DNA from: an uncultured delta proteobacterium
GTDB taxonomy: Bacteria; Desulfobacterota; Binatia; UBA9968
Length of the DNA stretch: 64,000 nt
Direction of reading: 5' to 3'
Assembly: GCA_963755715.1 (NCBI GenBank)
Contig: CAVWLW010000026.1
Coordinates: 32,001-96,000 of the forward strand
Shown: in pieces, positions 1-64,000 of the stretch
Layout: every line of letters begins with the position of its first letter
Numbering within the stretch: position 1 is the first letter of the stretch
Made by a program: the position numbers and the translations under genes
The notes under the pieces: generated by a model
Told to the model about the DNA's origin: nothing
The model's input: the letters and a program-made list of their open reading frames with translations, nothing else
The model's database searches: none

Positions 1-69
1 TCGCGGCGTTGACACCCGCACCGAAGAAAAAAGTCGCGGTTTAGATTTAGAAAGAACTAGCAGTCGGAC

Positions 70-111
70 AAAGCGGCGGAAGGAATCGCCTTCCGCCGCT
101 TTTGTGTTTTT
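70..111 (+). terminator. Rho-independent terminator
   Basis: Perfect 14-bp stem AAAGCGGCGGAAGG/CCTTCCGCCGCTTT with a 5-nt loop and T-rich tail. It follows a probable gene end (...AALTPAPKKKVAV*, stop at 42-44). Confidence 0.85.
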
Positions 112-197
112 AGGCGCTGCGTGGTCAATTGCGCGGCCACAGGTCGAGTGAGCCTGTGTAACCGTCTTGCTACCCCCAGGCAGAGCGCGCCCCTAAC

Positions 198-257
198 GCC
201 TAATCGCTCCGGTTCAGCGGCAGCCGCAGGGCCGTCCGCTGCAACCGGTTGTTAGAC
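198..257 (-). mobile_element. Integron attC site (terminal, R' imperfect)
   Basis: Minus strand: GTCTAAC-aaccg-GTTGCAGC...GCTGAAC-cggagc-G|ATTAGGC. R'', 5-nt spacer, L'', L' and 6-nt spacer are canonical; it starts 9 nt after the methyltransferase stop. Confidence 0.8.
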
Positions 258-266
258 CGCTTGATT

Positions 267-1124
267 TTAGGTGGTCGCCACTAGCAGTTCCTCTGAATTA
301 TTTGGCGGACGAAGGCCATCTGTCCTGCCCGCGAAGTAGCGTTGGGCAAGCGTAGCTGCCGATACGTGCTGGACCTCTCTAAAGCCGGCATCGCGGGCCA
401 GTGTCAGCATCTCTGTCGGCGTGAAGAAGCTGATGAAGGGCGTGCCGTTTGCTCGCGCCCCCGCTGCCGCTCGCTCAATCCCGGGACGCACCTCGGGGTC
501 CGCCAGCTCGATCGGAAGCATGAACGACATGGCGAGCGTGGAGCCCGGAGCGAGCGCCGCGACCTGGCGCAGCGTCGCCGCGATCGCGTCCTTGGTCAGG
601 TACATGCTGACACCGGTGGACGCCACGACCGCCGGCCGCCCGGAGTCGAAGCCCGACGCTGCCAGCCGCTCCCACCACGCGTCGCCTGCCTCGAAGTCGA
701 CCGGCACGAGCCGCAGGAACGACGGGATGCCGAGGCCGAGGTCGACGAGGCGCTGGCGCTTCCACGCCTGAGGGCCGGGCTGATCGATCTCGAACACGAG
801 CAGACGGGAGGCAAGCTCCGGCCGACGCTGGGCGAAGGTGTCCAGGCCCGCTCCGAGGATGACGTACTGCCCGACGCCACGGGCAGCTTGTTCCGCGACG
901 AGATCTTCGATGAAGCGGGCGCGGGCCACGATGGAGGCGCGGAAGGGCCGCGTGAACGGGCTCATGTCCGGACGGCTGCGCCATCCGTCGTCTGGAGCCG
1001 CCAGCTTCAAGCCGACTTCGTCTTCGAACACGTGCGGCGGCGAATCGACTTCTACGTGCAGCGCCCGCCACAAGGCGACCCGCACCGCCGTGTTGTCTGG
1101 CGCCGCCACTTGCTTATCATGCAT
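267..1124 (-). CDS. SAM-dependent methyltransferase (LCM/TIGR00027-like), gene cassette
   Basis: Motifs AR.RFIED, QYVILGAGLDT, EIDQP, VDF; bounded by GTTAGAC and GTCTAAC cassette ends. Confidence 0.9.
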   Translation of the reverse strand: MHDKQVAAPDNTAVRVALWRALHVEVDSPPHVFEDEVGLKLAAPDDGWRSRPDMSPFTRPFRASIVARARFIEDLVAEQAARGVGQYVILGAGLDTFAQRRPELASRLLVFEIDQPGPQAWKRQRLVDLGLGIPSFLRLVPVDFEAGDAWWERLAASGFDSGRPAVVASTGVSMYLTKDAIAATLRQVAALAPGSTLAMSFMLPIELADPEVRPGIERAAAGARANGTPFISFFTPTEMLTLARDAGFREVQHVSAATLAQRYFAGRTDGLRPPNNSEELLVATT

Positions 1125-1157
1125 GACGTTCTCTCTCTTGGTTTTCGGCTGTTGTCG

Positions 1158-1215
1158 GTCTAACGTCCGCGTTCAGCCGCCGCCGAAGGCGGTATGCTGC
1201 AACGCGTTGTTATGC
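1158..1215 (-). mobile_element. Integron attC site (58 bp)
   Basis: Minus strand: GCATAAC-aacgc-GTTGCAGC...GCTGAAC-gcggac-GTTAGAC; canonical R''/L''/L'/R' spacing with an extrahelical base. Confidence 0.9.
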
Positions 1216-1277
1216 GGTATTTGAATGGGTGTCGCACAAATACGTGCCCATCTTGCTGGGCTCCGATCGGACGTGCG

Positions 1278-2087
1278 CTATTTGCCCACGAATGTTGGAC
1301 GACGTTTCTCAACGAAGGCTGCTACACCTTCCTGAGCGTCAAGGGTTGGAACTATGCGCGCGAACGCCGCTTCTTCGATTGCAAGCCCATCGTCAATCGA
1401 CGCATCCATGCCGCGATGGATCGCTGAGAGTGCGGCCGCCAGTGTCAGTGGAGGTTTGGTGGCAAGCTCGTTCGCCAGCGCTATTGCCTCCCGAAGAAGA
1501 TCGGCGTCCGCGACGACACGGTTAATCAAGCCTAAGCTGGCGGCCTCTTTTGATGTGAACACGCGCCCGGTCAGAATCAATTCAATCGCCGCCTTCCGAC
1601 CGACATTGCGCGGCAAGCGCTGAGTACCGCCAAAGGCCGGCATTATCCCGATATTAATCTCGGCCTTCGAGAATGTAGCGGTCTCCGCCGCAAGCGCGAT
1701 GTGAGTGGATTCCGTCAGTTCGCATCCCCCGCCGAACGCAATTCCATTTACCGCCGCGATAATCGGCTTGGGGAAGGATTCCACGCGCCGGGTCATCTGA
1801 TGGCCAGGGCGCATGAAGTGCATAACGGCATCCGCTGGTCCAGCTCGCATATGTTTCTGAAACGCCGCGATGTCGGCTCCAGCACTGAACGCTCGGCCAG
1901 CTCCCGTTATCACAACGACCCGAACGGACGAGTCGAGTTCGATGCTATTCAACGCATTCATTATGCCAGCGATTAGCTCATTGCTAAGCGCGTTGAGCTT
2001 GTCGGGCCGGTTCAGCGTCAAGATCGCCACTGGGCCGCGATCCTCACGCAAGAGAATGGAGGACGATTCCTGCTTTGTCATGCTCAT
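1278..2087 (-). CDS. Enoyl-CoA hydratase/isomerase (crotonase), gene cassette
   Basis: Motifs LNRPDKLNAL, FSAGADI, AFGGGCEL, GGTQRLPR; cassette begins at G|TTATGC (2269-2263). Confidence 0.92.
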   Translation of the reverse strand: MSMTKQESSSILLREDRGPVAILTLNRPDKLNALSNELIAGIMNALNSIELDSSVRVVVITGAGRAFSAGADIAAFQKHMRAGPADAVMHFMRPGHQMTRRVESFPKPIIAAVNGIAFGGGCELTESTHIALAAETATFSKAEINIGIMPAFGGTQRLPRNVGRKAAIELILTGRVFTSKEAASLGLINRVVADADLLREAIALANELATKPPLTLAAALSAIHRGMDASIDDGLAIEEAAFARIVPTLDAQEGVAAFVEKRRPTFVGK

Positions 2088-2268
2088 GTTTCCTCGATGT
2101 TGCTTCGGGCTATAGGAATTTCAACTGCCACATTTTGCCAGTAACCAATGTATTTCCTGATATCGCATGCGGTCAACCGCTCGCATTTTCATGCGGACCA
2201 CAATTGGAGCTATCCACTTTCCGCCCTGGGCGACAGACTATTGCGAAATGAGTTTTCTTGCCGCATAA

Positions 2269-2619
2269 CTATTCCGCCAACAAATGATGCTCGTCCAATA
2301 CACACGAACCGAATCGACCCTGAAAGAGGTAGCCGCGCACCCCAGCGGAAAAATTTTTCATCCGTGTGTAGCGCCGGTGCGCTTCGCCGATCGCCCGCGC
2401 CAACAACCTTGCATCGCTCGCCACCACGATGAGATGGGTATGATTTGTCATCAAACACCAAGCCAGAACTTCAACTGAGAACCGCTTCAATTCCTCGGCC
2501 ATGAAACCGAGATGCGCAATTCGATCTCCATCGTCATCGAAGATCGGCATAGATCGTACGCCGCGCTGTGTGACGTGGTGGGGATACCCTGAGGCGACGA
2601 GTCGGGAAATACGCGCCAT
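2269..2619 (-). pseudogene. Truncated Y1/HUH REP-associated tyrosine transposase (RAYT-like)
   Basis: MAR..R, HHVTQRG, CLMTNHTHL (HUH), LFQGRF. It stops before the catalytic Tyr region (RY..RNP) exactly at the cassette boundary. Confidence 0.85.
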
Positions 2620-2839
2620 GCGCGAAACCTAATCGAGTCGAATATTCTCAGTCAAGAGAAAATTGGTATTGTGTCCTCGGAATTCTGCCCCTATCCCACT
2701 ATCGGCCCGCAGTCTCTCCCCGAGGCGACATCGCGTTTTAATATTCATAGTAAGCGGTCCGCTGGACTTTGAACACCTCGACCCCAGCGATCCGAGTGGC
2801 GACGCCTGTGTCTTCGTTCCTCCCGATAAATTTCCCATC

Positions 2840-3964
2840 CTACAACCGATACAGCTCCGCCGCGTTTCTCCACAACACCCGTTCGCGGGCTTCAGCAGTT
2901 AGGCCCTTGAAACAATGATCGATCGTTTCCCGGGTTCGCGGCCAAGTCGAATTCGCGAGCGGGAGATTGGCCGACCAGAGAATATGATCGGCGCCGATGT
3001 AATCGGCGAAGGGTGCGATTTGATCGTACCAAGAATTGAAAAAGCATTGACGCTTGAACATTTGTAAAGGCGTAAGATCGTAACCCTCGCGAGCCAGACC
3101 GTCGTGTTCGAACTGGTGGTCGGCCCATTCCAAATAGAGCATGCCCCAACTGAGCGCGCTCTCAGCCAATACCAAGCGCAGCTTCGGGTGGCGCAACAAG
3201 ACCCGCGAAAAAGAGTAAAGGGAAATCACGAACACAGTCGATACCGGTTTGGTGGCCGCGTCCAGGGCCGCGGCCAGAGCCGGTTTCATCTGCGGCGGCA
3301 GCGGCGACTGTAATTCTGGCGACGCCCCCGCGTGGAGACAGACCGGCACCGCTAACTCTTCGCACACGGACCAGAGCGGGTCGTATTCCGGTCCACTGAC
3401 ATGGGGAACCTTACGCAGGTGCATGGGCAAGGACGGAAAGATCACGCCGCGATGACCTCGGCCCACCGCGCGTCGGATCTCCGCAATCGCCGCTTCGACC
3501 GGCCAGATCGGCACGAGGCACTGCGGGATGAAGCGATCGCTGGCGCTCGCCCATTCATCAATAAGCCAATCGTTGTAGGCTTGGACGCAGGCGATTTCCA
3601 GCTCGGAGTCTTGCAGGCGGCCGAACGTCTCTCCTGCCAAACCGGCGACCGTCGGGTAGAGTACCGAATAGTCGATGCCCGCGGCATCCATTGCCTTCAA
3701 ACGCTCCGTGGGCGTAAACGCCGGCCCCGGCACATCGGCCCAGCGTTTGGGATCTTCATTACGATCCGCCATCAATGCCCCGGCCCGAGCGGTGCGGCCA
3801 TCGAGGAGCAGTTGACCATCCAAGAACCACTGCTCGCTGCCATCTTTCGTGGTTGCTAAATGGGGCACCCGGTCGCCAAACTTTTTCTTGAGCCGATCGA
3901 TCCACAAGTTGGGCACCTCCTGGACATGATCGTCGACGCTGATGAAGCCGTATTTCAATTGCAT
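2840..3964 (-). CDS. Amidohydrolase_2 family protein
   Basis: ISVDDH, VLYPT, AYNDW, CLHAG motifs. Start moved to MQLKYG (RBS AGAGG); the longer ORF runs through a repeat. Confidence 0.88.
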   Translation of the reverse strand: MQLKYGFISVDDHVQEVPNLWIDRLKKKFGDRVPHLATTKDGSEQWFLDGQLLLDGRTARAGALMADRNEDPKRWADVPGPAFTPTERLKAMDAAGIDYSVLYPTVAGLAGETFGRLQDSELEIACVQAYNDWLIDEWASASDRFIPQCLVPIWPVEAAIAEIRRAVGRGHRGVIFPSLPMHLRKVPHVSGPEYDPLWSVCEELAVPVCLHAGASPELQSPLPPQMKPALAAALDAATKPVSTVFVISLYSFSRVLLRHPKLRLVLAESALSWGMLYLEWADHQFEHDGLAREGYDLTPLQMFKRQCFFNSWYDQIAPFADYIGADHILWSANLPLANSTWPRTRETIDHCFKGLTAEARERVLWRNAAELYRL

Positions 3965-3988
3965 GCAAATTTTTCCTCTCTGAAAATG

Positions 3989-4072
3989 TTCACCACGAAG
4001 GACGCGAAGAGCACGAAGTCCGGAGTAATAATCTTTCCGAACCCTTCGTGTCCTTCGCGATCTTCGTGGTGA
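3989..4072. repeat. (CACGAAG)3 palindromic element, copy 1
   Basis: TCACCACGAAGGACGCGAAGAGCACGAAG ... CTTCGTGTCCTTCGCGATCTTCGTGGTGA. Confidence 0.9.
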
Positions 4073-4111
4073 GGGCGGACTTTCTCCCCAAGCACCGCAA
4101 ATTTGGAGCAC

Positions 4112-5260
4112 TTAAGCCGGCAGGACGGCGTCGATCTTGTACAGCCGCACTGCGTTCTCATATTGCATCTTGCATCGGTCTGCTTCAGGCACGCCTTTGA
4201 GAACGCGGTCGACCTCGCGCCAGGAATGCGGATAATACGATGCCACGTGAGGAAAATCGGACTCCCACATGATGTTATCGACACCGATATCATCCCTCAG
4301 CTTGATGCCTTCGGCTTCGAACCAAAAATTCACGTACATTTGGCGCCGCACGATTTCGCTGGGCCGCGTGATCACGCCTTCGGTCCAGAGATGGCGGCTC
4401 TCCCACTCGTGGTCACAGGAAGCGATGACGTAGTTCAGGCTGCCGACACCGGCTTCGGGAAACACACTCACCAAACCGGGGAACCTTTCGGTAATCCCGG
4501 AGAAAATGAATTGCGGCACGATCTGCGCCGGCGTCACCGCCGACGTGGCGGTCTGCGCCGAATGAGCCTGGCGCGGCGAGTAGCCGCTCCATTTGCGCAC
4601 CGAAGAGCCTGCACTTAAGCCCGCTGAGCCATGAAAATGGATTGGTAGCTCCAATGCCTGACAAACCTCCCAAACCGGATACCAGTAAGGATCGGTGATG
4701 TGCGGCTGCCCTTTGGGCATCTGCCCCATCAGGTTAACGCCGCGGTGGCCCGCCGCCGCGGCGCGTTCGAGCTCCCGTTTAATCACTTCCGGCGAACTCA
4801 AGTACGGCACGATCGCCAAGGGCACATACCGGTCGCTGGCCCGGTACCACTCGGCCAGCGCGTCATTGTATGCGCGCACCACGTCCAATTCGAACTCGAC
4901 ATCGCCAAACTCGAAAAACGATCCGCCCGGAGGGTTGGGAAACAGCACTTCGGCGTCGACCCCATCGGCATCGAGCATCGCGAGCCGCGCCTGCGGATCG
5001 TGGTACGCCTTGGGAATTTGTTCGTAGAGCTTCGGATAGGTCGGGAACGGTTCGCCCATCAGAGCGGGACAATTGGCAACGTTGCCGTGCTGCGGCTCGC
5101 CGTACACCGACCAGCGATCGACTCGCTTGCCATTTTCATTCAGCTCAACAATATGCGGAATGCGCTCGCCCCACTTGCTAGCGGACATGCGCTCGATGAA
5201 ATCGTTGCGGTCAAAACCCGCATGGGAATCGGCGCTAATAAGTTTATGTTTGATCTCCAT
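4112..5260 (-). CDS. Amidohydrolase_2 family protein
   Basis: ISADSH, EVLFPN, AYND, IHFH, MWESDFPH motifs; start at MEIKHK. Confidence 0.9.
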   Translation of the reverse strand: MEIKHKLISADSHAGFDRNDFIERMSASKWGERIPHIVELNENGKRVDRWSVYGEPQHGNVANCPALMGEPFPTYPKLYEQIPKAYHDPQARLAMLDADGVDAEVLFPNPPGGSFFEFGDVEFELDVVRAYNDALAEWYRASDRYVPLAIVPYLSSPEVIKRELERAAAAGHRGVNLMGQMPKGQPHITDPYWYPVWEVCQALELPIHFHGSAGLSAGSSVRKWSGYSPRQAHSAQTATSAVTPAQIVPQFIFSGITERFPGLVSVFPEAGVGSLNYVIASCDHEWESRHLWTEGVITRPSEIVRRQMYVNFWFEAEGIKLRDDIGVDNIMWESDFPHVASYYPHSWREVDRVLKGVPEADRCKMQYENAVRLYKIDAVLPA

Positions 5261-5325
5261 ACTTTCTCCTCTATCCTGGCTTTCTTTTACGTATCTCGCA
5301 ACCAACGCGTCACGTTAAAGCAGTA

Positions 5326-5413
5326 TTCACCACGAAGGACACGAAGAGTTCACAGAGTTCGGAGAATGTTCTTATCCAGAAACCTTCGTGTCCTTCGTGA
5401 TCTTCGTGGTGAA
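5326..5413. repeat. (CACGAAG)3 palindromic element, copy 2
   Basis: TTCACCACGAAGGACACGAAG ... CTTCGTGTCCTTCGTGATCTTCGTGGTGAA. Confidence 0.9.
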
Positions 5414-5452
5414 ATCATCATCACAGTACACAGCGGACCATGAGTATTTCTG

Positions 5453-6428
5453 CTACTTCACTTCGTGGCAGGCGACCCAATGGCCGCTTTGTTTCGCTTC
5501 CAATAGTGGCTCTATCGAGCGGCATTTTTCAACCCGGATCGGGCAGCGCGGCTCCAGACGGCAAGCGTCCGGCGGATTAACCGGCATCGTGATTTCGCCC
5601 TTGAGGGAGGGTGGCAGATAGGACGTGAACGACGCAATCGTCGGGTTCGCAGCCAAAAGCGCTTTGGTATAGGGATGCATGGGCGTTTTAAAGATGTTCT
5701 CAACGGGAGCGATTTCCATCATCTTGCCGGCATACATGACACCGACCATATCCGCCAGATATCCCACCACGTTGAGATCATGGGATATAAAGACCATGCT
5801 GAGCTTCAGTTCGCGCTGCAAGCGTTTTAATAAATTCAGTACCTGTGCCTGCACCGAGACATCGAGCGACGACACCGGTTCATCGGCAATGATCAATCTA
5901 GGGTTGGCCGCCAGAGCGCGCGCGATGCCGATGCGCTGGCGCTGGCCGCCGCTGAATTCATGTGGATAGCGGTGTAGCTGCTCGGCATTGAGACCGACCA
6001 GTTCCAGCAACTCAACCACCCTATCAACTTTCGCTACGCCCCGTCGCGCCGCCAAAAATGCTCACCGGCCGTCCAATGATATCGACGACCCTCATGCGCG
6101 GGTTCAGCGACGCGTAGGGATCCTGAAAAATCATCTGAATCTGCTTGCGCAGCTCGCGCACCGCCTTGTTGGGAAGGCTGAGGATCTCTCTCCCTTCGAA
6201 GTAAACCTCGCCGCCGGTCGCGGTGATAAGCCTGGTAATCAGCCGCGCCGTGGTCGATTTGCCACAGCCGCTCTCGCCCACGAGACCGAAAACTTTGCCC
6301 TCCGGGACGGTGAAGGAAATCCGATCCACGGCTTTGAGGATTTGGCGACCCATGATCAACCGGCTGGGCCAACCGCCGCTAAGGTCAAAATGTTTGGCTA
6401 AGTCCTTGACCTCTAGCAGCGACATCAT
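5453..6428 (-). CDS. Oligopeptide/dipeptide ABC ATPase (OppF/DppF-like), frameshifted near 6030-6045
   Basis: N-half has Walker A GESGCGKS; C-half has FSGGQRQR, IIADEP and the Cys-rich tail; split across two ORFs. Confidence 0.85.
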
Positions 6429-7396
6429 GCACCCGGAAAATGACAGGACGCCCAGCTGTCGGGAAACTTTTCCTCGAGCCGCGGCACTTCGGCTCGGCAG
6501 ATCTCCTGCGCCTTGGCGCAGCGCGGGTGAAACTTACATCCGGGCGGCGGATCGAACAAATTACACACCGTTCCCGGAATCGCATGCAAAGATTCATCAC
6601 GCAGCTCCGGGCGGGGAATGGCGTTGAGCAAGGCGATGGTATAAGGGTGCTGCGGCCGTGTAAACAAAATCTTCTTTTCGGCCTGCTCGACCATGGAGCC
6701 GGCATACATCACACCGATGCGGTCGCACAGGCGCGCGACTACGCCGAGATTATGAGAGATAAAGATCAGCGCCATCTTGAATTTTTCTTGGAGCTCTTTG
6801 AGCAGCTCGATGATCTGCGCTTGAATCGTCACGTCCAACGCGGTGGTCGGTTCATCGGCGATGAGCAGCTTGGGCTCGCAGGCCAGCGCCATGGCAATCA
6901 TCACCCGTTGGCGCATCCCACCGCTCAATTCATGGGGATAACGATCCGCCAGCGTCTTCGGTGTGGGTAAGCGCACCATCGCTAAGACATTCTCAGTGCA
7001 GTCGCGGGCGACTTTTTTCGAGTGACCCAAGTGGACCTGGTAGCATTCGCCGATCTGCGTGCCGACGGTTAGCGACGGGTTGAGCGAGGTCATCGGTTCT
7101 TGGAAGATCATGGAGATTTTGCGCCCGCGGATTTTTTCCATCTCCCGCGCTGTCTTCCTGAGCAGATCTTCGCCTTCAAAGATCAGCTCGCCCTGGGCAA
7201 TCCTGGCCGGCGGCGTGGGTACGAGGCGCAGGATCGAGAGCGCCGTCACGCTTTTGCCGCAGCCGGTTTCGCCGACGATGCCGAAGGTTTCACCCTCCGA
7301 GATCGACAAAGAAAGATCCTGGACCGCCGTCAGCACGCCGCGCTTGAGGTGAAAATCGACTGAGAGATTTTTAATATCGAGGAGCGGCGGCGCCAT
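6425..7396 (-). CDS. Oligopeptide/dipeptide ABC ATPase (OppD/DppD-like)
   Basis: [33 protein letters not shown]. Confidence 0.92.
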
Positions 7397-7450
7397 ATTG
7401 GATTTTCTCTTCTTATTCAGTTGATGCTGAGACAATTTGTCAGGTTGATA

Positions 7451-7545
7451 TTCACCACGAAGGCACGAAGAGCACGAAGTTGTAGGGGCGCAGCATGCTG
7501 CGCCCCTTCAGAAACCTTCGTGTCCTTCGTAATCTTCGTGGTGAA
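7451..7545. repeat. (CACGAAG)3 palindromic element, copy 3, with nested GTAG REP (7482-7507)
   Basis: Arms as in other copies; loop contains GTAGGGGCGCAGCATGCTGCGCCCCT. Confidence 0.9.
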
Positions 7546-7551
7546 ATACCC

Positions 7552-8451
7552 CTATCTCTCATACTGACGCGGATCAAAAACATCCCGCAGTCCGTCGCCG
7601 AGGAGATTAAAGCCTAAGATGATCAGCGAGATGGTCAGTCCCGGAAAAAATGCCGCCATCGGCTGGAGCTGAAGAAAAGGGGTTATCTCTTTCAGCATCA
7701 ATCCCCAACTGGCGGTGGGCGGCGGCAGCCCGAGGCCGAGGAAACTCAGTGAGGACTCGGCCAAGATCGCGTGAGCGAAATCGAGGCTGACACGGATGAG
7801 GAGCGGTGACAAACAATTCGGCAGCACTTGTAGAAAGAGAATACTCAGCTCCGACTCGCCCGTCATGCGCGCCGCTTGCACGTATTCTTTTTCTTTTTGC
7901 CCGAGGACGACGGCGCGAACGATTCGCGCGTAAGAAGGAATCGAGTTGATGCCAAGCGCGATGTAGAGAGAATAGAGTCCGCCACCTAACGAGGCGACCA
8001 GAGCGATGGCGAGCAATCTACCCGGAAAGGCGATGATCGCGTCCATAACCCGCATCAACGCCGCGTCGACCCAGCGGCCGCCGAAACCGGCGATGGCGCC
8101 GATCGGAATGCCAAAAAAGGCGCCGAGAAAGACCGCGCCCACGGCCACTTCAAAAGCTGTCCGCGCGCCGAACACAATTCGGCTGTAGGTGTCCCTCCCC
8201 AGGGAATCGGTTCCGAGCCAATGCTCGCTGCTCGGACTTTGCAGACGATTGGCGATGTTGATCTCGTAGGCGTCATGAGTGGCCAGATAGGGTGCGAACA
8301 ACGCCGTCACGAGCCAGGCGCAGACGATAATCAGTCCCAAAAGCGCCAGGCGATTACGGACGATCACACGGCACGCGTCGAGAAACCGCGAAAGATGTGA
8401 ATTCGCGCTATCGGCGGCGGTCAAAGTTACGGGCAATGACTCTTGCTTCAT
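7552..8451 (-). CDS. ABC permease (OppC/DppC-like)
   Basis: HWLGTDSLGRD, EYVQAAR..G, ESSLSFLGLG, NLLGDGLRD. Confidence 0.92.
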   Translation of the reverse strand: MKQESLPVTLTAADSANSHLSRFLDACRVIVRNRLALLGLIIVCAWLVTALFAPYLATHDAYEINIANRLQSPSSEHWLGTDSLGRDTYSRIVFGARTAFEVAVGAVFLGAFFGIPIGAIAGFGGRWVDAALMRVMDAIIAFPGRLLAIALVASLGGGLYSLYIALGINSIPSYARIVRAVVLGQKEKEYVQAARMTGESELSILFLQVLPNCLSPLLIRVSLDFAHAILAESSLSFLGLGLPPPTASWGLMLKEITPFLQLQPMAAFFPGLTISLIILGFNLLGDGLRDVFDPRQYER

Positions 8452-8463
8452 GTTCCGTTCGAT

Positions 8464-9429
8464 CTATTCGAGCTGAATACGCGGGTCCAGCCACTTGTAA
8501 ACGATATCGACGAACAGATTGATGAATACATAAGTCACAGCGATGATGAGCACGCTTCCCTGGACAATCGGATAGTCGCGGGAGTAGACGCCTTCGATCA
8601 AGAGCCGGCCAACCCCCGGCCATGAGAACACGGTCTCAACGATAGTCGAGCCGCCGAGAATCCGGGCTGTTTGCAGTCCCACCACGGTTACGGCGGCGAT
8701 CAGCGAGTTCTTGAGAGCATGCTTAACTATGACCATCCGCGACGGCAGCCCCTTGGCCCACGCCGTGCGCACATAGTCTTGGCTAAGCTGCTCCAGCATC
8801 TCGGCGCGAATATAGCGCGTCAGCGGCGCGGCGAGATCCGTACCCATGACAATGGCGGGCAGGCAAGCATGCTGCAGGAAACGAGCCGGGTCGTCGAAGG
8901 GACTCGCATAGCCGATCGCCGGCAGCCAGCCCAGTATCACGCTGAATAAGACGATCAGCATCAACGCAAGCCAGAAGTTGGGCATGGCAATGCCCCAGAG
9001 AGCAAACCCCATCGCCGCGTAATCGGCGCCGGTGTTCTGGCGCATCGCCGCGATGACACCGGCCGGAATGGCAATCGCCACCCCGGTGAGCAAAGCGGCG
9101 ATTGCCAGATAGATCGTCGCCGGAAAGCGCTCAAAGATGGTCTCGAAAATCGGCCGGCGCGAACGCAGCGACAGGCCCATATCGCCTTGGACGATTCTCT
9201 TGAGCCAGCTCAGATATTGAACGTAGATGGGCCGGTCAAAGCCCAGTTGTTGTTGCAGCGCGCGATACTGCTCGTCATTGACGCGCGTGCGCTCTTCTGC
9301 GTCGATTCCCATCATCACCAGGACGGGATCGCCCGGAATAATGCGCACGATGAGAAACACCGCCATGCTGACCAGGATCAGCACCGGAATGAGCTGCCAG
9401 ATGCGCTGGACGATATAGCGGGCAAGCAT
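8464..9429 (-). CDS. ABC permease (OppB/DppB-like)
   Basis: PGDP, DYVRTAWAKG, ETVFSWPGVG, RDYPIVQG. Confidence 0.92.
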   Translation of the reverse strand: MLARYIVQRIWQLIPVLILVSMAVFLIVRIIPGDPVLVMMGIDAEERTRVNDEQYRALQQQLGFDRPIYVQYLSWLKRIVQGDMGLSLRSRRPIFETIFERFPATIYLAIAALLTGVAIAIPAGVIAAMRQNTGADYAAMGFALWGIAMPNFWLALMLIVLFSVILGWLPAIGYASPFDDPARFLQHACLPAIVMGTDLAAPLTRYIRAEMLEQLSQDYVRTAWAKGLPSRMVIVKHALKNSLIAAVTVVGLQTARILGGSTIVETVFSWPGVGRLLIEGVYSRDYPIVQGSVLIIAVTYVFINLFVDIVYKWLDPRIQLE

Positions 9430-9453
9430 GCGGATTGGCTGGCGATGAAAGAC

Positions 9454-9552
9454 TCACCACGAAGGCACGCAGAGCACCGAGGAGTTTAGGAAAAGGCGGG
9501 TTTCAAACCCGCCCCTACAAAACTTCGTGCTCTTCGTATCCTTCGTGGTGAT
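9454..9552. repeat. (CACGAAG)3 palindromic element, copy 4, with nested REP (9495-9518)
   Basis: TCACCACGAAGGCACGCAGAG...GGCGGGTTTCAAACCCGCCCCTAC...CTTCGTGCTCTTCGTATCCTTCGTGGTGA. Confidence 0.88.
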
Positions 9553-9562
9553 ATCCATGTTC

Positions 9563-11119
9563 TTATTTGTCGATCCACGCGTGACTCAGACCGGCGCCCC
9601 AAGGCTCAAAATCCCCGCTGGCGTTGGTGGCGAAGTCTTTTATATGGCTACGGAACGTGAAAAATCGCGGCGTGAAACCGATAACGAGTATCGGCAAGTC
9701 ATCCGTCAACTTTGCCACCACCTGCTTGAAGATCGCCTTGCGCTTCTCCAAATCCACTTCGCCCTCAGCTTTCTTTAGCAAGGCGTCATAGTCTTTATCA
9801 CAGTAACCGCTCTCGTTGAGCCGGCGATTTTGCAGGTTCGGTTCGCAAGCATATTCTTCGTAAGCCGGCAGCGGGTCCGGGTAATCGGAACCGCCGGCGA
9901 GCTTGAACATGTATTTACCCTGGCGGCGCAGCTCGAGCGCCGAGGCGCGCTCGAGAATTTTCAGCTCCACCTTGACACCGATCCGCTTGAGCTGCGCCTG
10001 TATCGCCGCGCCTTCGATGTCCGCCACCTCGCCGCGGTTGCCCATGAGCTCGAGCGTTTCGCCCTTATAGCCGGCTTCCTTCAAGAGCGCTCTAGCCCTA
10101 TTGGCATCGAAGCGCGGCGCCGGCACATCCTTGAAATACCAGAAATGGCCGCTTGGAAAGCGCTGGTCGGCCGTGTCAGCCAAGCCGAAGTACGCTGCTT
10201 GCATGATTTCTTTCCTATCGATGGCGTAGGCTATCGCTTGACGAAGTTTCTTGTTGTTAAAAGGCGGATCGGCGACGTTGAATTCCAGATTCCGCGCGCC
10301 GGCGCGCGCCGCTTTGGCAACACCGATCCCTTTGACTTTCCCTTGTATGATTTGCTGGACCCATTCGTACGGCGTCCGCTCGATCAAATCGACATCGCCC
10401 GACTGCAGCGCGGTGAAGCGAACCGTATTGTCGCCGATTTCTTTCATGATGACGCGATCGACGTAAGCTTTGTGACCCCAGTAGTCATCGTTTCGTTCAA
10501 AAACGATGCGCTGCCCAGGCTGCCATTCGACGAACTTGAATGGACCGGTGCCCGGAGGAAACGTTGCCGGCTTCCTCAGTCCCTCGGGCAGCGACTCGTT
10601 GGGAATCGCCGAGAAGGAGCGGATTTCCGTGAGCACTGTCGGAAGCAGCGGATTGTGGCGCTTCATATAAATCTTAAGCGTATATTTATCGGCTACCTCA
10701 GCACGCTCAACCGCGTTTAAGTCTTCAAAGCCGTACGCTCCGTTCTTGGGATTGAGGGTATAATCGAGGGCGAACTTGATATCGTCGGCGGTCATTTCCT
10801 TGCCATTGTGAAATTTTACATTCTTGCGCAGCTTGAAAGTATAAAGCTTGCCGTCTTTGGACACTTCCCAAGACTCTGCGAGGCGCGGTTGGATTGCGCC
10901 CTTGGAGTCACGAGCGAGCAACGGTTCATACATGAGCTCGCGAATGCGCGATTCCGTCGAGCTGGTGTTGACCAAAGGATTCATCAGCGCCAGTTCTTTG
11001 CTGATACCAAGCGTGATCGTGCCGCCGCGCTTGGGTTGAGCGGACGCGGCTTCGAGAATCGAGATGGCGCTGAAAGAGAACAGCAACAATAATAAGCTCA
11101 GCAGGGCAAGTTTTTTCAT
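9563..11119 (-). CDS. ABC substrate-binding protein, family 5 (OppA/DppA-like)
   Basis: Signal peptide; LAESW, FHNGKEMTADD, GTGPFKF, LRQAIAYAIDR. Confidence 0.92.
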   Translation of the reverse strand: MKKLALLSLLLLLFSFSAISILEAASAQPKRGGTITLGISKELALMNPLVNTSSTESRIRELMYEPLLARDSKGAIQPRLAESWEVSKDGKLYTFKLRKNVKFHNGKEMTADDIKFALDYTLNPKNGAYGFEDLNAVERAEVADKYTLKIYMKRHNPLLPTVLTEIRSFSAIPNESLPEGLRKPATFPPGTGPFKFVEWQPGQRIVFERNDDYWGHKAYVDRVIMKEIGDNTVRFTALQSGDVDLIERTPYEWVQQIIQGKVKGIGVAKAARAGARNLEFNVADPPFNNKKLRQAIAYAIDRKEIMQAAYFGLADTADQRFPSGHFWYFKDVPAPRFDANRARALLKEAGYKGETLELMGNRGEVADIEGAAIQAQLKRIGVKVELKILERASALELRRQGKYMFKLAGGSDYPDPLPAYEEYACEPNLQNRRLNESGYCDKDYDALLKKAEGEVDLEKRKAIFKQVVAKLTDDLPILVIGFTPRFFTFRSHIKDFATNASGDFEPWGAGLSHAWIDK

Positions 11120-11154
11120 AGAGACCTCCTTTACAACTCGACCGTGTCCCGCTG

Positions 11155-12090
11155 TTAAGCGTTCGCGCGCTTGCGCTTGTATAGCTTGTCGATAAAGCCC
11201 GAATTGTCGAGCTCGCGCAGATAGTGCAGGTCCCAGAGCGCCATGGGGCTCAACTGTTTGGCTTCGGGCGCCTTGATGCAGCCAAGGTCGTAGGCGTTTA
11301 TAATAGCCTGGGCATCTGGATAAGGCTTGCTCGGCATGCGTTCTAACCGGCTGTATTGAAAATCTTCACCGGTTCGCTTGTTTAAGCCGTCCAAAATTTT
11401 TTGGGTCTTCTGCCGCTGCGTTTTGGCGAAATGAATACCCAGCACCAAGGCTTTGACCAGCCGTTCGCCGATCCCTTTTTTCTTATGCAGCACCGTGTAA
11501 GAAGTCGTCAACGTTGGTCCGTTGATCATCGGCAAGGGGCCGAGAGGCAAGATGTGCATGCCCAGTTCTTTGTAGCGCTCGCCGCCGGAGACGAAGCGGG
11601 CGTCGGCTCGACGCGATTTCAACGCTGCGAATTGCTCATCGGCGCTTTCGCTTTCGACCCATTGAACGTCATCGATGCTCATGCCGGCACGGATCAGGTA
11701 CATCATATGGTTGCCGCGACCATGATGAAAGCCGCCTTCGCGTCCTTCCATCGGAGTATCGACGATCCGCTTGCCGCGCAGATCGTGCAGCGACTTGATT
11801 GGTTCCCATGACGCGATGCTGGCGTTCTGTCCATTCACCGGGGAAGCAATACTGACGATCGGCTTGCCCTGGACTACTAACGCGTACGGTGTCAGGTGAT
11901 CGCCGGAGATGAAATCGATATCACCCTTGAACAATGCCCGCTCGGCGTCCGGCGGCATCGCACAGTATTCAAAACTCACCAGATCGAGTCCCGCCTTTTG
12001 CCAGATGCGCGCTTTGTCCATTACCTCCCAAATCGGCAGATGACTGCCCGAGCGATAAACCCCGCGAACCTTTATTTTTCGCTGTGCCAT
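11155..12090 (-). CDS. NMT1/SsuA-like PBP2-fold protein lacking a signal peptide
   Basis: DLRGKRI and the C-terminal D..YLRELDNSGFIDKLY shared with the other SBPs; RBS AAGGAGG before MAQRK; no hydrophobic N-terminus. Confidence 0.75.
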   Translation of the reverse strand: MAQRKIKVRGVYRSGSHLPIWEVMDKARIWQKAGLDLVSFEYCAMPPDAERALFKGDIDFISGDHLTPYALVVQGKPIVSIASPVNGQNASIASWEPIKSLHDLRGKRIVDTPMEGREGGFHHGRGNHMMYLIRAGMSIDDVQWVESESADEQFAALKSRRADARFVSGGERYKELGMHILPLGPLPMINGPTLTTSYTVLHKKKGIGERLVKALVLGIHFAKTQRQKTQKILDGLNKRTGEDFQYSRLERMPSKPYPDAQAIINAYDLGCIKAPEAKQLSPMALWDLHYLRELDNSGFIDKLYKRKRANA

Positions 12091-12228
12091 CTTGTCCTCC
12101 TTACGCTGACTCTCGTCATACAACCCGAGTGTTCGCCGCCCACTTTGACCGCTCTTCGATTTCTCACTATCCCGCTCGAGCGCGGCATCATTCCCGGTGT
12201 CTCTCCCCCTATCAGCGCGCTCCGATTC

Positions 12229-12258
12229 TTGTCAAATACAATGAAATGTTCTTAGTAT
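12229..12258 (+). promoter_or_regulatory. Putative sigma70-type promoter (paralog of 28787-28816)
   Basis: TTGTCA-N18-TAGTAT, conserved with the copy upstream of the amidohydrolase at 28913. Confidence 0.55.
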
Positions 12259-12351
12259 TCATCGACAATGAAAGCGGAACGCGCAGAGACTATCAGCTGG
12301 CAATGTTTTGGGTGGCAACGTTCCATTACTCCACCACTCCCATACTCCAGC

Positions 12352-12540
12352 CGCGCGCCCAAGCGTGTAAAAATGCCGAACGGTTCGGACACCGCCGTGA
12401 TCGACAACGGCAAGCCGAATACGATCGGCATTACCCGCAGCGTCCGCATAGCTCACGCCGACCTCGCCAAACAAGTGCCGACCTTCGAGACTTGCGCCGG
12501 CATCGGCACGCCCGAGCAGCGCCTCGCCGAGCAGGATCGG
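12352..12540 (+). pseudogene. Internal fragment of an amidohydrolase paralogous to 28913-30067
   Basis: RAPKRVKMPNGSD...QVPTFETCAG...EQRLAEQD is near-identical to the N-terminal part of the 28913 protein; no start or C-terminus. Confidence 0.85.
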
Positions 12541-12613
12541 AGACCATCGATCGCGAGAGGCCTGCGCACAGAGAATTTCTTGCCAATGATCGCAATGACG
12601 AAAGGCGCGGCTC

Positions 12614-14242
12614 ATGTGGGATGATCAATGGAAGGGTAAAACTATCGGCACGGCGCTCGACCACGCGGCGCGGAAGTACGGAGACAAAGTCGCCACGGAA
12701 TTTCACAACGGCGCCATCACGTATAACCAACTCAAGAAAATTTCCGATCTGATCGCCTGCGGCTTTCTCAAGCTCGGTATCGGCAAGAGCGACAAAGTCG
12801 CGATTTGGATGGCCGGCTATTCGGAATGGGCGTTGGTTTACTTCGCCCTCATGCGCATCGGCGCGATCATCGTGCCCGTCAACACCCGCTACCGTCCCGA
12901 AGAAATCGAATATGTTCTCAACAAATCGCGAGCGTCTTTACTGGTTTTGAAAGAAGAGCCGAACAAAGATTATCTCAGTTTGCTCAGAGAACTCTGCCCT
13001 GGAGCCGGCGAAGCGGCTGACGCGCTGCCCAACGAAAAGCTTCCTTATCTTAGAAGAATCGTCGTTTCGTCGCCCCGAAGTTCGGCCGGCTGGCTCTCTT
13101 TCGATGCATTAAAAGCTCTCGGCGCTGAGGTTCCTGAAGGCACTTTGCGGCAGGCCGTGGAAAAAGTCAGAGCCGATGACATCGCCATGATTCAGTTCAC
13201 TTCCGGCACCACGGCGATGCCCAAGGGCGCGATGCTGTTTCAAGCAGCAATGCTGCGCGGCGCCCAGTGCGGCTGCCTGGCGCTGAAACTGACCGAGAGC
13301 GATCGCTTTTTCAGCCCTCAGCCATTTTTTCACGTCGGTGGATCGATCCAGGTAATGCTCACGCCCGTGGTCTCCGGCTGCACGATGATCGTGCAGCCCT
13401 ATTTCGATGCTGGCGAAGCTTTGGAGCTAATGGAACGTCATCGATGCAACGTGTTAATGGGTCACCAGCCGCACTATATCGAATATCTCAACCACCCCGA
13501 TCTGAAGAAGCGAAAGCTTGTGCTCGAAAAAGGCATGATCTTCGCCAGCCCGGTGGTCAACAAGCGAGCTCACGACGAGATGGGCATTAAAAAACTCATC
13601 AGCCCGTACGGGCTTACGGAGACTCATATCGGCGGTACCGCATGCGAGTTGGACGATCCTTTGGAATTGCGAATGACTACTGTGGGGAAAGCCATGCCCG
13701 GCGTCGAGATCGGCATTCGACAGTTGGAGGGCCAAGAATTCTTACCCCAGGGACAGCCCGGCGAGGTTTGTTTCAGAGGTTGGTGCGTCACGAAAGGCTA
13801 CTACGACGACCCACAGAAAACCGCCGAGGCGATCGACGAAACTGGTTGGTTTCGCACGGGAGACTTGGGCGTCATCGGCGCCGACGGCTGCCTACGGCTT
13901 ATCGGACGGGTCAAAGATATGATCCGCGTCGGCGGCGAAAACGTCGCCGCGGCTGAAGTTGAAGCGGTGTTGCTCAAACATGATGCGGTAAAGCAAGCCG
14001 TGGCGGTAGGAATGGCTGATGCGCGTTTAGCGGAGGTCGTCGCAGTCTTTATCGAGTTAAAGTCCGCCAATCACGCAACTGAAAAAGATCTCAGCGACTT
14101 CTGCCGCCAACATCTAGCGAGCTTCAAAGTGCCGCGCAGAGTGATCTTCATCTCCGACTGGCCGATGACCGGCGCCGGCAAAATCCAGCGCTTCGTCTTG
14201 AAAGAATCGTTGGCACAAGAACAGTCCGGAACGAAAGCCTAG
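12614..14242 (+). CDS. AMP-binding acyl/aryl-CoA ligase
   Basis: FTSGTTAMPKG, YGLTE, GWFRTGDLG, GRVKDMI, GKI. Confidence 0.92.
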   Translation: MWDDQWKGKTIGTALDHAARKYGDKVATEFHNGAITYNQLKKISDLIACGFLKLGIGKSDKVAIWMAGYSEWALVYFALMRIGAIIVPVNTRYRPEEIEYVLNKSRASLLVLKEEPNKDYLSLLRELCPGAGEAADALPNEKLPYLRRIVVSSPRSSAGWLSFDALKALGAEVPEGTLRQAVEKVRADDIAMIQFTSGTTAMPKGAMLFQAAMLRGAQCGCLALKLTESDRFFSPQPFFHVGGSIQVMLTPVVSGCTMIVQPYFDAGEALELMERHRCNVLMGHQPHYIEYLNHPDLKKRKLVLEKGMIFASPVVNKRAHDEMGIKKLISPYGLTETHIGGTACELDDPLELRMTTVGKAMPGVEIGIRQLEGQEFLPQGQPGEVCFRGWCVTKGYYDDPQKTAEAIDETGWFRTGDLGVIGADGCLRLIGRVKDMIRVGGENVAAAEVEAVLLKHDAVKQAVAVGMADARLAEVVAVFIELKSANHATEKDLSDFCRQHLASFKVPRRVIFISDWPMTGAGKIQRFVLKESLAQEQSGTKA

Positions 14243-15270
14243 AGCGCGTATAACGCTCTGGCGTTGTCGTAGAGCAACTTTTTTTTCGTCTCGTCGGAAA
14301 GATCCTTGCGGCTTTGCGCCACGCGCAGATTATTGGGAAACTCGCTGTCCCAGTGAGGGATGTCGGTGGCGTAAAGAAAATGATCGTCGCCCAGGTAGCG
14401 AAAGGTTTCCGCCAATAGGGTCTCTTCCGACTCCAAGCTAAAATAAATCGGCCGCTGCTTGACGCAGTCGCTCGGCCGCCGCGTCAAATGCGGCGTCTCG
14501 ATCTTGCCGCGCTTTTCCCAATGCTCGTCCATGCGGTCGAGCCAATAGGGCAACCACGTGCAGCCAATCTCCAGAAACGCCAAGCGTAGCTTGGGAAAAC
14601 GCTCTGGCACGCCGTGAAAAATCATATTGGAAAACTGCACGAAGATACCAACCGGAAATGACACCATGTGAACTTCAGTGAAAGTCTCGAACCCGCCCGA
14701 CGCAAGCTCTTCGGCGCCGTTGGTGCCGTGCACGGCAATCGCGCAATTCAAGCGTTCCGCTTCACGGTAAATCGGATCGTAGAACTTATGCCCCAACGGC
14801 AAGCGCAGGCCGGTCGTGCGTACCACCGCCGCGCGATAGCCTAGCTGGGTCACCGCCCGGCGCATTTCCACCGCCGCCCGCTCGGCATCCTGCGGCGGGA
14901 TGACGGCGATGGGCTTTAACCGGTCGGAGACTTTCGCGTAGTGATCGTAGACGTAATCGTTATAAGCCTCGCACAGCGCCACGGCGTAATCAGGTTCGCG
15001 AATACGCGATACGTTCCCGGTCGACGTCGGGTAGAGAAACGCCTGCTCGATGTCGTAGCGATCCATGATGCGAAGCCAATCCTCTGCCCGCGGCGCGCGT
15101 GGAAAGATTGTTTGGTCGTGCGGCAAGGTATCCTGCAAGTCACGATCCCATGGTTCGGACGCGGTCAGCGGCCCGCCGCGCTTGTTAAACGGCGCTTTCA
15201 AATATCGCCGCAGTTCTTCAGCGCGCTCGATGATATGGCCGTCGGCGTCAATCACTTTCCCGCTACTCAT
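14239..15270 (-). CDS. Amidohydrolase_2 family protein
   Basis: IDADGH, LYPT, AYND, AVHG, ATDIPHWD. Confidence 0.9.
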   Translation of the reverse strand: MSSGKVIDADGHIIERAEELRRYLKAPFNKRGGPLTASEPWDRDLQDTLPHDQTIFPRAPRAEDWLRIMDRYDIEQAFLYPTSTGNVSRIREPDYAVALCEAYNDYVYDHYAKVSDRLKPIAVIPPQDAERAAVEMRRAVTQLGYRAAVVRTTGLRLPLGHKFYDPIYREAERLNCAIAVHGTNGAEELASGGFETFTEVHMVSFPVGIFVQFSNMIFHGVPERFPKLRLAFLEIGCTWLPYWLDRMDEHWEKRGKIETPHLTRRPSDCVKQRPIYFSLESEETLLAETFRYLGDDHFLYATDIPHWDSEFPNNLRVAQSRKDLSDETKKKLLYDNARALYAL

Positions 15271-15294
15271 AGTCACCCCGCGTAAAATCAACCA

Positions 15295-15963
15295 TTAGAG
15301 TTTGTAGGCGAGCATGATGCCGTCACGAAACGGCAGCAGTACGTTTTCCACTCGCGGATCTTTATGAAGGCGGCCGTTTAGCGCATTGACGATGCGCGCG
15401 TCTTCCTCTACGGGGTTTAACACCCGCCCGTAGCGCAACATATTGTCGAGCACGATCAACCCGCCTTTGCGGGTCAAGTCCACGCAACGATCGTAATAAT
15501 AATCGTAACTCGGCTTATCGGCGTCGATGAAGCAGAGATCGAAGGGTCCGCTCAGCGTCTTCAAAGTATCCGCCGCGCGCCCGGCTCTAACTTCGATCTT
15601 ATTCCGATGGGGGCTTTGGGCAAAAAATCGGCTGGCAATTTCGATCGCATGAGGGTCAAGTTCGCACGTGATAATGCGGCCATCCGCCGGTAAAGCCTCG
15701 GCAAAACACAGCGCGCTGTAGCCGGTAAACATGCCGACTTCGAGAATGCTTTTGGCTTGTGTCATGCGCACCAGCATTTTGAGAAACGCGCCTTCCAACT
15801 CGCCGACGAGAAAATTGGCCGTAGTCGTTTTCTCCTCGGTCTCGCTGAGCAAGCGCTCATGCAGTTCGGTGAGCGCCGTCGTATGCCGCTCGCAATACTC
15901 TTCGACCCCTTCGGGCAGAACTTTAACGCCCACCGCGCGCCGATCTTTTGGTTGTATCGCCAT
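15295..15963 (-). CDS. O-methyltransferase (Methyltransf_3, caffeoyl-CoA OMT-like)
   Basis: LEVGMFTGYS, FDLCFIDADK, DN.L, RDG. Confidence 0.9.
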   Translation of the reverse strand: MAIQPKDRRAVGVKVLPEGVEEYCERHTTALTELHERLLSETEEKTTTANFLVGELEGAFLKMLVRMTQAKSILEVGMFTGYSALCFAEALPADGRIITCELDPHAIEIASRFFAQSPHRNKIEVRAGRAADTLKTLSGPFDLCFIDADKPSYDYYYDRCVDLTRKGGLIVLDNMLRYGRVLNPVEEDARIVNALNGRLHKDPRVENVLLPFRDGIMLAYKL

Positions 15964-15999
15964 AAACGCGTCCGTATCCTTTCGTAGAGCCTAACTCAC

Positions 16000-16155
16000 T
16001 TATCGTGCAACTATTGTATCCTGGCCCATCGTGTAGAAACGCGCGGAACGCTCGAGGTTACTCACCTGCAACACCACGTGCCCAAGACGCTGTATCTTGA
16101 ACGGCATGCCTTCCGGTGGAGTCAGCGCTCTCAACTCGTTAATATTTGCTGCCAT
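16000..16155 (-). pseudogene. Truncated VOC/glyoxalase-family gene
   Basis: LGHVVLQVSNLERSARFYT is a VOC N-terminal motif; similarity ends at about 16030. Confidence 0.7.
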
Positions 16156-16244
16156 GATCGCCTCGCTAGGCTTCGGTGATGACAAGCTATCACTTTAACA
16201 TTCCCAGGCGCTACAATTTTCTCTGACGTCGACGTCTTAATCCT

Positions 16245-16270
16245 TAAAACCAAGGTTGCAATTCATTAAC
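16245..16270 (-). promoter_or_regulatory. 26-bp operator-like motif, copy 1
   Basis: Minus strand GTTAATGAATTGCAACCTTGGTTTTA. Confidence 0.6.
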
Positions 16271-16326
16271 CAATTTCCCGCGGTTTCGGTTTCGGTTTGT
16301 GTTATCATTCGCTAGGGAATCAAAAA

Positions 16327-16467
16327 GACCTCGTCGAAGGCATCAGAAATATCTTCGGCTTGGCCGGCGACCATATCTTACCCGTGCTCAAATCATGAAT
16401 GGTCGACGTCCGCTTCGTCAAGGAACTGGATGACACGGGTTTCATCCAAAGCCTCGACAAAAAATAG
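16327..16467 (+). pseudogene. 3' remnant of an NMT1/SsuA-like SBP gene
   Basis: VEGIRNIF ... VDVRFVKELDDTGFIQSLDKK* matches the C-termini of intact SBPs in the window. Confidence 0.65.
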
Positions 16468-16513
16468 GCTTGCGCGTTAGTAAATGAACCACACAAGAAG
16501 GAGGAGGACAATC

Positions 16514-16942
16514 ATGGATACGGTTCCATCTCGGAAATTGACCAGAGAAGGCGCCATGAAGGTGCTCAATGCCGCGGTTGACAAAGCGCAGGCGTTGAAC
16601 TCGGCGGTGAGCATCGCCGTAGTTGACGACGGCGGCCATCTGATCGCGTTTACGCGCTCGGAAAAAGCCGAGCTCTATTCGATCGCTATCGCCCAAGCGA
16701 AAGCCAAGAGCGCAGCGCTGACTCGGTTTCCCTCCGGCAAGAAAAGTCCGACTGGCAACGAACGAGACGATCATCATGCGCTCGCTATCACATTGGCCGC
16801 CGGTCCTGGCTCCTTTGTCACTATCCCCGGTGGCTTTCCGCTTTATTCCGAAGGCGAGATCGTCGGCGCCGTCGCGGTGAGCGGTGCGGGATCCAAGGAC
16901 ATAGAAATCGCCCAGACCGCCGCCGCGATCTTGGGCAAATAA
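16514..16942 (+). CDS. GlcG/HbpS-like haem-binding protein
   Basis: SIAVVDDGGHL, A.AKA.SA, GG.PL...GEIVGAVAVSG; RBS GGAGG. Confidence 0.85.
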   Translation: MDTVPSRKLTREGAMKVLNAAVDKAQALNSAVSIAVVDDGGHLIAFTRSEKAELYSIAIAQAKAKSAALTRFPSGKKSPTGNERDDHHALAITLAAGPGSFVTIPGGFPLYSEGEIVGAVAVSGAGSKDIEIAQTAAAILGK

Positions 16943-17224
16943 ATTTCGCCATCGGTTGTTGTTTGACCGACAACCGCGATGGTCACGTAGTTAAACATGC
17001 CGACGGGCTAATACTCGACGGTATCGCCGGGATTGAGCGGAGACACTAAGGTGTTCTTGCGGCGTCCCCTTCCCCGCTCGCGTGTGCTCATTCGTGTTTC
17101 AGCGCGCGCTCAGCGTTCCGGAGGTATTTCCAATGGACATGGGAGGCGCCAATTTACCTATGGAAAAGACGTCACGGGCCGGCACACTGCGTGAAGCATA
17201 GGCGGTTCGCGACCACGCTGATTC

Positions 17225-17250
17225 GTTAAAACTGTGCAACCTAGCATTGA
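17225..17250 (+). promoter_or_regulatory. 26-bp operator-like motif, copy 2
   Basis: GTTAAAACTGTGCAACCTAGCATTGA, upstream of the methionine synthase gene. Confidence 0.6.
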
Positions 17251-17348
17251 GTCTCCGCGGTCTTCCCGTTCCGGATACAAAACCACTACTATCGGCGCAG
17301 TCACATCGCTCGGTGATGATTACAAAATAGTGTACAGGAGAGAAACGG

Positions 17349-18479
17349 ATGGCTGATATTAAGAAACCGCCCTTTCGCGCCGACCACGTCGGTAGCTTGC
17401 TGCGCCCGCAAGAACTCTTGCAGGCTCGCGAACGTCGGCAAAGTGGCGAACTGTCGGCTGCTGCGTTGCGGCAAATCGAAGATCGTTGCATTCGCGATGT
17501 CGTCAAGATGCAAGAGGATATCGGCCTTCAGAGCATCACCGACGGTGAGTATCGCCGAACGATTTGGCACGCGGACTTTCTTCGCCAGATCAACGGGGTA
17601 ATCGTCAAGGAAGGCGTGGCGGCTCAAAGGGGAGTAGCCAGAAAGTTTCAGTCCGGGGACGAAGAAATCGAGCGGACGCCGACGAGATTTGAAATTGCCG
17701 GAGGGCTCAAACGCAGCCACGGTATCGAGACCGACAATTTTAAGTACTTGGCATCGGTGACCCATCGAACACCGAAGGTCTGTATTCCGTCCCCGACGAT
17801 TTTGCACATGCGCGGCGGCCGGGACGCCATCGACAAACACGCCTATCCCGACATGGAAGGTTTCTATGCGGACCTAGCGCAAGTGTACCGTGAGGAAATT
17901 CGCGCGTTAGCAGATCTTGGATGCACCTATCTCCAGCTTGACGATCCGAATCTGGCGTACCTCTGTGATGAAAAGATGCGTGAGGGCGTGCGTCATATCG
18001 GCGAAGATCCAAACCAACTGCCGCGGACTTATGCCCGACTCATAAACGAATGTATTAAGGATCGTCCTGACCACATGACTGTGTGCATGCATATCTGCAG
18101 AGGCAACTTCCGCAGCGCGTGGGCGGCGGAGGGCGGCTACGATCCAGTTGCGGAAATCCTGTTTAACGAGTTTAAGCTCGATGGTTTTTTTCTAGAATAT
18201 GACTCCCCGCGAGCCGGAAGCTTTTCGCCGCTGCGCTTCGCGCCAAGTGATAAGAAGATCGTGCTCGGGTTAGTGACCACCAAGACCGGCGATTTGGAGA
18301 AAGCCGAGGATATCAAACGGCGCATCGATGAAGCGAGCCGCTATGTTTCCCTCGGACAGCTAGCACTCAGTCCCCAATGCGGTTTTTCCAGCACGGTTTT
18401 AGGCAACAACATCACCGTCGAAGCCGAGCTTGCCAAACTGTCTCTCGTCGTCAACGTGGCCCATGAGGTTTGGGGATGA
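17349..18479 (+). CDS. Cobalamin-independent methionine synthase II family (catalytic domain only)
   Basis: DHVGSLLRP, TDGEYRR, HICRGN, LEYD, SPQCGF zinc-ligand motifs. Confidence 0.9.
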   Translation: MADIKKPPFRADHVGSLLRPQELLQARERRQSGELSAAALRQIEDRCIRDVVKMQEDIGLQSITDGEYRRTIWHADFLRQINGVIVKEGVAAQRGVARKFQSGDEEIERTPTRFEIAGGLKRSHGIETDNFKYLASVTHRTPKVCIPSPTILHMRGGRDAIDKHAYPDMEGFYADLAQVYREEIRALADLGCTYLQLDDPNLAYLCDEKMREGVRHIGEDPNQLPRTYARLINECIKDRPDHMTVCMHICRGNFRSAWAAEGGYDPVAEILFNEFKLDGFFLEYDSPRAGSFSPLRFAPSDKKIVLGLVTTKTGDLEKAEDIKRRIDEASRYVSLGQLALSPQCGFSSTVLGNNITVEAELAKLSLVVNVAHEVWG

Positions 18480-18593
18480 CCCAGACGCTCCGTCCCTTAA
18501 AGTCGAACCCGGCGAAGCGTACGCTGGATAACTTCGGGAAATCTTCCGGGTGGCTGACGAACAAAACTATGGAATATCATCGTCCTCTGAGAT

Positions 18594-19505
18594 CTACTGC
18601 GGTATCGGATGTTTACGAAACCAATCGACGAGGAAATCCCCCAGAGAGCGAATCTTTTGCGGCGTTGGTTTCCCAGGTGAGAAGACCAGGGACAGCGGGT
18701 GAACGGGGATAGGGAAATGAGTTAGAATCTCGCGCAAAGCGCCGCTTTTGAGATCCTCTTTGACACAGTAGAGAGGCAAGATCGCAATACCCAGCGCTTC
18801 AAGCGCGGCTTTGCGAAGCACGAGCACACTATTCGAGGCAAATGGGCCCTGAACTTTTACCGAAGCGAGGCCAGCCGCGTCGCAAAGACGCCAGACTCGG
18901 TCGCTTGGGTCCGAGTTAATATGGACCAAACATTGATGCCGCGTAAGATCTTTCGGCCGACGCGGTTCGCCATGCTGCTTGAGATAATTCGGCGATGCGC
19001 AAAGCAGCCAACGCAAGTTGGCAATTTTTCTGGCGACCAAGCTCGACTCGCGAATTGGCGTCGTATGCACTGCGACATCGAATCCGCGTTCGATAAAATC
19101 GTAGCTGCGAAACGAAAGATCATCGAGCATCAGGTTGATATTGAGATGCGGATAGGCCGCGGCGAAACTCGCGATCGCGTCGCCGAGCGCCAACGTGGTC
19201 AAAGATTTTGGCGCAAGAATCTTGAGCGAGCCGGCGGGCTCCTTTTGCGTCCGTTTGAGAGAAGTTTCTTGTTCTTCGGTTTCCTGAATGACCCGCTGGC
19301 AAAAATTAAAATGCGCCGCCCCGGCCTCGGTTAGTGTGATGCGCCGAGTCGTCCGCGTGAGCAGCCGAACTCCCAGGTGGCTTTCCAGGTCCGTCACGTG
19401 ACGCGAAACCAGCGGCCGCGAGAGCCCGAGCAGCTTGGCGGCCTCTGAGAAGCTGCCAAGTCTGATGACTTCAACGAAGCTCTGCATGGTTCGAAAGCGG
19501 TCCAT
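18594..19505 (-). CDS. LysR family regulator (CrgA/DmlR-like)
   Basis: GSFSEAA..L...VSRHV..LE..LGVRLL.RTTR helix-turn-helix. Confidence 0.92.
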   Translation of the reverse strand: MDRFRTMQSFVEVIRLGSFSEAAKLLGLSRPLVSRHVTDLESHLGVRLLTRTTRRITLTEAGAAHFNFCQRVIQETEEQETSLKRTQKEPAGSLKILAPKSLTTLALGDAIASFAAAYPHLNINLMLDDLSFRSYDFIERGFDVAVHTTPIRESSLVARKIANLRWLLCASPNYLKQHGEPRRPKDLTRHQCLVHINSDPSDRVWRLCDAAGLASVKVQGPFASNSVLVLRKAALEALGIAILPLYCVKEDLKSGALREILTHFPIPVHPLSLVFSPGKPTPQKIRSLGDFLVDWFRKHPIPQ

Positions 19506-19519
19506 AATTGATTTGATTA

Positions 19520-19545
19520 GTTAAATATCTGCAACCTTGCTTTTA
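19520..19545 (+). promoter_or_regulatory. 26-bp operator-like motif, copy 3 (LysR/SBP divergent region)
   Basis: GTTAAATATCTGCAACCTTGCTTTTA, 15 nt upstream of the LysR start; contains T-N11-A. Confidence 0.65.
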
Positions 19546-19718
19546 ATATTTGTGATCTTCTCGCGATAAATGCACAAGGGATACTGTGGCTATTCGCTAC
19601 ATCGGCTAACTATTATTCGCCGGAACACGGCAACTAATTAGAGCACTTGTCAAACAGACAATTCAAGGTTTAATGATGTCTACGAAAAATCTCGTCCCTG
19701 GGAGAGAGGCGGAGCCCG

Positions 19719-20714
19719 ATGAAGAAACGTCAACGAAGTAGAATCACTTCAGGGGCAGCGAACATCATTTGTTTCTTACTATGCTCGTTGGCGCAGGCCG
19801 ATGCCGCCGAGCCGCTTAGAAAAATGCGCATCGCCATACCGAGCATCGTCATCGATTTCGCGCCGCTCTGGATTGCGCGCGACAAGGGTTTTTTTCGCGA
19901 CGAACGTATCGAGGTAGAGATCCCCTATATTCAAGGCAATGTTCGAGGCGTCCAATCCCTGCTAGCCGGCGACGTGCAGGTGGGAATCGCCGGCTCTGCA
20001 GGTCCGATATCAGCAAAGGCGGCTGGAGAGGACGCAGTAATCGTGGCGGTACCGATGAACCGTTTAGACTATACCTTCGTGGGGCGCCAGCCATTTAAGA
20101 GTCCAAGCGACCTCAATGGCAAGAAAGTTGGTATCGGGTCGTTTGGCGGCTCCGACGAGGTCGCCACCCGCATTGCCCTGGAACATCTGGGGGTCGATTC
20201 GAACAGCGTGACAAGACTTCAAATCGGCGGGTCGGCGGAACGCCTTGCCGCGCTTCGCACCGGGTCCATAGATGCCGCTAACATAGGCGGCGCGACTTTT
20301 ATCGGCGGCGGCGCGGGGCTCTATAAACTTCTCGATCTCACCGAGCTCGGCGTTGAATTTCCTTTCACGGCGATATTTACGACAAGAAGATATGCGCAGG
20401 CAAACCGGGAAACCGTGCTGGCAGTGATTCGAGCATACATGAGAGGCGTTCGTTTTTTCCAGCAGAGCAAAGATGAATCGATTACCATAACCGCGCGCAA
20501 CCTCAGAACGACCAACCGTGAACTGCTGGAACGCCAGTGGCAATACGTCAAAGATCACGTCTATGAGAAAATACCCCTGCCGAGCGAGAAAGGCTTCAAG
20601 TTGATTTTTGACGTAATGGCGCCGCGAAATCCTAAGATAGCCGGGCTGCGGATGGATGATGTCTTTGACGCCAGTTTTGTGCGAGAGTTGGCGGACAAAG
20701 GGTTCTTTAAATAA
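19719..20714 (+). CDS. NMT1/SsuA-like ABC substrate-binding protein (orphan)
   Basis: Signal peptide; PLWIARDKGFF, DLNGKKVG, ERLAAL..G. Confidence 0.88.
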   Translation: MKKRQRSRITSGAANIICFLLCSLAQADAAEPLRKMRIAIPSIVIDFAPLWIARDKGFFRDERIEVEIPYIQGNVRGVQSLLAGDVQVGIAGSAGPISAKAAGEDAVIVAVPMNRLDYTFVGRQPFKSPSDLNGKKVGIGSFGGSDEVATRIALEHLGVDSNSVTRLQIGGSAERLAALRTGSIDAANIGGATFIGGGAGLYKLLDLTELGVEFPFTAIFTTRRYAQANRETVLAVIRAYMRGVRFFQQSKDESITITARNLRTTNRELLERQWQYVKDHVYEKIPLPSEKGFKLIFDVMAPRNPKIAGLRMDDVFDASFVRELADKGFFK

Positions 20715-20729
20715 GCGAGGTCTAAGCCA

Positions 20730-21704
20730 ATGGCAGCGAAATTAATCAATGGGAGCGGGGCGAGGATAGATGTTCACGCCCATGCCTTTACGCCCGAGTT
20801 TACGAGAGTGCTAAGAAAAAGCGTATCTCGACCACTCGATATCAGAAGCATCTGGGAATGGGATGAGAATAGATTCTTGGGTGAAATGGATCGCTGGAAT
20901 GTCACGTTACAGGTCCTATCATTGCCCCAGATGTACGAGTACTTCGATTGGGGAAATCGCAAGCCGGCGATTGAAATGTCCCAGGTCGCTAATGATGAAT
21001 ACGCCCAAATATGCGCAAAGCATCCGGAACGGTTCAGGATGTTCGCGTCCATTCCGATGATGGACGCCGACCAGGCGTGCAAGGAGCTAGAGAGAGCAAG
21101 TCGTTTTCCCGGGTTCTCCGGTATTACCCTGTGCACCCATATTCGAGAGCGAGCGCTGGATGAAACTGAGTTCGCGACTTTCTTTGCTTATGCCAATGCA
21201 AGTGGTCTGGCAATGTTTCTTCATCCTCTGGAGCGGCCCTTGCCCAAAGAGTGGAATGTTTACCGTCTCGATCACCTCATTGGGCTGCCGGTGGATACGA
21301 CCTTTGCGTTATCGAGACTCGCGCTGGGGGGTTTCTTCGACAAATATCCAAACCTCAAAGTTATCGCTGCCCACGTCGGCGGAGCCATCCCTTTTTTAGC
21401 CCGTAGAATCGAGAGAGCCTTTCGTGAGGGCAGAAGCGAGCACAAACCAAGTCATTATTTTGGCCAACTCTTTTACGACACGGCGGGACCCACCGATGAA
21501 GCCATCGTCGCCTGCGTTGCCAGAATGTTCGGTTCCGAACAAATCGTATTCGGCACCGACTATCCCTTCGGACTCGGGCAAGAGGGAAAGCAATACACGG
21601 AACATGCCGTTGGGGTAGTCCAAGAGTCGGGTTTGGGCGAGACGGATTTGGCAAAAATATACGGCGGCAACGCGCGCCGGCTGTTGCATATCGACCGGCT
21701 GTAA
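20730..21704 (+). CDS. Amidohydrolase_2, ACMSD/decarboxylase-like
   Basis: IDVHAH, FLHP, AHVGG, FGTDYPF. Confidence 0.88.
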   Translation: MAAKLINGSGARIDVHAHAFTPEFTRVLRKSVSRPLDIRSIWEWDENRFLGEMDRWNVTLQVLSLPQMYEYFDWGNRKPAIEMSQVANDEYAQICAKHPERFRMFASIPMMDADQACKELERASRFPGFSGITLCTHIRERALDETEFATFFAYANASGLAMFLHPLERPLPKEWNVYRLDHLIGLPVDTTFALSRLALGGFFDKYPNLKVIAAHVGGAIPFLARRIERAFREGRSEHKPSHYFGQLFYDTAGPTDEAIVACVARMFGSEQIVFGTDYPFGLGQEGKQYTEHAVGVVQESGLGETDLAKIYGGNARRLLHIDRL

Positions 21705-21734
21705 CGGGCGAACCTCAAACCGAGGGGGCATCAT

Positions 21735-22439
21735 ATGATTCGCGTCGGATTCGTCATCGGCGGCTACCCACCCGAAGAACACAAACGGCGCGCCGATGTC
21801 GCACTCTCCTATTCTACCGCGGAAATTCAGGTCGGTATCGTCGACGTCGCCGCCAGCCCGTATTTTTACGGCATGACACCGACCGAAATACAGCTCGTCG
21901 CACCGGCGTTCATCGACGCCTTCAAACGCGCCGAGAAAGACGGCTACGATGCGGTCGTGCCTTTGGGCACGCTCGACTTGGGAGTCGATGGCGGCAAATC
22001 AGCGGTGGACATCCCCGTCGTCGGACCGACCGAAGCCTGCCTGCACGTCGCCTCGCTGATTGGCGATCGATTCGGCGTCATGGTTTATCACCCCAGCTTG
22101 GTCGCATTTTCACGGGCGATCATTCGGCGCTACGGGATGGAAGATCGCATCGTCGGTTTCGGCGTGAGCGGATTCGACTTGCCGGACTTGGCGGCACATC
22201 ACGACGAAGTCGTCGACAATTTCGTCAGCGAAGCCAAACGTCTGGTCGCCGAAGGCGCCGAAGTGATTTATCCGATGGGCATCAGCCAATGTCCGGTGCA
22301 CATCAAACCGGCTTGGTTGCAAGAACAAATTGGTGTGCCGGTGGTCGAAGGCTTCGGCACACCGATCAGAATGGCGGCGATGCTGGCGGGCTTAGGCTTG
22401 CGCCAAAGCCGGGCGCGTTGGGTGAAGTCAAGAAACTAA
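21735..22439 (+). CDS. Asp/Glu/hydantoin racemase-family protein with non-canonical active site
   Basis: AEKDGYDAVV, DIPVVGP.EA, IGVPVVE. Confidence 0.8.
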   Translation: MIRVGFVIGGYPPEEHKRRADVALSYSTAEIQVGIVDVAASPYFYGMTPTEIQLVAPAFIDAFKRAEKDGYDAVVPLGTLDLGVDGGKSAVDIPVVGPTEACLHVASLIGDRFGVMVYHPSLVAFSRAIIRRYGMEDRIVGFGVSGFDLPDLAAHHDEVVDNFVSEAKRLVAEGAEVIYPMGISQCPVHIKPAWLQEQIGVPVVEGFGTPIRMAAMLAGLGLRQSRARWVKSRN

Positions 22440-22483
22440 TCGATCACAATCGGCGAGCACAAAAACCAAAAAGGGGCACTCAA

Positions 22484-23302
22484 GTGGCAAATTATGAAAC
22501 CATTTTAGTCGACCGCCAGGACAACATCGCGACGATCACTTTCAACCGGCCCAATAAGCGCAATGCGATGAACCCAAAGCTTCATTATGAGATGGTCGAA
22601 GTCTTGAACGAGCTAAGATTCGATAAGGACTTGCGGGTGCTTATCCTGACCGGCGCCGGCGAGAGCTTTTCCGCAGGCGAGGATCTGAAAGAGTTTTTTT
22701 ATGAACAGCGCGAGCGAATGGAGTTCGAGCGGTTGTTGGAAAAGGCGTTGGAGTGGCGCGTGCGCATCTTGCGCGCCTTTCCTGTTCCCACCATCGCAGC
22801 GATCAATGGATTCTGCTTCGGCGGCGCTTTCTCGATCGTATCCGGTTGCGACATCGCGATCGCAGCGGACGAAGCCACCTTTGGACTCTCCGAAGTGAAC
22901 TTCGGCCATTTCCCGGGTGGCCCGGTCAGCAAGCAAATATCGCAGATCATGCGCGTCCGCGATGCGGTCTACTACATCCTTACCGGCGATACATTCAACG
23001 GCAAACGGGCCGCGGAAATTGGCTTTGTGACCTTTTCGGTGCCGCGATCGTCGTTGATGGAGGAAGCCAACAAACTCGCCAAGAAGCTCGCTGAAAAAGA
23101 CCCGCTCGCGCTCCGCGCTTGTAAAGACGCGTACCGCGACAGCTTACTGATTCCCGACTACGAGACCGCCTTGAGTTACAGTTCGGCGAAAAGCGACCAG
23201 CTTTCTTTTCTGCAGGGCGGCGCATGGAAAGAGCAGGGCATCAAGCAGTTTATCGAAGGCCAGTATCGACCGGGATTCGGCGCGTTCAAGAAAGAAAATT
23301 AG
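22484..23302 (+). CDS. p-Hydroxycinnamoyl-CoA hydratase/lyase-like crotonase
   Basis: NKRNAMNP.L, GEDLKEFF, W....LR, CFGGAFS, GLSE.NFG..PGG.VSK, YYILTG..FNG; GTG start. Confidence 0.8.
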   Translation: MANYETILVDRQDNIATITFNRPNKRNAMNPKLHYEMVEVLNELRFDKDLRVLILTGAGESFSAGEDLKEFFYEQRERMEFERLLEKALEWRVRILRAFPVPTIAAINGFCFGGAFSIVSGCDIAIAADEATFGLSEVNFGHFPGGPVSKQISQIMRVRDAVYYILTGDTFNGKRAAEIGFVTFSVPRSSLMEEANKLAKKLAEKDPLALRACKDAYRDSLLIPDYETALSYSSAKSDQLSFLQGGAWKEQGIKQFIEGQYRPGFGAFKKEN

Positions 23303-23312
23303 CCTTGCACTC

Positions 23313-24302
23313 ATGAAGACCGGCAAGCCTTTCCTCCCGGCTATTTTTGGGCTCATGGCGTGCCTGTTGTCGTTTGCTCCGGCTCTCGCGCTGGAGAGCC
23401 TCGTCATCGCCTATCCGACCACCAGCAGTCAGTTTACCCCGCTTTGGTTTGCCCGCGACGTCGGGCTTTACGAGAAATACAACCTGGACGGCAAGCTGGT
23501 CTTCATCCAGGGCGGCAGCGTGCTGCTCCAAGCGATGATTGCCGGTCAGGCCCAGGCGGCGCAAAACGGCGTGGCCGAAACCGTGACCGCGATTCTCCGC
23601 GGCGGCGATCTCCGCATGCTCGGCGTCACCGCGAAAATTTTTCCCTATAGTTTGATCGCGGCTAAGAATGTCAAAAGCGCCAAGGATCTCATCGGCGGTC
23701 GGATCGGCATCAACCGCATCGGTGACGTGAGCGCTTACGGCTCGCAGCTGGCGCTGCGCAAACTGGGGCTCAACCCGGAAAAAGACGTGACCATGATGCA
23801 AATCGGCGGCTCGCCGCAGCGTTTGGCCGCATTGCAATCCGGCGCCGTGCAAGCGGCGGCAATGGATTTCATGTCGGGGCTTCGACTGGCCAAGCTCGGC
23901 TTTCCGGTGCTCATGCAGCTCAACTTGAACTATCCCTATCTGGGTCCGATGGTGTCCGGTAAATTCCTCCGCGAAAGTCCCGCCACCGCCGAGGCCTTTA
24001 TCAAAGCCTTCGTCGAAGCCATTGCGCGCTTCAAGCGCAACCGCGAAGAGGGCATCAAAGCGCTGGCGCGCTACATGAAGTCCAACGAAACCGACGTGCT
24101 GAATAAAGCCTATGACTTCATCGCCAACGATTTTTACGCCGAGACTCTGGAGCCGGACGCCAAAGGCTTCCAAGACCTGATCGACGAGATCGCCGAGCGC
24201 GAACCGCTGGCCAAAAAGGCGACCCTCGGCCAAGTCTTCGATTTGACCATCGCGCGCAAGCTCGAAAAGCAAGGCTTTTTTGAGACCGTGTTCAAACGCT
24301 AG
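23313..24302 (+). CDS. NMT1/SsuA-like ABC substrate-binding protein (orphan)
   Basis: Signal peptide; PLWFARDVGLY, GG.PQRLAALQSG. Confidence 0.88.
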   Translation: MKTGKPFLPAIFGLMACLLSFAPALALESLVIAYPTTSSQFTPLWFARDVGLYEKYNLDGKLVFIQGGSVLLQAMIAGQAQAAQNGVAETVTAILRGGDLRMLGVTAKIFPYSLIAAKNVKSAKDLIGGRIGINRIGDVSAYGSQLALRKLGLNPEKDVTMMQIGGSPQRLAALQSGAVQAAAMDFMSGLRLAKLGFPVLMQLNLNYPYLGPMVSGKFLRESPATAEAFIKAFVEAIARFKRNREEGIKALARYMKSNETDVLNKAYDFIANDFYAETLEPDAKGFQDLIDEIAEREPLAKKATLGQVFDLTIARKLEKQGFFETVFKR

Positions 24303-24334
24303 GCGCGAGCCGATTCGCACAAGGAGAGTGAACT

Positions 24335-25486
24335 ATGGCATCGACGACTCAGAAAAATGGCACAGAAAATTCCGCGCCGTTTAAGATTGAGAAAGTTCAA
24401 AGTTGGCGCGCGACTTTGCGTCGAGCAACGGCTTGGAAAACCGCGCGGTATACCAAAGGAGACATCGAAGCCACTGTCGTTGGCATCAGCGACCATCACG
24501 GCAACACCGGTTACGGCTATATGCCGGCGATGCTGATCGTCGGCGAATCGCCGGCGACGGCCGAGGCGTTGCTGCACACCACCATCGCGCCGTTGCTTGG
24601 GCAAGACCCAGTCGACGGCGTACAGCCAGTCATGCGCGCTATCGATCTCGCCATCGGCGGCAATGTTCAGCTGAAGTTCGCCGTCGAAGAGGCGTTGCTC
24701 GATCTCTACGCCAAGCGCATGCAGACGCCGCTGTTTAATTTATTCGGCGGCGTCAGCCGGCGGGAGGTGCCGGTGATGCGCATGCTCGGTCTCAAGCCGC
24801 CCAAAGAAACCGCCGATGAGGCGCTCGCTCTAGCCGAGCGCGGCTATCGTTATGTCAAAATCAAGATCGGCCTCGATGACAAGCGCGATATCGAAACGGT
24901 CAAGCGCACCCGCGATGCGCTTGGTGAAGACGTGTTCATCTCGGTGGACGCCAATCAAGCCTATACGCCGATGCGCGCGGTGAAAATCTTAAACCAGCTG
25001 AGTGATTGTAACCTCGTCGTCGTCGAGCAACCGGTCAGGCAAGACGACGTGCGCGGCATGAAGTTTGTGCGAAAGAATGTGAATATTCCGATCATGGCCG
25101 ACGAAGGCGTGAACACCGTGGCCGATGCGCTGCGCTTGATCGAAGCCGACGCCATGGACGCGGTCAGCATCAAGATTTGGAAAATGGGCGGTTATTACAA
25201 ATCCCGCGAGATCGCATCGGTGTGTAGCGCCGCCAACGTTGGCGTCCACGTCGGCAGCACGGCTGGCAGCCAGCTCATGGAAGCGATGCAGCTCCACTTC
25301 TGCGCGGCGATACCGGACTTGTTCGCCGGCGCCGAGATCGGCGAGTTTGAAAGCTTGAACGATGACCCGGCGTCGGGCTTGACCGTCGAACAAGGAACGC
25401 TCGAAGTCTCCGACCGCCCCGGCCTCGGTATCGACATCGACATGGACAAGCTGCAAGAAACCACCGCGTTGTGGCAGCCGAAATAG
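24335..25486 (+). CDS. Enolase superfamily, muconate cycloisomerase/dipeptide epimerase subgroup
   Basis: KIKIG (KxK), VDANQ, EQP, ADE, SIKIWK, PGLGID. Confidence 0.85.
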   Translation: MASTTQKNGTENSAPFKIEKVQSWRATLRRATAWKTARYTKGDIEATVVGISDHHGNTGYGYMPAMLIVGESPATAEALLHTTIAPLLGQDPVDGVQPVMRAIDLAIGGNVQLKFAVEEALLDLYAKRMQTPLFNLFGGVSRREVPVMRMLGLKPPKETADEALALAERGYRYVKIKIGLDDKRDIETVKRTRDALGEDVFISVDANQAYTPMRAVKILNQLSDCNLVVVEQPVRQDDVRGMKFVRKNVNIPIMADEGVNTVADALRLIEADAMDAVSIKIWKMGGYYKSREIASVCSAANVGVHVGSTAGSQLMEAMQLHFCAAIPDLFAGAEIGEFESLNDDPASGLTVEQGTLEVSDRPGLGIDIDMDKLQETTALWQPK

Positions 25487-25493
25487 GTGGTGA

Positions 25494-25550
25494 CTCGGCG
25501 TCGATATCGATCTGAATAAGCTGCAAGAGACGACCGCGTTGTCTAAGTAA
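25494..25550 (+). repeat. Diverged tandem copy of the 3' end of the preceding gene
   Basis: LGVDIDLNKLQETTALSK* versus LGIDIDMDKLQETTALWQPK* (25424-25486). Confidence 0.85.
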
Positions 25551-25633
25551 ATAAGAGTCTTTCTGGCGATGGAGCAATGGGGGAGTGCAGTCGTCTATCC
25601 ACCCTAGGCTCTGTGTCAAACACGTGGTCTGAG

Positions 25634-26587
25634 TCAGGCTTGAGATTGGTTCGAAACGAGTGAGGTGACGAGCTCAGAACACTGCCCGTATCGCTTTTTT
25701 ATCAAATCGAGAAAGTCTTGGACGTTGTAGGAAAGCGGCTTATCCTTTCGATAGATGACGAATGAATTGATCTTTAAGTCTTGGACGTCCCTAATTCTGA
25801 GAATTTTCACCTCACGTCTGTGGATCTCCTCGTCCAGATGAGCCTCCATTAAGATTCCGATCCCCGCTCCTCTCAGGATAACGGCCTTGGCAGCTTCGCC
25901 GGAGCTGCACTCCATCAGAATATTGGGACTGTGACCTTGTTCTTCCATATGTTTCAATATATCTAAAAAAGCCTCTCCGGTGCCCCTTCGAATTCCTCTG
26001 TGAATAATCAGCGGCTCTTTCGCAACGTCCGCAAGGCTCAACTCTCTTTTTCTTGCCAATGGATGGTGTACGGAAACAAATAATATGACCCTCTCTTGAC
26101 GAAACGGCTCATACTGCAGTTCTGAAGAGTGGGAGGAGTGAGTGATAATGGCGATTTCCAGTTCCGAGTTCTAGAGCAAGACGTTCTATGCTTTGACTAC
26201 TCTTGGTCTGCAACTTAACCTGCACCAACGGTATGATTTTTTTTGAAGGCCGCTAAACATAGCGGCAAAACGAATTTCGAGGGAACGTGGGAGCCACCAA
26301 CCAGTAAGGGTCCAGTCTCCGGAGACCTCCGGCTCGCGTCGAAGTTTCGCTGCAGAGTTTCGACCCTATCCAAAATCTCGCGTGCTTCGGGACTGAAGTT
26401 TTAGACCGTCAGCTGTGAGTTCGATGCCGCGGCCGACCTTGCGGTAAAGCCGAAGCCCACAAGATTCTTCGAGCGATTTAATCTGCTGAAACACCGAAGG
26501 CTGGCTAATATGAAGTTCTGCGGACGCCTTGGTGATGTTGAGGTGCCGCGAAACCACATGAAAAATTCTAAGTTGGTGTAAGGTCAT
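25634..26587 (-). pseudogene. LysR family regulator, frameshifted
   Basis: HTH MTLHQL...ISQPSV..QIK.LE at 26587-26366; substrate-binding C-terminus at 26059-25634; intervening frames broken. Confidence 0.75.
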
Positions 26588-26997
26588 TGATCGGCCCCTC
26601 CAATCCTAGATGGGGCAGCGGTAGGAAGCCTCGCCTGAGTGTTCTAAAGGCTCAGTCATATCCCAGAACGCGCAAAAATCAATAGAGAAAAGGTTATGTA
26701 GATCAATAGAAACAAGTGCGATTGGACAAGGTGTTACGTTCCCAGATAAACAAAGGGCCTGGTGTTTACGTAATTTAGTTTCGACGCTATCAGAATTTCA
26801 GAAGGCCACCGGTCCGCGTGCCGACAGCGAACCCAAACACGCGGATAGATCACGAAGACGGTAGTCTGCAATTCTTCAGCGACATGCGCCAGAGGCCGTG
26901 TGCATTGGCCATAAAGGGATCTGATGGAGAAACATTCCAGTAAGGAGAGTCTCTGTTCGCTAGCCAAATATCCGCTAACGTTTTTCTAGGAGGGAAT

Positions 26998-28428
26998 ATG
27001 TTTAAACGAATAATCACATTTGTTTTTTCACTCACGGCGATTTGCAGCGCTGCGTGGGTCTCGGTGTCGGAAGCTCAGCTTCAGCCGATCACAACTAGCG
27101 TCATATGTAGCACTGTGGCGAATTGTGCAACAGCGAATCTCAGACTAGAGGCGGCGACTATGCGTAGGCCCACCACCGACGTGCTCGGGAGAGCCCATAT
27201 CGGCATAGTCGTCATGCATCCTAATTCGCGCTATATTAATAATAACCTTTGCGCCCCGTTGGCCCAGCGGGGCTTCACGACCTTCTGCACCAACAGTGAG
27301 TTTAGCGGCCGTGACCTCGAGTACTATGGCTACGAGCAGCATGCACCTGGCATTGCAACCTCGATAAATTACCTCAAAAATATTCTGCGGCAGCAGGGCT
27401 TCCCGCCGTGAGGAAAGTCTTCTCTTAGGCTTTAGCATGGGGGCGCCTCTGATGCTCTTTTATCAGAACGTCGCAGAAAACGGACCGGGGGCGTGCCAGG
27501 GACCGGAGAAGATCATTCCTTGCGACGATACAAACCTACACAACTTGCCGAAGCCGGATGGCGTGATGCTGCGCGATGCGCACCTCGGAGACGCGCTGGC
27601 GACGTTCACCTACGTCGATCAGCGGTCCACAACAACGCGTGCGAGCCGCGGAACCCGGCTTTTGATATGTTCGCTGAAGCCAACGGTTACGACCCTGCCA
27701 CAGAAAGCGCAACCTACAGCAAGCAGTTCAACAAGACCTACACCACTCACCAAGCCATTCGCAATCAGGATATCCTTAACGAAGCGTTGGGGCTGCTGCG
27801 GAAAAAGATAAAGGAGACTGGTGATCCGAGCCAACTAGGCGACGACATCCCCTTCGCCGTTGTCGACTCTACCGCCGCCCGGCTGTGGCAGCCGGACATC
27901 AGTTTGCTCAAATACACCAAGCGAGCACACACGCTCTTGGCTCGCGACGGCACGAGACCGGTGCAAATCATCCAGTCGGTTCGAGTCCCTGGCGGCGCGA
28001 GGAATGACGCCTTGGATTGCGCTGCCTCCACGATCACGGCCAACGTGCGTGTCTGGTTGGGCGCTCATGCGCTACGCGCTACGCCTGGAAAGTACACGCA
28101 GACCGAGGACGACATGACAGGCGTGGATTACGATTCGTCCGCGACCTCGTCAGTCGGAAACGTTAAGGGCATTAAAGCGCCGCTGGTCATCATCGCCCAT
28201 ACCGGTCATTATTTTAACAGGCCGGACGAGATCCTTTACGATACCGCGATCAGCTCGGATAAGACAATTGTGTTCAATGAAGGCGCCGTACACGGCGGTA
28301 CGCCGTGTGCTCCTTGCGCTCTCCAAATCGATCCTACTCTCACCCCAGCGCAGGCCAATGCCTATTTTGGCGACACCCTAGGCAGGGAGGCTGATTTCTA
28401 CGCTGAATGGCTGGCGGCACGTTATTAG
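26998..28428 (+). CDS. Secreted alpha/beta-hydrolase-like protein, two frameshifts
   Basis: Signal peptide; three overlapping ORFs; a GFSMG nucleophile elbow at about 27428-27442; C-terminal GAVHG. Confidence 0.6.
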
Positions 28429-28512
28429 GATAGCCTGGGTTTTGCACAAAGTTTCGCTAGTGAATTCAGGCAAAGCTGTAATCGAGCTATAGCCAAAAAA
28501 TGGGAAGTTTAC

Positions 28513-28572
28513 GGTGTCAAACATTCAAATCATTTGATTTCCTTCGCTCTCAAAAATTGAATGTTTGACACC
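28513..28572. repeat. Perfect 16-bp inverted repeat
   Basis: GGTGTCAAACATTCAA...TTGAATGTTTGACACC. Confidence 0.85.
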
Positions 28573-28786
28573 AACCTTCCATAAAGAGAAAAGCAATAAT
28601 CGTTGCCAGTTTCGCTGTTCTGTTCAGCTCTCAGCCTCCATTGTCACGCGCGCAAAGCGTGTTCGCTGAACTACTAGAGCTATCTGATCTTAGAAACCGC
28701 TTTTCGGGCTCGAAAAGGCACTTCTAAGCTCTTTAGCGACCACCTCTTATTCAATCTTTTGTTGTGCAATCGAGAAGTTGTGATTC

Positions 28787-28816
28787 TTGTCAAATGCAAA
28801 GAAATTCTATTAGTAT
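28787..28816 (+). promoter_or_regulatory. Putative sigma70-type promoter
   Basis: TTGTCA-N18-TAGTAT; paralogous to 12229-12258. Confidence 0.55.
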
Positions 28817-28912
28817 TGGCTGGCGATGCAAGTGCGGAGAGTACCGGCTGGCAATCCGGCACTCCAATACTCCGGTCTGAGAAAGTTAACCTAACTGCGA
28901 GAGGATTTACTC

Positions 28913-30067
28913 ATGCCACGAAATTATAAATGTATCTCCGGCGATGGACACATCGATCTCAACCCCGATATTTGGCGCGAACGCGTCCAGAGTAAATGGC
29001 GCGAGCGTGCGCCCAAGCGCGTCAAGATGCCCAATGGCTCGGACGCGGTGGTGATCGATGGCGGCAAGCCCAATACCATCGGCATCACTCGCAGCGTGCG
29101 CGTCCCGCATGCGGAGTTAGCCAAACAAGTGCCGACCTTTGAAACTTGCGCCGGCACGGGCGGCCCTGAGCAACGCCTCGCCGAACAGGATCAGGACGGT
29201 ATCGATTGCGAGATTTTATTTTCCCAGATCACGTTCGTTTTGCGCCAGACCAAAGATGACGACTTCTATAAAGACTGCATACGCGCTTACAACGAGTTTC
29301 TCGGCGAAGAATACATGGCTCCCGCGCCGGACCGGCTCGTTTGCATGGGCACTCTGCCAACGACCGGCGTCGACGACGCGATCAAAGAGATGGAACACTG
29401 TGCCAAGCTTGGGATGAAGGGTGTAAAGCTCGATCGCTATCCGAGCGGCAAAAGTTATCCGACGCCTGAAGACGACAAGTTCTGGGCGGCGGCGCTCGAT
29501 CTGGGTATTGCCCTCACCAACCACAATACCGGCACCATGGGATCGGGGAAAGGCGAGCCCGATTATCTTTACCCGAAAGACCCGGGCCACGACGTGCATC
29601 AGAAAGACGCTTTTAAATTCTTCACCCGCTTCACAAACGATGCCATGACCGCGACCTTGCAAATGGCGTTTGCCGGAGTGTGGGATCGCTTTCCCCAGCT
29701 GCAATTGTATTGGGCGGAGACCATGGTCGGGTGGCTGGAATATGGCTTGTGGCAGATCGACGATCACTATCACCGCTACATCGGCATGATTCATGACAAC
29801 TGGGGGCTGAATAAATTGGCGCGCAAGCCGAGCGAGTATTTGAAAGACCGCAACTACTGGGGCTTCCTGCACGATCCGGTCGGCGTCCAACGGCGCGCCT
29901 GCATCGGTTACGACAAAATCATGTGGGGCACCGACTTCGCCCACGCGGCAAGCGAATTCCCAAACTCACAGAAACACTTAGCGGAAGACTTTGCAGGCGT
30001 GCCGGAAAATGAAAAACGCGCGATGATCGTCGATAACTGCGTGAAGTATTTTCGCCTCGATCGATAG
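28913..30067 (+). CDS. Amidohydrolase_2 family protein
   Basis: ISGDGH, QDQDGIDCE, AYNEF, MWGTDFAH. Confidence 0.9.
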   Translation: MPRNYKCISGDGHIDLNPDIWRERVQSKWRERAPKRVKMPNGSDAVVIDGGKPNTIGITRSVRVPHAELAKQVPTFETCAGTGGPEQRLAEQDQDGIDCEILFSQITFVLRQTKDDDFYKDCIRAYNEFLGEEYMAPAPDRLVCMGTLPTTGVDDAIKEMEHCAKLGMKGVKLDRYPSGKSYPTPEDDKFWAAALDLGIALTNHNTGTMGSGKGEPDYLYPKDPGHDVHQKDAFKFFTRFTNDAMTATLQMAFAGVWDRFPQLQLYWAETMVGWLEYGLWQIDDHYHRYIGMIHDNWGLNKLARKPSEYLKDRNYWGFLHDPVGVQRRACIGYDKIMWGTDFAHAASEFPNSQKHLAEDFAGVPENEKRAMIVDNCVKYFRLDR

Positions 30068-30075
30068 AGAAATCA

Positions 30076-30173
30076 TACCACGAAGGACACGAAGAGCACG
30101 AAGCAAGAGGTTGGTTCATTTTTGTAAATTCTTTCTCCGGGTAACCTTCGTGTCCTTCGTGATCTTCGTGGTA
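30076..30173. repeat. (CACGAAG)3 palindromic element, copy 5
   Basis: TACCACGAAGGACACGAAGAGCACGAAG...CTTCGTGTCCTTCGTGATCTTCGTGGTA. Confidence 0.9.
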
Positions 30174-30210
30174 ATAGAATCTATCGGACCGGCACTAAGG
30201 AGACTTAATC

Positions 30211-31233
30211 GTGATCGACGTAGGAACTACCCACGAAGACCTCGAACATTTTCTCGCCGAGCACCATCTCGTCGGCGCCGGGCTGAGACGCGACGGACGC
30301 GCGGCGCCGCGCCAGGGCAACACTGCGGCGCACTGGAAATGGGACGGCATTTACCGCGGCCTGATGCGCTCGGGCGAGATCGTCACCGTTGGGCCGAACG
30401 GCATGACCGGCATGCGCTCGGTGGTCGGCATCGAGGCCCGCAGGTTTCCGATCTGGATGAATGCGCAGATTCTCATGCCCGGCGAGCGCACCCAAGCGCA
30501 CCGCAACTTGCGCAGCGAAACGCGCCTTGTCTGCCAAGCGCCCAAGGATGCCGTATTCGTATGCGAATACGAGGCCTATCCGATGGAGCGCGGCGACGTA
30601 GTGATCAGCCCGGCATGGACTTTTCACGATCATTGGAACAAAGACACAACGCCGGCTATTTGGATCGACGGCTACGACAACGGCTACAACCCCAACGTGA
30701 ATATCAACGAGCGCATGCCGAACGACGAGCCGTACGAAGAAATTAAAAAACCGACCGCCTACGGTCAGCGCACTCTTGGTCTGGCGCGGCCGATCTCGAA
30801 CGAAGCGCCCTTTCCGTTGCCACCGATGCGTTATCCGTGGGCGGATACGCACGGCGCGCTGATGGCGCTCCGAGAAAACGGCGAGACTGATCTTTACGAC
30901 GGCATCATGATCATGCTCGCGAGCCCGGTTGACGGCGGACCGACGCTGCCGACGATCGCCTGGCAAGCGCAGTTGCTAGCTAAAAAACAGAAAACTCTGC
31001 CGCACCGCCACAACAGCACGACCTTCTACTTCGCCTTCGACGGCGACGGCGCAGTGGTCATCGAAAACGAACGCCTGCAATATGAGCAGGGCGATATCTT
31101 CGCCGTGCCGGCGTGGACCTGGCATCATCACGAAAATACCCACAACGAAGACACAATTCTTTTCTCCATCGACGATTGGCCGGCGATGAAGAAGCTTGGC
31201 TTCTATATGAAGGAAGAAGCCAAAGGATTTTGA
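30211..31233 (+). CDS. Bicupin, gentisate 1,2-dioxygenase-like
   Basis: HWKW, QILMPGE..AHR, GD....PAW..HDH, PM.YPW, P.DGGP.LPT, HRH, GDIFAVPAW..H. Confidence 0.8.
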   Translation: MIDVGTTHEDLEHFLAEHHLVGAGLRRDGRAAPRQGNTAAHWKWDGIYRGLMRSGEIVTVGPNGMTGMRSVVGIEARRFPIWMNAQILMPGERTQAHRNLRSETRLVCQAPKDAVFVCEYEAYPMERGDVVISPAWTFHDHWNKDTTPAIWIDGYDNGYNPNVNINERMPNDEPYEEIKKPTAYGQRTLGLARPISNEAPFPLPPMRYPWADTHGALMALRENGETDLYDGIMIMLASPVDGGPTLPTIAWQAQLLAKKQKTLPHRHNSTTFYFAFDGDGAVVIENERLQYEQGDIFAVPAWTWHHHENTHNEDTILFSIDDWPAMKKLGFYMKEEAKGF

Positions 31234-31284
31234 AAGCTGCACCAACGAGCTGATATCGGCTAGCGAGTCCGCATCCAATTCCGT

Positions 31285-31345
31285 GTAGGGGCAATCCCCT
31301 GTGGTTGCCCATCTTGAAAGGGCAGGCACAGCGGCCTGCCCCTAC
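31285..31345. repeat. GTAG-type REP doublet (BIME/REPIN-like)
   Basis: GTAGGGGCAATCCCCTGTGGTTGCCC...GGGCAGGCACAGCGGCCTGCCCCTAC. Confidence 0.85.
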
Positions 31346-31410
31346 GACGATAACCCAATATCTGCCGGCTCTAGAGAGCTGACCAAGATTCGTGTAAGAG
31401 AAACAGCACC

Positions 31411-32601
31411 ATGACGCTTGCCGCACCCAAGTCGGCCGCTTCCATGGCGACCGAAAGCGCTGTCAAGAGCAAGATCGCCGTCAGCCTGCGCGGACTTTGG
31501 AAAACTTATCCGGGCGGCACGAGCCCGGCGGTCAAAGATCTTTCCGTCGATGTGTTGGACGGCGAGATTCTTACACTCCTCGGCCCGAGCGGCTGCGGTA
31601 AGACGACCACACTGCGCATGGTGGCGGGCCTGGAGACTCCGGATGCCGGCGATATTTTTTTCGGCGAGGAAGCGGTGGTCATGACTTCGCGGCGCTTGAA
31701 TCTGCCGCCGAATAAACGCAACGTCGGCATGGTATTTCAAAGCTACGCGATCTGGCCGCACATGACGGTGGCGGAAAACGTCGCCTTTCCCCTCAAAGCA
31801 CGCAGATTTCCGAAGCGTGAAATTAAGGACCGCGTGCTGCGCGCTCTCGATCTCGTTGGTCTCGCGGGATTCGAGGATCGTCCGGGGCCACTCTTAAGCG
31901 GTGGGCAGCAACAGCGCGTCGCGTTTGCGCGCGCGCTGGTGACCGAACCGCGGGTATTGCTGTTAGACGAGCCTTTTAGCAACCTCGACGCCAAGCTGCG
32001 CGAGCAGATGCGCATCAGCGTCAAGCTTTTACAAAAACGACTCAACATCGCGATGCTGTTCGTCACCCACGATCAAATCGAGGCGCTGAGTTTATCGAAT
32101 CGCATCGCGTTGATGAATTTCGGCGTGGTGCAGCAGCAAGGCGATCCGCGCTTGCTTTACGAAGAACCGGTCAACGAATTCGTGCGCGACTTCGTCGGCA
32201 GAACCCTGCTCTTCAAAGGCAAAGTGCAAACGAGCAACCCGTCCGGCCAGATGGCGATCGCGCTGGCCGGCGCGCGCGACTGCATCGTCTTTGGACGCTG
32301 CTACAATCCCGGCGGCATGAAGACAGGTGAATCGGTTTATATCGGGGTCAGGCCCGAAGACGTGGAGATCCATCCGGCGCACGGCGCCGAGGCTCCATCG
32401 GGCATGATCGGCGGCAAGGTCGAGGCTACGTTGTTCGTCGGCGAGCGCATTGAGTATCAAGTCGAAGTCGACGGCCAGGGAGTCATCATGATTTATGGCG
32501 AACGCCACAAGCCGGTCGACGAGGGCAGCAAAGTTTGGTTAAAGTTGCGACCCGAAGGCCATACCGCGTGGGCATCGGATTGGTCGCACAAGGAAGAATA
32601 A
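31411..32601 (+). CDS. ABC ATPase (PotA/FbpC-like, with TOBE domain)
   Basis: GPSGCGKT, LSGGQQQR, LLDEPFSNLDA. Confidence 0.92.
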   Translation: MTLAAPKSAASMATESAVKSKIAVSLRGLWKTYPGGTSPAVKDLSVDVLDGEILTLLGPSGCGKTTTLRMVAGLETPDAGDIFFGEEAVVMTSRRLNLPPNKRNVGMVFQSYAIWPHMTVAENVAFPLKARRFPKREIKDRVLRALDLVGLAGFEDRPGPLLSGGQQQRVAFARALVTEPRVLLLDEPFSNLDAKLREQMRISVKLLQKRLNIAMLFVTHDQIEALSLSNRIALMNFGVVQQQGDPRLLYEEPVNEFVRDFVGRTLLFKGKVQTSNPSGQMAIALAGARDCIVFGRCYNPGGMKTGESVYIGVRPEDVEIHPAHGAEAPSGMIGGKVEATLFVGERIEYQVEVDGQGVIMIYGERHKPVDEGSKVWLKLRPEGHTAWASDWSHKEE

Positions 32602-32608
32602 ATGGATC

Positions 32609-32631
32609 GGGCGTACGCCGTACGCCCCTAC
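32609..32631 (-). repeat. GTAG-type REP
   Basis: GGGCGTACGCCGTACGCCCCTAC. Confidence 0.8.
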
Positions 32632-32659
32632 GAAGATGAAATTCCCGGAGGACGAGGTC

Positions 32660-33877
32660 ATGATTACTATTCGCGCGCGAGAAAAAATGCAGAAGCGCGA
32701 TAAACGCGCATGCAGTGTAGGGGCGTATGGCCATACGCCCTTCCTGACCGTGCTATTGCTCGTCTTGCTCGGCGCGCCTGGCGCTTACGGCGCCGCAGCT
32801 CCCTCCGCGAATTTCGAGCAGGAATGGTCCAAGCTCATCGCGGCGGCGAAGCAAGAAGGCACTCTTATGGTGGCTTCCGGCGGTGCGCCATCGCGCCAGT
32901 ACCGACCGGTTGTCGACGCCTTCAGCAAAAAATTTGGTGTGAAGGTCGAAGTCTCTACAGGCAACGCCACCGACACAGTCAATCGGGTGCTCGCGGAGCG
33001 AAAAGCGGGAAGATACATCATGGACGTCGCATTGATCAGTAGTCGCGAGAACAACCAGAGGCTCGTGCCGTCGGAGTCGCTGGTGCCGTTCCCGCCCCTG
33101 CTCATCCATCCCGAGGTGGTGGACACTTCCAATTGGTATCTCGGTCGCCATTGGTACGCTGACAAAGCATCCGCGTACGCGTTCATCTACCACGTAACCA
33201 AAGAGGATCAGTACGAGACTTGGTATAACACCGACAAGCTCAAAGAAGCCGAGGTCGCGACAATAAAGAAACAGACCGATTTTTTCGACCCGCGCTGGAA
33301 AGGGAAGATCCTCGGCCAGGGAATGGGCGACCCATCGGGCATACGGCAGATGATCGACAGTTACTTCGAACCGGATCGAGGGCAAGAATGGATACGCACT
33401 TACCTGCTGAACGCCGGTATAACATTTTCAGATGACCGCAGGATCCTGGAGACCTGGCTCGTCGGTGGAAGATTTCCGCTGCAAGCTGTCGCCACCGGCA
33501 CCGAGGAACTCACGGGGCTGGCGAAAAAGGGGCTCCCGATCAAGCAGATCTTTCTACCCAAGCAAGTAGGCATGGTGCGGGCGGGCGGGTCCGGCTGCTG
33601 CATATCGGTATTTTCGAATGCGCCGCATCCAAGCGCAGCCAAACTCTTCGTGAACTGGTTCCTTTCGAAAGAAGGACAGACATTGACCCATACGCTAGTG
33701 CCGAACATCGACCGTTCTTCCTTGCGCAACGATATTCCCTTCGGTGAAGTAACGCCGGACCAGCGACGCAAACCGGGTGTCGAGTATGCGTTCCCCGACG
33801 CCGACCCTAAATTCGGTCCGCGCCAGGAGGAAGCGCAAAAATGGATTTATAAAATCTGGGAGTCGAAACAGAAATAA
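32660..33877 (+). CDS. Fe3+/thiamine-type extracellular solute-binding protein
   Basis: W..LIAAAKQEG, DPRWKGKI, APHPSAAKLFVNWFLSKEGQ; start chosen after GGAGG/GAGG. Confidence 0.85.
   Translation: MITIRAREKMQKRDKRACSVGAYGHTPFLTVLLLVLLGAPGAYGAAAPSANFEQEWSKLIAAAKQEGTLMVASGGAPSRQYRPVVDAFSKKFGVKVEVSTGNATDTVNRVLAERKAGRYIMDVALISSRENNQRLVPSESLVPFPPLLIHPEVVDTSNWYLGRHWYADKASAYAFIYHVTKEDQYETWYNTDKLKEAEVATIKKQTDFFDPRWKGKILGQGMGDPSGIRQMIDSYFEPDRGQEWIRTYLLNAGITFSDDRRILETWLVGGRFPLQAVATGTEELTGLAKKGLPIKQIFLPKQVGMVRAGGSGCCISVFSNAPHPSAAKLFVNWFLSKEGQTLTHTLVPNIDRSSLRNDIPFGEVTPDQRRKPGVEYAFPDADPKFGPRQEEAQKWIYKIWESKQK
32717..32740 (+). repeat. GTAG-type REP inside the SBP signal-peptide coding region
   Basis: GTAGGGGCGTATGGCCATACGCCC, read in frame as VGAYGHTP. 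Confidence 0.8.
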
Positions 33878-33887
33878 CTACCAAAGC

Positions 33888-33966
33888 TTCAAAACGTTCC
33901 AATAGTTCAAACCCTTCAAGCCGTTTGATCGGTCCGGATGAATTAATGATTTGAACAGCTTGAACG
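33888..33966. repeat. TTCAA/TTGAAC multi-unit palindromic element
   Basis: TTCAAAACGTTCCAATAGTTCAAACCCTTCAA...TTGAACAGCTTGAAC; related half-copy at 44071-44104. Confidence 0.6.
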
Positions 33967-33978
33967 AAAAAGTCGCCC

Positions 33979-35772
33979 GTGGACCAATCCCCCGCCATAG
34001 ATCAACTCGCCATCGCGCCGAGCTTGCCGGCACCTCGTGTGACAAAGGGCCATTTTATCATGGCGGTGGTGCTGATCGCGCTCGGCTACTTTCTGATCTG
34101 GCCGGTGCTGCTGCTTCTGATCAATAGCTTTAACGCTGCCTCGGATTGGTTCGTCGAGCCGCGCACTTGGGGAGTCAAGCACTGGGTGAATGCCTTTCAG
34201 CGGCCCGGCTTGCTCACCTCTCTCGGCAACTCTCTGCTCATCTGGTCGCTGACCGTCAGCGTCAGCTTTCCCGTGGGCGTGGCGATCGCTTGGCTGCTCG
34301 CGCGCACTAAGATTCCTTTCAGCCATACCTTGGAATTTCTCTTTTGGGTTTCTTACATGGTTCCCGCGCTGCCGACGACCATCGCTTGGATCACTTTGCT
34401 CGATCCCGATATCGGCATGATCAACGTCGCTCTGAAAAATTTATTCCATCTCGACCAGGGGCCGTTCAATATCTTCAGCGTGCCGGGAATCGTTTGGGCG
34501 AACCTGATGGGCCACGGCATCTCGATCAAAGTCATGCTGTTGACACCAGCCTTCCGCAACATGGACTCCACGCTCGAGGAGGCGGCGCGCGTCGGCGGCG
34601 CGAGCAATTTGCGAACCCTCTTCAAAGTCACCCTGCCGCTCATGATCTCGCCGATGATGATGGTTTTCGCACTCCAGCTTTTGCGCGTGTTTCAATCCTT
34701 CGAGACCGAATACCTGCTGGGCATGCCCTTTGGCTTTTTCGTCTACTCGACCAAAATTTTCACCTTGATCAGAAATCAAATTCCCAATTACGGCGAAGCC
34801 ACCGTTCTGGCAAGCCTCACCCTGCTGATGATTGCGTTGATCATCCCGCTGCAGCGCTGGATTCTCGAGCGGCGCCGCTACACCACGATCACCGGTAGCT
34901 TTCGTCCCGGCCTGATCGATCTCGGTAAATGGAATTACGTCACCTTCGGCGCCATCGCTCTGCTGCTCGCGCTGTTAACCGTCGGACCGCTCGCCATCTT
35001 GATACTCGGCAGCTTCATGCAGCGCATCGGCTATTTCGTCTTGGGTTACACGCTCGATCACTGGCGCTTTGTCTTGAGCGACCCCGTGTTCGTGAAGGCG
35101 CTGCGCACCACGCTGATACTTGCCACCACCGCGGCAATTTGCAGCCCGCTGATCTTTTCGGTCACGGCATATATTCTCGTGCGCACCCGGTTGCCGGGAC
35201 GCGGCGCGCTCGATCTGATGATTTGGACCGCCGGAGCGATCCCCGGAATTCTTGCCGGACTGGGACTCCTGTGGGTTTTTATCTTAACGCCCGGCCTGAA
35301 TTTTTTGTTCGGCACGATCTGGGCGCTACTCATTGTCGTGCTGCTCCAAGGTAAAACCACCGGCGTCAACATCATGAAAGGCGTGCTCGTGCAAGTCGGC
35401 GCGGACATGGAAGAGGCCGCGCGCGTGTCCGGTGCCGGCTGGCTCCGTACTTATTTTCTGATCTGGCTGCCGCTCTTGATGCCGACGCTGATCCTCTTGG
35501 CGGTGATGAATTTCGTCAGCGCCGCCGGCGCCACCAGCAGTATTATCTTGCTCGCATCGCGCGACACGATGACGCTGTCGCTCATGGCTTTAGAGCTCTC
35601 GTCGGTCGCAGTCAGTAATCGCGAAGCTGCAAGCATCATCAGCATCTTCATCGTTGCTTTCACGATGACCGGAGCGCTGCTTGTCAGATACTTTGGCCGC
35701 CGGTTCGGCGTGCGCCACGACATGCATGCCGCCGAAGGCGCGCCGCAAACAACCCCGCGGGTTTCCAATTAA
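33979..35772 (+). CDS. ABC permease, duplicated domain (FbpB-like)
   Basis: Two EEAAR..GA motifs and many TM segments. Confidence 0.9.
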   Translation: MDQSPAIDQLAIAPSLPAPRVTKGHFIMAVVLIALGYFLIWPVLLLLINSFNAASDWFVEPRTWGVKHWVNAFQRPGLLTSLGNSLLIWSLTVSVSFPVGVAIAWLLARTKIPFSHTLEFLFWVSYMVPALPTTIAWITLLDPDIGMINVALKNLFHLDQGPFNIFSVPGIVWANLMGHGISIKVMLLTPAFRNMDSTLEEAARVGGASNLRTLFKVTLPLMISPMMMVFALQLLRVFQSFETEYLLGMPFGFFVYSTKIFTLIRNQIPNYGEATVLASLTLLMIALIIPLQRWILERRRYTTITGSFRPGLIDLGKWNYVTFGAIALLLALLTVGPLAILILGSFMQRIGYFVLGYTLDHWRFVLSDPVFVKALRTTLILATTAAICSPLIFSVTAYILVRTRLPGRGALDLMIWTAGAIPGILAGLGLLWVFILTPGLNFLFGTIWALLIVVLLQGKTTGVNIMKGVLVQVGADMEEAARVSGAGWLRTYFLIWLPLLMPTLILLAVMNFVSAAGATSSIILLASRDTMTLSLMALELSSVAVSNREAASIISIFIVAFTMTGALLVRYFGRRFGVRHDMHAAEGAPQTTPRVSN

Positions 35773-35787
35773 TTTTGTAATGCCATT

Positions 35788-35848
35788 GTAGGGGAGGCCC
35801 CCAGTGCCTGCCCCTAATCAAGAGGCAACCACAGGGGGTTGCCCCTAC
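35788..35848. repeat. GTAG-type REP doublet
   Basis: GTAGGGGAGGCCCCCAGTGCCTGCCCCT...GGCAACCACAGGGGGTTGCCCCTAC; an inverted relative of 31285-31345. Confidence 0.85.
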
Positions 35849-35944
35849 GACGACTTCGATCGCGGTGACGTTCGACGCAACAAATCGGATTGCTTTTTCC
35901 CCGCCGCTGAAATAATCAGACCTAACAGAAACAGGAGGCGTACG

Positions 35945-37570
35945 ATGGCTGAAACCAATATCGCAGATACTTTGGTCGAATATTTAAGCTCAAGAGGCGT
36001 CGAGAATATTTTCGGCGTGCTTGCTCACACGTCTTTCGCGATCGGCGATGCGATAGCGAAACGGCCGCACATGCGCTTCGTCAATGCGCAGCACGAAGGC
36101 GGCGCGGGCAATATGGCGCTCGGTTACGCGCGTGCGACGAAGAAGCCCGCAGTTTGCTTGGTCTCTGCCGGCGGCGGCGCGACCAATATTGTGACCGCCG
36201 TCGCCCAAGCTCACAAAGAATCCGTGCCGCTGTTCGTCATCTCATCGGATATCGACACGGCCGCTTCGGCGAAAAGCCCTTATTCATCGTTCCACGGCAT
36301 GGAGCATGTCCGGCTATTTCAGCCGATCACCAAGCAGAGCGCAAAGCTTGAACGCATTGAAGAACTCGGCTCGTTGCTCGACTCGCTGTTTCGCCAGACC
36401 ACGCGCGGACGCCAAGGACCGGTTTTTCTCATTGTCCCCGAAGATCTGCAGCATGAAAATCTTCCAGAGCCGTTGAGCTTCGCGCCCACGGCGGAGCCCG
36501 TCGCGCCGGCGATGGATTCGGCCGCCGCCCGCGTCGCCGTGGATCTGCTGCTCCAGGCAAAGACTCCGGTGGTGCTCGCCGGCACCGGCGTGGACTGGGC
36601 GGGCGCGCGCGAAGAAGTGCGCGAGCTGGCCGAGCTGTTATCGATGCCCGTTGCGGTGAGCTACACGGCCAAAGGCGTTTTTCCCGAGAACCACCCGCTC
36701 GCGCTAGGCTGCCTCGGCTTCGGCAGCCGCCCTTACGCGCGTAAATTCTTTCAGGAGTCCGATTTGATTCTCGCCTTGGGCGCGACCTTCAGCGAAGGCA
36801 CGACGATGCGCTTCGGCCACGAGATCATTCCCGAGAAGGCCAAGATCGTGCAGATCGACACCGACCCCGATGAACTCGGCGGCAACTATCCGACCACGCT
36901 TTCGATCCAAGCCGACGCCAAGATCGCTCTGCGCGCGATCATCGATGAAGTCAAGAAACGCCAGCCGAAGCCGGCATCGAACGGCGAAAGAGCCGAAACG
37001 ATTCAGCAAGCCAAGCAAGCCTGGAAAAATGAGGTCGAGCGGAAACCGGCCAATAATGGTTTGACTTACGAGTCCGTGATGCGAGAACTCAACGAGCAGC
37101 TCACGGGCAACGAAATCCTGACGACGTCAGGCATGACCGGCGACACGCTGCGCGGCATCGACGCCGTGAATCCGATCATCCACGCCGGCGAGTTCCGCGC
37201 CATCGGCACCGCCCTCGCGACGGCGATGGGCGTAAAGCTCGGCCGGCCTGACGCCAGAGTGATCTGCGTCACTGGCGACGGCTCGTTCATGATGGAGCAA
37301 CAAGAACTTGCCACCGCGACCTATCACAAGATCCCAATCTTCGTCCTCATCCTGCGCAACAACGCCTACGGCGGCATGAAACGCGACCAGATGAAAACCT
37401 ACGGCGGCCGCGTCATCGGCACCGAGCTCTTCATCCCGGATCTTCCCAAACTCGCCGAGCTCTACGGCGCCAAAGGCTTCGCCGTCACGCGCAAAGAAGA
37501 ACTCAAACCGGTTTTTCAGCAGGCGCTGGCGTCGGATGAGTTCGTCGTCGTGGATGTGAAGTTGGATTAG
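35945..37570 (+). CDS. Thiamine diphosphate-dependent enzyme (AHAS/decarboxylase-like)
   Basis: QHEGGAG.MA.GYAR, GDGSF...NNAYG ThDP motif; RBS AGGAGG. Confidence 0.9.
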   Translation: MAETNIADTLVEYLSSRGVENIFGVLAHTSFAIGDAIAKRPHMRFVNAQHEGGAGNMALGYARATKKPAVCLVSAGGGATNIVTAVAQAHKESVPLFVISSDIDTAASAKSPYSSFHGMEHVRLFQPITKQSAKLERIEELGSLLDSLFRQTTRGRQGPVFLIVPEDLQHENLPEPLSFAPTAEPVAPAMDSAAARVAVDLLLQAKTPVVLAGTGVDWAGAREEVRELAELLSMPVAVSYTAKGVFPENHPLALGCLGFGSRPYARKFFQESDLILALGATFSEGTTMRFGHEIIPEKAKIVQIDTDPDELGGNYPTTLSIQADAKIALRAIIDEVKKRQPKPASNGERAETIQQAKQAWKNEVERKPANNGLTYESVMRELNEQLTGNEILTTSGMTGDTLRGIDAVNPIIHAGEFRAIGTALATAMGVKLGRPDARVICVTGDGSFMMEQQELATATYHKIPIFVLILRNNAYGGMKRDQMKTYGGRVIGTELFIPDLPKLAELYGAKGFAVTRKEELKPVFQQALASDEFVVVDVKLD

Positions 37571-37651
37571 CAACAGTGTTGCACCGGGCAAATTAACGAT
37601 GAGCGATGGAATAGTGACTAGCGACCGATTGTTTTCTTTTGGTATTTTAAT

Positions 37652-37857
37652 GTGAAGGTACGGGATGCGATTCGTATGCTCGAAGCGGACGGATGGCGAC
37701 TCGTAGTAACGGAGTAACGGAGGGCAGTCACCGGCAGTTCAAGCACAATACAAAGCCGGGTCGCGTAACCGTTAGTGGTCATGCCGGTGACGACATGCCA
37801 AAGGGAACACTGGCTTCTGTACTGCGGCAAGCCGGCCTCAAAGGAGTGAGGCGATGA
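37652..37857 (+). pseudogene. hicA: HicA toxin disrupted by an 8-bp tandem duplication
   Basis: KVRDAIRMLEADGW...[AGTAACGG x2]...GSHRQFKH..KPGRVTV.GH..DD...GTL.S.LRQAGL; stop overlaps the hicB ATG. Confidence 0.88.
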
Positions 37858-38117
37858 AAAAGCTACAGTATTTGGTTCGTATCAATAAAGATCCCGATAG
37901 CGATTGGGGCGCCTCGGTGCCCGATCTCCCCGGCTGCGTTGCAACTGGAAAGACAATCGACTCTGCTCTTCGACGCATTCAAAGTGCCATAGCGCTCCAC
38001 ATCCGTGGCTTACGCGAGGACGGCATCAAACCACCACTTCCCCGCCAGCGTTCAATTGCTCCGAAACGCTCCCCACGACTGGTGGATTTTTACGCAACCG
38101 TCGAGGTTGCGGCTTAG
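37854..38117 (+). CDS. hicB: HicB-family antitoxin
   Basis: WGASVPDLPGC.ATGKT...A....AI.LH..GL.EDG. Confidence 0.88.
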   Translation: MKKLQYLVRINKDPDSDWGASVPDLPGCVATGKTIDSALRRIQSAIALHIRGLREDGIKPPLPRQRSIAPKRSPRLVDFYATVEVAA

Positions 38118-38199
38118 CCTGTGCAACCTAGGTCACGCAAACTCCCCAATTTTCGGTTCCTTTAATAGGTTTATCGATTTTCTTAGAGGATAAAATACG

Positions 38200-38676
38200 A
38201 TGCCACTTCAACTTCGACGAATAGTCACCGGCCATGACGCCAACGGACACGCGGTCGTCAAGATCGACGAAATTTCCAAAAATCTCACTTCGGCGCGGCC
38301 AGGATCGACGTCTTGCGTGGTGTGGACTTCGGAATCTTTTCCGGTCGACAACACAGGCGATGCCGACGAGGGGCTGCGTAAGGTCGGCACGACGTTAAAG
38401 AACGGCACGGTCTTTCGCGTCGTCGAGTTTGCGCCCGGGGTCGCGCCGCGTGTTCATCGGACGGATTCCATCGATTATGCCGTCGTCATGTCGGGCGAGA
38501 TCGATATGGAGCTCGACGACTCTGTCATCCACCTGAAGGCCGGCGACGTGCTCGTGCAGCGCGGCACGATCCACAATTGGGTCAATCGCGGTAGCGAAGC
38601 TTGCGTGATCGCTTTCATCCTTATCGACGCCAAGCCGGTCGAGGTCGGCGGAAAGGTTCTGCATGCCGAAGGGTAA
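38200..38676 (+). CDS. Cupin domain protein
   Basis: RRIVTGHD..G, HRTDSIDY, GD.LVQRGTIHNW.N. Confidence 0.88.
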   Translation: MPLQLRRIVTGHDANGHAVVKIDEISKNLTSARPGSTSCVVWTSESFPVDNTGDADEGLRKVGTTLKNGTVFRVVEFAPGVAPRVHRTDSIDYAVVMSGEIDMELDDSVIHLKAGDVLVQRGTIHNWVNRGSEACVIAFILIDAKPVEVGGKVLHAEG

Positions 38677-38680
38677 TTCG

Positions 38681-39076
38681 CTAAGCCGGCGGTTTCCCTG
38701 ACCCGATGCGCTTGGCGACTTGCGCGTGGGCAAGCACCACACGGGGATCTCTTTGCAGAGCGGCAAGATAACGCTCAGCAAATTCTTCGCCTCCTTTTGC
38801 CGGGACCAGCAGAAAAACCGAATGGGTCATCAAAGCATCGAGACTCGCGTTCGTTAACGGCTCTTTGTCATCGAGAGTTTCATCGATCGCCACGATCAGT
38901 TGCGAGATCGGCCGTAGCCAAGCGAACCAGGGCTCGCTGGTTAGTAGCTGGAAAAAGTGATTCGGGGATTTTATCGGGCCGACTTCCTTCTCATACACCA
39001 CACGCTCGGAGTCGATCAGCGCTTTGTGCAGCTTGAGTAGTGCGCTATGAAGTTCGAGCAGGGATTGCCGGATCAC
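38681..39076 (-). CDS. Conserved hypothetical helical protein
   Basis: Non-shadow ORF; LL.LHK.L.D.ER..YE, FAWLRP.S.LIV.IDE. Confidence 0.65.
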   Translation of the reverse strand: MIRQSLLELHSALLKLHKALIDSERVVYEKEVGPIKSPNHFFQLLTSEPWFAWLRPISQLIVAIDETLDDKEPLTNASLDALMTHSVFLLVPAKGGEEFAERYLAALQRDPRVVLAHAQVAKRIGSGKPPA

Positions 39077-39241
39077 TTCCTGCTCCGCATTTGGTGTTTC
39101 GATTGTTTCTTTTCCATTGGCTCTCCACGCAATAAATTTGCCGATAACCTAGACGTTGATGCACGCTTGCAGCGATTTCGATCGCTCGCACGCAACACGA
39201 CCATCGAGTTTTATGGTAAAGATTGTAGCCGCCAAAAACTA

Positions 39242-39270
39242 GTAGGGGCGGGTTTACAACCCGCCCCTAC
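39242..39270. repeat. GTAG-type REP (full palindrome)
   Basis: GTAGGGGCGGGTTTACAACCCGCCCCTAC. Confidence 0.88.
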
Positions 39271-39322
39271 CTACCGATGCCCACTTTCGCAATTAGCGTT
39301 AATGGATTTCGAAGCACTCAAA

Positions 39323-40170
39323 CTATTGCGCAAACGTCCCAGCCTGAAGCTCGCGCAGCGTCTGCTCGATCTCCGCTTTGGTATTCATCACGAACGGTCC
39401 ATAGCGCGCGATCGGCTCGTTCAGCGGTTTGCCGGACACTAAAAGGAAGCGCACTGCGCTCTCCTCCGTTCGTACTTCGACGCTATCCCCGTCGTCCCAA
39501 ACCACGAGTCGCGGCGTCGTGACGCTGCGTTTTTCGGGGCCGAACCTTCCCTCGCCCTCGAAGACATACGCGAACGCCGAATGGCCGCGTGGGATCGGCA
39601 GGCTGAAAGAACCGTGCGGCGCGATCGCCACGTCCAGGTACGTCGGCTCGGCGGCGATGCCGCTGATGGGACCGACAACTCCGTCAACCTGACCAGCAAT
39701 CACGCGAATTTTCGCGCCGCCCTCGCGCTTAATTTCGGCGATCTCGTTGGCGTTAACGTTCTGATAACGCGGCGCGATCATCTTCTGCTTCGCCGGCAAA
39801 TTGACCCAGAGCTGAAATCCTGCCACACCTTCCGGCCGCACCTGCGGCATCTCTTCGTGCATGATGCCGCGCCCGGCGGTCATCCACTGCAGATCGCCCG
39901 GCCCGATTTCGCCGGCATTTCCCACCGAATCTCTGTGGCGCACAGCGCCCGCAAGCAAATAGGTCACCGTTTCGATGCCGCGATGCGGATGCAACGGAAA
40001 ACCCGCTTGGTAATCGGCGGGATTTTTCGACTGGAAATGATCCAGCAGCAAAAACGGATCGAGGTAATCCAGCGTATGCGTGCCGATGCTGCGTTTGAGC
40101 CGAACGCCGGCGCCTTCGACGACCGCCTGCGGCTCGATAATTTTGCGAATTTTTCTCGATTGTCTTCCAT
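39323..40170 (-). CDS. Pirin family protein (frameshift just after the start)
   Basis: EGAGVRL.RS, DPFLLLD, GFP.HPHRG.ETVTY, QWMTAG.GI.H.E, YGPFVMNT. The ATG at 40170 with RBS is 1 nt out of frame. Confidence 0.88.
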
Positions 40171-40190
40171 AGTCCTACCTCCTGATTCTG

Positions 40191-40793
40191 TCACCATGCC
40201 TCGTTAGCATTACGAACTGCGGCCTTGGCGCTTTTTTCCTGCTCAAGACCGCGCGTCCGAGTCACCAAGTTGGTCAATAACTGGCGGATCAAATTTTTGG
40301 TTGACTCATTGGTCAGGTTTCCCTCCGCGTCGAAATTTTGCGCGGCGTTGGCGATCATCACCTCCGGCTGATTGATCGCGTGAACGTTCAAAAACACGAA
40401 GACCTGGCGCAGATGATATTGCGCCCGCGCCGTGCCGAGCGTTCCCACGGACGCGCCCATGATCGCCGCCGGCTTGTCCGTCCACGCGCTGTCGCCGTAG
40501 GGCCGCGACGCCCAGTCGATCGCGTTCTTAAGCCCGCCGGGAATGGAATAATTGTATTCCGGCGTGACGAACAAAATCGCGTCGGCTTCGCGAATGCGCT
40601 TTTTCAACTCAACAATCTTTACCGGCGGCTGGCGTTCATCATCCTCGCTGAAAACCGGAATACCATCGAGCTCGAAGATGTCGATGACGGCATCTTCGGG
40701 AGCCAGTTGCTGCGCCGCCCTCAGCGCCGCCCGGTTATAGGACTTTCGCCGCAGGCTGCCGGCGATACCGAGTATGCGGATGGGTTGGTTCAT
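40191..40793 (-). CDS. NADPH-dependent FMN reductase (ChrR-like)
   Basis: GSLR..SYN, TPEYNYSIPG.LKNAIDW.SR. Confidence 0.92.
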   Translation of the reverse strand: MNQPIRILGIAGSLRRKSYNRAALRAAQQLAPEDAVIDIFELDGIPVFSEDDERQPPVKIVELKKRIREADAILFVTPEYNYSIPGGLKNAIDWASRPYGDSAWTDKPAAIMGASVGTLGTARAQYHLRQVFVFLNVHAINQPEVMIANAAQNFDAEGNLTNESTKNLIRQLLTNLVTRTRGLEQEKSAKAAVRNANEAW

Positions 40794-40920
40794 CTTTCCA
40801 GTCTCCTTTTCATCGACGATTTGAAATCGCTCACCTGTCAGTCAGGTTATACATTCAAAGGTGCTTCGACTAGACGGCAAATCTTGGAAACATTGTTCCG
40901 TCTAATGTAGAATCGCCGGC

Positions 40921-41810
40921 ATGGATCTCGACGGCATCGAGGTTTTCGTCAAAGTCGTTGAAGCCGGCAGCTTCAGCCAAGCGGCGAAGCTTCTCGGCAT
41001 GCCCAATTCAACGGTAAGCGCCAAACTTTCGGCGTTGGAGAAGCGGCTCGGTGTTACCCTGCTGCAGCGCGTCGACGCGCAAGTTGCGCGCAACGCCGGC
41101 GGGAGAGACTTACTTTCAGCAATGCGTTCAGGCTCTGGAACAATTGCAAGCGGCGGAAAGTGAATTGACCAAGCGCGCAACGCGAACCGCAGGGACTTCT
41201 CAGAGTCACGGCTCCCGCGGACATCGGCCACACTCTTCTCGCTACGCTGGTGCGCAGTTTTTTACAGCAGTACCCGAAAACCGAAGTCGAGCTCGTGGTC
41301 ACCAACCGCGTGCTCGACCTCATCGCCGAAGGTGTCGATCTGGCGATCAGAGCCGGCGAGCTCGCCGACTCGAGGCTCATCGCCAAGCGATTCTCCGTCG
41401 GCAACATCGGACTGTGGGCGAGTCCTGCTTATCTGAAGAAGCGCGGCATGCCTTCGCATCCGCGAGATCTGGCGCCACAGGAGTGCCTGCAATTCTCGCT
41501 ATTCAAAAACAACCGATTGGAACTGACCAATGGTAAGGACAGCGTCCGATTGGTTCCCGCGGGGCGGTTGCGCGCCGATGATTTCGAAGCGCTCAAAGCG
41601 TTCGCGCTTCTCGGCGAAGGCATTGTCTATCTGCCGAGTTTTATGTGCGCCGAGGAAGTGAAGCAGAGTCGACTCCAACGAGTGTTACCCGATTGGCATG
41701 GCACAGCGACAACCTTCTCGCTCGTCTACCCCGCGCAACGATTCGTCTCGCCCAAGGTGCGCGCCTTCATCACCGTCGCCGAAGATCTCTGGCGGCGGCA
41801 AAAGTTCTAA
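40921..41810 (+). CDS. LysR family regulator, two frameshifts
   Basis: HTH in ORF 40921-41163, linker in 41051-, C-domain in 41250-41810; inverted repeat TAGACGG/CCGTCTA at 40871-40904 upstream. Confidence 0.82.
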
Positions 41811-41841
41811 AGCCAAGTCGCTGCGGGCTTTTTTCCGGAGC

Positions 41842-42882
41842 TTATTTATAGAGGCTGTCGATGAACCCGCTTTTGTCGAGCTTCTGGATGATTGAAGGGT
41901 CCGCTACGTCTTCGAATTTCAGGCTCGCCGCCTTGGGAATCTCCTTCCCTACTTCGGCAATGATGGTTTGCAAGCCATCGCGAAACGGATGCGGCTTTTT
42001 GAGAACATAGAAGCGGGTAAGATCTTCATAAGCTCCTTCGGCCTCCTGAGTTGTCTTCAAGCCCAGTTGTGTCTTCAGAAGCTCCGTGACGGCGACGCGG
42101 TTAGCGGGGTTCAGAACATAAGCATTCGCTTGGAGCAGCGCCTTCATGACTCGCTCGACCGTGTCCTGCTTGGTTTCGAGGTATTTTTTTGAGGTCACCA
42201 GATCGTCTTGTTCCCAGGGGATCTTCAGAGTTCGCAGGTCAGCAAGAATATTGAGATTCAACTGCTCAATTCTACCGCGAAACTCCGGGCCGACGACCGT
42301 GCCAGCAAGCGCTCCCGCGGCCAACCCGGCGATTCGCTCCGGCTCTGCTCCCGCAGCCACAAGCGTGATTTGATCTCGCTTTAAGTCCAAACCCATCTTA
42401 CTCAAGGCCACCATGAGTGCGAGGCGAGAAGCAGACAGGCCCAGACCGGAGGATCCCACTCGCTTCCCTTTCAAATCGGCGACGGACTTCACCTCGCGAG
42501 ACCCCACTAAGTAATAGGGCATGATCGTCGTGATCGCCATAATTTCGACGAGTGGAGCGCCGGCCGCAATCGCGGAGACGGTTGAGGTTGGGTCTGTATA
42601 GCCGATGTCTACACCGCCACTGAGCATCGCCTGAGTCCCTTGAGTCCCGCCGGCGAGTTTAAGAACCTTGATATCTATCCCGTTCTTTTTAAAAAAGCCT
42701 TCTTTTTCGGCGACCCACAGCGACGCCACACGCGCATTAACGAACCCAACTCCCATGCTCACCTCAGTCATCTGAGCCGCGGCTTCCGTCTGAAGAAAAT
42801 TTAGAGTGAGCACGATGGCTAGCGCACATGTTGGTTTTATTTGCCGATACTTGTTCCAGCGCATGGCGTTATTCACCTTCAA
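41842..42882 (-). CDS. NMT1/SsuA-like SBP (orphan)
   Basis: LWVAEKEGFF, DLKGKRVG, LDKSGFIDSLY. Confidence 0.88.
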   Translation of the reverse strand: MKVNNAMRWNKYRQIKPTCALAIVLTLNFLQTEAAAQMTEVSMGVGFVNARVASLWVAEKEGFFKKNGIDIKVLKLAGGTQGTQAMLSGGVDIGYTDPTSTVSAIAAGAPLVEIMAITTIMPYYLVGSREVKSVADLKGKRVGSSGLGLSASRLALMVALSKMGLDLKRDQITLVAAGAEPERIAGLAAGALAGTVVGPEFRGRIEQLNLNILADLRTLKIPWEQDDLVTSKKYLETKQDTVERVMKALLQANAYVLNPANRVAVTELLKTQLGLKTTQEAEGAYEDLTRFYVLKKPHPFRDGLQTIIAEVGKEIPKAASLKFEDVADPSIIQKLDKSGFIDSLYK

Positions 42883-43011
42883 TTAGCCTCCCTGTGGTAA
42901 TTGCGAAGCATTCTCCCGTCGCTTTGAACACGAACCGTATACTACGCTAACGGTTGCTTAACACAACGAGACTTCTTCCAGTTAAGCGTGGAGGCGCCAA
43001 TTTCACGCAGG

Positions 43012-43977
43012 TTAATTTTTTCTTCGCCCCAACGCTTTTTCGACGAAGCTGAAATCGAACACCTGGCTCGGCGGCACTTCTTTCGTCACTGCCAAACTTT
43101 TCTTGGTGAAATCGATCGCGCCGCGCATCCAGGCGTCATCCAAGTAACTAAGCCCGCCGAGGCGGCTTAGATGAAGATCGTAGACTTCTCCGGCCAAGGT
43201 GAGATCTTTGACGCCCAGATATTTTGAGATGATGTCGATGGACTCGGGGCGATGCTGCGAATAGTATTGCAGCCCTTTCAGACTGGCTTTGACGAAGGCG
43301 AGGACTTCGGCCGGATTGTTTTTGATCTTTTCTTCCGTCGCGCCGACGCCGCCCGACGGATAACTGGCGAGATAATCTCCCGAGTACGCGAGCCGGCTGA
43401 AACCTTCACGGTAAAGAATCACCTGGCGCGGCGGGCTGAGCAGACAGGCGGCGATGAGTCCGGTTCTGAGCGCCGTCGCCAATTCCTCGGGCGTGCCGAT
43501 CACGATCGAAGTCACGTCTTTATTCGGCGTTAGCCCGTGCTTGGTGAGAATCAATTGTGTCAACAGATCGACCGCGCCGCCGCGCGAAGAGATGCCGACA
43601 ACTTTGCCCTTGAGCTGCGCGACCGATTTGAGATCCGGCTGGCCGACAAGATCGAACTGCGGCTTCGCGTTGACGATCAAAACGAGCCGCACCGGCGCGC
43701 CACGCACGCCGGCGGCGATAATCGATCCGGCGGCAGAAGCGTAATCGACCGAGCCGCCGATCAACGCCTGCATGCCAACTGAGCCGCGTATGAGAACCGT
43801 TTCAAGGTCGAGCCCTTCCTCGCGATAAAAACCTTTCATCTGCGCGATGCGGAATTGCATCTCGGTCACGGCGATGGAGCTCGTCGAAAAGCGAATCTTC
43901 TTGAGCTGCGCCGAAACAGGACCGGAGGTAACAATAGAAATAATCAGCGTAGCGATTGCAGCAGCAGTTCGTTTCAT
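43012..43977 (-). CDS. NMT1/SsuA-like SBP (orphan)
   Basis: Signal peptide; KGFYREEGLD, QLKGKVVG, VFDFSFV. Confidence 0.88.
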   Translation of the reverse strand: MKRTAAAIATLIISIVTSGPVSAQLKKIRFSTSSIAVTEMQFRIAQMKGFYREEGLDLETVLIRGSVGMQALIGGSVDYASAAGSIIAAGVRGAPVRLVLIVNAKPQFDLVGQPDLKSVAQLKGKVVGISSRGGAVDLLTQLILTKHGLTPNKDVTSIVIGTPEELATALRTGLIAACLLSPPRQVILYREGFSRLAYSGDYLASYPSGGVGATEEKIKNNPAEVLAFVKASLKGLQYYSQHRPESIDIISKYLGVKDLTLAGEVYDLHLSRLGGLSYLDDAWMRGAIDFTKKSLAVTKEVPPSQVFDFSFVEKALGRRKN

Positions 43978-44191
43978 GTTCGGACTGTCTCCGTCGAATG
44001 GTTTCGAGGCGTTGCACTTCTTCGCACAAGCGCGGAGCCTAGCAAGCCGCTCCCCTTCCGGTCAATCCTCTTAAACGTCTGGAATCGACTGGAACGTTTG
44101 GAACACGTTTCCTTGGTTCTTTATGACTTGACAACGCCGATGCGCCTAACTTAGAAGGTAGGTAAATCACAGATCGCAAAGGAGCGCCGCC

Positions 44192-45004
44192 ATGATCGCC
44201 AAAATCCGCCACGTCGCCACCCATACCGAGCACTACGATAAAGAGTGCAAATTCTATCAAACGATTTTCGGCATGAAGCAGATCACCACCGGGTTGGTGG
44301 ACGAGAACGGCAAGTCTAACCCGGACCGCGGCCACATTAGTGACGGCGTCATCGGCATGGCACTTCTGGCAAAGCGGGCCGGAAGTCAGGCGGGCATCGA
44401 CCACTTCGGCTTCGAAGTCGACGATGTCGGCGAAGCAGTCAACCGTCTGAACCGATTATATCCTGACTTTCTGCACACAAGAGCCTTGACTTACGTCCCG
44501 TTCGCCGGCACTCGCGCGCAAGATCCGACGGGAACGCAATTCGATTTATCGCAAAAGGGCCAGGAGAACGTCCGCGAAGGTTATCTCGCGGACGGCTGGG
44601 AGCAGCCGCGCTGGCTCAATCACATCGCTCTGCGCGCGCGCAAGCCGGAGGAAGTCGCCGAATTCTATACCAAAGTCTTGGAGCTGAAAGGCGTCGAGGA
44701 AGCCGGCGAGGAAGGCTCGATCACCCTCACCGACGGAAAAGTCCGTCTCATTATTCGTCGATGTCACAACGGCTATTATCGCAGCTTGAGGCAGGGCTTC
44801 GACCACATCGGTTTCAACGTGGAGAGCGTCGAAAAGACCAAGAAAGACTTAGATGAGATCGCCGCCAAACATCCCGAGTGTGCGCCGAAAAAAATCGGCG
44901 GCGGACCGCAGAGCGGCGGGCTGGTGAAAGACATGGACGCTTGTCCCATCGGTCAACACGCTTTCGCCGATCCCGACGGCATACTGCTGGATATCTCAGA
45001 GTAA
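44192..45004 (+). CDS. Two-domain VOC/glyoxalase protein
   Basis: IRHVA, GIDHFGFEV, DP.G; LNHIAL, GFDHIGF.V, DPDG. Confidence 0.85.
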   Translation: MIAKIRHVATHTEHYDKECKFYQTIFGMKQITTGLVDENGKSNPDRGHISDGVIGMALLAKRAGSQAGIDHFGFEVDDVGEAVNRLNRLYPDFLHTRALTYVPFAGTRAQDPTGTQFDLSQKGQENVREGYLADGWEQPRWLNHIALRARKPEEVAEFYTKVLELKGVEEAGEEGSITLTDGKVRLIIRRCHNGYYRSLRQGFDHIGFNVESVEKTKKDLDEIAAKHPECAPKKIGGGPQSGGLVKDMDACPIGQHAFADPDGILLDISE

Positions 45005-45045
45005 CCAGACGACGAGGGTAGCGCCCTAATTCACAAGTTCGTGGG

Positions 45046-45257
45046 AAAAATCTCCCCTTTCCCCTCTTTTTAAAGAGGGGTTATTCTCTCGGCAAAGACC
45101 CTGCCCGGGAGATTTGAGTTCAACTTCATCTGCGGCCATGGTTTGGGGGTTAGCTTCTGAACCGTCACATTGGATGGTCAGCGGTTCCCGGACGATTTCG
45201 TACCGTGCCGGCCTGGCATTCCTCCCTTTGGCAAAGGGAGGTTAGGAGGGATTTTTT
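45046..45257. repeat. Inverted pair of CCCCTCTTT/AAAGAGGGG-type hairpins
   Basis: AAAATCTCCCCTTTCCCCTCTTTTTAAAGAGGGG ... CTCCCTTTGGCAAAGGGAGGTTAGGAGGGATTTT. Confidence 0.7.
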
Positions 45258-45266
45258 TAGACCCCG

Positions 45267-46392
45267 CTAGCGTTCGGTAGAACCACGAAACGCCGGCATA
45301 ACCTCATCGGCGAACAAGCGCAGGGAATTCATCGCCTGCTCCGTAGTCAGATTACCAAAGCAAAAAGACCCGACGAAGTAATTGCTGCCGGTGATCTCTA
45401 GATGCTTTTTCTACTTCTTCGCGCACCGTATCCGGAGCGCCGGCGATATAGAGTCCTTCGGCGCGACGCGCCTCGAAGTCGTCCAGATATTCTTTTCTCC
45501 GGTTATCGCCAACTTTTGATTGCAAGTAGCCGGTACGCTCGTTGAACTGTGCGAGCGCAGCCTTGGCTTCCTCCCAGGCTTGCGCATCTGTCTTACCAAC
45601 ATAGACATGCCGCGAAATGCCGTAAAGCGGCTCGGTCACATGCGCATTGAGGCGATTATGATCGTCCGCATGCTCTTTCCAAACGCGCCGATAGAGTTCG
45701 AACAGCTCGCGGATCGCCGGCATGGACTGGTAGTGTACCACCGTGTTGAATCCTTCTTGCGCCAACCATTGCATCGATTCGTTACTATTGGTCGGATACC
45801 AAAGCGGCGGATACGGGCGCTGGTAGGGCTCGATCTGCAGTTCCACGTTCTTGAAAGAAAAGTAACGGCCCTGGAACGCCAGCTTGCCACTGGCGAGAGC
45901 CGAAGTCATCGCGTCCAGCGCCTCGCGGAACATATCGCGCGACTGCTGCACGTCGATGTTGAAGAAGGACATCTCGATGGGCGAGATGCCCCGTCCCACA
46001 CCCACGTCGAGCCTGCCCCGGCTTAGGTTGTCGAGCATGCAGATCTCCTCGATCAGGCGCAGCGGATTATAGGCGGGCAGAACGTAAACCAAGGTGCCGA
46101 GACGGATGCGCGTGGTGCGCTGAGCGGCAGCCGCCAGAAAAATACTCGGCGACGGCGTCGTGTTCAGCGGCGAGCCATGATGTTCGGCGATGTGGTAGCA
46201 ATAAAAGCCCTTCTCTTCGGCGCATTCGATCAGCTTCAGGCGCTGCTCGTAAAGCTCGGGCAACGTTAACTGATTGCGATCGATCCAATCGAAGATACCG
46301 AACTTGATCGACGTTTTAAGTGGCGAGTCCGTAGTCTTATCCTTCGACTCGGTGATATTTCGCTCAATCCGTTTCGTGTCTTCAGATATCAC
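45267..46392 (-). CDS. LLM-class flavin-dependent oxidoreductase, two frameshifts near the 3' end
   Basis: AEHHG, RIRLGT, PLRLIEE..MLD.LS.GRLD.GVGRG. The C-terminus continues in shifted frames (extra A, missing T in homopolymers) to TAG at 45267. Confidence 0.85.
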
Positions 46393-46507
46393 CGCTCTAA
46401 TTTACTCGGAATTCATAGCACATTCCGCACTCGCTCCGCGAGTAAGCCGGAAAAAGGTCGCGAACATTCTTTCTCGGTTAGCTGTTCTTCATCTCTCTAC
46501 ATTGAGG

Positions 46508-46637
46508 TCAGTGATCCTACCGGAATTCGCTAACAGCTTTTCGCGCAAAGATGAAGTCGGCGACTTCGAAGAATGAGACTCCGCGCGATCTCCTCAGCGC
46601 TTTTTTCGAGCTGGCGATGAGCTCTCCCATCGCGGCG
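46508..46637 (-). repeat. Diverged direct copy of the 3' end of the SBP gene (49537-49666)
   Basis: AMGELIASSKKALRRSRGVSFFEVADFIFARKAVSEFR* versus AMQEFIANAKEALKTSRDVSFAEVADFSFARRAVSELR*. Confidence 0.85.
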
Positions 46638-46763
46638 CAGCGCTCAAGCGACCGCTTGGTAATTCATTGGGGTCACCTTGAAGAATGAGAACAGAGAAGT
46701 CGGCTCAAGTTGACATAAGCGCCCGCTATCGGATAGGGACAGAAACGTTCAAGCCGGCCAATC

Positions 46764-47534
46764 ATGGAAGTCATCGCCGTCAAGGAACTCTCGAAGCGCT
46801 ATTCTAGCCGTGATGGCAGCGTGCACGCGCTGCAGGAGATCAATTTCAAAGTGAACGAGGGTGAGTTTATCGCAGTCGTCGGACCGTCCGGCTGCGGAAA
46901 GTCCACGCTCCTCAAGATCCTGGCCGGCATCCTGCCTCCGTCGAACGGCGAGGTGCGCCTTCGCGGCACTCCCATCACGGGACCGCGCCGTGACATCGGC
47001 ATGGTCTTCCAGTCGCCCGTCTTGTTCCCCTGGCGGAGCGTGCTGGACAACGTGCTGCTGCCGGTCGATGTGCAGCGCCTCGGCCGCGACGGACATCTGA
47101 AGGTCGCGATGGACCTATTGAGCCTCGTCGGACTTGACGGGTTCGAGCGTCGCTACCCTTGGGAGCTTTCCGGCGGAATGCAGCAGAGGGTCGCCATCAC
47201 GCGCGCGCTCATCCACGATCCCGCGATGCTCTTGATGGACGAGCCGTTCGGCGCCCTCGACGCGATGACGCGCGAGCAGATGAATCTGGAGCTTCAGCGC
47301 ATCTGGCTTGAGCGCAAAAAGACCGTGATCTTCATCACCCATTCGATCCCTGAGGCGGTGTTCCTCGCCGACAGAGTTCTCGTTATGACGCCGCGTCCCG
47401 GCTGTATCATGGATGATGTGCAGGTAAAGATTCCACGTCCGCGCGCGTTGGAGGCCATGAACTTTCCCGAGTTCGCCCCCTACGTCCACTCCATCCGCGG
47501 ACGGTTCAACGCGAAGGGGATGATCGACGCATGA
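46764..47534 (+). CDS. NitT/TauB-family ABC ATPase
   Basis: GPSGCGKS, LSGGMQQR, MDEPFGALD. Confidence 0.92.
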   Translation: MEVIAVKELSKRYSSRDGSVHALQEINFKVNEGEFIAVVGPSGCGKSTLLKILAGILPPSNGEVRLRGTPITGPRRDIGMVFQSPVLFPWRSVLDNVLLPVDVQRLGRDGHLKVAMDLLSLVGLDGFERRYPWELSGGMQQRVAITRALIHDPAMLLMDEPFGALDAMTREQMNLELQRIWLERKKTVIFITHSIPEAVFLADRVLVMTPRPGCIMDDVQVKIPRPRALEAMNFPEFAPYVHSIRGRFNAKGMIDA

Positions 47535-48322
47535 AACGGTTTTGGAACGTCGCGCTCACGATACTCCTCTTTTGCTCTTCGATCCTCGCGTGGGAGCTGA
47601 TCGTTCGCGCTTTCGAGATACCGACGTTTATCTTCCCGGCTCCTTCGAAAGTAGCTATGGCGCTCTGGCGCGGCTTCGCCAGCGGGCTCTATCAGAAACA
47701 CCTCTATTACACGCTGCTCGAGACGGTGCTCGGCTTCCTGTTGGGCTCGGCGCTCGGGTTTTTCCTCGGCACCGCCGTGGCGCTCAATCGTTACGTCGAG
47801 TATTTCTTTTACCCGTACATCGTGATGTTCCAGTCGCTCCCCAAGGTGGCGCTTGCGCCTTTGATCGTGGTCTGGTTTGGACTTGGGCTAAAGTCCCAGG
47901 TGATCAATACCGCTCTCGTGGCTTTTTTTCCGCTGCTCGTCAACACGATGGTCGGGCTCAAGTCGGCCGACGAGGACCGGATGAACCTCATGCGCTCGCT
48001 CGCGGCCAGCGAGAACCAGATCTTCTGGATGCTCAGGCTGCCGAACGCTTTGCCGTTCGTCATGGCCGGGCTCGATGTTGCCATGATCTTCGCGCTAATC
48101 GGCGCGATCGTCGCCGAGTTCGTGGGAGCGCGGGCTGGGCTCGGGATGCTGATCCAAAGCATGAACTTTAACATGGATGTCTCTGGACAGTTTTCCGTGC
48201 TCCTAATACTCTCGATCGTGGGACTATTGCTCAACCGATGCATTCTTCTGATCCGCCGGCGAGTCCTCTTCTGGGACCCCTCGGAAAAGGAACGACTGGA
48301 ACGAGAAAGGATAGCCCTATGA
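47531..48322 (+). CDS. NitT/TauC-family ABC permease
   Basis: PKVALAPL..WFG.G, LP.ALP, GAIVAEF. Confidence 0.92.
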   Translation: MKRFWNVALTILLFCSSILAWELIVRAFEIPTFIFPAPSKVAMALWRGFASGLYQKHLYYTLLETVLGFLLGSALGFFLGTAVALNRYVEYFFYPYIVMFQSLPKVALAPLIVVWFGLGLKSQVINTALVAFFPLLVNTMVGLKSADEDRMNLMRSLAASENQIFWMLRLPNALPFVMAGLDVAMIFALIGAIVAEFVGARAGLGMLIQSMNFNMDVSGQFSVLLILSIVGLLLNRCILLIRRRVLFWDPSEKERLERERIAL

Positions 48323-49389
48323 AGCGAACCATCGTCGCACTCGTTACGTCCTTGCTGGTCGCGGCCTCGGGCGCGACCGTGCTGGCTCAAATGTCAAAGC
48401 TAAGGGTCGGCTTCTGTTCCCGGGTGATCTCCTCGGCCGCCGCGCCGTTTGCCGTCGCCACCAAGATGGGCTGGTACAAGGAAGACGACGTCGAGGTTGA
48501 GCTGGTGGCGTTGGCTGGCTCGGCAGACTGCGTCAAGACGGTCAGCACCAAGGAGATCCCGTTTGCACTTCCGAGCGTGGAGCCGCTCGCGGCCGCTCGC
48601 GCCCAGGGAATCAAAGCGAAAATCTTTTACACCGCTTACCAGGGAAACATCTACGGCATCGCGGTGCCGGCTGACAGTCTCATTCAGAAGATCACCGACC
48701 TCAAAGGAAAGAGTATCGGCGTCACCAACATGGGCACAGGCGGCGTGCCGGTCGCGAAGGCTCTGATCGCGACAGCCGGGATGAACCCGGATAAGGACGT
48801 CGCCATCGTGGTGGCGGGTGAGGGCGCGCAGACCGCCGCGATGCTCAGGAGCAAACAGGTGGACGCGCTTAGCCAGTTCGACACGCAGTACGCGATGGTC
48901 GAGAACGCCGGCGTCAAGCTGCGCCTTCTCGACACGAAAGAGATCGACCGGTATCCGTCTAACGGCTTTCTCGCGCTCGATGAGACGCTGGGCGCGCGTA
49001 AGAAGGATGCGGTCGGACTCGCGCGCGGCTATGCCAAAGGGACCATCTTCACCATCAACAATCCTGAGGCTGCGGTGCGCATCCTCTACGAGATTTTTCC
49101 AGAGCTAAAACCGACCGGCAAAGATGAGGCGACGGCGGTCAGGGACGACACCAAAGTATTGCAGGCGCGCATCACAAACTGGATGCTTGAAAAGGCCGGA
49201 GTGAAGCGCTGGGGGGAGAACTCCGAGGCCAACTACGCCGCGTATGCCGTCTTTCTACTCAAGTGGGGCGTGATTAAAGAGAAGGTCGACGCCAAGGATC
49301 TGATCACTAATGAGTTGATCGACGAGATCAACAAGTTTGACGCCGGCAAGATCATTTCCGAGGCCAAGGCCTACAAGCCCGTCAAATGA
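48319..49389 (+). CDS. NMT1/TauA-family SBP (cognate to the transporter)
   Basis: Signal peptide; DLKGKSIG; translational coupling to the permease. Confidence 0.9.
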   Translation: MKRTIVALVTSLLVAASGATVLAQMSKLRVGFCSRVISSAAAPFAVATKMGWYKEDDVEVELVALAGSADCVKTVSTKEIPFALPSVEPLAAARAQGIKAKIFYTAYQGNIYGIAVPADSLIQKITDLKGKSIGVTNMGTGGVPVAKALIATAGMNPDKDVAIVVAGEGAQTAAMLRSKQVDALSQFDTQYAMVENAGVKLRLLDTKEIDRYPSNGFLALDETLGARKKDAVGLARGYAKGTIFTINNPEAAVRILYEIFPELKPTGKDEATAVRDDTKVLQARITNWMLEKAGVKRWGENSEANYAAYAVFLLKWGVIKEKVDAKDLITNELIDEINKFDAGKIISEAKAYKPVK

Positions 49390-49545
49390 GCGGAAAAAAC
49401 TCTTCCAACTGACCTGACGTTCCGCCTCGAAAAGTTTTCGCGGCGTTGCGCAAATTTTTGACTGGCGCGGACCCTTGTGATTGAGTTTCATTTTCTTCTG
49501 CCCGTCTGGTATGTCACCTTTTCTCTACGGCGCGGATCACTGATC

Positions 49546-50526
49546 TTATCTCAATTCACTCACCGCTCGACGCGCAAAGCTGAAGTCGGCGACTTCCGCG
49601 AATGAAACGTCCCTCGATGTTTTGAGCGCCTCTTTGGCATTGGCGATGAACTCTTGCATCGCGTCGTCCGACACGATGCCCGTATCCGAGTAAAGCTTGA
49701 CGATTTCCTCATGGATCAACCCTGCCACTACGGGATCATGCACGCCCGATTCCTTGGCCAATAGTCTTGCGAATTCGATTCTTATTTTCCTTCAAAAACC
49801 GATTACCCAGGAGCGTCGCTTTGACCGTGCGCAGAATCATCTCCGGCTCGCCGCGGATTTTTTGCAAGGTCGTCACGAGGCCGCCCTGTGGCGTTTTGAT
49901 GAAATCGCGCAGCTGCACCAGTTCACGAAACCCCATCTTGACCGCCATCTTGTTGAAAGGCATCGACATGACGGTGCCATCGATTTGTCCCGCCTGCAGC
50001 GCGCTCAAGCGCAACGGATGATTGCCGTACAAGGCGCGCAGCTTGACGTCGGTCTCCGGCGTTAAGCCATATTTTCTCAAGCACGATTCGCGTGCCCACG
50101 TCGGTGAATTCGCCGATGCCGGAGACCGCTAGAGTTTTGCCCTTGAGATCCTCGACTCGGCGAATCTCCGGCCGCACCACGAGCGAAAAGTCCTGGCCGA
50201 CGGTCAAGGCCATCATCATTCGCAGCGGCAGGCCGCTCACGCTGGCGCGGGCACCGGACGCGAGCGCCGTGGAAAAATCCAGATCTCCGCTCATTAGCGC
50301 TTGCAGCGAGCTCGCTCGGACGCATGACGATCAACTCCGCATAAAGCCCTTGAGTCCGAAAAAATCCGTACGTTTGCGCCGCCGATAATCCCAAAGTGGT
50401 CGCGCCTCGGTTGGGCATGCCGATGCGGATTCTTTTCAGTCCGCCGCTTTCCTGGCTCCAGGCCGGCGGTGAAATAAGAATCAAAAGAATTACAAGAGCA
50501 CAGGCTCCGCAACTTTTCACGGTCAT
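49546..50526 (-). pseudogene. NMT1/SsuA-like SBP with three frameshifts
   Basis: Four consecutive ORF pieces give a signal peptide, YGFF..QGL, DLKGKTLA, RLSALQAG and VADFSFARRA. Confidence 0.8.
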
Positions 50527-50624
50527 GCTCCCGCCTCTTAACCCAAACGGCGGATTTTTCCAACACGTTGACGGCAGCGGCGGCGCGGTGCTAACGTCCT
50601 ACGCAGCAAGACAGAGTCACGAAT

Positions 50625-50706
50625 GTCATCCTGAGGTGAAACCGAAGGATCCCGTCTTTTGAATTAGGGCTTCGGTCGAGATTCTTCACCCGCGGCTCAG
50701 AATGAC
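50625..50706. repeat. GTCAT...ATGAC palindromic element
   Basis: GTCATCCTGAG..GAAGGATC...GATTCTTC..CTCAGAATGAC. Confidence 0.75.
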
Positions 50707-50757
50707 GTACTCGGTAACTTCGAGATCGGAACATCGCCTGAAAAGGAGGTAGCGAAC

Positions 50758-51546
50758 ATGAACTCACAGATTCGTTATCTCGGCGATCGTCAGCGAGCAA
50801 CCCGAAACCCTGGCAAACTTTTACTCCACCTATTTTAAGATGCGCGAGCTTGGCCGTTCCGACGACGGAGATGTCGCGGTCACCGATGGCTTTTACAATA
50901 TCTCGATCCTCAAGCAGCGCAGCGACGTCAGAAGAGACCGGCATCAGCCACTTCGGCATCACCATCGACGACATCGGTGCAGTCGAAGCGCGCATCAAAG
51001 AATTCGCGTCCGAACACGGACATTCGCAAAGAAGCAGGCGGACTTTTCCATGGAGACTATCGCGTCACCGATCCGAGCGGCCAATCGGTCACTCTCTCTA
51101 CCCATCAGTTCCACACACCCATCGTCGAACGCACATTCCCGTGCATCCGCCATCTCGCCGTGTGTGTGGCGAACAACGACGACGTGCTGGATTTTTATGT
51201 CAACGTCTTCGGCTTTCGCGAGTCGACGACCAGCAGACGGATTCGATCGGAAAACCGAGTTGTGCGCTGGGCCGCCGACGGTGCAACGGCGATGGCCATC
51301 CTGCCGGACCGAACCCGCCGCGACATGAACGAGAGAGAAAGCCCGCGCGATGGTCTAAATCACTTCGGCTGGCTGGTAAACAACATCGAGCCGTTTCTGA
51401 ATTCACTTCCCGAAGGCTGCGTCAGTCAGCGCCCCAGCAGCCGTCCCATGGCCGAGTACCGCGGCTTCGACCCCGATCACAACCCGTTCGACATCTCGCA
51501 AGACAAAGGTTACGAGATCGACGTCGACCGGTGGGTGCACGGATAA
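50758..51546 (+). CDS. Two-domain VOC protein, frameshifted
   Basis: RBS AAGGAGG, ATG 50758; GISHFGI, DPSG, IRHLA, GLNHFGW, DPD.N.FD. Confidence 0.78.
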
Positions 51547-51671
51547 TTTTCCCATCGCCAGCGTAGTCACCGCCATTCCTTCAATCCGCGATGCAAGGCC
51601 TGGATTGCAACTTGTCGCGCCGGCGCTTCTTGCCGGGCGCGCGATCAGCGTACTCTTCTCAGCATTTTCGA

Positions 51672-53028
51672 ATGCTGAAACTGAAATCCATCTCTTTCTT
51701 AGCGCCGTTCTTCGCGATCGGGTTCGTGGCCGTTTACCTGCTGCATCCGAATTACGGCTCATCGGTCGTTGCGTCGCTCTGCGCCTTCAGCGCCGGCGTA
51801 CATTGCGCGCGGCAACGAAGCAGAGGAAAGTTTTCAAGCCTACCGCAAATCTCTCGCTGGCTATTACAAATCTCTCGCCAGCGCTTTGAACGCCCACGCT
51901 CCAGACCTGGTGGAAGCTTCTATCAGCACCGGGTCCGGTAAAAACCGGCTGTGAAAATTTACCCGCTGGTCTCAGACAGCGCGCAGGAAGCACAGCGAGC
52001 GCATCGATCCATCGGCTATAGCTGGCATGGACGGAGCGGCTGATTGCTATGGAACGGCGCGAGCTCGCCCGTTGCAAAAAACGAGCTGCATGTACAGCGA
52101 CCGCTGCTGAATGAAACCCAACGAAGGAGCTCGAAAGACTCGTGCTCGATTACCGCCGATTGTGCGAGAAACTAAGAAACATCGACGCGCACATCCAATA
52201 TAACCGCTTCTGGCAAGCCGTATTGCCGCCGATAGCGCCGGTTACGACCGCGAGACGGAACTGCACGACGAAGTGCTCGAACGCCGAGAAGTTCGCGACG
52301 AATTGCGCAATCTGAACGACCCCTGGTCTATGGTTTCGCTACAAGCCGATCCGTGCGCTGGCTGGCCTGAACGGGGTTCACTAGTAATTTGAAAAGACGC
52401 GAAGCGCTTCTTACTCAACGCATCGATAGCGCGATCGGGCGGGTTAAAACGCCCTTGTTCGTCGCCATGGAACATCGTCCGCAGGAATGGATTCGCGTTT
52501 CGGTTTACACGGACATCGCCAATCGAGACTTTGTCGCGGTTGCGAAACGCAATATCGAAGCGATCTGGAAATTGCGCGACGGCACTCGGGAGTCTCGCGT
52601 CGAGCTGGATATTACTTACATTCCCAGCGAAAGTTTATATGCCGGCGGAGAAGTGCCGGCTGTCGGTGCGCCGATCGATCTCCCGCGTCACTTGCAAAGA
52701 TTTCCCCGGGACGGTGCGATCTTCACGACCGGCGCATTGACCACGCATGTTCAGAGTTATGCGATCGTGTTGGGGCCGCACGCAATCACGCCACGAATAT
52801 TGCGCCCATGAATTTGGTCACCTCTTGGGCTTTCGAGACGCCTATGTGCGCGGGTATGAGGATCTGGGCAAAGACGGCTTTCAAGTCTTAGAAGTGGGCA
52901 CCGACTCCGCCGATATCATGGCCGATCCGGTCGCGGGATCGGTGCCGATCAAATATTTTGAGATGTTGTTAAACAACCGCTGCGTAAAGACGCCGCGAGT
53001 TCCTGCCGACACCGCGCGCCTGATGTGA
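51672..53028 (+). pseudogene. Membrane/secreted protein with a zincin HEXXH motif, multiple frameshifts
   Basis: Hydrophobic N-terminus (FLAPFFAIGFVAVYLL); C-terminal AHEFGHLLGF.D.Y.RGY; ORF in several pieces. Confidence 0.55.
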
Positions 53029-53050
53029 AATTATTTTAGGCGAGTAGACG

Positions 53051-53131
53051 AGCTTTGGCGGACCCAGACGGACGGCAAGTTGTCTTTCGCAACAACTGTG
53101 GGGGGCGCGCCCGTCGAGGTCCGCCGAAGCT
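53051..53131. repeat. Long imperfect hairpin between convergent genes
   Basis: AGCTTTGGCGGACC..GACGG / CCGTC..GGTCCGCCGAAGCT. Confidence 0.65.
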
Positions 53132-53158
53132 GATTAAACCTTCGCTGGCCGCTGTTGG

Positions 53159-53551
53159 TTAATGATCATGACCGCGTGATGCCGCGACGATCCCTATGAT
53201 CACGACCGCAAGCACACCCAGCCCGATCAATAATACTGTCGGATCGACGCCCAATGGGGTTCCACCGGTCGGACCGGATGGTCCAGCTGGACCGGGGACT
53301 CCTGGCGCTCCGGCGGGTCCTTGAGGTCCGGGAACACCTCGCTCACCTTCCGGTCCCTTGCGTTCTACTCGCGGACAGTTTTGCTGAGATTCCCGGCCCT
53401 GTACTTGAATGTCGAAGTTGGTATCGCCTGCTTTTCCTTCTATCCGCGCTCCTTCATTCTTTCTTGGAGAATCTTGGGCCACCACGGAACCGGCGAATCC
53501 GAGCGCGAAAAATAGCAGCAAAAGGCTTAATAAATATTTGTGCTGTTTCAT
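53159..53551 (-). CDS. Small exported, C-terminally anchored collagen-like protein
   Basis: Signal peptide; (Gly-X-Y)10 GPEGERGVPGPQGPAGAPGVPGPAGPSGPT; C-terminal TM helix; RBS AGGAGGT. Confidence 0.8.
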   Translation of the reverse strand: MKQHKYLLSLLLLFFALGFAGSVVAQDSPRKNEGARIEGKAGDTNFDIQVQGRESQQNCPRVERKGPEGERGVPGPQGPAGAPGVPGPAGPSGPTGGTPLGVDPTVLLIGLGVLAVVIIGIVAASRGHDH

Positions 53552-53809
53552 GATTCACCTCCTTCTTCTCAAGAGAGTCGAGCAAAATATATGCCCCATT
53601 CGGCCTTTGAAATAATATCAAAGACTTACACGCGCCGAAAAACTCTTCCGCTAAAAGCCATAAAAAATAGCGCCCGGTTACGATGATTTTCTCTTTCAAT
53701 TGCAAGTGGAAATCATACGTCGATTTTCAGGCAGAAAATTTCCGCTAGAGATCCGGGCGTGACCACGGTTGGCAAAACGAGTTGAGCTGATTAAAAAATT
53801 CTTCTGGTT

Positions 53810-54853
53810 TCATCTTGCCGGCAGGGGATCGGCGCCGGCGAGTTTGGTGAAAAGCTCGACCACGCTAGGGTCGCGCGGCAACTCACGAATGACTTTTTCC
53901 AGCGCTTCGGGCCCCAGCGGTGACGCGGTGTCGCCGGCGAGCTTTTCGAATTCCTTGTAAAATTCCGGATCGCTCAAAGTCTTGCGCATCGCATCCTGAA
54001 GAATCTGCGCGCGATCTTTAGGCGTGCCGGGCGGCAGGAAAAAATTCTGCCCTGCCAGTCTGAAGGCGCGGAACATTTCCAGCAATTTTTTCTCCCGCTC
54101 GGTCTTGGCAAAACTTTCCAGTTCCGGTAGTTGAGCGAAGCGTTGATTCTTTTTCCCCTTGGGAATCTCGATGCCCGCGTGGACGTCCACGAGTCCTTTG
54201 TCGAGCCACTCGCGCGACCGCACCAGCATGGTTTCTCCGGTCGTCACCCTGCCGTCCACTTCGCGCCGCGTGATTGCGAGATCGAGCTCGGGGCCGGTGT
54301 ACCCGGTGACAAACTTGGAGTTCGTCACGCCCATGAAATAGGCGAAGGTTCGTCCCGTAATGTAAACCGGATGGCCGACAGACTGGCTGCCGATGCGCAC
54401 GCTTGGCGCGGCGCGCAGTTTTTCTAAATTACCGAAACCCGAGTCGCGGTGCGTGATGAAGAGATAGTGCTGCGCGCTGTCGGGCGTGCCGAGATAGATA
54501 AATTTATCGATGTCGTACTGCACGCCGGGCTCGCCCAGCACCGCGTTGGCGACGAGGGCGGCGCCCATGCTGCCAATGGTAAGACCGTCGGGCTTGGCGA
54601 CTTTGTACACATGATTGGCGGCTTGCCTGCCGCCGCCGGCGGCCATGTGCTGCACAACGATCGTCGGATTGCCGGGCACATGTTTGCGCAGGATGTTGAC
54701 GACCGCGCGCGTGCGCATATCCGCCGAGCCGGCGGGCGGCCCGCCGAGAACGACGTTGACCGTTTTGTCGGCGAAAAACGGCGTCTGCGCTAAAATCGGC
54801 CTGGCACCAAATCCGAAGATAAAGAGAATCACAGCGGTCAAAATACTTTTCAT
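53810..54853 (-). CDS. Tripartite tricarboxylate transporter (Bug/TctC) family SBP
   Basis: FF.DKT...V.G..AG..D, PGNP.IVV, AKPDGLTIG, PPGTP.DR. Confidence 0.85.
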   Translation of the reverse strand: MKSILTAVILFIFGFGARPILAQTPFFADKTVNVVLGGPPAGSADMRTRAVVNILRKHVPGNPTIVVQHMAAGGGRQAANHVYKVAKPDGLTIGSMGAALVANAVLGEPGVQYDIDKFIYLGTPDSAQHYLFITHRDSGFGNLEKLRAAPSVRIGSQSVGHPVYITGRTFAYFMGVTNSKFVTGYTGPELDLAITRREVDGRVTTGETMLVRSREWLDKGLVDVHAGIEIPKGKKNQRFAQLPELESFAKTEREKKLLEMFRAFRLAGQNFFLPPGTPKDRAQILQDAMRKTLSDPEFYKEFEKLAGDTASPLGPEALEKVIRELPRDPSVVELFTKLAGADPLPAR

Positions 54854-54911
54854 GACGTTCTCCTGGCGAAGATGCATTGGCGACAAGACAATCCCGTTAG
54901 CCGCGCCGGAC

Positions 54912-55883
54912 TTACGGTTTGGTCACGCCGAGCTCGCGCCGCGCCCTTTCGAGGAAGCTGTAATCGACGACCTGCGCGACGTTGAACGGCTGCGCCACTT
55001 TCGAATCTTCGCGCACCAGGTCGATCATGAGCTGCATGCCCTCCGGTTTCACCGACATGTCGCGGATAATGCCGCGGCCGAATTGCTTGAGCATCTCGCC
55101 GGCGAGCCGCCGGTCGGTGAGCCGCCACTGCTTCATGATGATACCGATCACTTCGTCGCGATTGCGCGGCTCTAGGCTGAAAATAAATCCGCGCAGCGTC
55201 GCCCGCACCATGCCGTAGACTTCCTCTGGATTGTCCTGAATCTTTTTGACCGAAGCGCCGAATCCGTTCTGCGGAAAACTGAGAATATCGCCGACGAAGA
55301 GAAGTTCGTTATAGCCCTTCTCCACCGCGATAATATTTTCCGGCACGCCGAGGAGCGCGGCGTCAACCGTGCCGGCCTCCATCGCCGTCAGCCGATTGTC
55401 CCTGAGCGTCACCACCGTCACGTCGCGGCCGGGTTCGAGTCCGAAGTGCTTGAGTGCGGCGTCGGCCATCAAGGTCGCGGTGCCGCCGGTGGTGCTACCC
55501 GCGACTTTTTTACCCTTGAGATCGCGCGGCGCGCGAATGTCTTTTCTGGCGATGAAGGATTGCAAAGGCCGGTCGACGGCGCACGCCAGGATCTTCGCCG
55601 GCGCCCCGCGCACGATGCCCTGGATGATGCCGTTGACCGCGGCGCTGTAGTCGAGATCGCCGCGCACGAAGGCCGCGTTTACGGCTTGCGTCGACATGAA
55701 AATCGTCTCCAGATCAATTCCCTGCTCGCGGTAAAAGCCCTTGTGATAAGCGAGATGAAAAGGCAAAAAGCCGATGTTGGTGGACTGAATCCCCATCCTG
55801 ACTTTTTTGAGACCTTGCGCGCGCAAATCCCCATTGGATATCGCGATCAAGAAAATGAGCAGCGCGAGCGTGTGCGACCGCAT
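54912..55883 (-). CDS. NMT1/SsuA-like SBP (orphan)
   Basis: Signal peptide; KGFYREQGID, DLKGKKVA, VDYSFLERA. Confidence 0.88.
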   Translation of the reverse strand: MRSHTLALLIFLIAISNGDLRAQGLKKVRMGIQSTNIGFLPFHLAYHKGFYREQGIDLETIFMSTQAVNAAFVRGDLDYSAAVNGIIQGIVRGAPAKILACAVDRPLQSFIARKDIRAPRDLKGKKVAGSTTGGTATLMADAALKHFGLEPGRDVTVVTLRDNRLTAMEAGTVDAALLGVPENIIAVEKGYNELLFVGDILSFPQNGFGASVKKIQDNPEEVYGMVRATLRGFIFSLEPRNRDEVIGIIMKQWRLTDRRLAGEMLKQFGRGIIRDMSVKPEGMQLMIDLVREDSKVAQPFNVAQVVDYSFLERARRELGVTKP

Positions 55884-55887
55884 CGTT

Positions 55888-56838
55888 TTACGATCCGAGT
55901 GTTTCTGGAGCGAAGAGGTCATCGATATTCGGTTTGCGATCGAGGATACCTTGCTGCACTTGGTATTCCATCAAAGTTTCCAGCGACCGGCGCGCGCAGC
56001 CGGTTTTCAAGCTGTATTGGAAATCTTCTCCCATCACTTCTTTTTCCCAGGCCGCTTCGCGCCGCTGTTTGTCGTCGCGATAACGGTCGGTCAAAGCGTT
56101 GGCTTCTTTAAAAGCGGTGAAAAGGTTCTCAACGACCTCCGGTTTGCCTTTGACGATCTCTTCGCGGACAGCGAAAAGATGATTGGTCGTATAGGCGCCG
56201 GTGCGCTTGAAGAATTCTTGCTCCGCGCTCCGATAGTCGGCCATCAAGTAGCGCATATTCGGGCTGGCGTAGGGCTCGAGCGCGGCATCGATCTCGCCCT
56301 TTTCAAGCAACTCGATCGCGTGCTCGCGAGTGCGCGGCGGTGCAACGAAACTCACGCGCACATCGGCGGGCGGCGGCCGCTGGCTTTCTTCGGCGATGTC
56401 CGGCTCGGCGACGTACCAGTCGATCTCTTTGGGCGGCACGCCAAACTGATTTTGCAAAATGCCCTTGAGCCACACTGGCGTCGTGGCGTTGTAGCGATGC
56501 ACGGTCACTTTCTTACCGGCCAATTCAGACGGATGGCGCAACGGCGAGGCGGTGCGGCAGTACATGCAGCGCAGCCGGAAACGGCGCGACAGAAAAACCG
56601 GCAAAGCGATCAGCGGCACGCCGCGCAATCGCGCCAAGATGTACGACGAGATCGACACCTCGCCGCCGTCGATCTCGCCGGCGATAATCGCCCGGTGGCG
56701 CGCACCCACATTGTCTAAGCCGTCGCCGAAGCGCGTCTGAATTTTAAGCTCAATTCCTTCGGGGCGCACCGAGCCATCGAACAGCGCCTCCGTATAAGGG
56801 GATCGGGTCAAACCAACAGTCAAATGAATATCACTCAT
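55888..56838 (-). CDS. 4,5-dihydroxyphthalate decarboxylase-like protein (PBP2 fold)
   Basis: T.AL.DG.V.PEGI, D.GE.S.SSY, LPVFLSR.FR, ELAGK.V, W.KGIL...FGV. Confidence 0.78.
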   Translation of the reverse strand: MSDIHLTVGLTRSPYTEALFDGSVRPEGIELKIQTRFGDGLDNVGARHRAIIAGEIDGGEVSISSYILARLRGVPLIALPVFLSRRFRLRCMYCRTASPLRHPSELAGKKVTVHRYNATTPVWLKGILQNQFGVPPKEIDWYVAEPDIAEESQRPPPADVRVSFVAPPRTREHAIELLEKGEIDAALEPYASPNMRYLMADYRSAEQEFFKRTGAYTTNHLFAVREEIVKGKPEVVENLFTAFKEANALTDRYRDDKQRREAAWEKEVMGEDFQYSLKTGCARRSLETLMEYQVQQGILDRKPNIDDLFAPETLGS

Positions 56839-57113
56839 TGCTTTTCTTTCTGTGATCGCCGCGAGAAATTTCCGCGCCGATCGACACGCCCCTCGTACCA
56901 TAATCCGCGCGGCCGGAACAACTGCGCCGGAGCGCCGAACGATCGACTTGCGGCAAGCCTCAGGACCTTCTAAGAGAATTCGTCGCTGCAAGCTTCGCTG
57001 CCAACCTTTCCGCTTCGCCTATTGCAAACAGTGCAGCCGGTAAGATAAGAGGAAACGCGATCATCCGGCCCGCCGGCTGGATGCGAAATTCATCGTTACA
57101 TGCGCGCCCTCCC

Positions 57114-58109
57114 ATGAAGTCTCTTCGCGTTTCGCTGGCTTGCTGCCTCTTTGCCGCCGTTTTCGCCGCGCCGCTCGCGGCACAAGACAAGAAACTGACC
57201 CCAGTTTACCTCGGCTACTCGGCGATCAGCGGCAGCTTCGCGCCGCTCTGGGTTGGCTTCGATCAAGGCTTATTCGCGAAACACGGGCTTGATCTTAAGA
57301 TGGCCTACATCCAAGGCAACCGGGTGATGATGTCGGCGTTGACGGCCGGTGAGATTCACATTTATCAAGGCGGCGCCGAAGGTTTGATCCGGCTCGTATC
57401 GGGCGGCGGCGACGGTATTTTCATCGCTACTCAGTACAACGTCGTCGGCCACTACGTGCTGATGACCGATCCGAGCATCACCCGGCTCGAGGACCTGCGC
57501 GGCAAGAGGATCGCTCTCGATCCCACCAGCCCCACTTACGGCTACATGCTCAAAGTGTTGGAGCAGGTTGGTTTGAAAAAAGAAGATGTAAGCTTCGTGC
57601 AATTCGGCACCGTCGGCCAACCGGAGCGCGCCATGGCGGTCATGCGCAAGCAAGCCGCCGCGACGATTCTCACCGCGCCGAATACTTACGCCGCCGAGAA
57701 GCAAGGCTTAAGAAAATTTTCGATCATCCGCGAGCTCGGCATCCGTCAATTGATCACGGTCAGCGCGACGACGAAAAGATTTCTCCGGGAAAAACGCGAA
57801 GCCGCGGACGGGTATCTACGTGCCTACGTCGAAGCTCTCGCTTATGTAAAAGCCAATCGCGACGTCACAATGAAAGTGATCGCCAAATACACGCGCCAGC
57901 GCGAGCCGGACGTGCTCGCTAAATTCTACGATGAGATGGTGCCAGACCTGCCACGTATCCCCTACATCGACGAAGTCTCGGCGCGCGCCACCATTGACGC
58001 CATGCAGGCGCAGGGCCCGCCGCTGCCGAAAGTCGATGTGAAAGCGCTATACGACAATAGTCTGTTGAAGACGATCGAAGCGGATCTGGATCGGGATAAA
58101 CGGCGGTAG
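57114..58109 (+). CDS. NMT1/SsuA-like SBP (orphan)
   Basis: Signal peptide; APLWVG.DQGLF.KHGL, DLRGKRI. Confidence 0.88.
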   Translation: MKSLRVSLACCLFAAVFAAPLAAQDKKLTPVYLGYSAISGSFAPLWVGFDQGLFAKHGLDLKMAYIQGNRVMMSALTAGEIHIYQGGAEGLIRLVSGGGDGIFIATQYNVVGHYVLMTDPSITRLEDLRGKRIALDPTSPTYGYMLKVLEQVGLKKEDVSFVQFGTVGQPERAMAVMRKQAAATILTAPNTYAAEKQGLRKFSIIRELGIRQLITVSATTKRFLREKREAADGYLRAYVEALAYVKANRDVTMKVIAKYTRQREPDVLAKFYDEMVPDLPRIPYIDEVSARATIDAMQAQGPPLPKVDVKALYDNSLLKTIEADLDRDKRR

Positions 58110-58153
58110 TGACCGAGGGCGAAAACGGGGGGACGAACCTTTGTTTCTTTTCT

Positions 58154-58218
58154 GCTTAACGCGTTCGCATTGACCGGCGAGCCGCTTGCGGCGAGTCCGG
58201 TCGAATGCGTGGTTCGGC
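58154..58218 (-). mobile_element. Integron attC site (solo)
   Basis: Minus strand: GCCGAAC-cacgc-ATTCGACC-GGACTCGCCGCAAGCGGCTCGCC-GGTCAAT-gcgaac-G|CGTTAAGC. Confidence 0.75.
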
Positions 58219-58288
58219 CTCATGTGCTCACTTACGTCGATCGCGGCAAAGCGCGTGTTCATTAGGTCGCATGGAGGATGAGCTTCGT

Positions 58289-59100
58289 TTAGCCCGGTTC
58301 CATTCCCTGCGATTTGATGACCGGGATGGCAGTTGGACCGGTGAGGAATTTGATCAGATCTCGCGCCGCACCCGGCGCTTTCGAGTCTGCGCTAACTCCA
58401 GCGAGTAAACACGGTGTAGAACTGAATCTCGGGGGGAGCGGCCCGACCAGTTCGACGCCGGGTGTCGTCAAGATCTGCGTGATAACCACCACCCCGAGCT
58501 CGATTTCGCCCTTGGCGACAAGTTCGGAAACGATATCGGAAGTCCGGTATCGTCACTTTCGACTTGATCGCATCCGCAATTCCAAGCCGATCGACCAGCT
58601 GCGGCACTCCGCCGCTCGGGAGGTAGCCGATCGATTTGGCATTGAGCAGCGCACGCTTGAATGCCTCGACCGAGCTGATGTCAGGTTTGGGCGCGCCCGC
58701 GCGCACCCCCACGCCAATTCCCGAGCGCACGAGATTGGTGCGCGTGTCGGCAATGACCTTGCCGTCTTTGATCAAGCCCGTCGATAGTAGGCGGCGGACT
58801 GACGAAAACGTCAAACGGCTCGCCGGCATTAATTTGCTTTACGAAGTTGGGGCTGAAGCCGGAGATCACGTTGAGCTTGTGCCCGGTTGTGCGCTCGAAT
58901 TCAGGCCCGATCTTGTCCAACACGGTCGCGATCGCTCTAGAGGTAAAGACCTTGAGTTCAGCGGCGTTGGCAGCACTGCGGTGAGTCGAAATGGTCACAA
59001 GGAAGAAAATCGTCGACACTCTCACAACCGAAACAGCCTTTGTGAACAGCCGCTCGGGCGTCGTCGAAATACCGATCCCTGCGCAAGAATTACTCAACAT
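58289..59100 (-). CDS. ModA-like (SBP_bac_11) substrate-binding protein, frameshifted; cassette cargo
   Basis: FERTTGHKL, GIGVGVRAGAPKPDISS.EAFKRALL.AKSI, GVELVGPLP; three ORF pieces; GTTAGGC core about 20 nt upstream of the ATG. Confidence 0.78.
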
Positions 59101-59437
59101 GACTTCCTCGTAAGGCCCAGCCTAACTATTAAGTGAGCCGCCGTAGGCAGCGACAATTACTGGTCGGCTTATCCCGGCGACGCCTAGGACAATAAAGGAT
59201 CAAATCGTATGCAATATCCATCAGCTAACAGAGCGTTGTCAACATTAGTATTCCGCCAAAAGCCGACCGGCACGGCGGCTTATCTCCCTAACAACTCGCA
59301 GTCTATCTCCGCGGCTTGCTTGGCTGACGCCATCCCGTCACAAACGATACCTCTGCCTCCTCGGTTTAAATATTGTGGTGCTGTCTGCGATGCCGAACGG
59401 TGAGAGAGATTCGTCCTGAACCGAACACCGCGCGACT

Positions 59438-60550
59438 TTACGAAGAATGTGCCTCAGCCCTGCGCTGCTCGATCGAATAGCGTACCAAGGCGGCGTAGCG
59501 GTAAACGACGTGGGCGAACTTTCCATAGGGCAGCGTAATGAATAGTCCCGCGACGATACCTAAGTGAATGACCAAAAGCGTTCCCATCGCCGCGGTTTCG
59601 CGGAACACGAGCAGCACAAGACCGGTGAAGCTGGTGAGAAACAGCAGCACGAGAAATGCTACGTCCATGTTCAACATGCTTGCATCCGCCGGTGCGCGAT
59701 CGCTTTTCCACTTTAAGTAAAGCAGGCCCACGGTGCCGATCAGTAAACCGACGCCGCCGACGGTGCCGAGAACGACCGGCGCGCTAAAATACGGATACGG
59801 CGCCTGCCAATCAAGAAAGTGATCGTAAAACGCCGCGATGCTGGTAGCGGCGAAGTCGAGCAGAAAGCCGTAGAAGACCAGATGGTGGTACCACATTCGC
59901 GCGCGTGAAAAATTTTCCGCGGGGTAATTGCAGCCGGCGCCGCCGCCTTTCATATAGGCGAGGCCGAAAGCGTCTTTGGTCGCGCGCCACAGAGCGGCGG
60001 GATCGATTAGCGCAGAAATTGGTCCCTGAGTTTCGCGCCAAAAGCGGACCGCGCCGATGATGAAAACCGTCAAACCATAGAGCGCGATCAGCGACGGTGG
60101 CACGGTCATGGCGACAAACGGCACGACGCGGTAAAACGTCCCTTCTCCGAGATGGGTAGCGAATAGAACATTAGGGCCTTGGAACAAAAGTACGAGCGCG
60201 AGAATAATGATTATCGACGCGACGGTAATCGCACTCACCGCCAACACGTTGCGTTTGAACAGAACCGAAAGAAGCGCCGGCCAGGTGAACTCCCGATAAG
60301 TATCGGCGCGCAGCTCGGACATGAGTTTCGGAATATTGACGCCGAACTCATGCGGCGGCGCGTACTGGCAGGCGTAATAACAGTCGCGGCAGTCGAAACA
60401 GAGATTCGCTAGATAGGTCAGATCGGCTTTGGTAAAAACGCGGCGCTGTTCCATCGCCGGAAAAACCGCGCAGTATCCTTCGCAGTAACGGCAAGCATTG
60501 CAGATCGTCATCTGCCGCGCGCCGTCCTTTACCAGATCAAAATCCGGCAC
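59438..60550 (-). CDS. tcuB: Tricarballylate utilization 4Fe-4S membrane protein
   Basis: CNACRYCEGYCAVF, CFDCRDCYYACQYAPPHEF, PYGKFAH. Confidence 0.92.
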   Translation of the reverse strand: MPDFDLVKDGARQMTICNACRYCEGYCAVFPAMEQRRVFTKADLTYLANLCFDCRDCYYACQYAPPHEFGVNIPKLMSELRADTYREFTWPALLSVLFKRNVLAVSAITVASIIIILALVLLFQGPNVLFATHLGEGTFYRVVPFVAMTVPPSLIALYGLTVFIIGAVRFWRETQGPISALIDPAALWRATKDAFGLAYMKGGGAGCNYPAENFSRARMWYHHLVFYGFLLDFAATSIAAFYDHFLDWQAPYPYFSAPVVLGTVGGVGLLIGTVGLLYLKWKSDRAPADASMLNMDVAFLVLLFLTSFTGLVLLVFRETAAMGTLLVIHLGIVAGLFITLPYGKFAHVVYRYAALVRYSIEQRRAEAHSS

Positions 60551-61934
60551 GGCGCGCCGCCTCCCGCCCGGCGATTCTTCCGAATACGGAACCGATGGTT
60601 AAACCAAACCCTGCGAGATAACCTTGCCCGAGAATATTTCCAGCCATCACTTCACCCGCTGCGAAAACATTTTTTGCCGGCCGATCGTCTTGCATGATCA
60701 CTTGCGCCTGCTCGTTCACGGTAACTCCTAGATAAGTAAACGTGATCCCCGGCCGCAGCGGATAGCCGTAGTACGGCGGCGTATCGATCGGCCGGGCCCA
60801 ATGGCTTTTCGGTAGATCAAGGTCTTCCGTGTGGCACTCGTCTAGACTACCCGGATCGAATTTACCGCCACGCACCGAGCGATTGAATTTTTCGACGACG
60901 CCTGAAAGCGCATTCGGATCGATTTCAAACGCTTTGGCAAGCTCTGCAATCGAGCCGGCTTCGACCGGCGGAAATACCGACGGCATGAAGTGCGGCAATC
61001 CTTTGGAGTCGATGATCGAGTAAGCGATCTGCTCCGGTTGTTCGGCGATGAGTCTTCCCCAAATCGCATAGCGCTTGGGCCAAAAATCCTCGCCCTCGTC
61101 GTAGAACCGCTTCACATGTTTGTTGACGACAATTCCGAACGGCACGCTGTCCAGCCGGGTCACGATGCCGCCGTCGAATTTCGGCGCGCGCGCGTCCAGC
61201 GCGACGGCGTGACAGCCGCGCGGGTCGCCCTCCGGCTTGGCGCCGTGCCTGAGCAACTCCTTCAGCATGCCGCCCTGATTGTGCGGCGTGCCGCGGATGA
61301 TGAAATTGTCCGCGGCGTCGCCCCAGTATTCTTTCAGCCAGGGAATGTTCGCTTCGAAGCCGCCGCTGGCGACGACGAGAGCCTTCGCCGCGTACTCATT
61401 TGACCCGCCATTCCGACTCGCCACGGCAGAGGCAAACTGGCCGTCGGTCATTTTCAATTCACGCACCTCGGTTTCGTAGGCGATCTCCACGCCGAGCTTC
61501 GTTGCCGTAGCATAGTACGCATTCATCATCGCCTTGCCGCCGCCGAGCATGAAGAGATTGCTGCGCGTGAGATGCAGCGTGCCGCGCAGCGGCTTCTGCC
61601 AGCGCACGCCGTTGGCCGGCATCCAATCGCCCAGCGTTTCAGATTCGCGAATGGTCAAACGGGCCAAACGCTCGTTGGTCGCGCCGCCGGTGACACCGAG
61701 AAGATCCCGCCAAAACTCTTCTTCGCCGTAAGCGCCGGTGACGAACCCCGTCGCCGCCTTGTGCATGTAGCGAATGTCCCGTGTGTGGCGGCTATTGCCG
61801 CCGCGAAAGTCTTTCGTCGCGCATTCGAGCACGAGCACGGTCGCGCCGGCGCGCCGCGCCGTGATCGCCGCGCACAGCGCCGCATTGCCGCCGCCGGCGA
61901 TGAGAACATCGTATTGGGATGTTTGTGCTATCAT
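60537..61934 (-). CDS. tcuA: FAD-dependent tricarballylate dehydrogenase
   Basis: GGGNAALCAA, RGGNSRHTR, FDGGIVTRLD, WPKRYAIWG, PGITFTYLG; overlaps tcuB. Confidence 0.92.
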   Translation of the reverse strand: MIAQTSQYDVLIAGGGNAALCAAITARRAGATVLVLECATKDFRGGNSRHTRDIRYMHKAATGFVTGAYGEEEFWRDLLGVTGGATNERLARLTIRESETLGDWMPANGVRWQKPLRGTLHLTRSNLFMLGGGKAMMNAYYATATKLGVEIAYETEVRELKMTDGQFASAVASRNGGSNEYAAKALVVASGGFEANIPWLKEYWGDAADNFIIRGTPHNQGGMLKELLRHGAKPEGDPRGCHAVALDARAPKFDGGIVTRLDSVPFGIVVNKHVKRFYDEGEDFWPKRYAIWGRLIAEQPEQIAYSIIDSKGLPHFMPSVFPPVEAGSIAELAKAFEIDPNALSGVVEKFNRSVRGGKFDPGSLDECHTEDLDLPKSHWARPIDTPPYYGYPLRPGITFTYLGVTVNEQAQVIMQDDRPAKNVFAAGEVMAGNILGQGYLAGFGLTIGSVFGRIAGREAARRAGF

Positions 61935-61946
61935 TAAGAAAACATT

Positions 61947-62028
61947 TTCACCACGAAGGTCACGAAGAGCACGAAGTTAAAGCAATAATCGCTCGGATCC
62001 TTCGTGACCTTCGTGTTCTTCGTGATGA
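61947..62028. repeat. (CACGAAG)3 palindromic element, copy 6
   Basis: TCACCACGAAGGTCACGAAGAGCACGAAG...CTTCGTGACCTTCGTGTTCTTCGTGATGA. Confidence 0.9.
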
Positions 62029-62171
62029 GATCATATAACGCACTCAACGGCGAATTCACAATTGGAATCGATTCGCGTTGATCAAGCCCGCGACTCCGCG
62101 CGCAACCTTTGACTTCACGCCGCGATTCAAGCTATGCAGCTTCCGTGGTTCGAAACGAAGGAGAGCTCAAG

Positions 62172-63287
62172 ATGACGCCAATGTCATGTCTCAATGTGAT
62201 TTATTCGTTCCTCATCGCAACCGTGGTTCTCGTCAACGGGATTCACGCAGCCGATGCGCCGGATGAATGGAAAAAGGTCATCGAAGCGGCCAAGAAGGAA
62301 GGCAAGATCGTCGCCGGCGGGCCGCCCACTGCGGTGTTGCGCAAGCAGTTCAAAGAAACCTTCGAGAATCGCTTCGGCATCGAGCTGGAACTGCTGTCCG
62401 CGCAGGGAGCGCAGAACGCCCAAAGAGCGATGTCCGAATTCAAAGCCGGTGTGAAATACTTCGACGTGCTGCACGGCGGCTCGGGTACGATCGAACCACT
62501 CAAGTACGAGAACATGCTCGCGCCGTTCATGGATTTCGTCATTCTTCCCGAGGTCAAAGATCCCAAGCAATGGTGGGGCGGTCACATGTGGGAAGACAAT
62601 GTGAAAACCAACCGCTTCATTTATTCTTTCTCGGCGGATTTCTCGGTGCCGCCCTTTTACAACACGACTTTAATCAAGCCCGACGAGATTACTTCCTTCG
62701 ACGATTTTTTGCAGCCGAAATGGAAAGGCAAGATCGGCATGTTCGAGCCGCGCATTCCGAGCGCCGGTCAAGGGCTCTGGGGCTACTTGATGCGCGCCAA
62801 AGGAAAAGAGTTCTTGCAAAGGCTCGCCGAGCAAAATCTTTTTATCCATCGTGACGGCCAGCAAATCGCCGTCGGCTTGGCGAAGGGTAATCTTGCCGTC
62901 GCGCTCGGGCTGGCGCAGCGCTTCGTCGACCCGTACATCAAAGGCGGCTTGCCGATCAAGACGCTGACTTCGATCAAGGAACGTATGGGCGGCAGCAACG
63001 GCTTTGGCGCCGTCGCGATCATGGCGAACGCGCCGCATCCCAACGCGACCAAAGTCTACATCAACTGGCTCCTCGGCAAGGAAGGCCAAGAGCTCTATGG
63101 CCGCGCTTTGACCCAAGGCAGCCGCCGGCTGGACGTCGACACCAAATGGCTGGCGCGCTTCAATACGCCGGCGGCGAAGGACATGACCACGCCGGAAGAG
63201 TTCGAAAAAATTCGCTTCTACGGCGAGGACGTAATCATTAACTGGCGCGAACCCGCCGGCGAGTTTGCCAGGAAGATTCTCAAATAA
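62172..63287 (+). CDS. Fe3+/thiamine-type extracellular SBP (paralog of 32660-33877)
   Basis: W..VIEAAKKEG, PKWKGKI, APHPNA.KVYINWLL.KEGQ. Confidence 0.87.
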   Translation: MTPMSCLNVIYSFLIATVVLVNGIHAADAPDEWKKVIEAAKKEGKIVAGGPPTAVLRKQFKETFENRFGIELELLSAQGAQNAQRAMSEFKAGVKYFDVLHGGSGTIEPLKYENMLAPFMDFVILPEVKDPKQWWGGHMWEDNVKTNRFIYSFSADFSVPPFYNTTLIKPDEITSFDDFLQPKWKGKIGMFEPRIPSAGQGLWGYLMRAKGKEFLQRLAEQNLFIHRDGQQIAVGLAKGNLAVALGLAQRFVDPYIKGGLPIKTLTSIKERMGGSNGFGAVAIMANAPHPNATKVYINWLLGKEGQELYGRALTQGSRRLDVDTKWLARFNTPAAKDMTTPEEFEKIRFYGEDVIINWREPAGEFARKILK

Positions 63288-63346
63288 CGGAACGGCGCAT
63301 ACGGCGCACCACACGACACACCGACAACTTTGCCAAAAAGTCCAAC

Positions 63347-63474
63347 GCAGGCTGCTCAAAAAGATCCAGAGGCGAGACGCGCGATGAATCGACGAGCGAA
63401 GACGTACATCGGCAGTACGTTGACGCGAGGCGATTGAGCGCAACGAAGCATATGGGTCTTTTTCAGCAGCCTGC
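63347..63474. mobile_element. 128-bp MITE-like element
   Basis: Terminal inverted repeats GCAGGCTGCTCAAAAAGA / TCTTTTTCAGCAGCCTGC; no ORF. Confidence 0.7.
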
Positions 63475-63525
63475 CAGTATTGCCTCTCGTCTGCTGCTTG
63501 TTATCCTCTTCGAAGGAGCACACTG

Positions 63526-64000
63526 ATGCGCTACGAACTTTATTACTGGCCATCGATCCAAGGTCGCGGCGAATTTGTTCGGCTCGCGCTCGAAGACGCG
63601 GGCGCGGACTATGTCGACGTGGCACGCCGTTCGAAAGGAATGGCCGCGATGATGCGCTTCATGGAAAGCAGCGCCATCGAACGCCCGCCCTTCGCGCCGC
63701 CTTTCCTCAAAGCCGGCAAGCTCGTGATCGCGCAGACGGCAAATATTTTATTTTATCTCGGCCCACGCCTCGATCTCGCGCCGAAAAGTGAACCTAGCCG
63801 CCTCTGGGCGCATCAATTGCAGCTCACGATCGCCGATTGGGTCGCCGAAGCGCACGACACGCATCATCCGATCTCAGGGGGCCTTTATTATGAAGATCAA
63901 AAGGCCGAAGCCAAGCGCCGCGCCGCCGATTTCACCGCGGAGCGCATGCCTAAGTTTTTCGACTATTTCGAGCGAATACTGAAGCGCCATCGGAAAGGAA
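63526..64000 (+). CDS. Glutathione S-transferase (partial, runs off window)
   Basis: MRYELYYWPSIQGRGEFVRLALE.AG.DY, PPFAPPFL, AQTANIL.YL; RBS AAGGAG. Confidence 0.88.
   Translation, partial: MRYELYYWPSIQGRGEFVRLALEDAGADYVDVARRSKGMAAMMRFMESSAIERPPFAPPFLKAGKLVIAQTANILFYLGPRLDLAPKSEPSRLWAHQLQLTIADWVAEAHDTHHPISGGLYYEDQKAEAKRRAADFTAERMPKFFDYFERILKRHRKG

Follow-up and report, generated by a model that had tools for sequence, protein, structure and literature searches.

How did two gene cassettes with metabolic cargo come to lie in tandem in a chromosome where no integrase accompanies them? An earlier note had proposed that they were delivered in trans by an integrase acting from elsewhere. In this study, we analyzed the window (the whole stretch of 64,000 nucleotides) and found that the array consists of two genuine integron gene cassettes in tandem, crotonase first and methyltransferase second. 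With no integrase left, it is a CALIN and would be mobile only with IntI supplied from elsewhere. Our preferred reading, to which we give a probability of roughly 0.6, is that the array is the remnant of a decayed resident chromosomal integron. The parts of the array are as follows.

198..257, minus strand: attC_A, recombination site of the methyltransferase cassette, recognized by pattern, fold and covariance models and homologous to an attC of locus L035
205..1163, minus strand: methyltransferase cassette, 959 bp, starting with TTAGACCG at 1163 and ending with the G at 205
267..1124, minus strand: SAM-dependent methyltransferase ORF, 285 aa (Pfam LCM, NCBIfam TIGR00027; E 1.8e-49; 164.6 bits, cutoff 93.55)
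1158..1215, minus strand: attC_B, recombination site of the crotonase cassette, recognized by pattern, fold and covariance models; crossover between 1164 and 1163
1164..2268, minus strand: crotonase cassette, 1105 bp, starting with TTATGCGG at 2268, complementary to its own R'' region CCGCATAA
1278..2087, minus strand: enoyl-CoA hydratase/isomerase (crotonase) family ORF, 269 aa (ECH_1, E 4.5e-66)
2088..2268, minus strand: cassette-borne leader of the crotonase gene, 181 nt, GC 0.475, with a promoter-like match inside

First, 198-257 and 1158-1215 on the minus strand are true attC sites. attC_A is composed of R'' GTCTAAC (257-251), a spacer (250-246), L'' GTTGCAGC (245-238), a loop (237-219), L' GCTGAAC (218-212), a second spacer (211-206), the crossover G (205), an A (204) and TTAGGC (203-198); the core thus reads GTCTAAC ... 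G-A-TTAGGC, R' carrying one additional A. In attC_B, R'' GCATAAC (1215-1209; one non-pyrimidine) is followed by L'' GTTGCAGC (1203-1196), L' GCTGAAC (1177-1171) and R' GTTAGAC (1164-1158). The pattern TAAC-N5-GTTGCAGC-N10-40-GCTGAAC matched the window twice (212-254 and 1171-1212, both minus) and had no match in 100 shuffles. Two covariance models, which stood in for those of IntegronFinder and whose orientation was verified against IntI, gave the same coordinates and strand. Model R1, trained on 95 pattern-matching attC sites of other genomes and circular by construction, scored 63.5 bits for attC_A and 54.4 bits for attC_B; model R2, trained on 63 neighbouring attC sites of other genomes that lie outside the pattern and only partly independent, scored 57.2 and 44.8 bits, respectively. 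Plus-strand scores did not exceed 17 bits with either model, and 15 bits with R2. The attC family showed covariation as well, with 93.7% of cells paired (77.3% in shuffles) and both-sided changes in 10 of 15 pairs, and near-identical copies (at most 4 mismatches in 56 nt) occurred in 17 fetched loci from many phyla.

The plus-strand (bottom) DNA folds of the two sites were only moderately better than those of shuffled sequences (z -1.9 and -2.6), and their anatomy is that of attC hairpins: an L box, an unpaired central spacer, extrahelical bases opposite AAC and a 6-bp stem, with a bulge in GCTG[C]AAC followed by 6 pairs and then an unpaired T. The rule for such sites places the extrahelical bases on the arm opposite the bottom-strand AAC, with a 6-bp stem separating the first of them from the last (PMC5027507). 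Among the 63 neighbouring sites from other genomes, 52 had G as the top-strand bulge base, 7 had C, 3 had T and 1 had A; this sample is biased by the model that found them. A scan against Rfam, which holds no attC family, returned just two chance matches (Xoo2, E 0.31; CRISPR-DR52, E 2.1). A geometry scan for any attC-like hairpin was non-discriminating, since its 13 rows in the window overlapped with the 4-13 rows in 20 block shuffles; its sole perfect matches were 1158-1215 and 58154-58218, and attC_A escaped it owing to the extra A.

Second, the boundaries of the cassettes are those of excisable units. Each cassette starts with the complement of its own R'' (TTATGCGG/CCGCATAA for the crotonase and TTAGACCG/CGGTCTAA for the methyltransferase), and the 9-mers that embody this swap, CCGCATAAC (1209-1217 minus and 2261-2269 plus) and CGGTCTAAC (251-259 minus and 1156-1164 plus), each have only these two copies in the window. 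The anatomy set out in the earlier note proved accurate: two minus-strand attC sites with exact coordinates, 9-bp complementarity between the start and end of each cassette, two tandem cassettes of the excisable type in minus-strand orientation, and a crotonase leader of about 180 bp.

Furthermore, a Methylococcaceae MAG (locus L035) has a second copy of the methyltransferase cassette, with 88% identity over 987 aligned nt. The homology takes in attC_A and breaks off distally at the crossover G and the TTAGGC common to both, which confirms the distal cassette boundary. Proximally, it extends 13 nt into the preceding attC, within the generic L'-spacer, and the remainder of that attC is unrelated, so that the copy sits behind a different attC. 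By sequence comparison, this second copy in another genome proves the mobility of the methyltransferase cassette. Based on the anatomy together with this independent copy, both cassettes were built by IntI recombination at attC G|TT.

The composition of the methyltransferase cassette differs from that of the host genes: its GC content is 0.675 and its GC3 0.80, versus 0.572±0.018 and 0.698±0.043 in 22 other genes. The methyltransferase has many close relatives, and one named member of its cluster comes from a Rokubacteria MAG; its exact protein is recorded on 5 contigs, of which the longest has 307,495 bp. A cluster look-up filed the crotonase in the methyltransferase's 1152-member cluster, which cannot be similarity, and the number was not used. 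All 47 matching records in a plasmid collection matched through the methyltransferase gene (72-77% identity), and no attC was present on the two plasmid records inspected, from Caballeronia and Variovorax, whose methyltransferase homologs are 76% identical. For the crotonase, the best match was PRK05980 (332 bits, under its equivalog cutoff of 375 bits). The sole promoter-like match lies within the leader of the crotonase cassette (sigma-70-like TTGACC-18-TACATT at 2176-2147, a consensus match only). This leader may drive expression of the crotonase, and the methyltransferase, 39 nt past attC_B, would be co-transcribed through that attC.

The origin of the array depends on what lies upstream of the first cassette, where two features were found.

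2269..2619, minus strand: 3'-truncated Y1 (IS200-like / REP-associated tyrosine transposase-like) gene, 116 aa, by weak matches below cutoffs
2745..2792, minus strand: probable relic of the 3' end (about 15 codons) of an integron-integrase gene, encoding DRWGRGVQSPADRLL and then a stop

No integrase was present among the 63 distinct window ORFs scanned, tblastn of the window with six IntI proteins found no integrase gene (best E 0.024), and an IntI HMM found nothing in its six-frame segments (best E 1.4). Within the 64 kb, therefore, no intI with an IntI-specific domain stands beside the array. The earlier statement that no intI lies upstream thus holds for a functional gene, but a tail of about 15 codons does appear to remain at 2792-2745. 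Ten of 14 residues are identical to the IntI end of locus L020 (tblastn). The motif [GA]V.SP[LA]D, devised post hoc after the hit was known, occurred six times in 1.15 Mb of six-frame translation, i.e. in five IntI C-termini and in the relic. With a tail PSSM the relic (27.6) outranked all non-IntI positions in a set of 2.29 million, the nearest of which scored 23.2, and the sole untrained position that outscored it (in locus L033) is itself an IntI tail relic, which validates the call. The IntI HMM score of the relic was 1.0 bit (E 22), no more than about 15 residues would be expected to give, and blastn-short of 2620-2860 against the loci revealed no nucleotide-level similarity to intI ends. 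The same blastn-short search returned short matches to attC L-box-like words. A collapsed attC was rejected as an identity for this segment: R2 gave only 1.7 bits, and the tail PSSM gave a high score to none of the attC sites in the loci.

The relic, which lies upstream of the first cassette at a distance of about 480 bp, has the array's orientation and adjoins the end of an amidohydrolase gene. The recombinases picked by regular expression in the attC loci were all TIGR02249 integron integrases (six of six). Among 11 contigs with IntI or its fragments, nine had it divergent from the attC top strand and two (L024 and L017) had it co-oriented; in L024, a distance of 179 nt separates the intI stop from the start of the first cassette. 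As the earlier note had also observed, no attI could be recognized, attI sites not being conserved. Nothing attC-like occurs in 2230-2900 (best 1.7 bits with R2).

Between the relic and the array, the stop codon of the Y1 gene is TAG, and its G doubles as the first cassette's crossover G. The gene has 1097 homologs with E <= 0.001, and the longer ones run on past the truncation point as ...LLAAARYVELNPV...; homology ends at 2275, and the missing C-terminal part was not found elsewhere in the window. With about 5% divergence, the truncated allele (ending ...LLAE) is also present in other samples, namely P0003, P0053, P0122 and P0124, and in sample P0015 residues 1-86 are fused to the crotonase leader; P0002 and P0058 have a long Y1. 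Thus, the junction between the Y1 gene and the cassette is old and shared rather than a fresh insertion.

Together, these observations point to decay of a resident integron, mainly because the relic lies 480 bp upstream and is co-oriented, an orientation also seen in L024 and L017. The resident intI would have pointed the same way as its cassettes. Deletion would then have left only its last ~15 codons, now abutting the end of the amidohydrolase gene, while the attI region would have been remodelled and would now hold the truncated RAYT-like Y1 transposase gene, ending five or six bases short of the first cassette. Several observations weigh against this reading: the relic comprises only about 15 codons, with next to no HMM score and no nucleotide-level similarity, the motif test was post hoc, no attI or attC remnant was recognized in front of the array, the intervening Y1 gene is without explanation, co-oriented intI is the minority arrangement (2/11 contigs), and a distal G|AT would also result from an attG insertion. 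Moreover, a non-attI insertion is present in the same genome, at 58 kb.

58154..58218, minus strand: third attC, with R'' GCCGAAC, L'' ATTCGACC, L' GGTCAAT and R' GTTAAGC
58160..59397, minus strand: lone cassette, 1238 bp; its R'' has its complement in the cassette's start, G|TTCGGC (G at 59398)

The third attC scored 30.5 bits with R1 and 53.9 bits with R2 (E 1.6e-9). Its cassette carries an SBP_bac_11 (solute-binding) gene broken into three frames and lies at a GTT target between the convergent genes 57081-58109 (plus) and 59438-60550 (minus), which shows that insertion outside attI has happened in this genome. The earlier note had overlooked both this attC and the intI relic.

The distal junction of the array is where insertion in trans would be expected to leave its mark, and the left flank contains one further feature.

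70..102, plus strand: terminator-like flank (14-bp stem, then a T-run) of a convergent gene on the plus strand that ends in the first 42 nt of the window

The letters G(205)-A(204)-TTAGGC confirm that the last attC continues G|AT. Under delivery in trans, as the earlier note proposed, this would be the scar of a two-cassette circle, or of two successive cassettes, inserted at an attG site with the target TAG|ATT. The array-free, uninterrupted sequence would then read ...GGCGGAATAG|ATTAGGCGTTAGG..., and its GAT target matches the attG consensus 5'-GWT-3' (bioRxiv 10.1101/2022.09.11.507474), a motif that should turn up after any G at a rate of 1 in 8. GTTAGGC is the commonest R' of the array's attC family (27 of 95 sites), and the bases past the extra A are exactly TTAGGC, which a random target would match about once in 4096; the L035 copy has G|TTAGGC at the same place. 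In line with insertion in trans, same-family attCs with non-TT bases after the G do occur elsewhere, e.g. in L060 and L020. At least four genes in the window are split by frameshifts, so a one-base feature is unsafe and a one-base insertion or assembly error is plausible. Thus, G|AT is weak evidence for attG insertion and is equally explained by one extra A within GTTAGGC. In the 197 nt on the array's left side, down to window position 1, there is no further attC.

Delivery in trans is also consistent with the proposal that small CALINs arise in this way, and with the two cassettes found in 1362 of 2961 RefSeq CALINs, both according to bioRxiv 10.1101/2022.09.11.507474. Left of the first cassette there is no remnant of an attI or attC, which agrees with it as well, as does the lone cassette at its GTT target. 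The integrase tail 480 bp upstream, in the same orientation, favours resident decay instead, and we regard delivery in trans as unlikely, although it is the strongest of the competing explanations.

It is distinctly less probable that the integrase tail, the Y1 gene and the two cassettes moved in as a unit from an integron elsewhere, by Y1/HUH activity or by illegitimate or homologous recombination. A transposase-family gene does lie inside such a block, and its truncated allele is found in several samples, as if a unit were repeated; yet this gene is without the C-terminal part that its homologs have beyond ...LLA, the block ends carry no terminal hairpins or inverted repeats, and no Y1 homolog was found near attC arrays in the fetched loci. 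The 8-nt CGATTAGG at 2635-2628 and 206-199 flanks the Y1 gene and both cassettes, but at least two copies occurred in 57 of 100 shuffles, and we treated the pair as chance. Finally, the idea that the hairpins are REP-like palindromes of the neighbouring RAYT-like gene, suggested by that ORF's REP-associated tyrosine transposase-like match (E 2.8e-5, below cutoff), is effectively refuted, as the sites match a family found in arrays beside TIGR02249 integrases, carry RYYYAAC/GTTRRRY cores with swapped ends, recur in the L035 cassette without a Y1 gene, and have no matching hairpin upstream of the Y1 ORF, so that REPs do not flank it.

If a resident integron did decay here, its then active integrase may have inserted the lone cassette at the non-attI GTT site 56 kb from the array. 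Tentatively, the window might be read as holding natural scars of cassette dispersal outside attI, namely the lone cassette at GTT and the array's G|AT, both perhaps made by a resident, co-oriented and later decayed integrase that used an attC type with C rather than G as the L'' extrahelical base; we rate this broader picture somewhat above delivery in trans and well below the decay of a resident integron itself.

Integron remnants of this sort are already well known, and with thousands of CALINs and SALINs catalogued, the locus adds a case and not a principle. It is a clean natural example of integron cassettes stranded in chromosomes, in which one cassette is mobile, with a copy in another genome, and the other is linked to an integrase and a transposase that are both dead. 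The cargo is ordinary metabolic enzymes, without resistance or virulence function. Such loci help to weigh small CALINs as decayed integrons against attG insertions, a question raised in bioRxiv 10.1101/2022.09.11.507474.

Compared with known systems, the array resembles the co-oriented sedentary integrons of a Cyanobium MAG (L024) and a Thermoanaerobaculia MAG (L017), in which the integrase stop faces the cassettes and the same attC family is used, whereas the integrase here is reduced to about 15 codons, no attI can be recognized and a truncated Y1 gene fills most of the 480 bp between relic and cassette. Integrons with an inverted integrase have been described in the literature. As in CALINs, two co-oriented attC sites lie about 960 bp apart (958 nt), each closing one gene, with no intI in the 62 kb on the upstream side. 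The present array differs from them in its cargo of metabolic enzymes and in the short intI 3' relic, as 95% of CALINs have no recognizable intI pseudogene in their vicinity according to earlier work cited in bioRxiv 10.1101/2022.09.11.507474. Like SALINs and attG-inserted cassettes, the lone cassette occupies an intergenic GTT site with no other att nearby, and the distal G|AT of the array fits GWT; insertion here is deduced from the junctions alone, whereas attG insertion has been demonstrated experimentally in E. coli and V. cholerae (bioRxiv 10.1101/2022.09.11.507474). Finally, like the canonical attC of mobile integrons (PMC5027507), the sites have R and L boxes, a central spacer of 5 and 6 nt without pairing and a short terminal loop; their extrahelical bases lie opposite the bottom-strand AAC, with a 6-bp stem between them and a distal T. 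They differ in the L'' extrahelical base of the bottom strand, which is C where G is usual.

The minus strand at the left end of the window carries a two-cassette array that lacks a working integrase and is thus a CALIN (attC cluster without integrase), laid out as follows (window coordinates).

5305-4112 and 4111-2840, minus: two amidohydrolase genes
between 4111-2840 and 2619-2269: gap of 220 nt
2619-2269, minus: Y1 transposase-like ORF, 116 aa
2087-1278, minus: crotonase gene
1215-1158, minus: hairpin site attC_B, closing the crotonase cassette
1124-267, minus: SAM-methyltransferase gene
257-198, minus: second hairpin site, attC_A, closing the methyltransferase cassette
70-102, plus: terminator-like stem, inside the 197 nt beyond attC_A

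Nothing attC-like was found in window 1-200, and the plus-strand terminator suggests that a convergent host gene may lie left of the array.

First, we found that both hairpins shared the layout RYYYAAC - 5 nt - GTTGCAGC - loop - GCTGAAC - 6 nt - G, with 78% identity between them; this joint pattern occurred only at these two places in the 64 kb and was absent from all 100 shuffles. Scanning of genome contigs from many phyla (at least 122 listed stretches) yielded 129 distinct matches, 95 of which had GTT 5-8 nt past GCTGAAC (exactly 6 nt in 70 of the 95), and the commonest ends among the listed sites were GCCTAAC (35) and GTTAGGC (27). A covariance model of these 95 sites (R1), run against 78 sources, detected 179 sites at E <= 0.001, which for the most part formed co-oriented arrays. 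All six motif-picked recombinase ORFs of the loci were TIGR02249 integron integrases, and an HMM built from them revealed IntI or IntI fragments in 11 contigs, divergent from the modelled attC strand in nine and co-oriented in two (L024 and L017). To reduce the circularity of R1, a second model (R2) was built from 63 of 65 array neighbours that did not match the pattern, leaving out one 130-nt site and one site cut by a contig end. With R2, the minus strand of the two window sites scored 57.2 and 44.8 bits and the plus strand 15.2 and 10.8 bits, which upholds the earlier note's description of two well-formed minus-strand attC sites. Covariation supports the family helix: the share of paired cells is 93.7%, compared with 77.3% in shuffles and 26-50% with a slid partner, and 10 of 15 pairs show both-sided changes. 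When folded as DNA, the window sites present a bulged base, six pairs and an unpaired T, as in the attC bottom-strand geometry given in the available text of PMC5027507, although the bulged base is C here and usually G there.

Second, the first bases of each cassette are exactly complementary to the R'' region of that cassette, as had been noted earlier; the estimated chance of the crotonase 9-mer occurring in the ~600 nt upstream of that gene is about 0.002. For the methyltransferase cassette, the decisive evidence is a second copy in a Methylococcaceae MAG (L035; 88% nucleotide identity, 872/987 aligned positions), preceded by an unrelated, longer attC and followed by different DNA. The homology takes in attC_A and ends distally at the crossover G plus a shared TTAGGC; proximally it also covers 13 nt of the attC ahead of the cassette, in its generic L'-spacer, while the other parts of that site are unrelated. 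Because the gene travels with its downstream site, the cassette orientation is fixed. Among the loci compared, the crotonase cassette had no such counterpart. Caballeronia and Variovorax plasmid homologs are more distant (76%), and no attC lies beside them on the inspected plasmids. In its composition, the methyltransferase gene looks foreign (GC 0.675, GC3 0.80 versus 0.572+-0.018 and 0.698+-0.043 for 22 other genes), whereas the crotonase is not foreign against the same genes (GC 0.575, GC3 0.63). In the protein collection, the exact crotonase is filed in the methyltransferase's 90% cluster (1152 members, represented by a 285-aa methyltransferase). Sequence similarity cannot be the reason; the clustering may have produced an artefact, or the two genes may be read as a single protein on some contigs.

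The Y1 gene, of RAYT/IS200-like type, is truncated: its homology ends at 2275, six bases ahead of the first cassette, after ...LLA, while longer homologs run on with ...LLAAARYVELNPV...YPWSSAR... for some 70-100 residues more. The missing C-terminal part was found nowhere else in the window. Since proteins of other samples show the same ...LLAE end apart from a few substitutions, and one further protein (P0015) joins Y1 residues 1-86 to a translation of the crotonase leader, the Y1-cassette junction is shared rather than recent. An 8-nt direct repeat, CGATTAGG (199-206 and 2628-2635, minus), flanks the Y1 gene and both cassettes; it is probably due to chance, as 57 of 100 window shuffles had at least two copies.

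With regard to origin, the most likely reading, at roughly 60%, is that a resident integron of the co-oriented type has decayed. Searching the window with six IntI proteins (tblastn) gave no real IntI match, only a 14-residue match to the C-terminus of the L020 integrase at 2792-2751 (minus). The frame reads DRWGRGVQSPADRLL then stop, against NRGGRGVVSPLDRL-stop in L020. The loose motif [GA]V.SP[LA]D occurred six times in the six-frame translation of 1.15 Mb: five were IntI C-termini and the sixth was this segment. Scored with a position matrix built on eight IntI tails, it reached 27.6, which exceeds every non-integrase position among the 2.29 million scored (next best 23.2) as well as two of the training tails. 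The only untrained match scoring higher, ...MIYTHVLQRGGLVVRSPLD in L033 (Candidatus Thermoflexus japonica, 8498-8752, minus), comes from an integrase gene that is itself truncated: only the tail (...MIYTHVLQRGGLVVRSPLD...) is left, and immediately next to it an attC array begins with an alpha/beta hydrolase cassette. Window 2792-2745 (minus) is probably the relic of an integron-integrase 3' end. It has the same orientation as the cassettes and ends ~480 bp ahead of the first one; the co-oriented L024 integron has 179 nt between the integrase stop and the start of its first cassette. The earlier statement that no intI lies upstream therefore holds for a real IntI match but not for this probable co-oriented relic, which also places delivery in trans, as formerly proposed, below decay of a resident integron.

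Delivery in trans into an attG site, for which the available text of 10.1101/2022.09.11.507474 gives the consensus GWT, is a less likely possibility. The bases past the crossover G at 205 are A and then TTAGGC, so the reported G|AT is correct as read and fits GWT; however, the junction can equally be read as GTTAGGC, the commonest R' among the listed family sites, plus one extra A, and GTTAGGC occupies the corresponding position in L035. A one-base feature deserves little weight here because the window holds at least four genes split by frameshift; in the first three below, the frameshifts or gaps mean either many pseudogenes or assembly indel errors:

6428-6024 and 6055-5453: oligopeptide ABC ATPase
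26605-25634: LysR regulator gene, with the HTH domain in one frame and the substrate domain in another
40906-41810: second LysR regulator gene, its two domains divided between frames in the same way
cassette 3 (the third cassette): solute-binding gene

It is less likely still that some other mechanism moved the array en bloc.

Third, another attC at 58154-58218 (minus; 53.9 bits with R2) ends a 1238-bp cassette, site and cassette together spanning 58154-59398 (minus). The cassette starts with G|TTCGGC, the complement of the R'' in its attC. This cassette lies between convergent genes, its SBP_bac_11 solute-binding gene is broken into three frames, and its junctions imply a GTT target. Two kinds of gene are abundant in the surrounding genome (window 2840-58109), namely six Amidohydro_2 ORFs and eight ORFs for NMT1/THI5-like solute-binding proteins with ABC transporters; there is also a HicB-like antitoxin ORF (37854-38117).

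Beyond the window, a 56-nt attC core with no more than four mismatches to that of L035 was present in 17 fetched loci (L024, L034, L035, L040, L049, L050, L055, L070, L077, L078, L079, L085, L089, L093, L094, L096 and L099). By title, the sources include Cyanobium, Chloroflexaceae, Methylococcaceae, Haliangiales, Bryobacteraceae, Halomonas, Eisenbacteria, Anaerolineales, Schekmanbacteria, Planctomycetota and Acidobacteriota, among others. Together with one listed pattern match in a Heimdallarchaeota MAG (L101), these near-identical cores suggest that cassettes may move across phyla.

The lone cassette, with a single attC and no integrase, is of the SALIN type. The known comparators of the locus are CALINs and SALINs, of which 2961 and 3400, respectively, are reported from RefSeq in the available text of 10.1101/2022.09.11.507474, with two cassettes in 1362 CALINs; the locus is of a kind already known.
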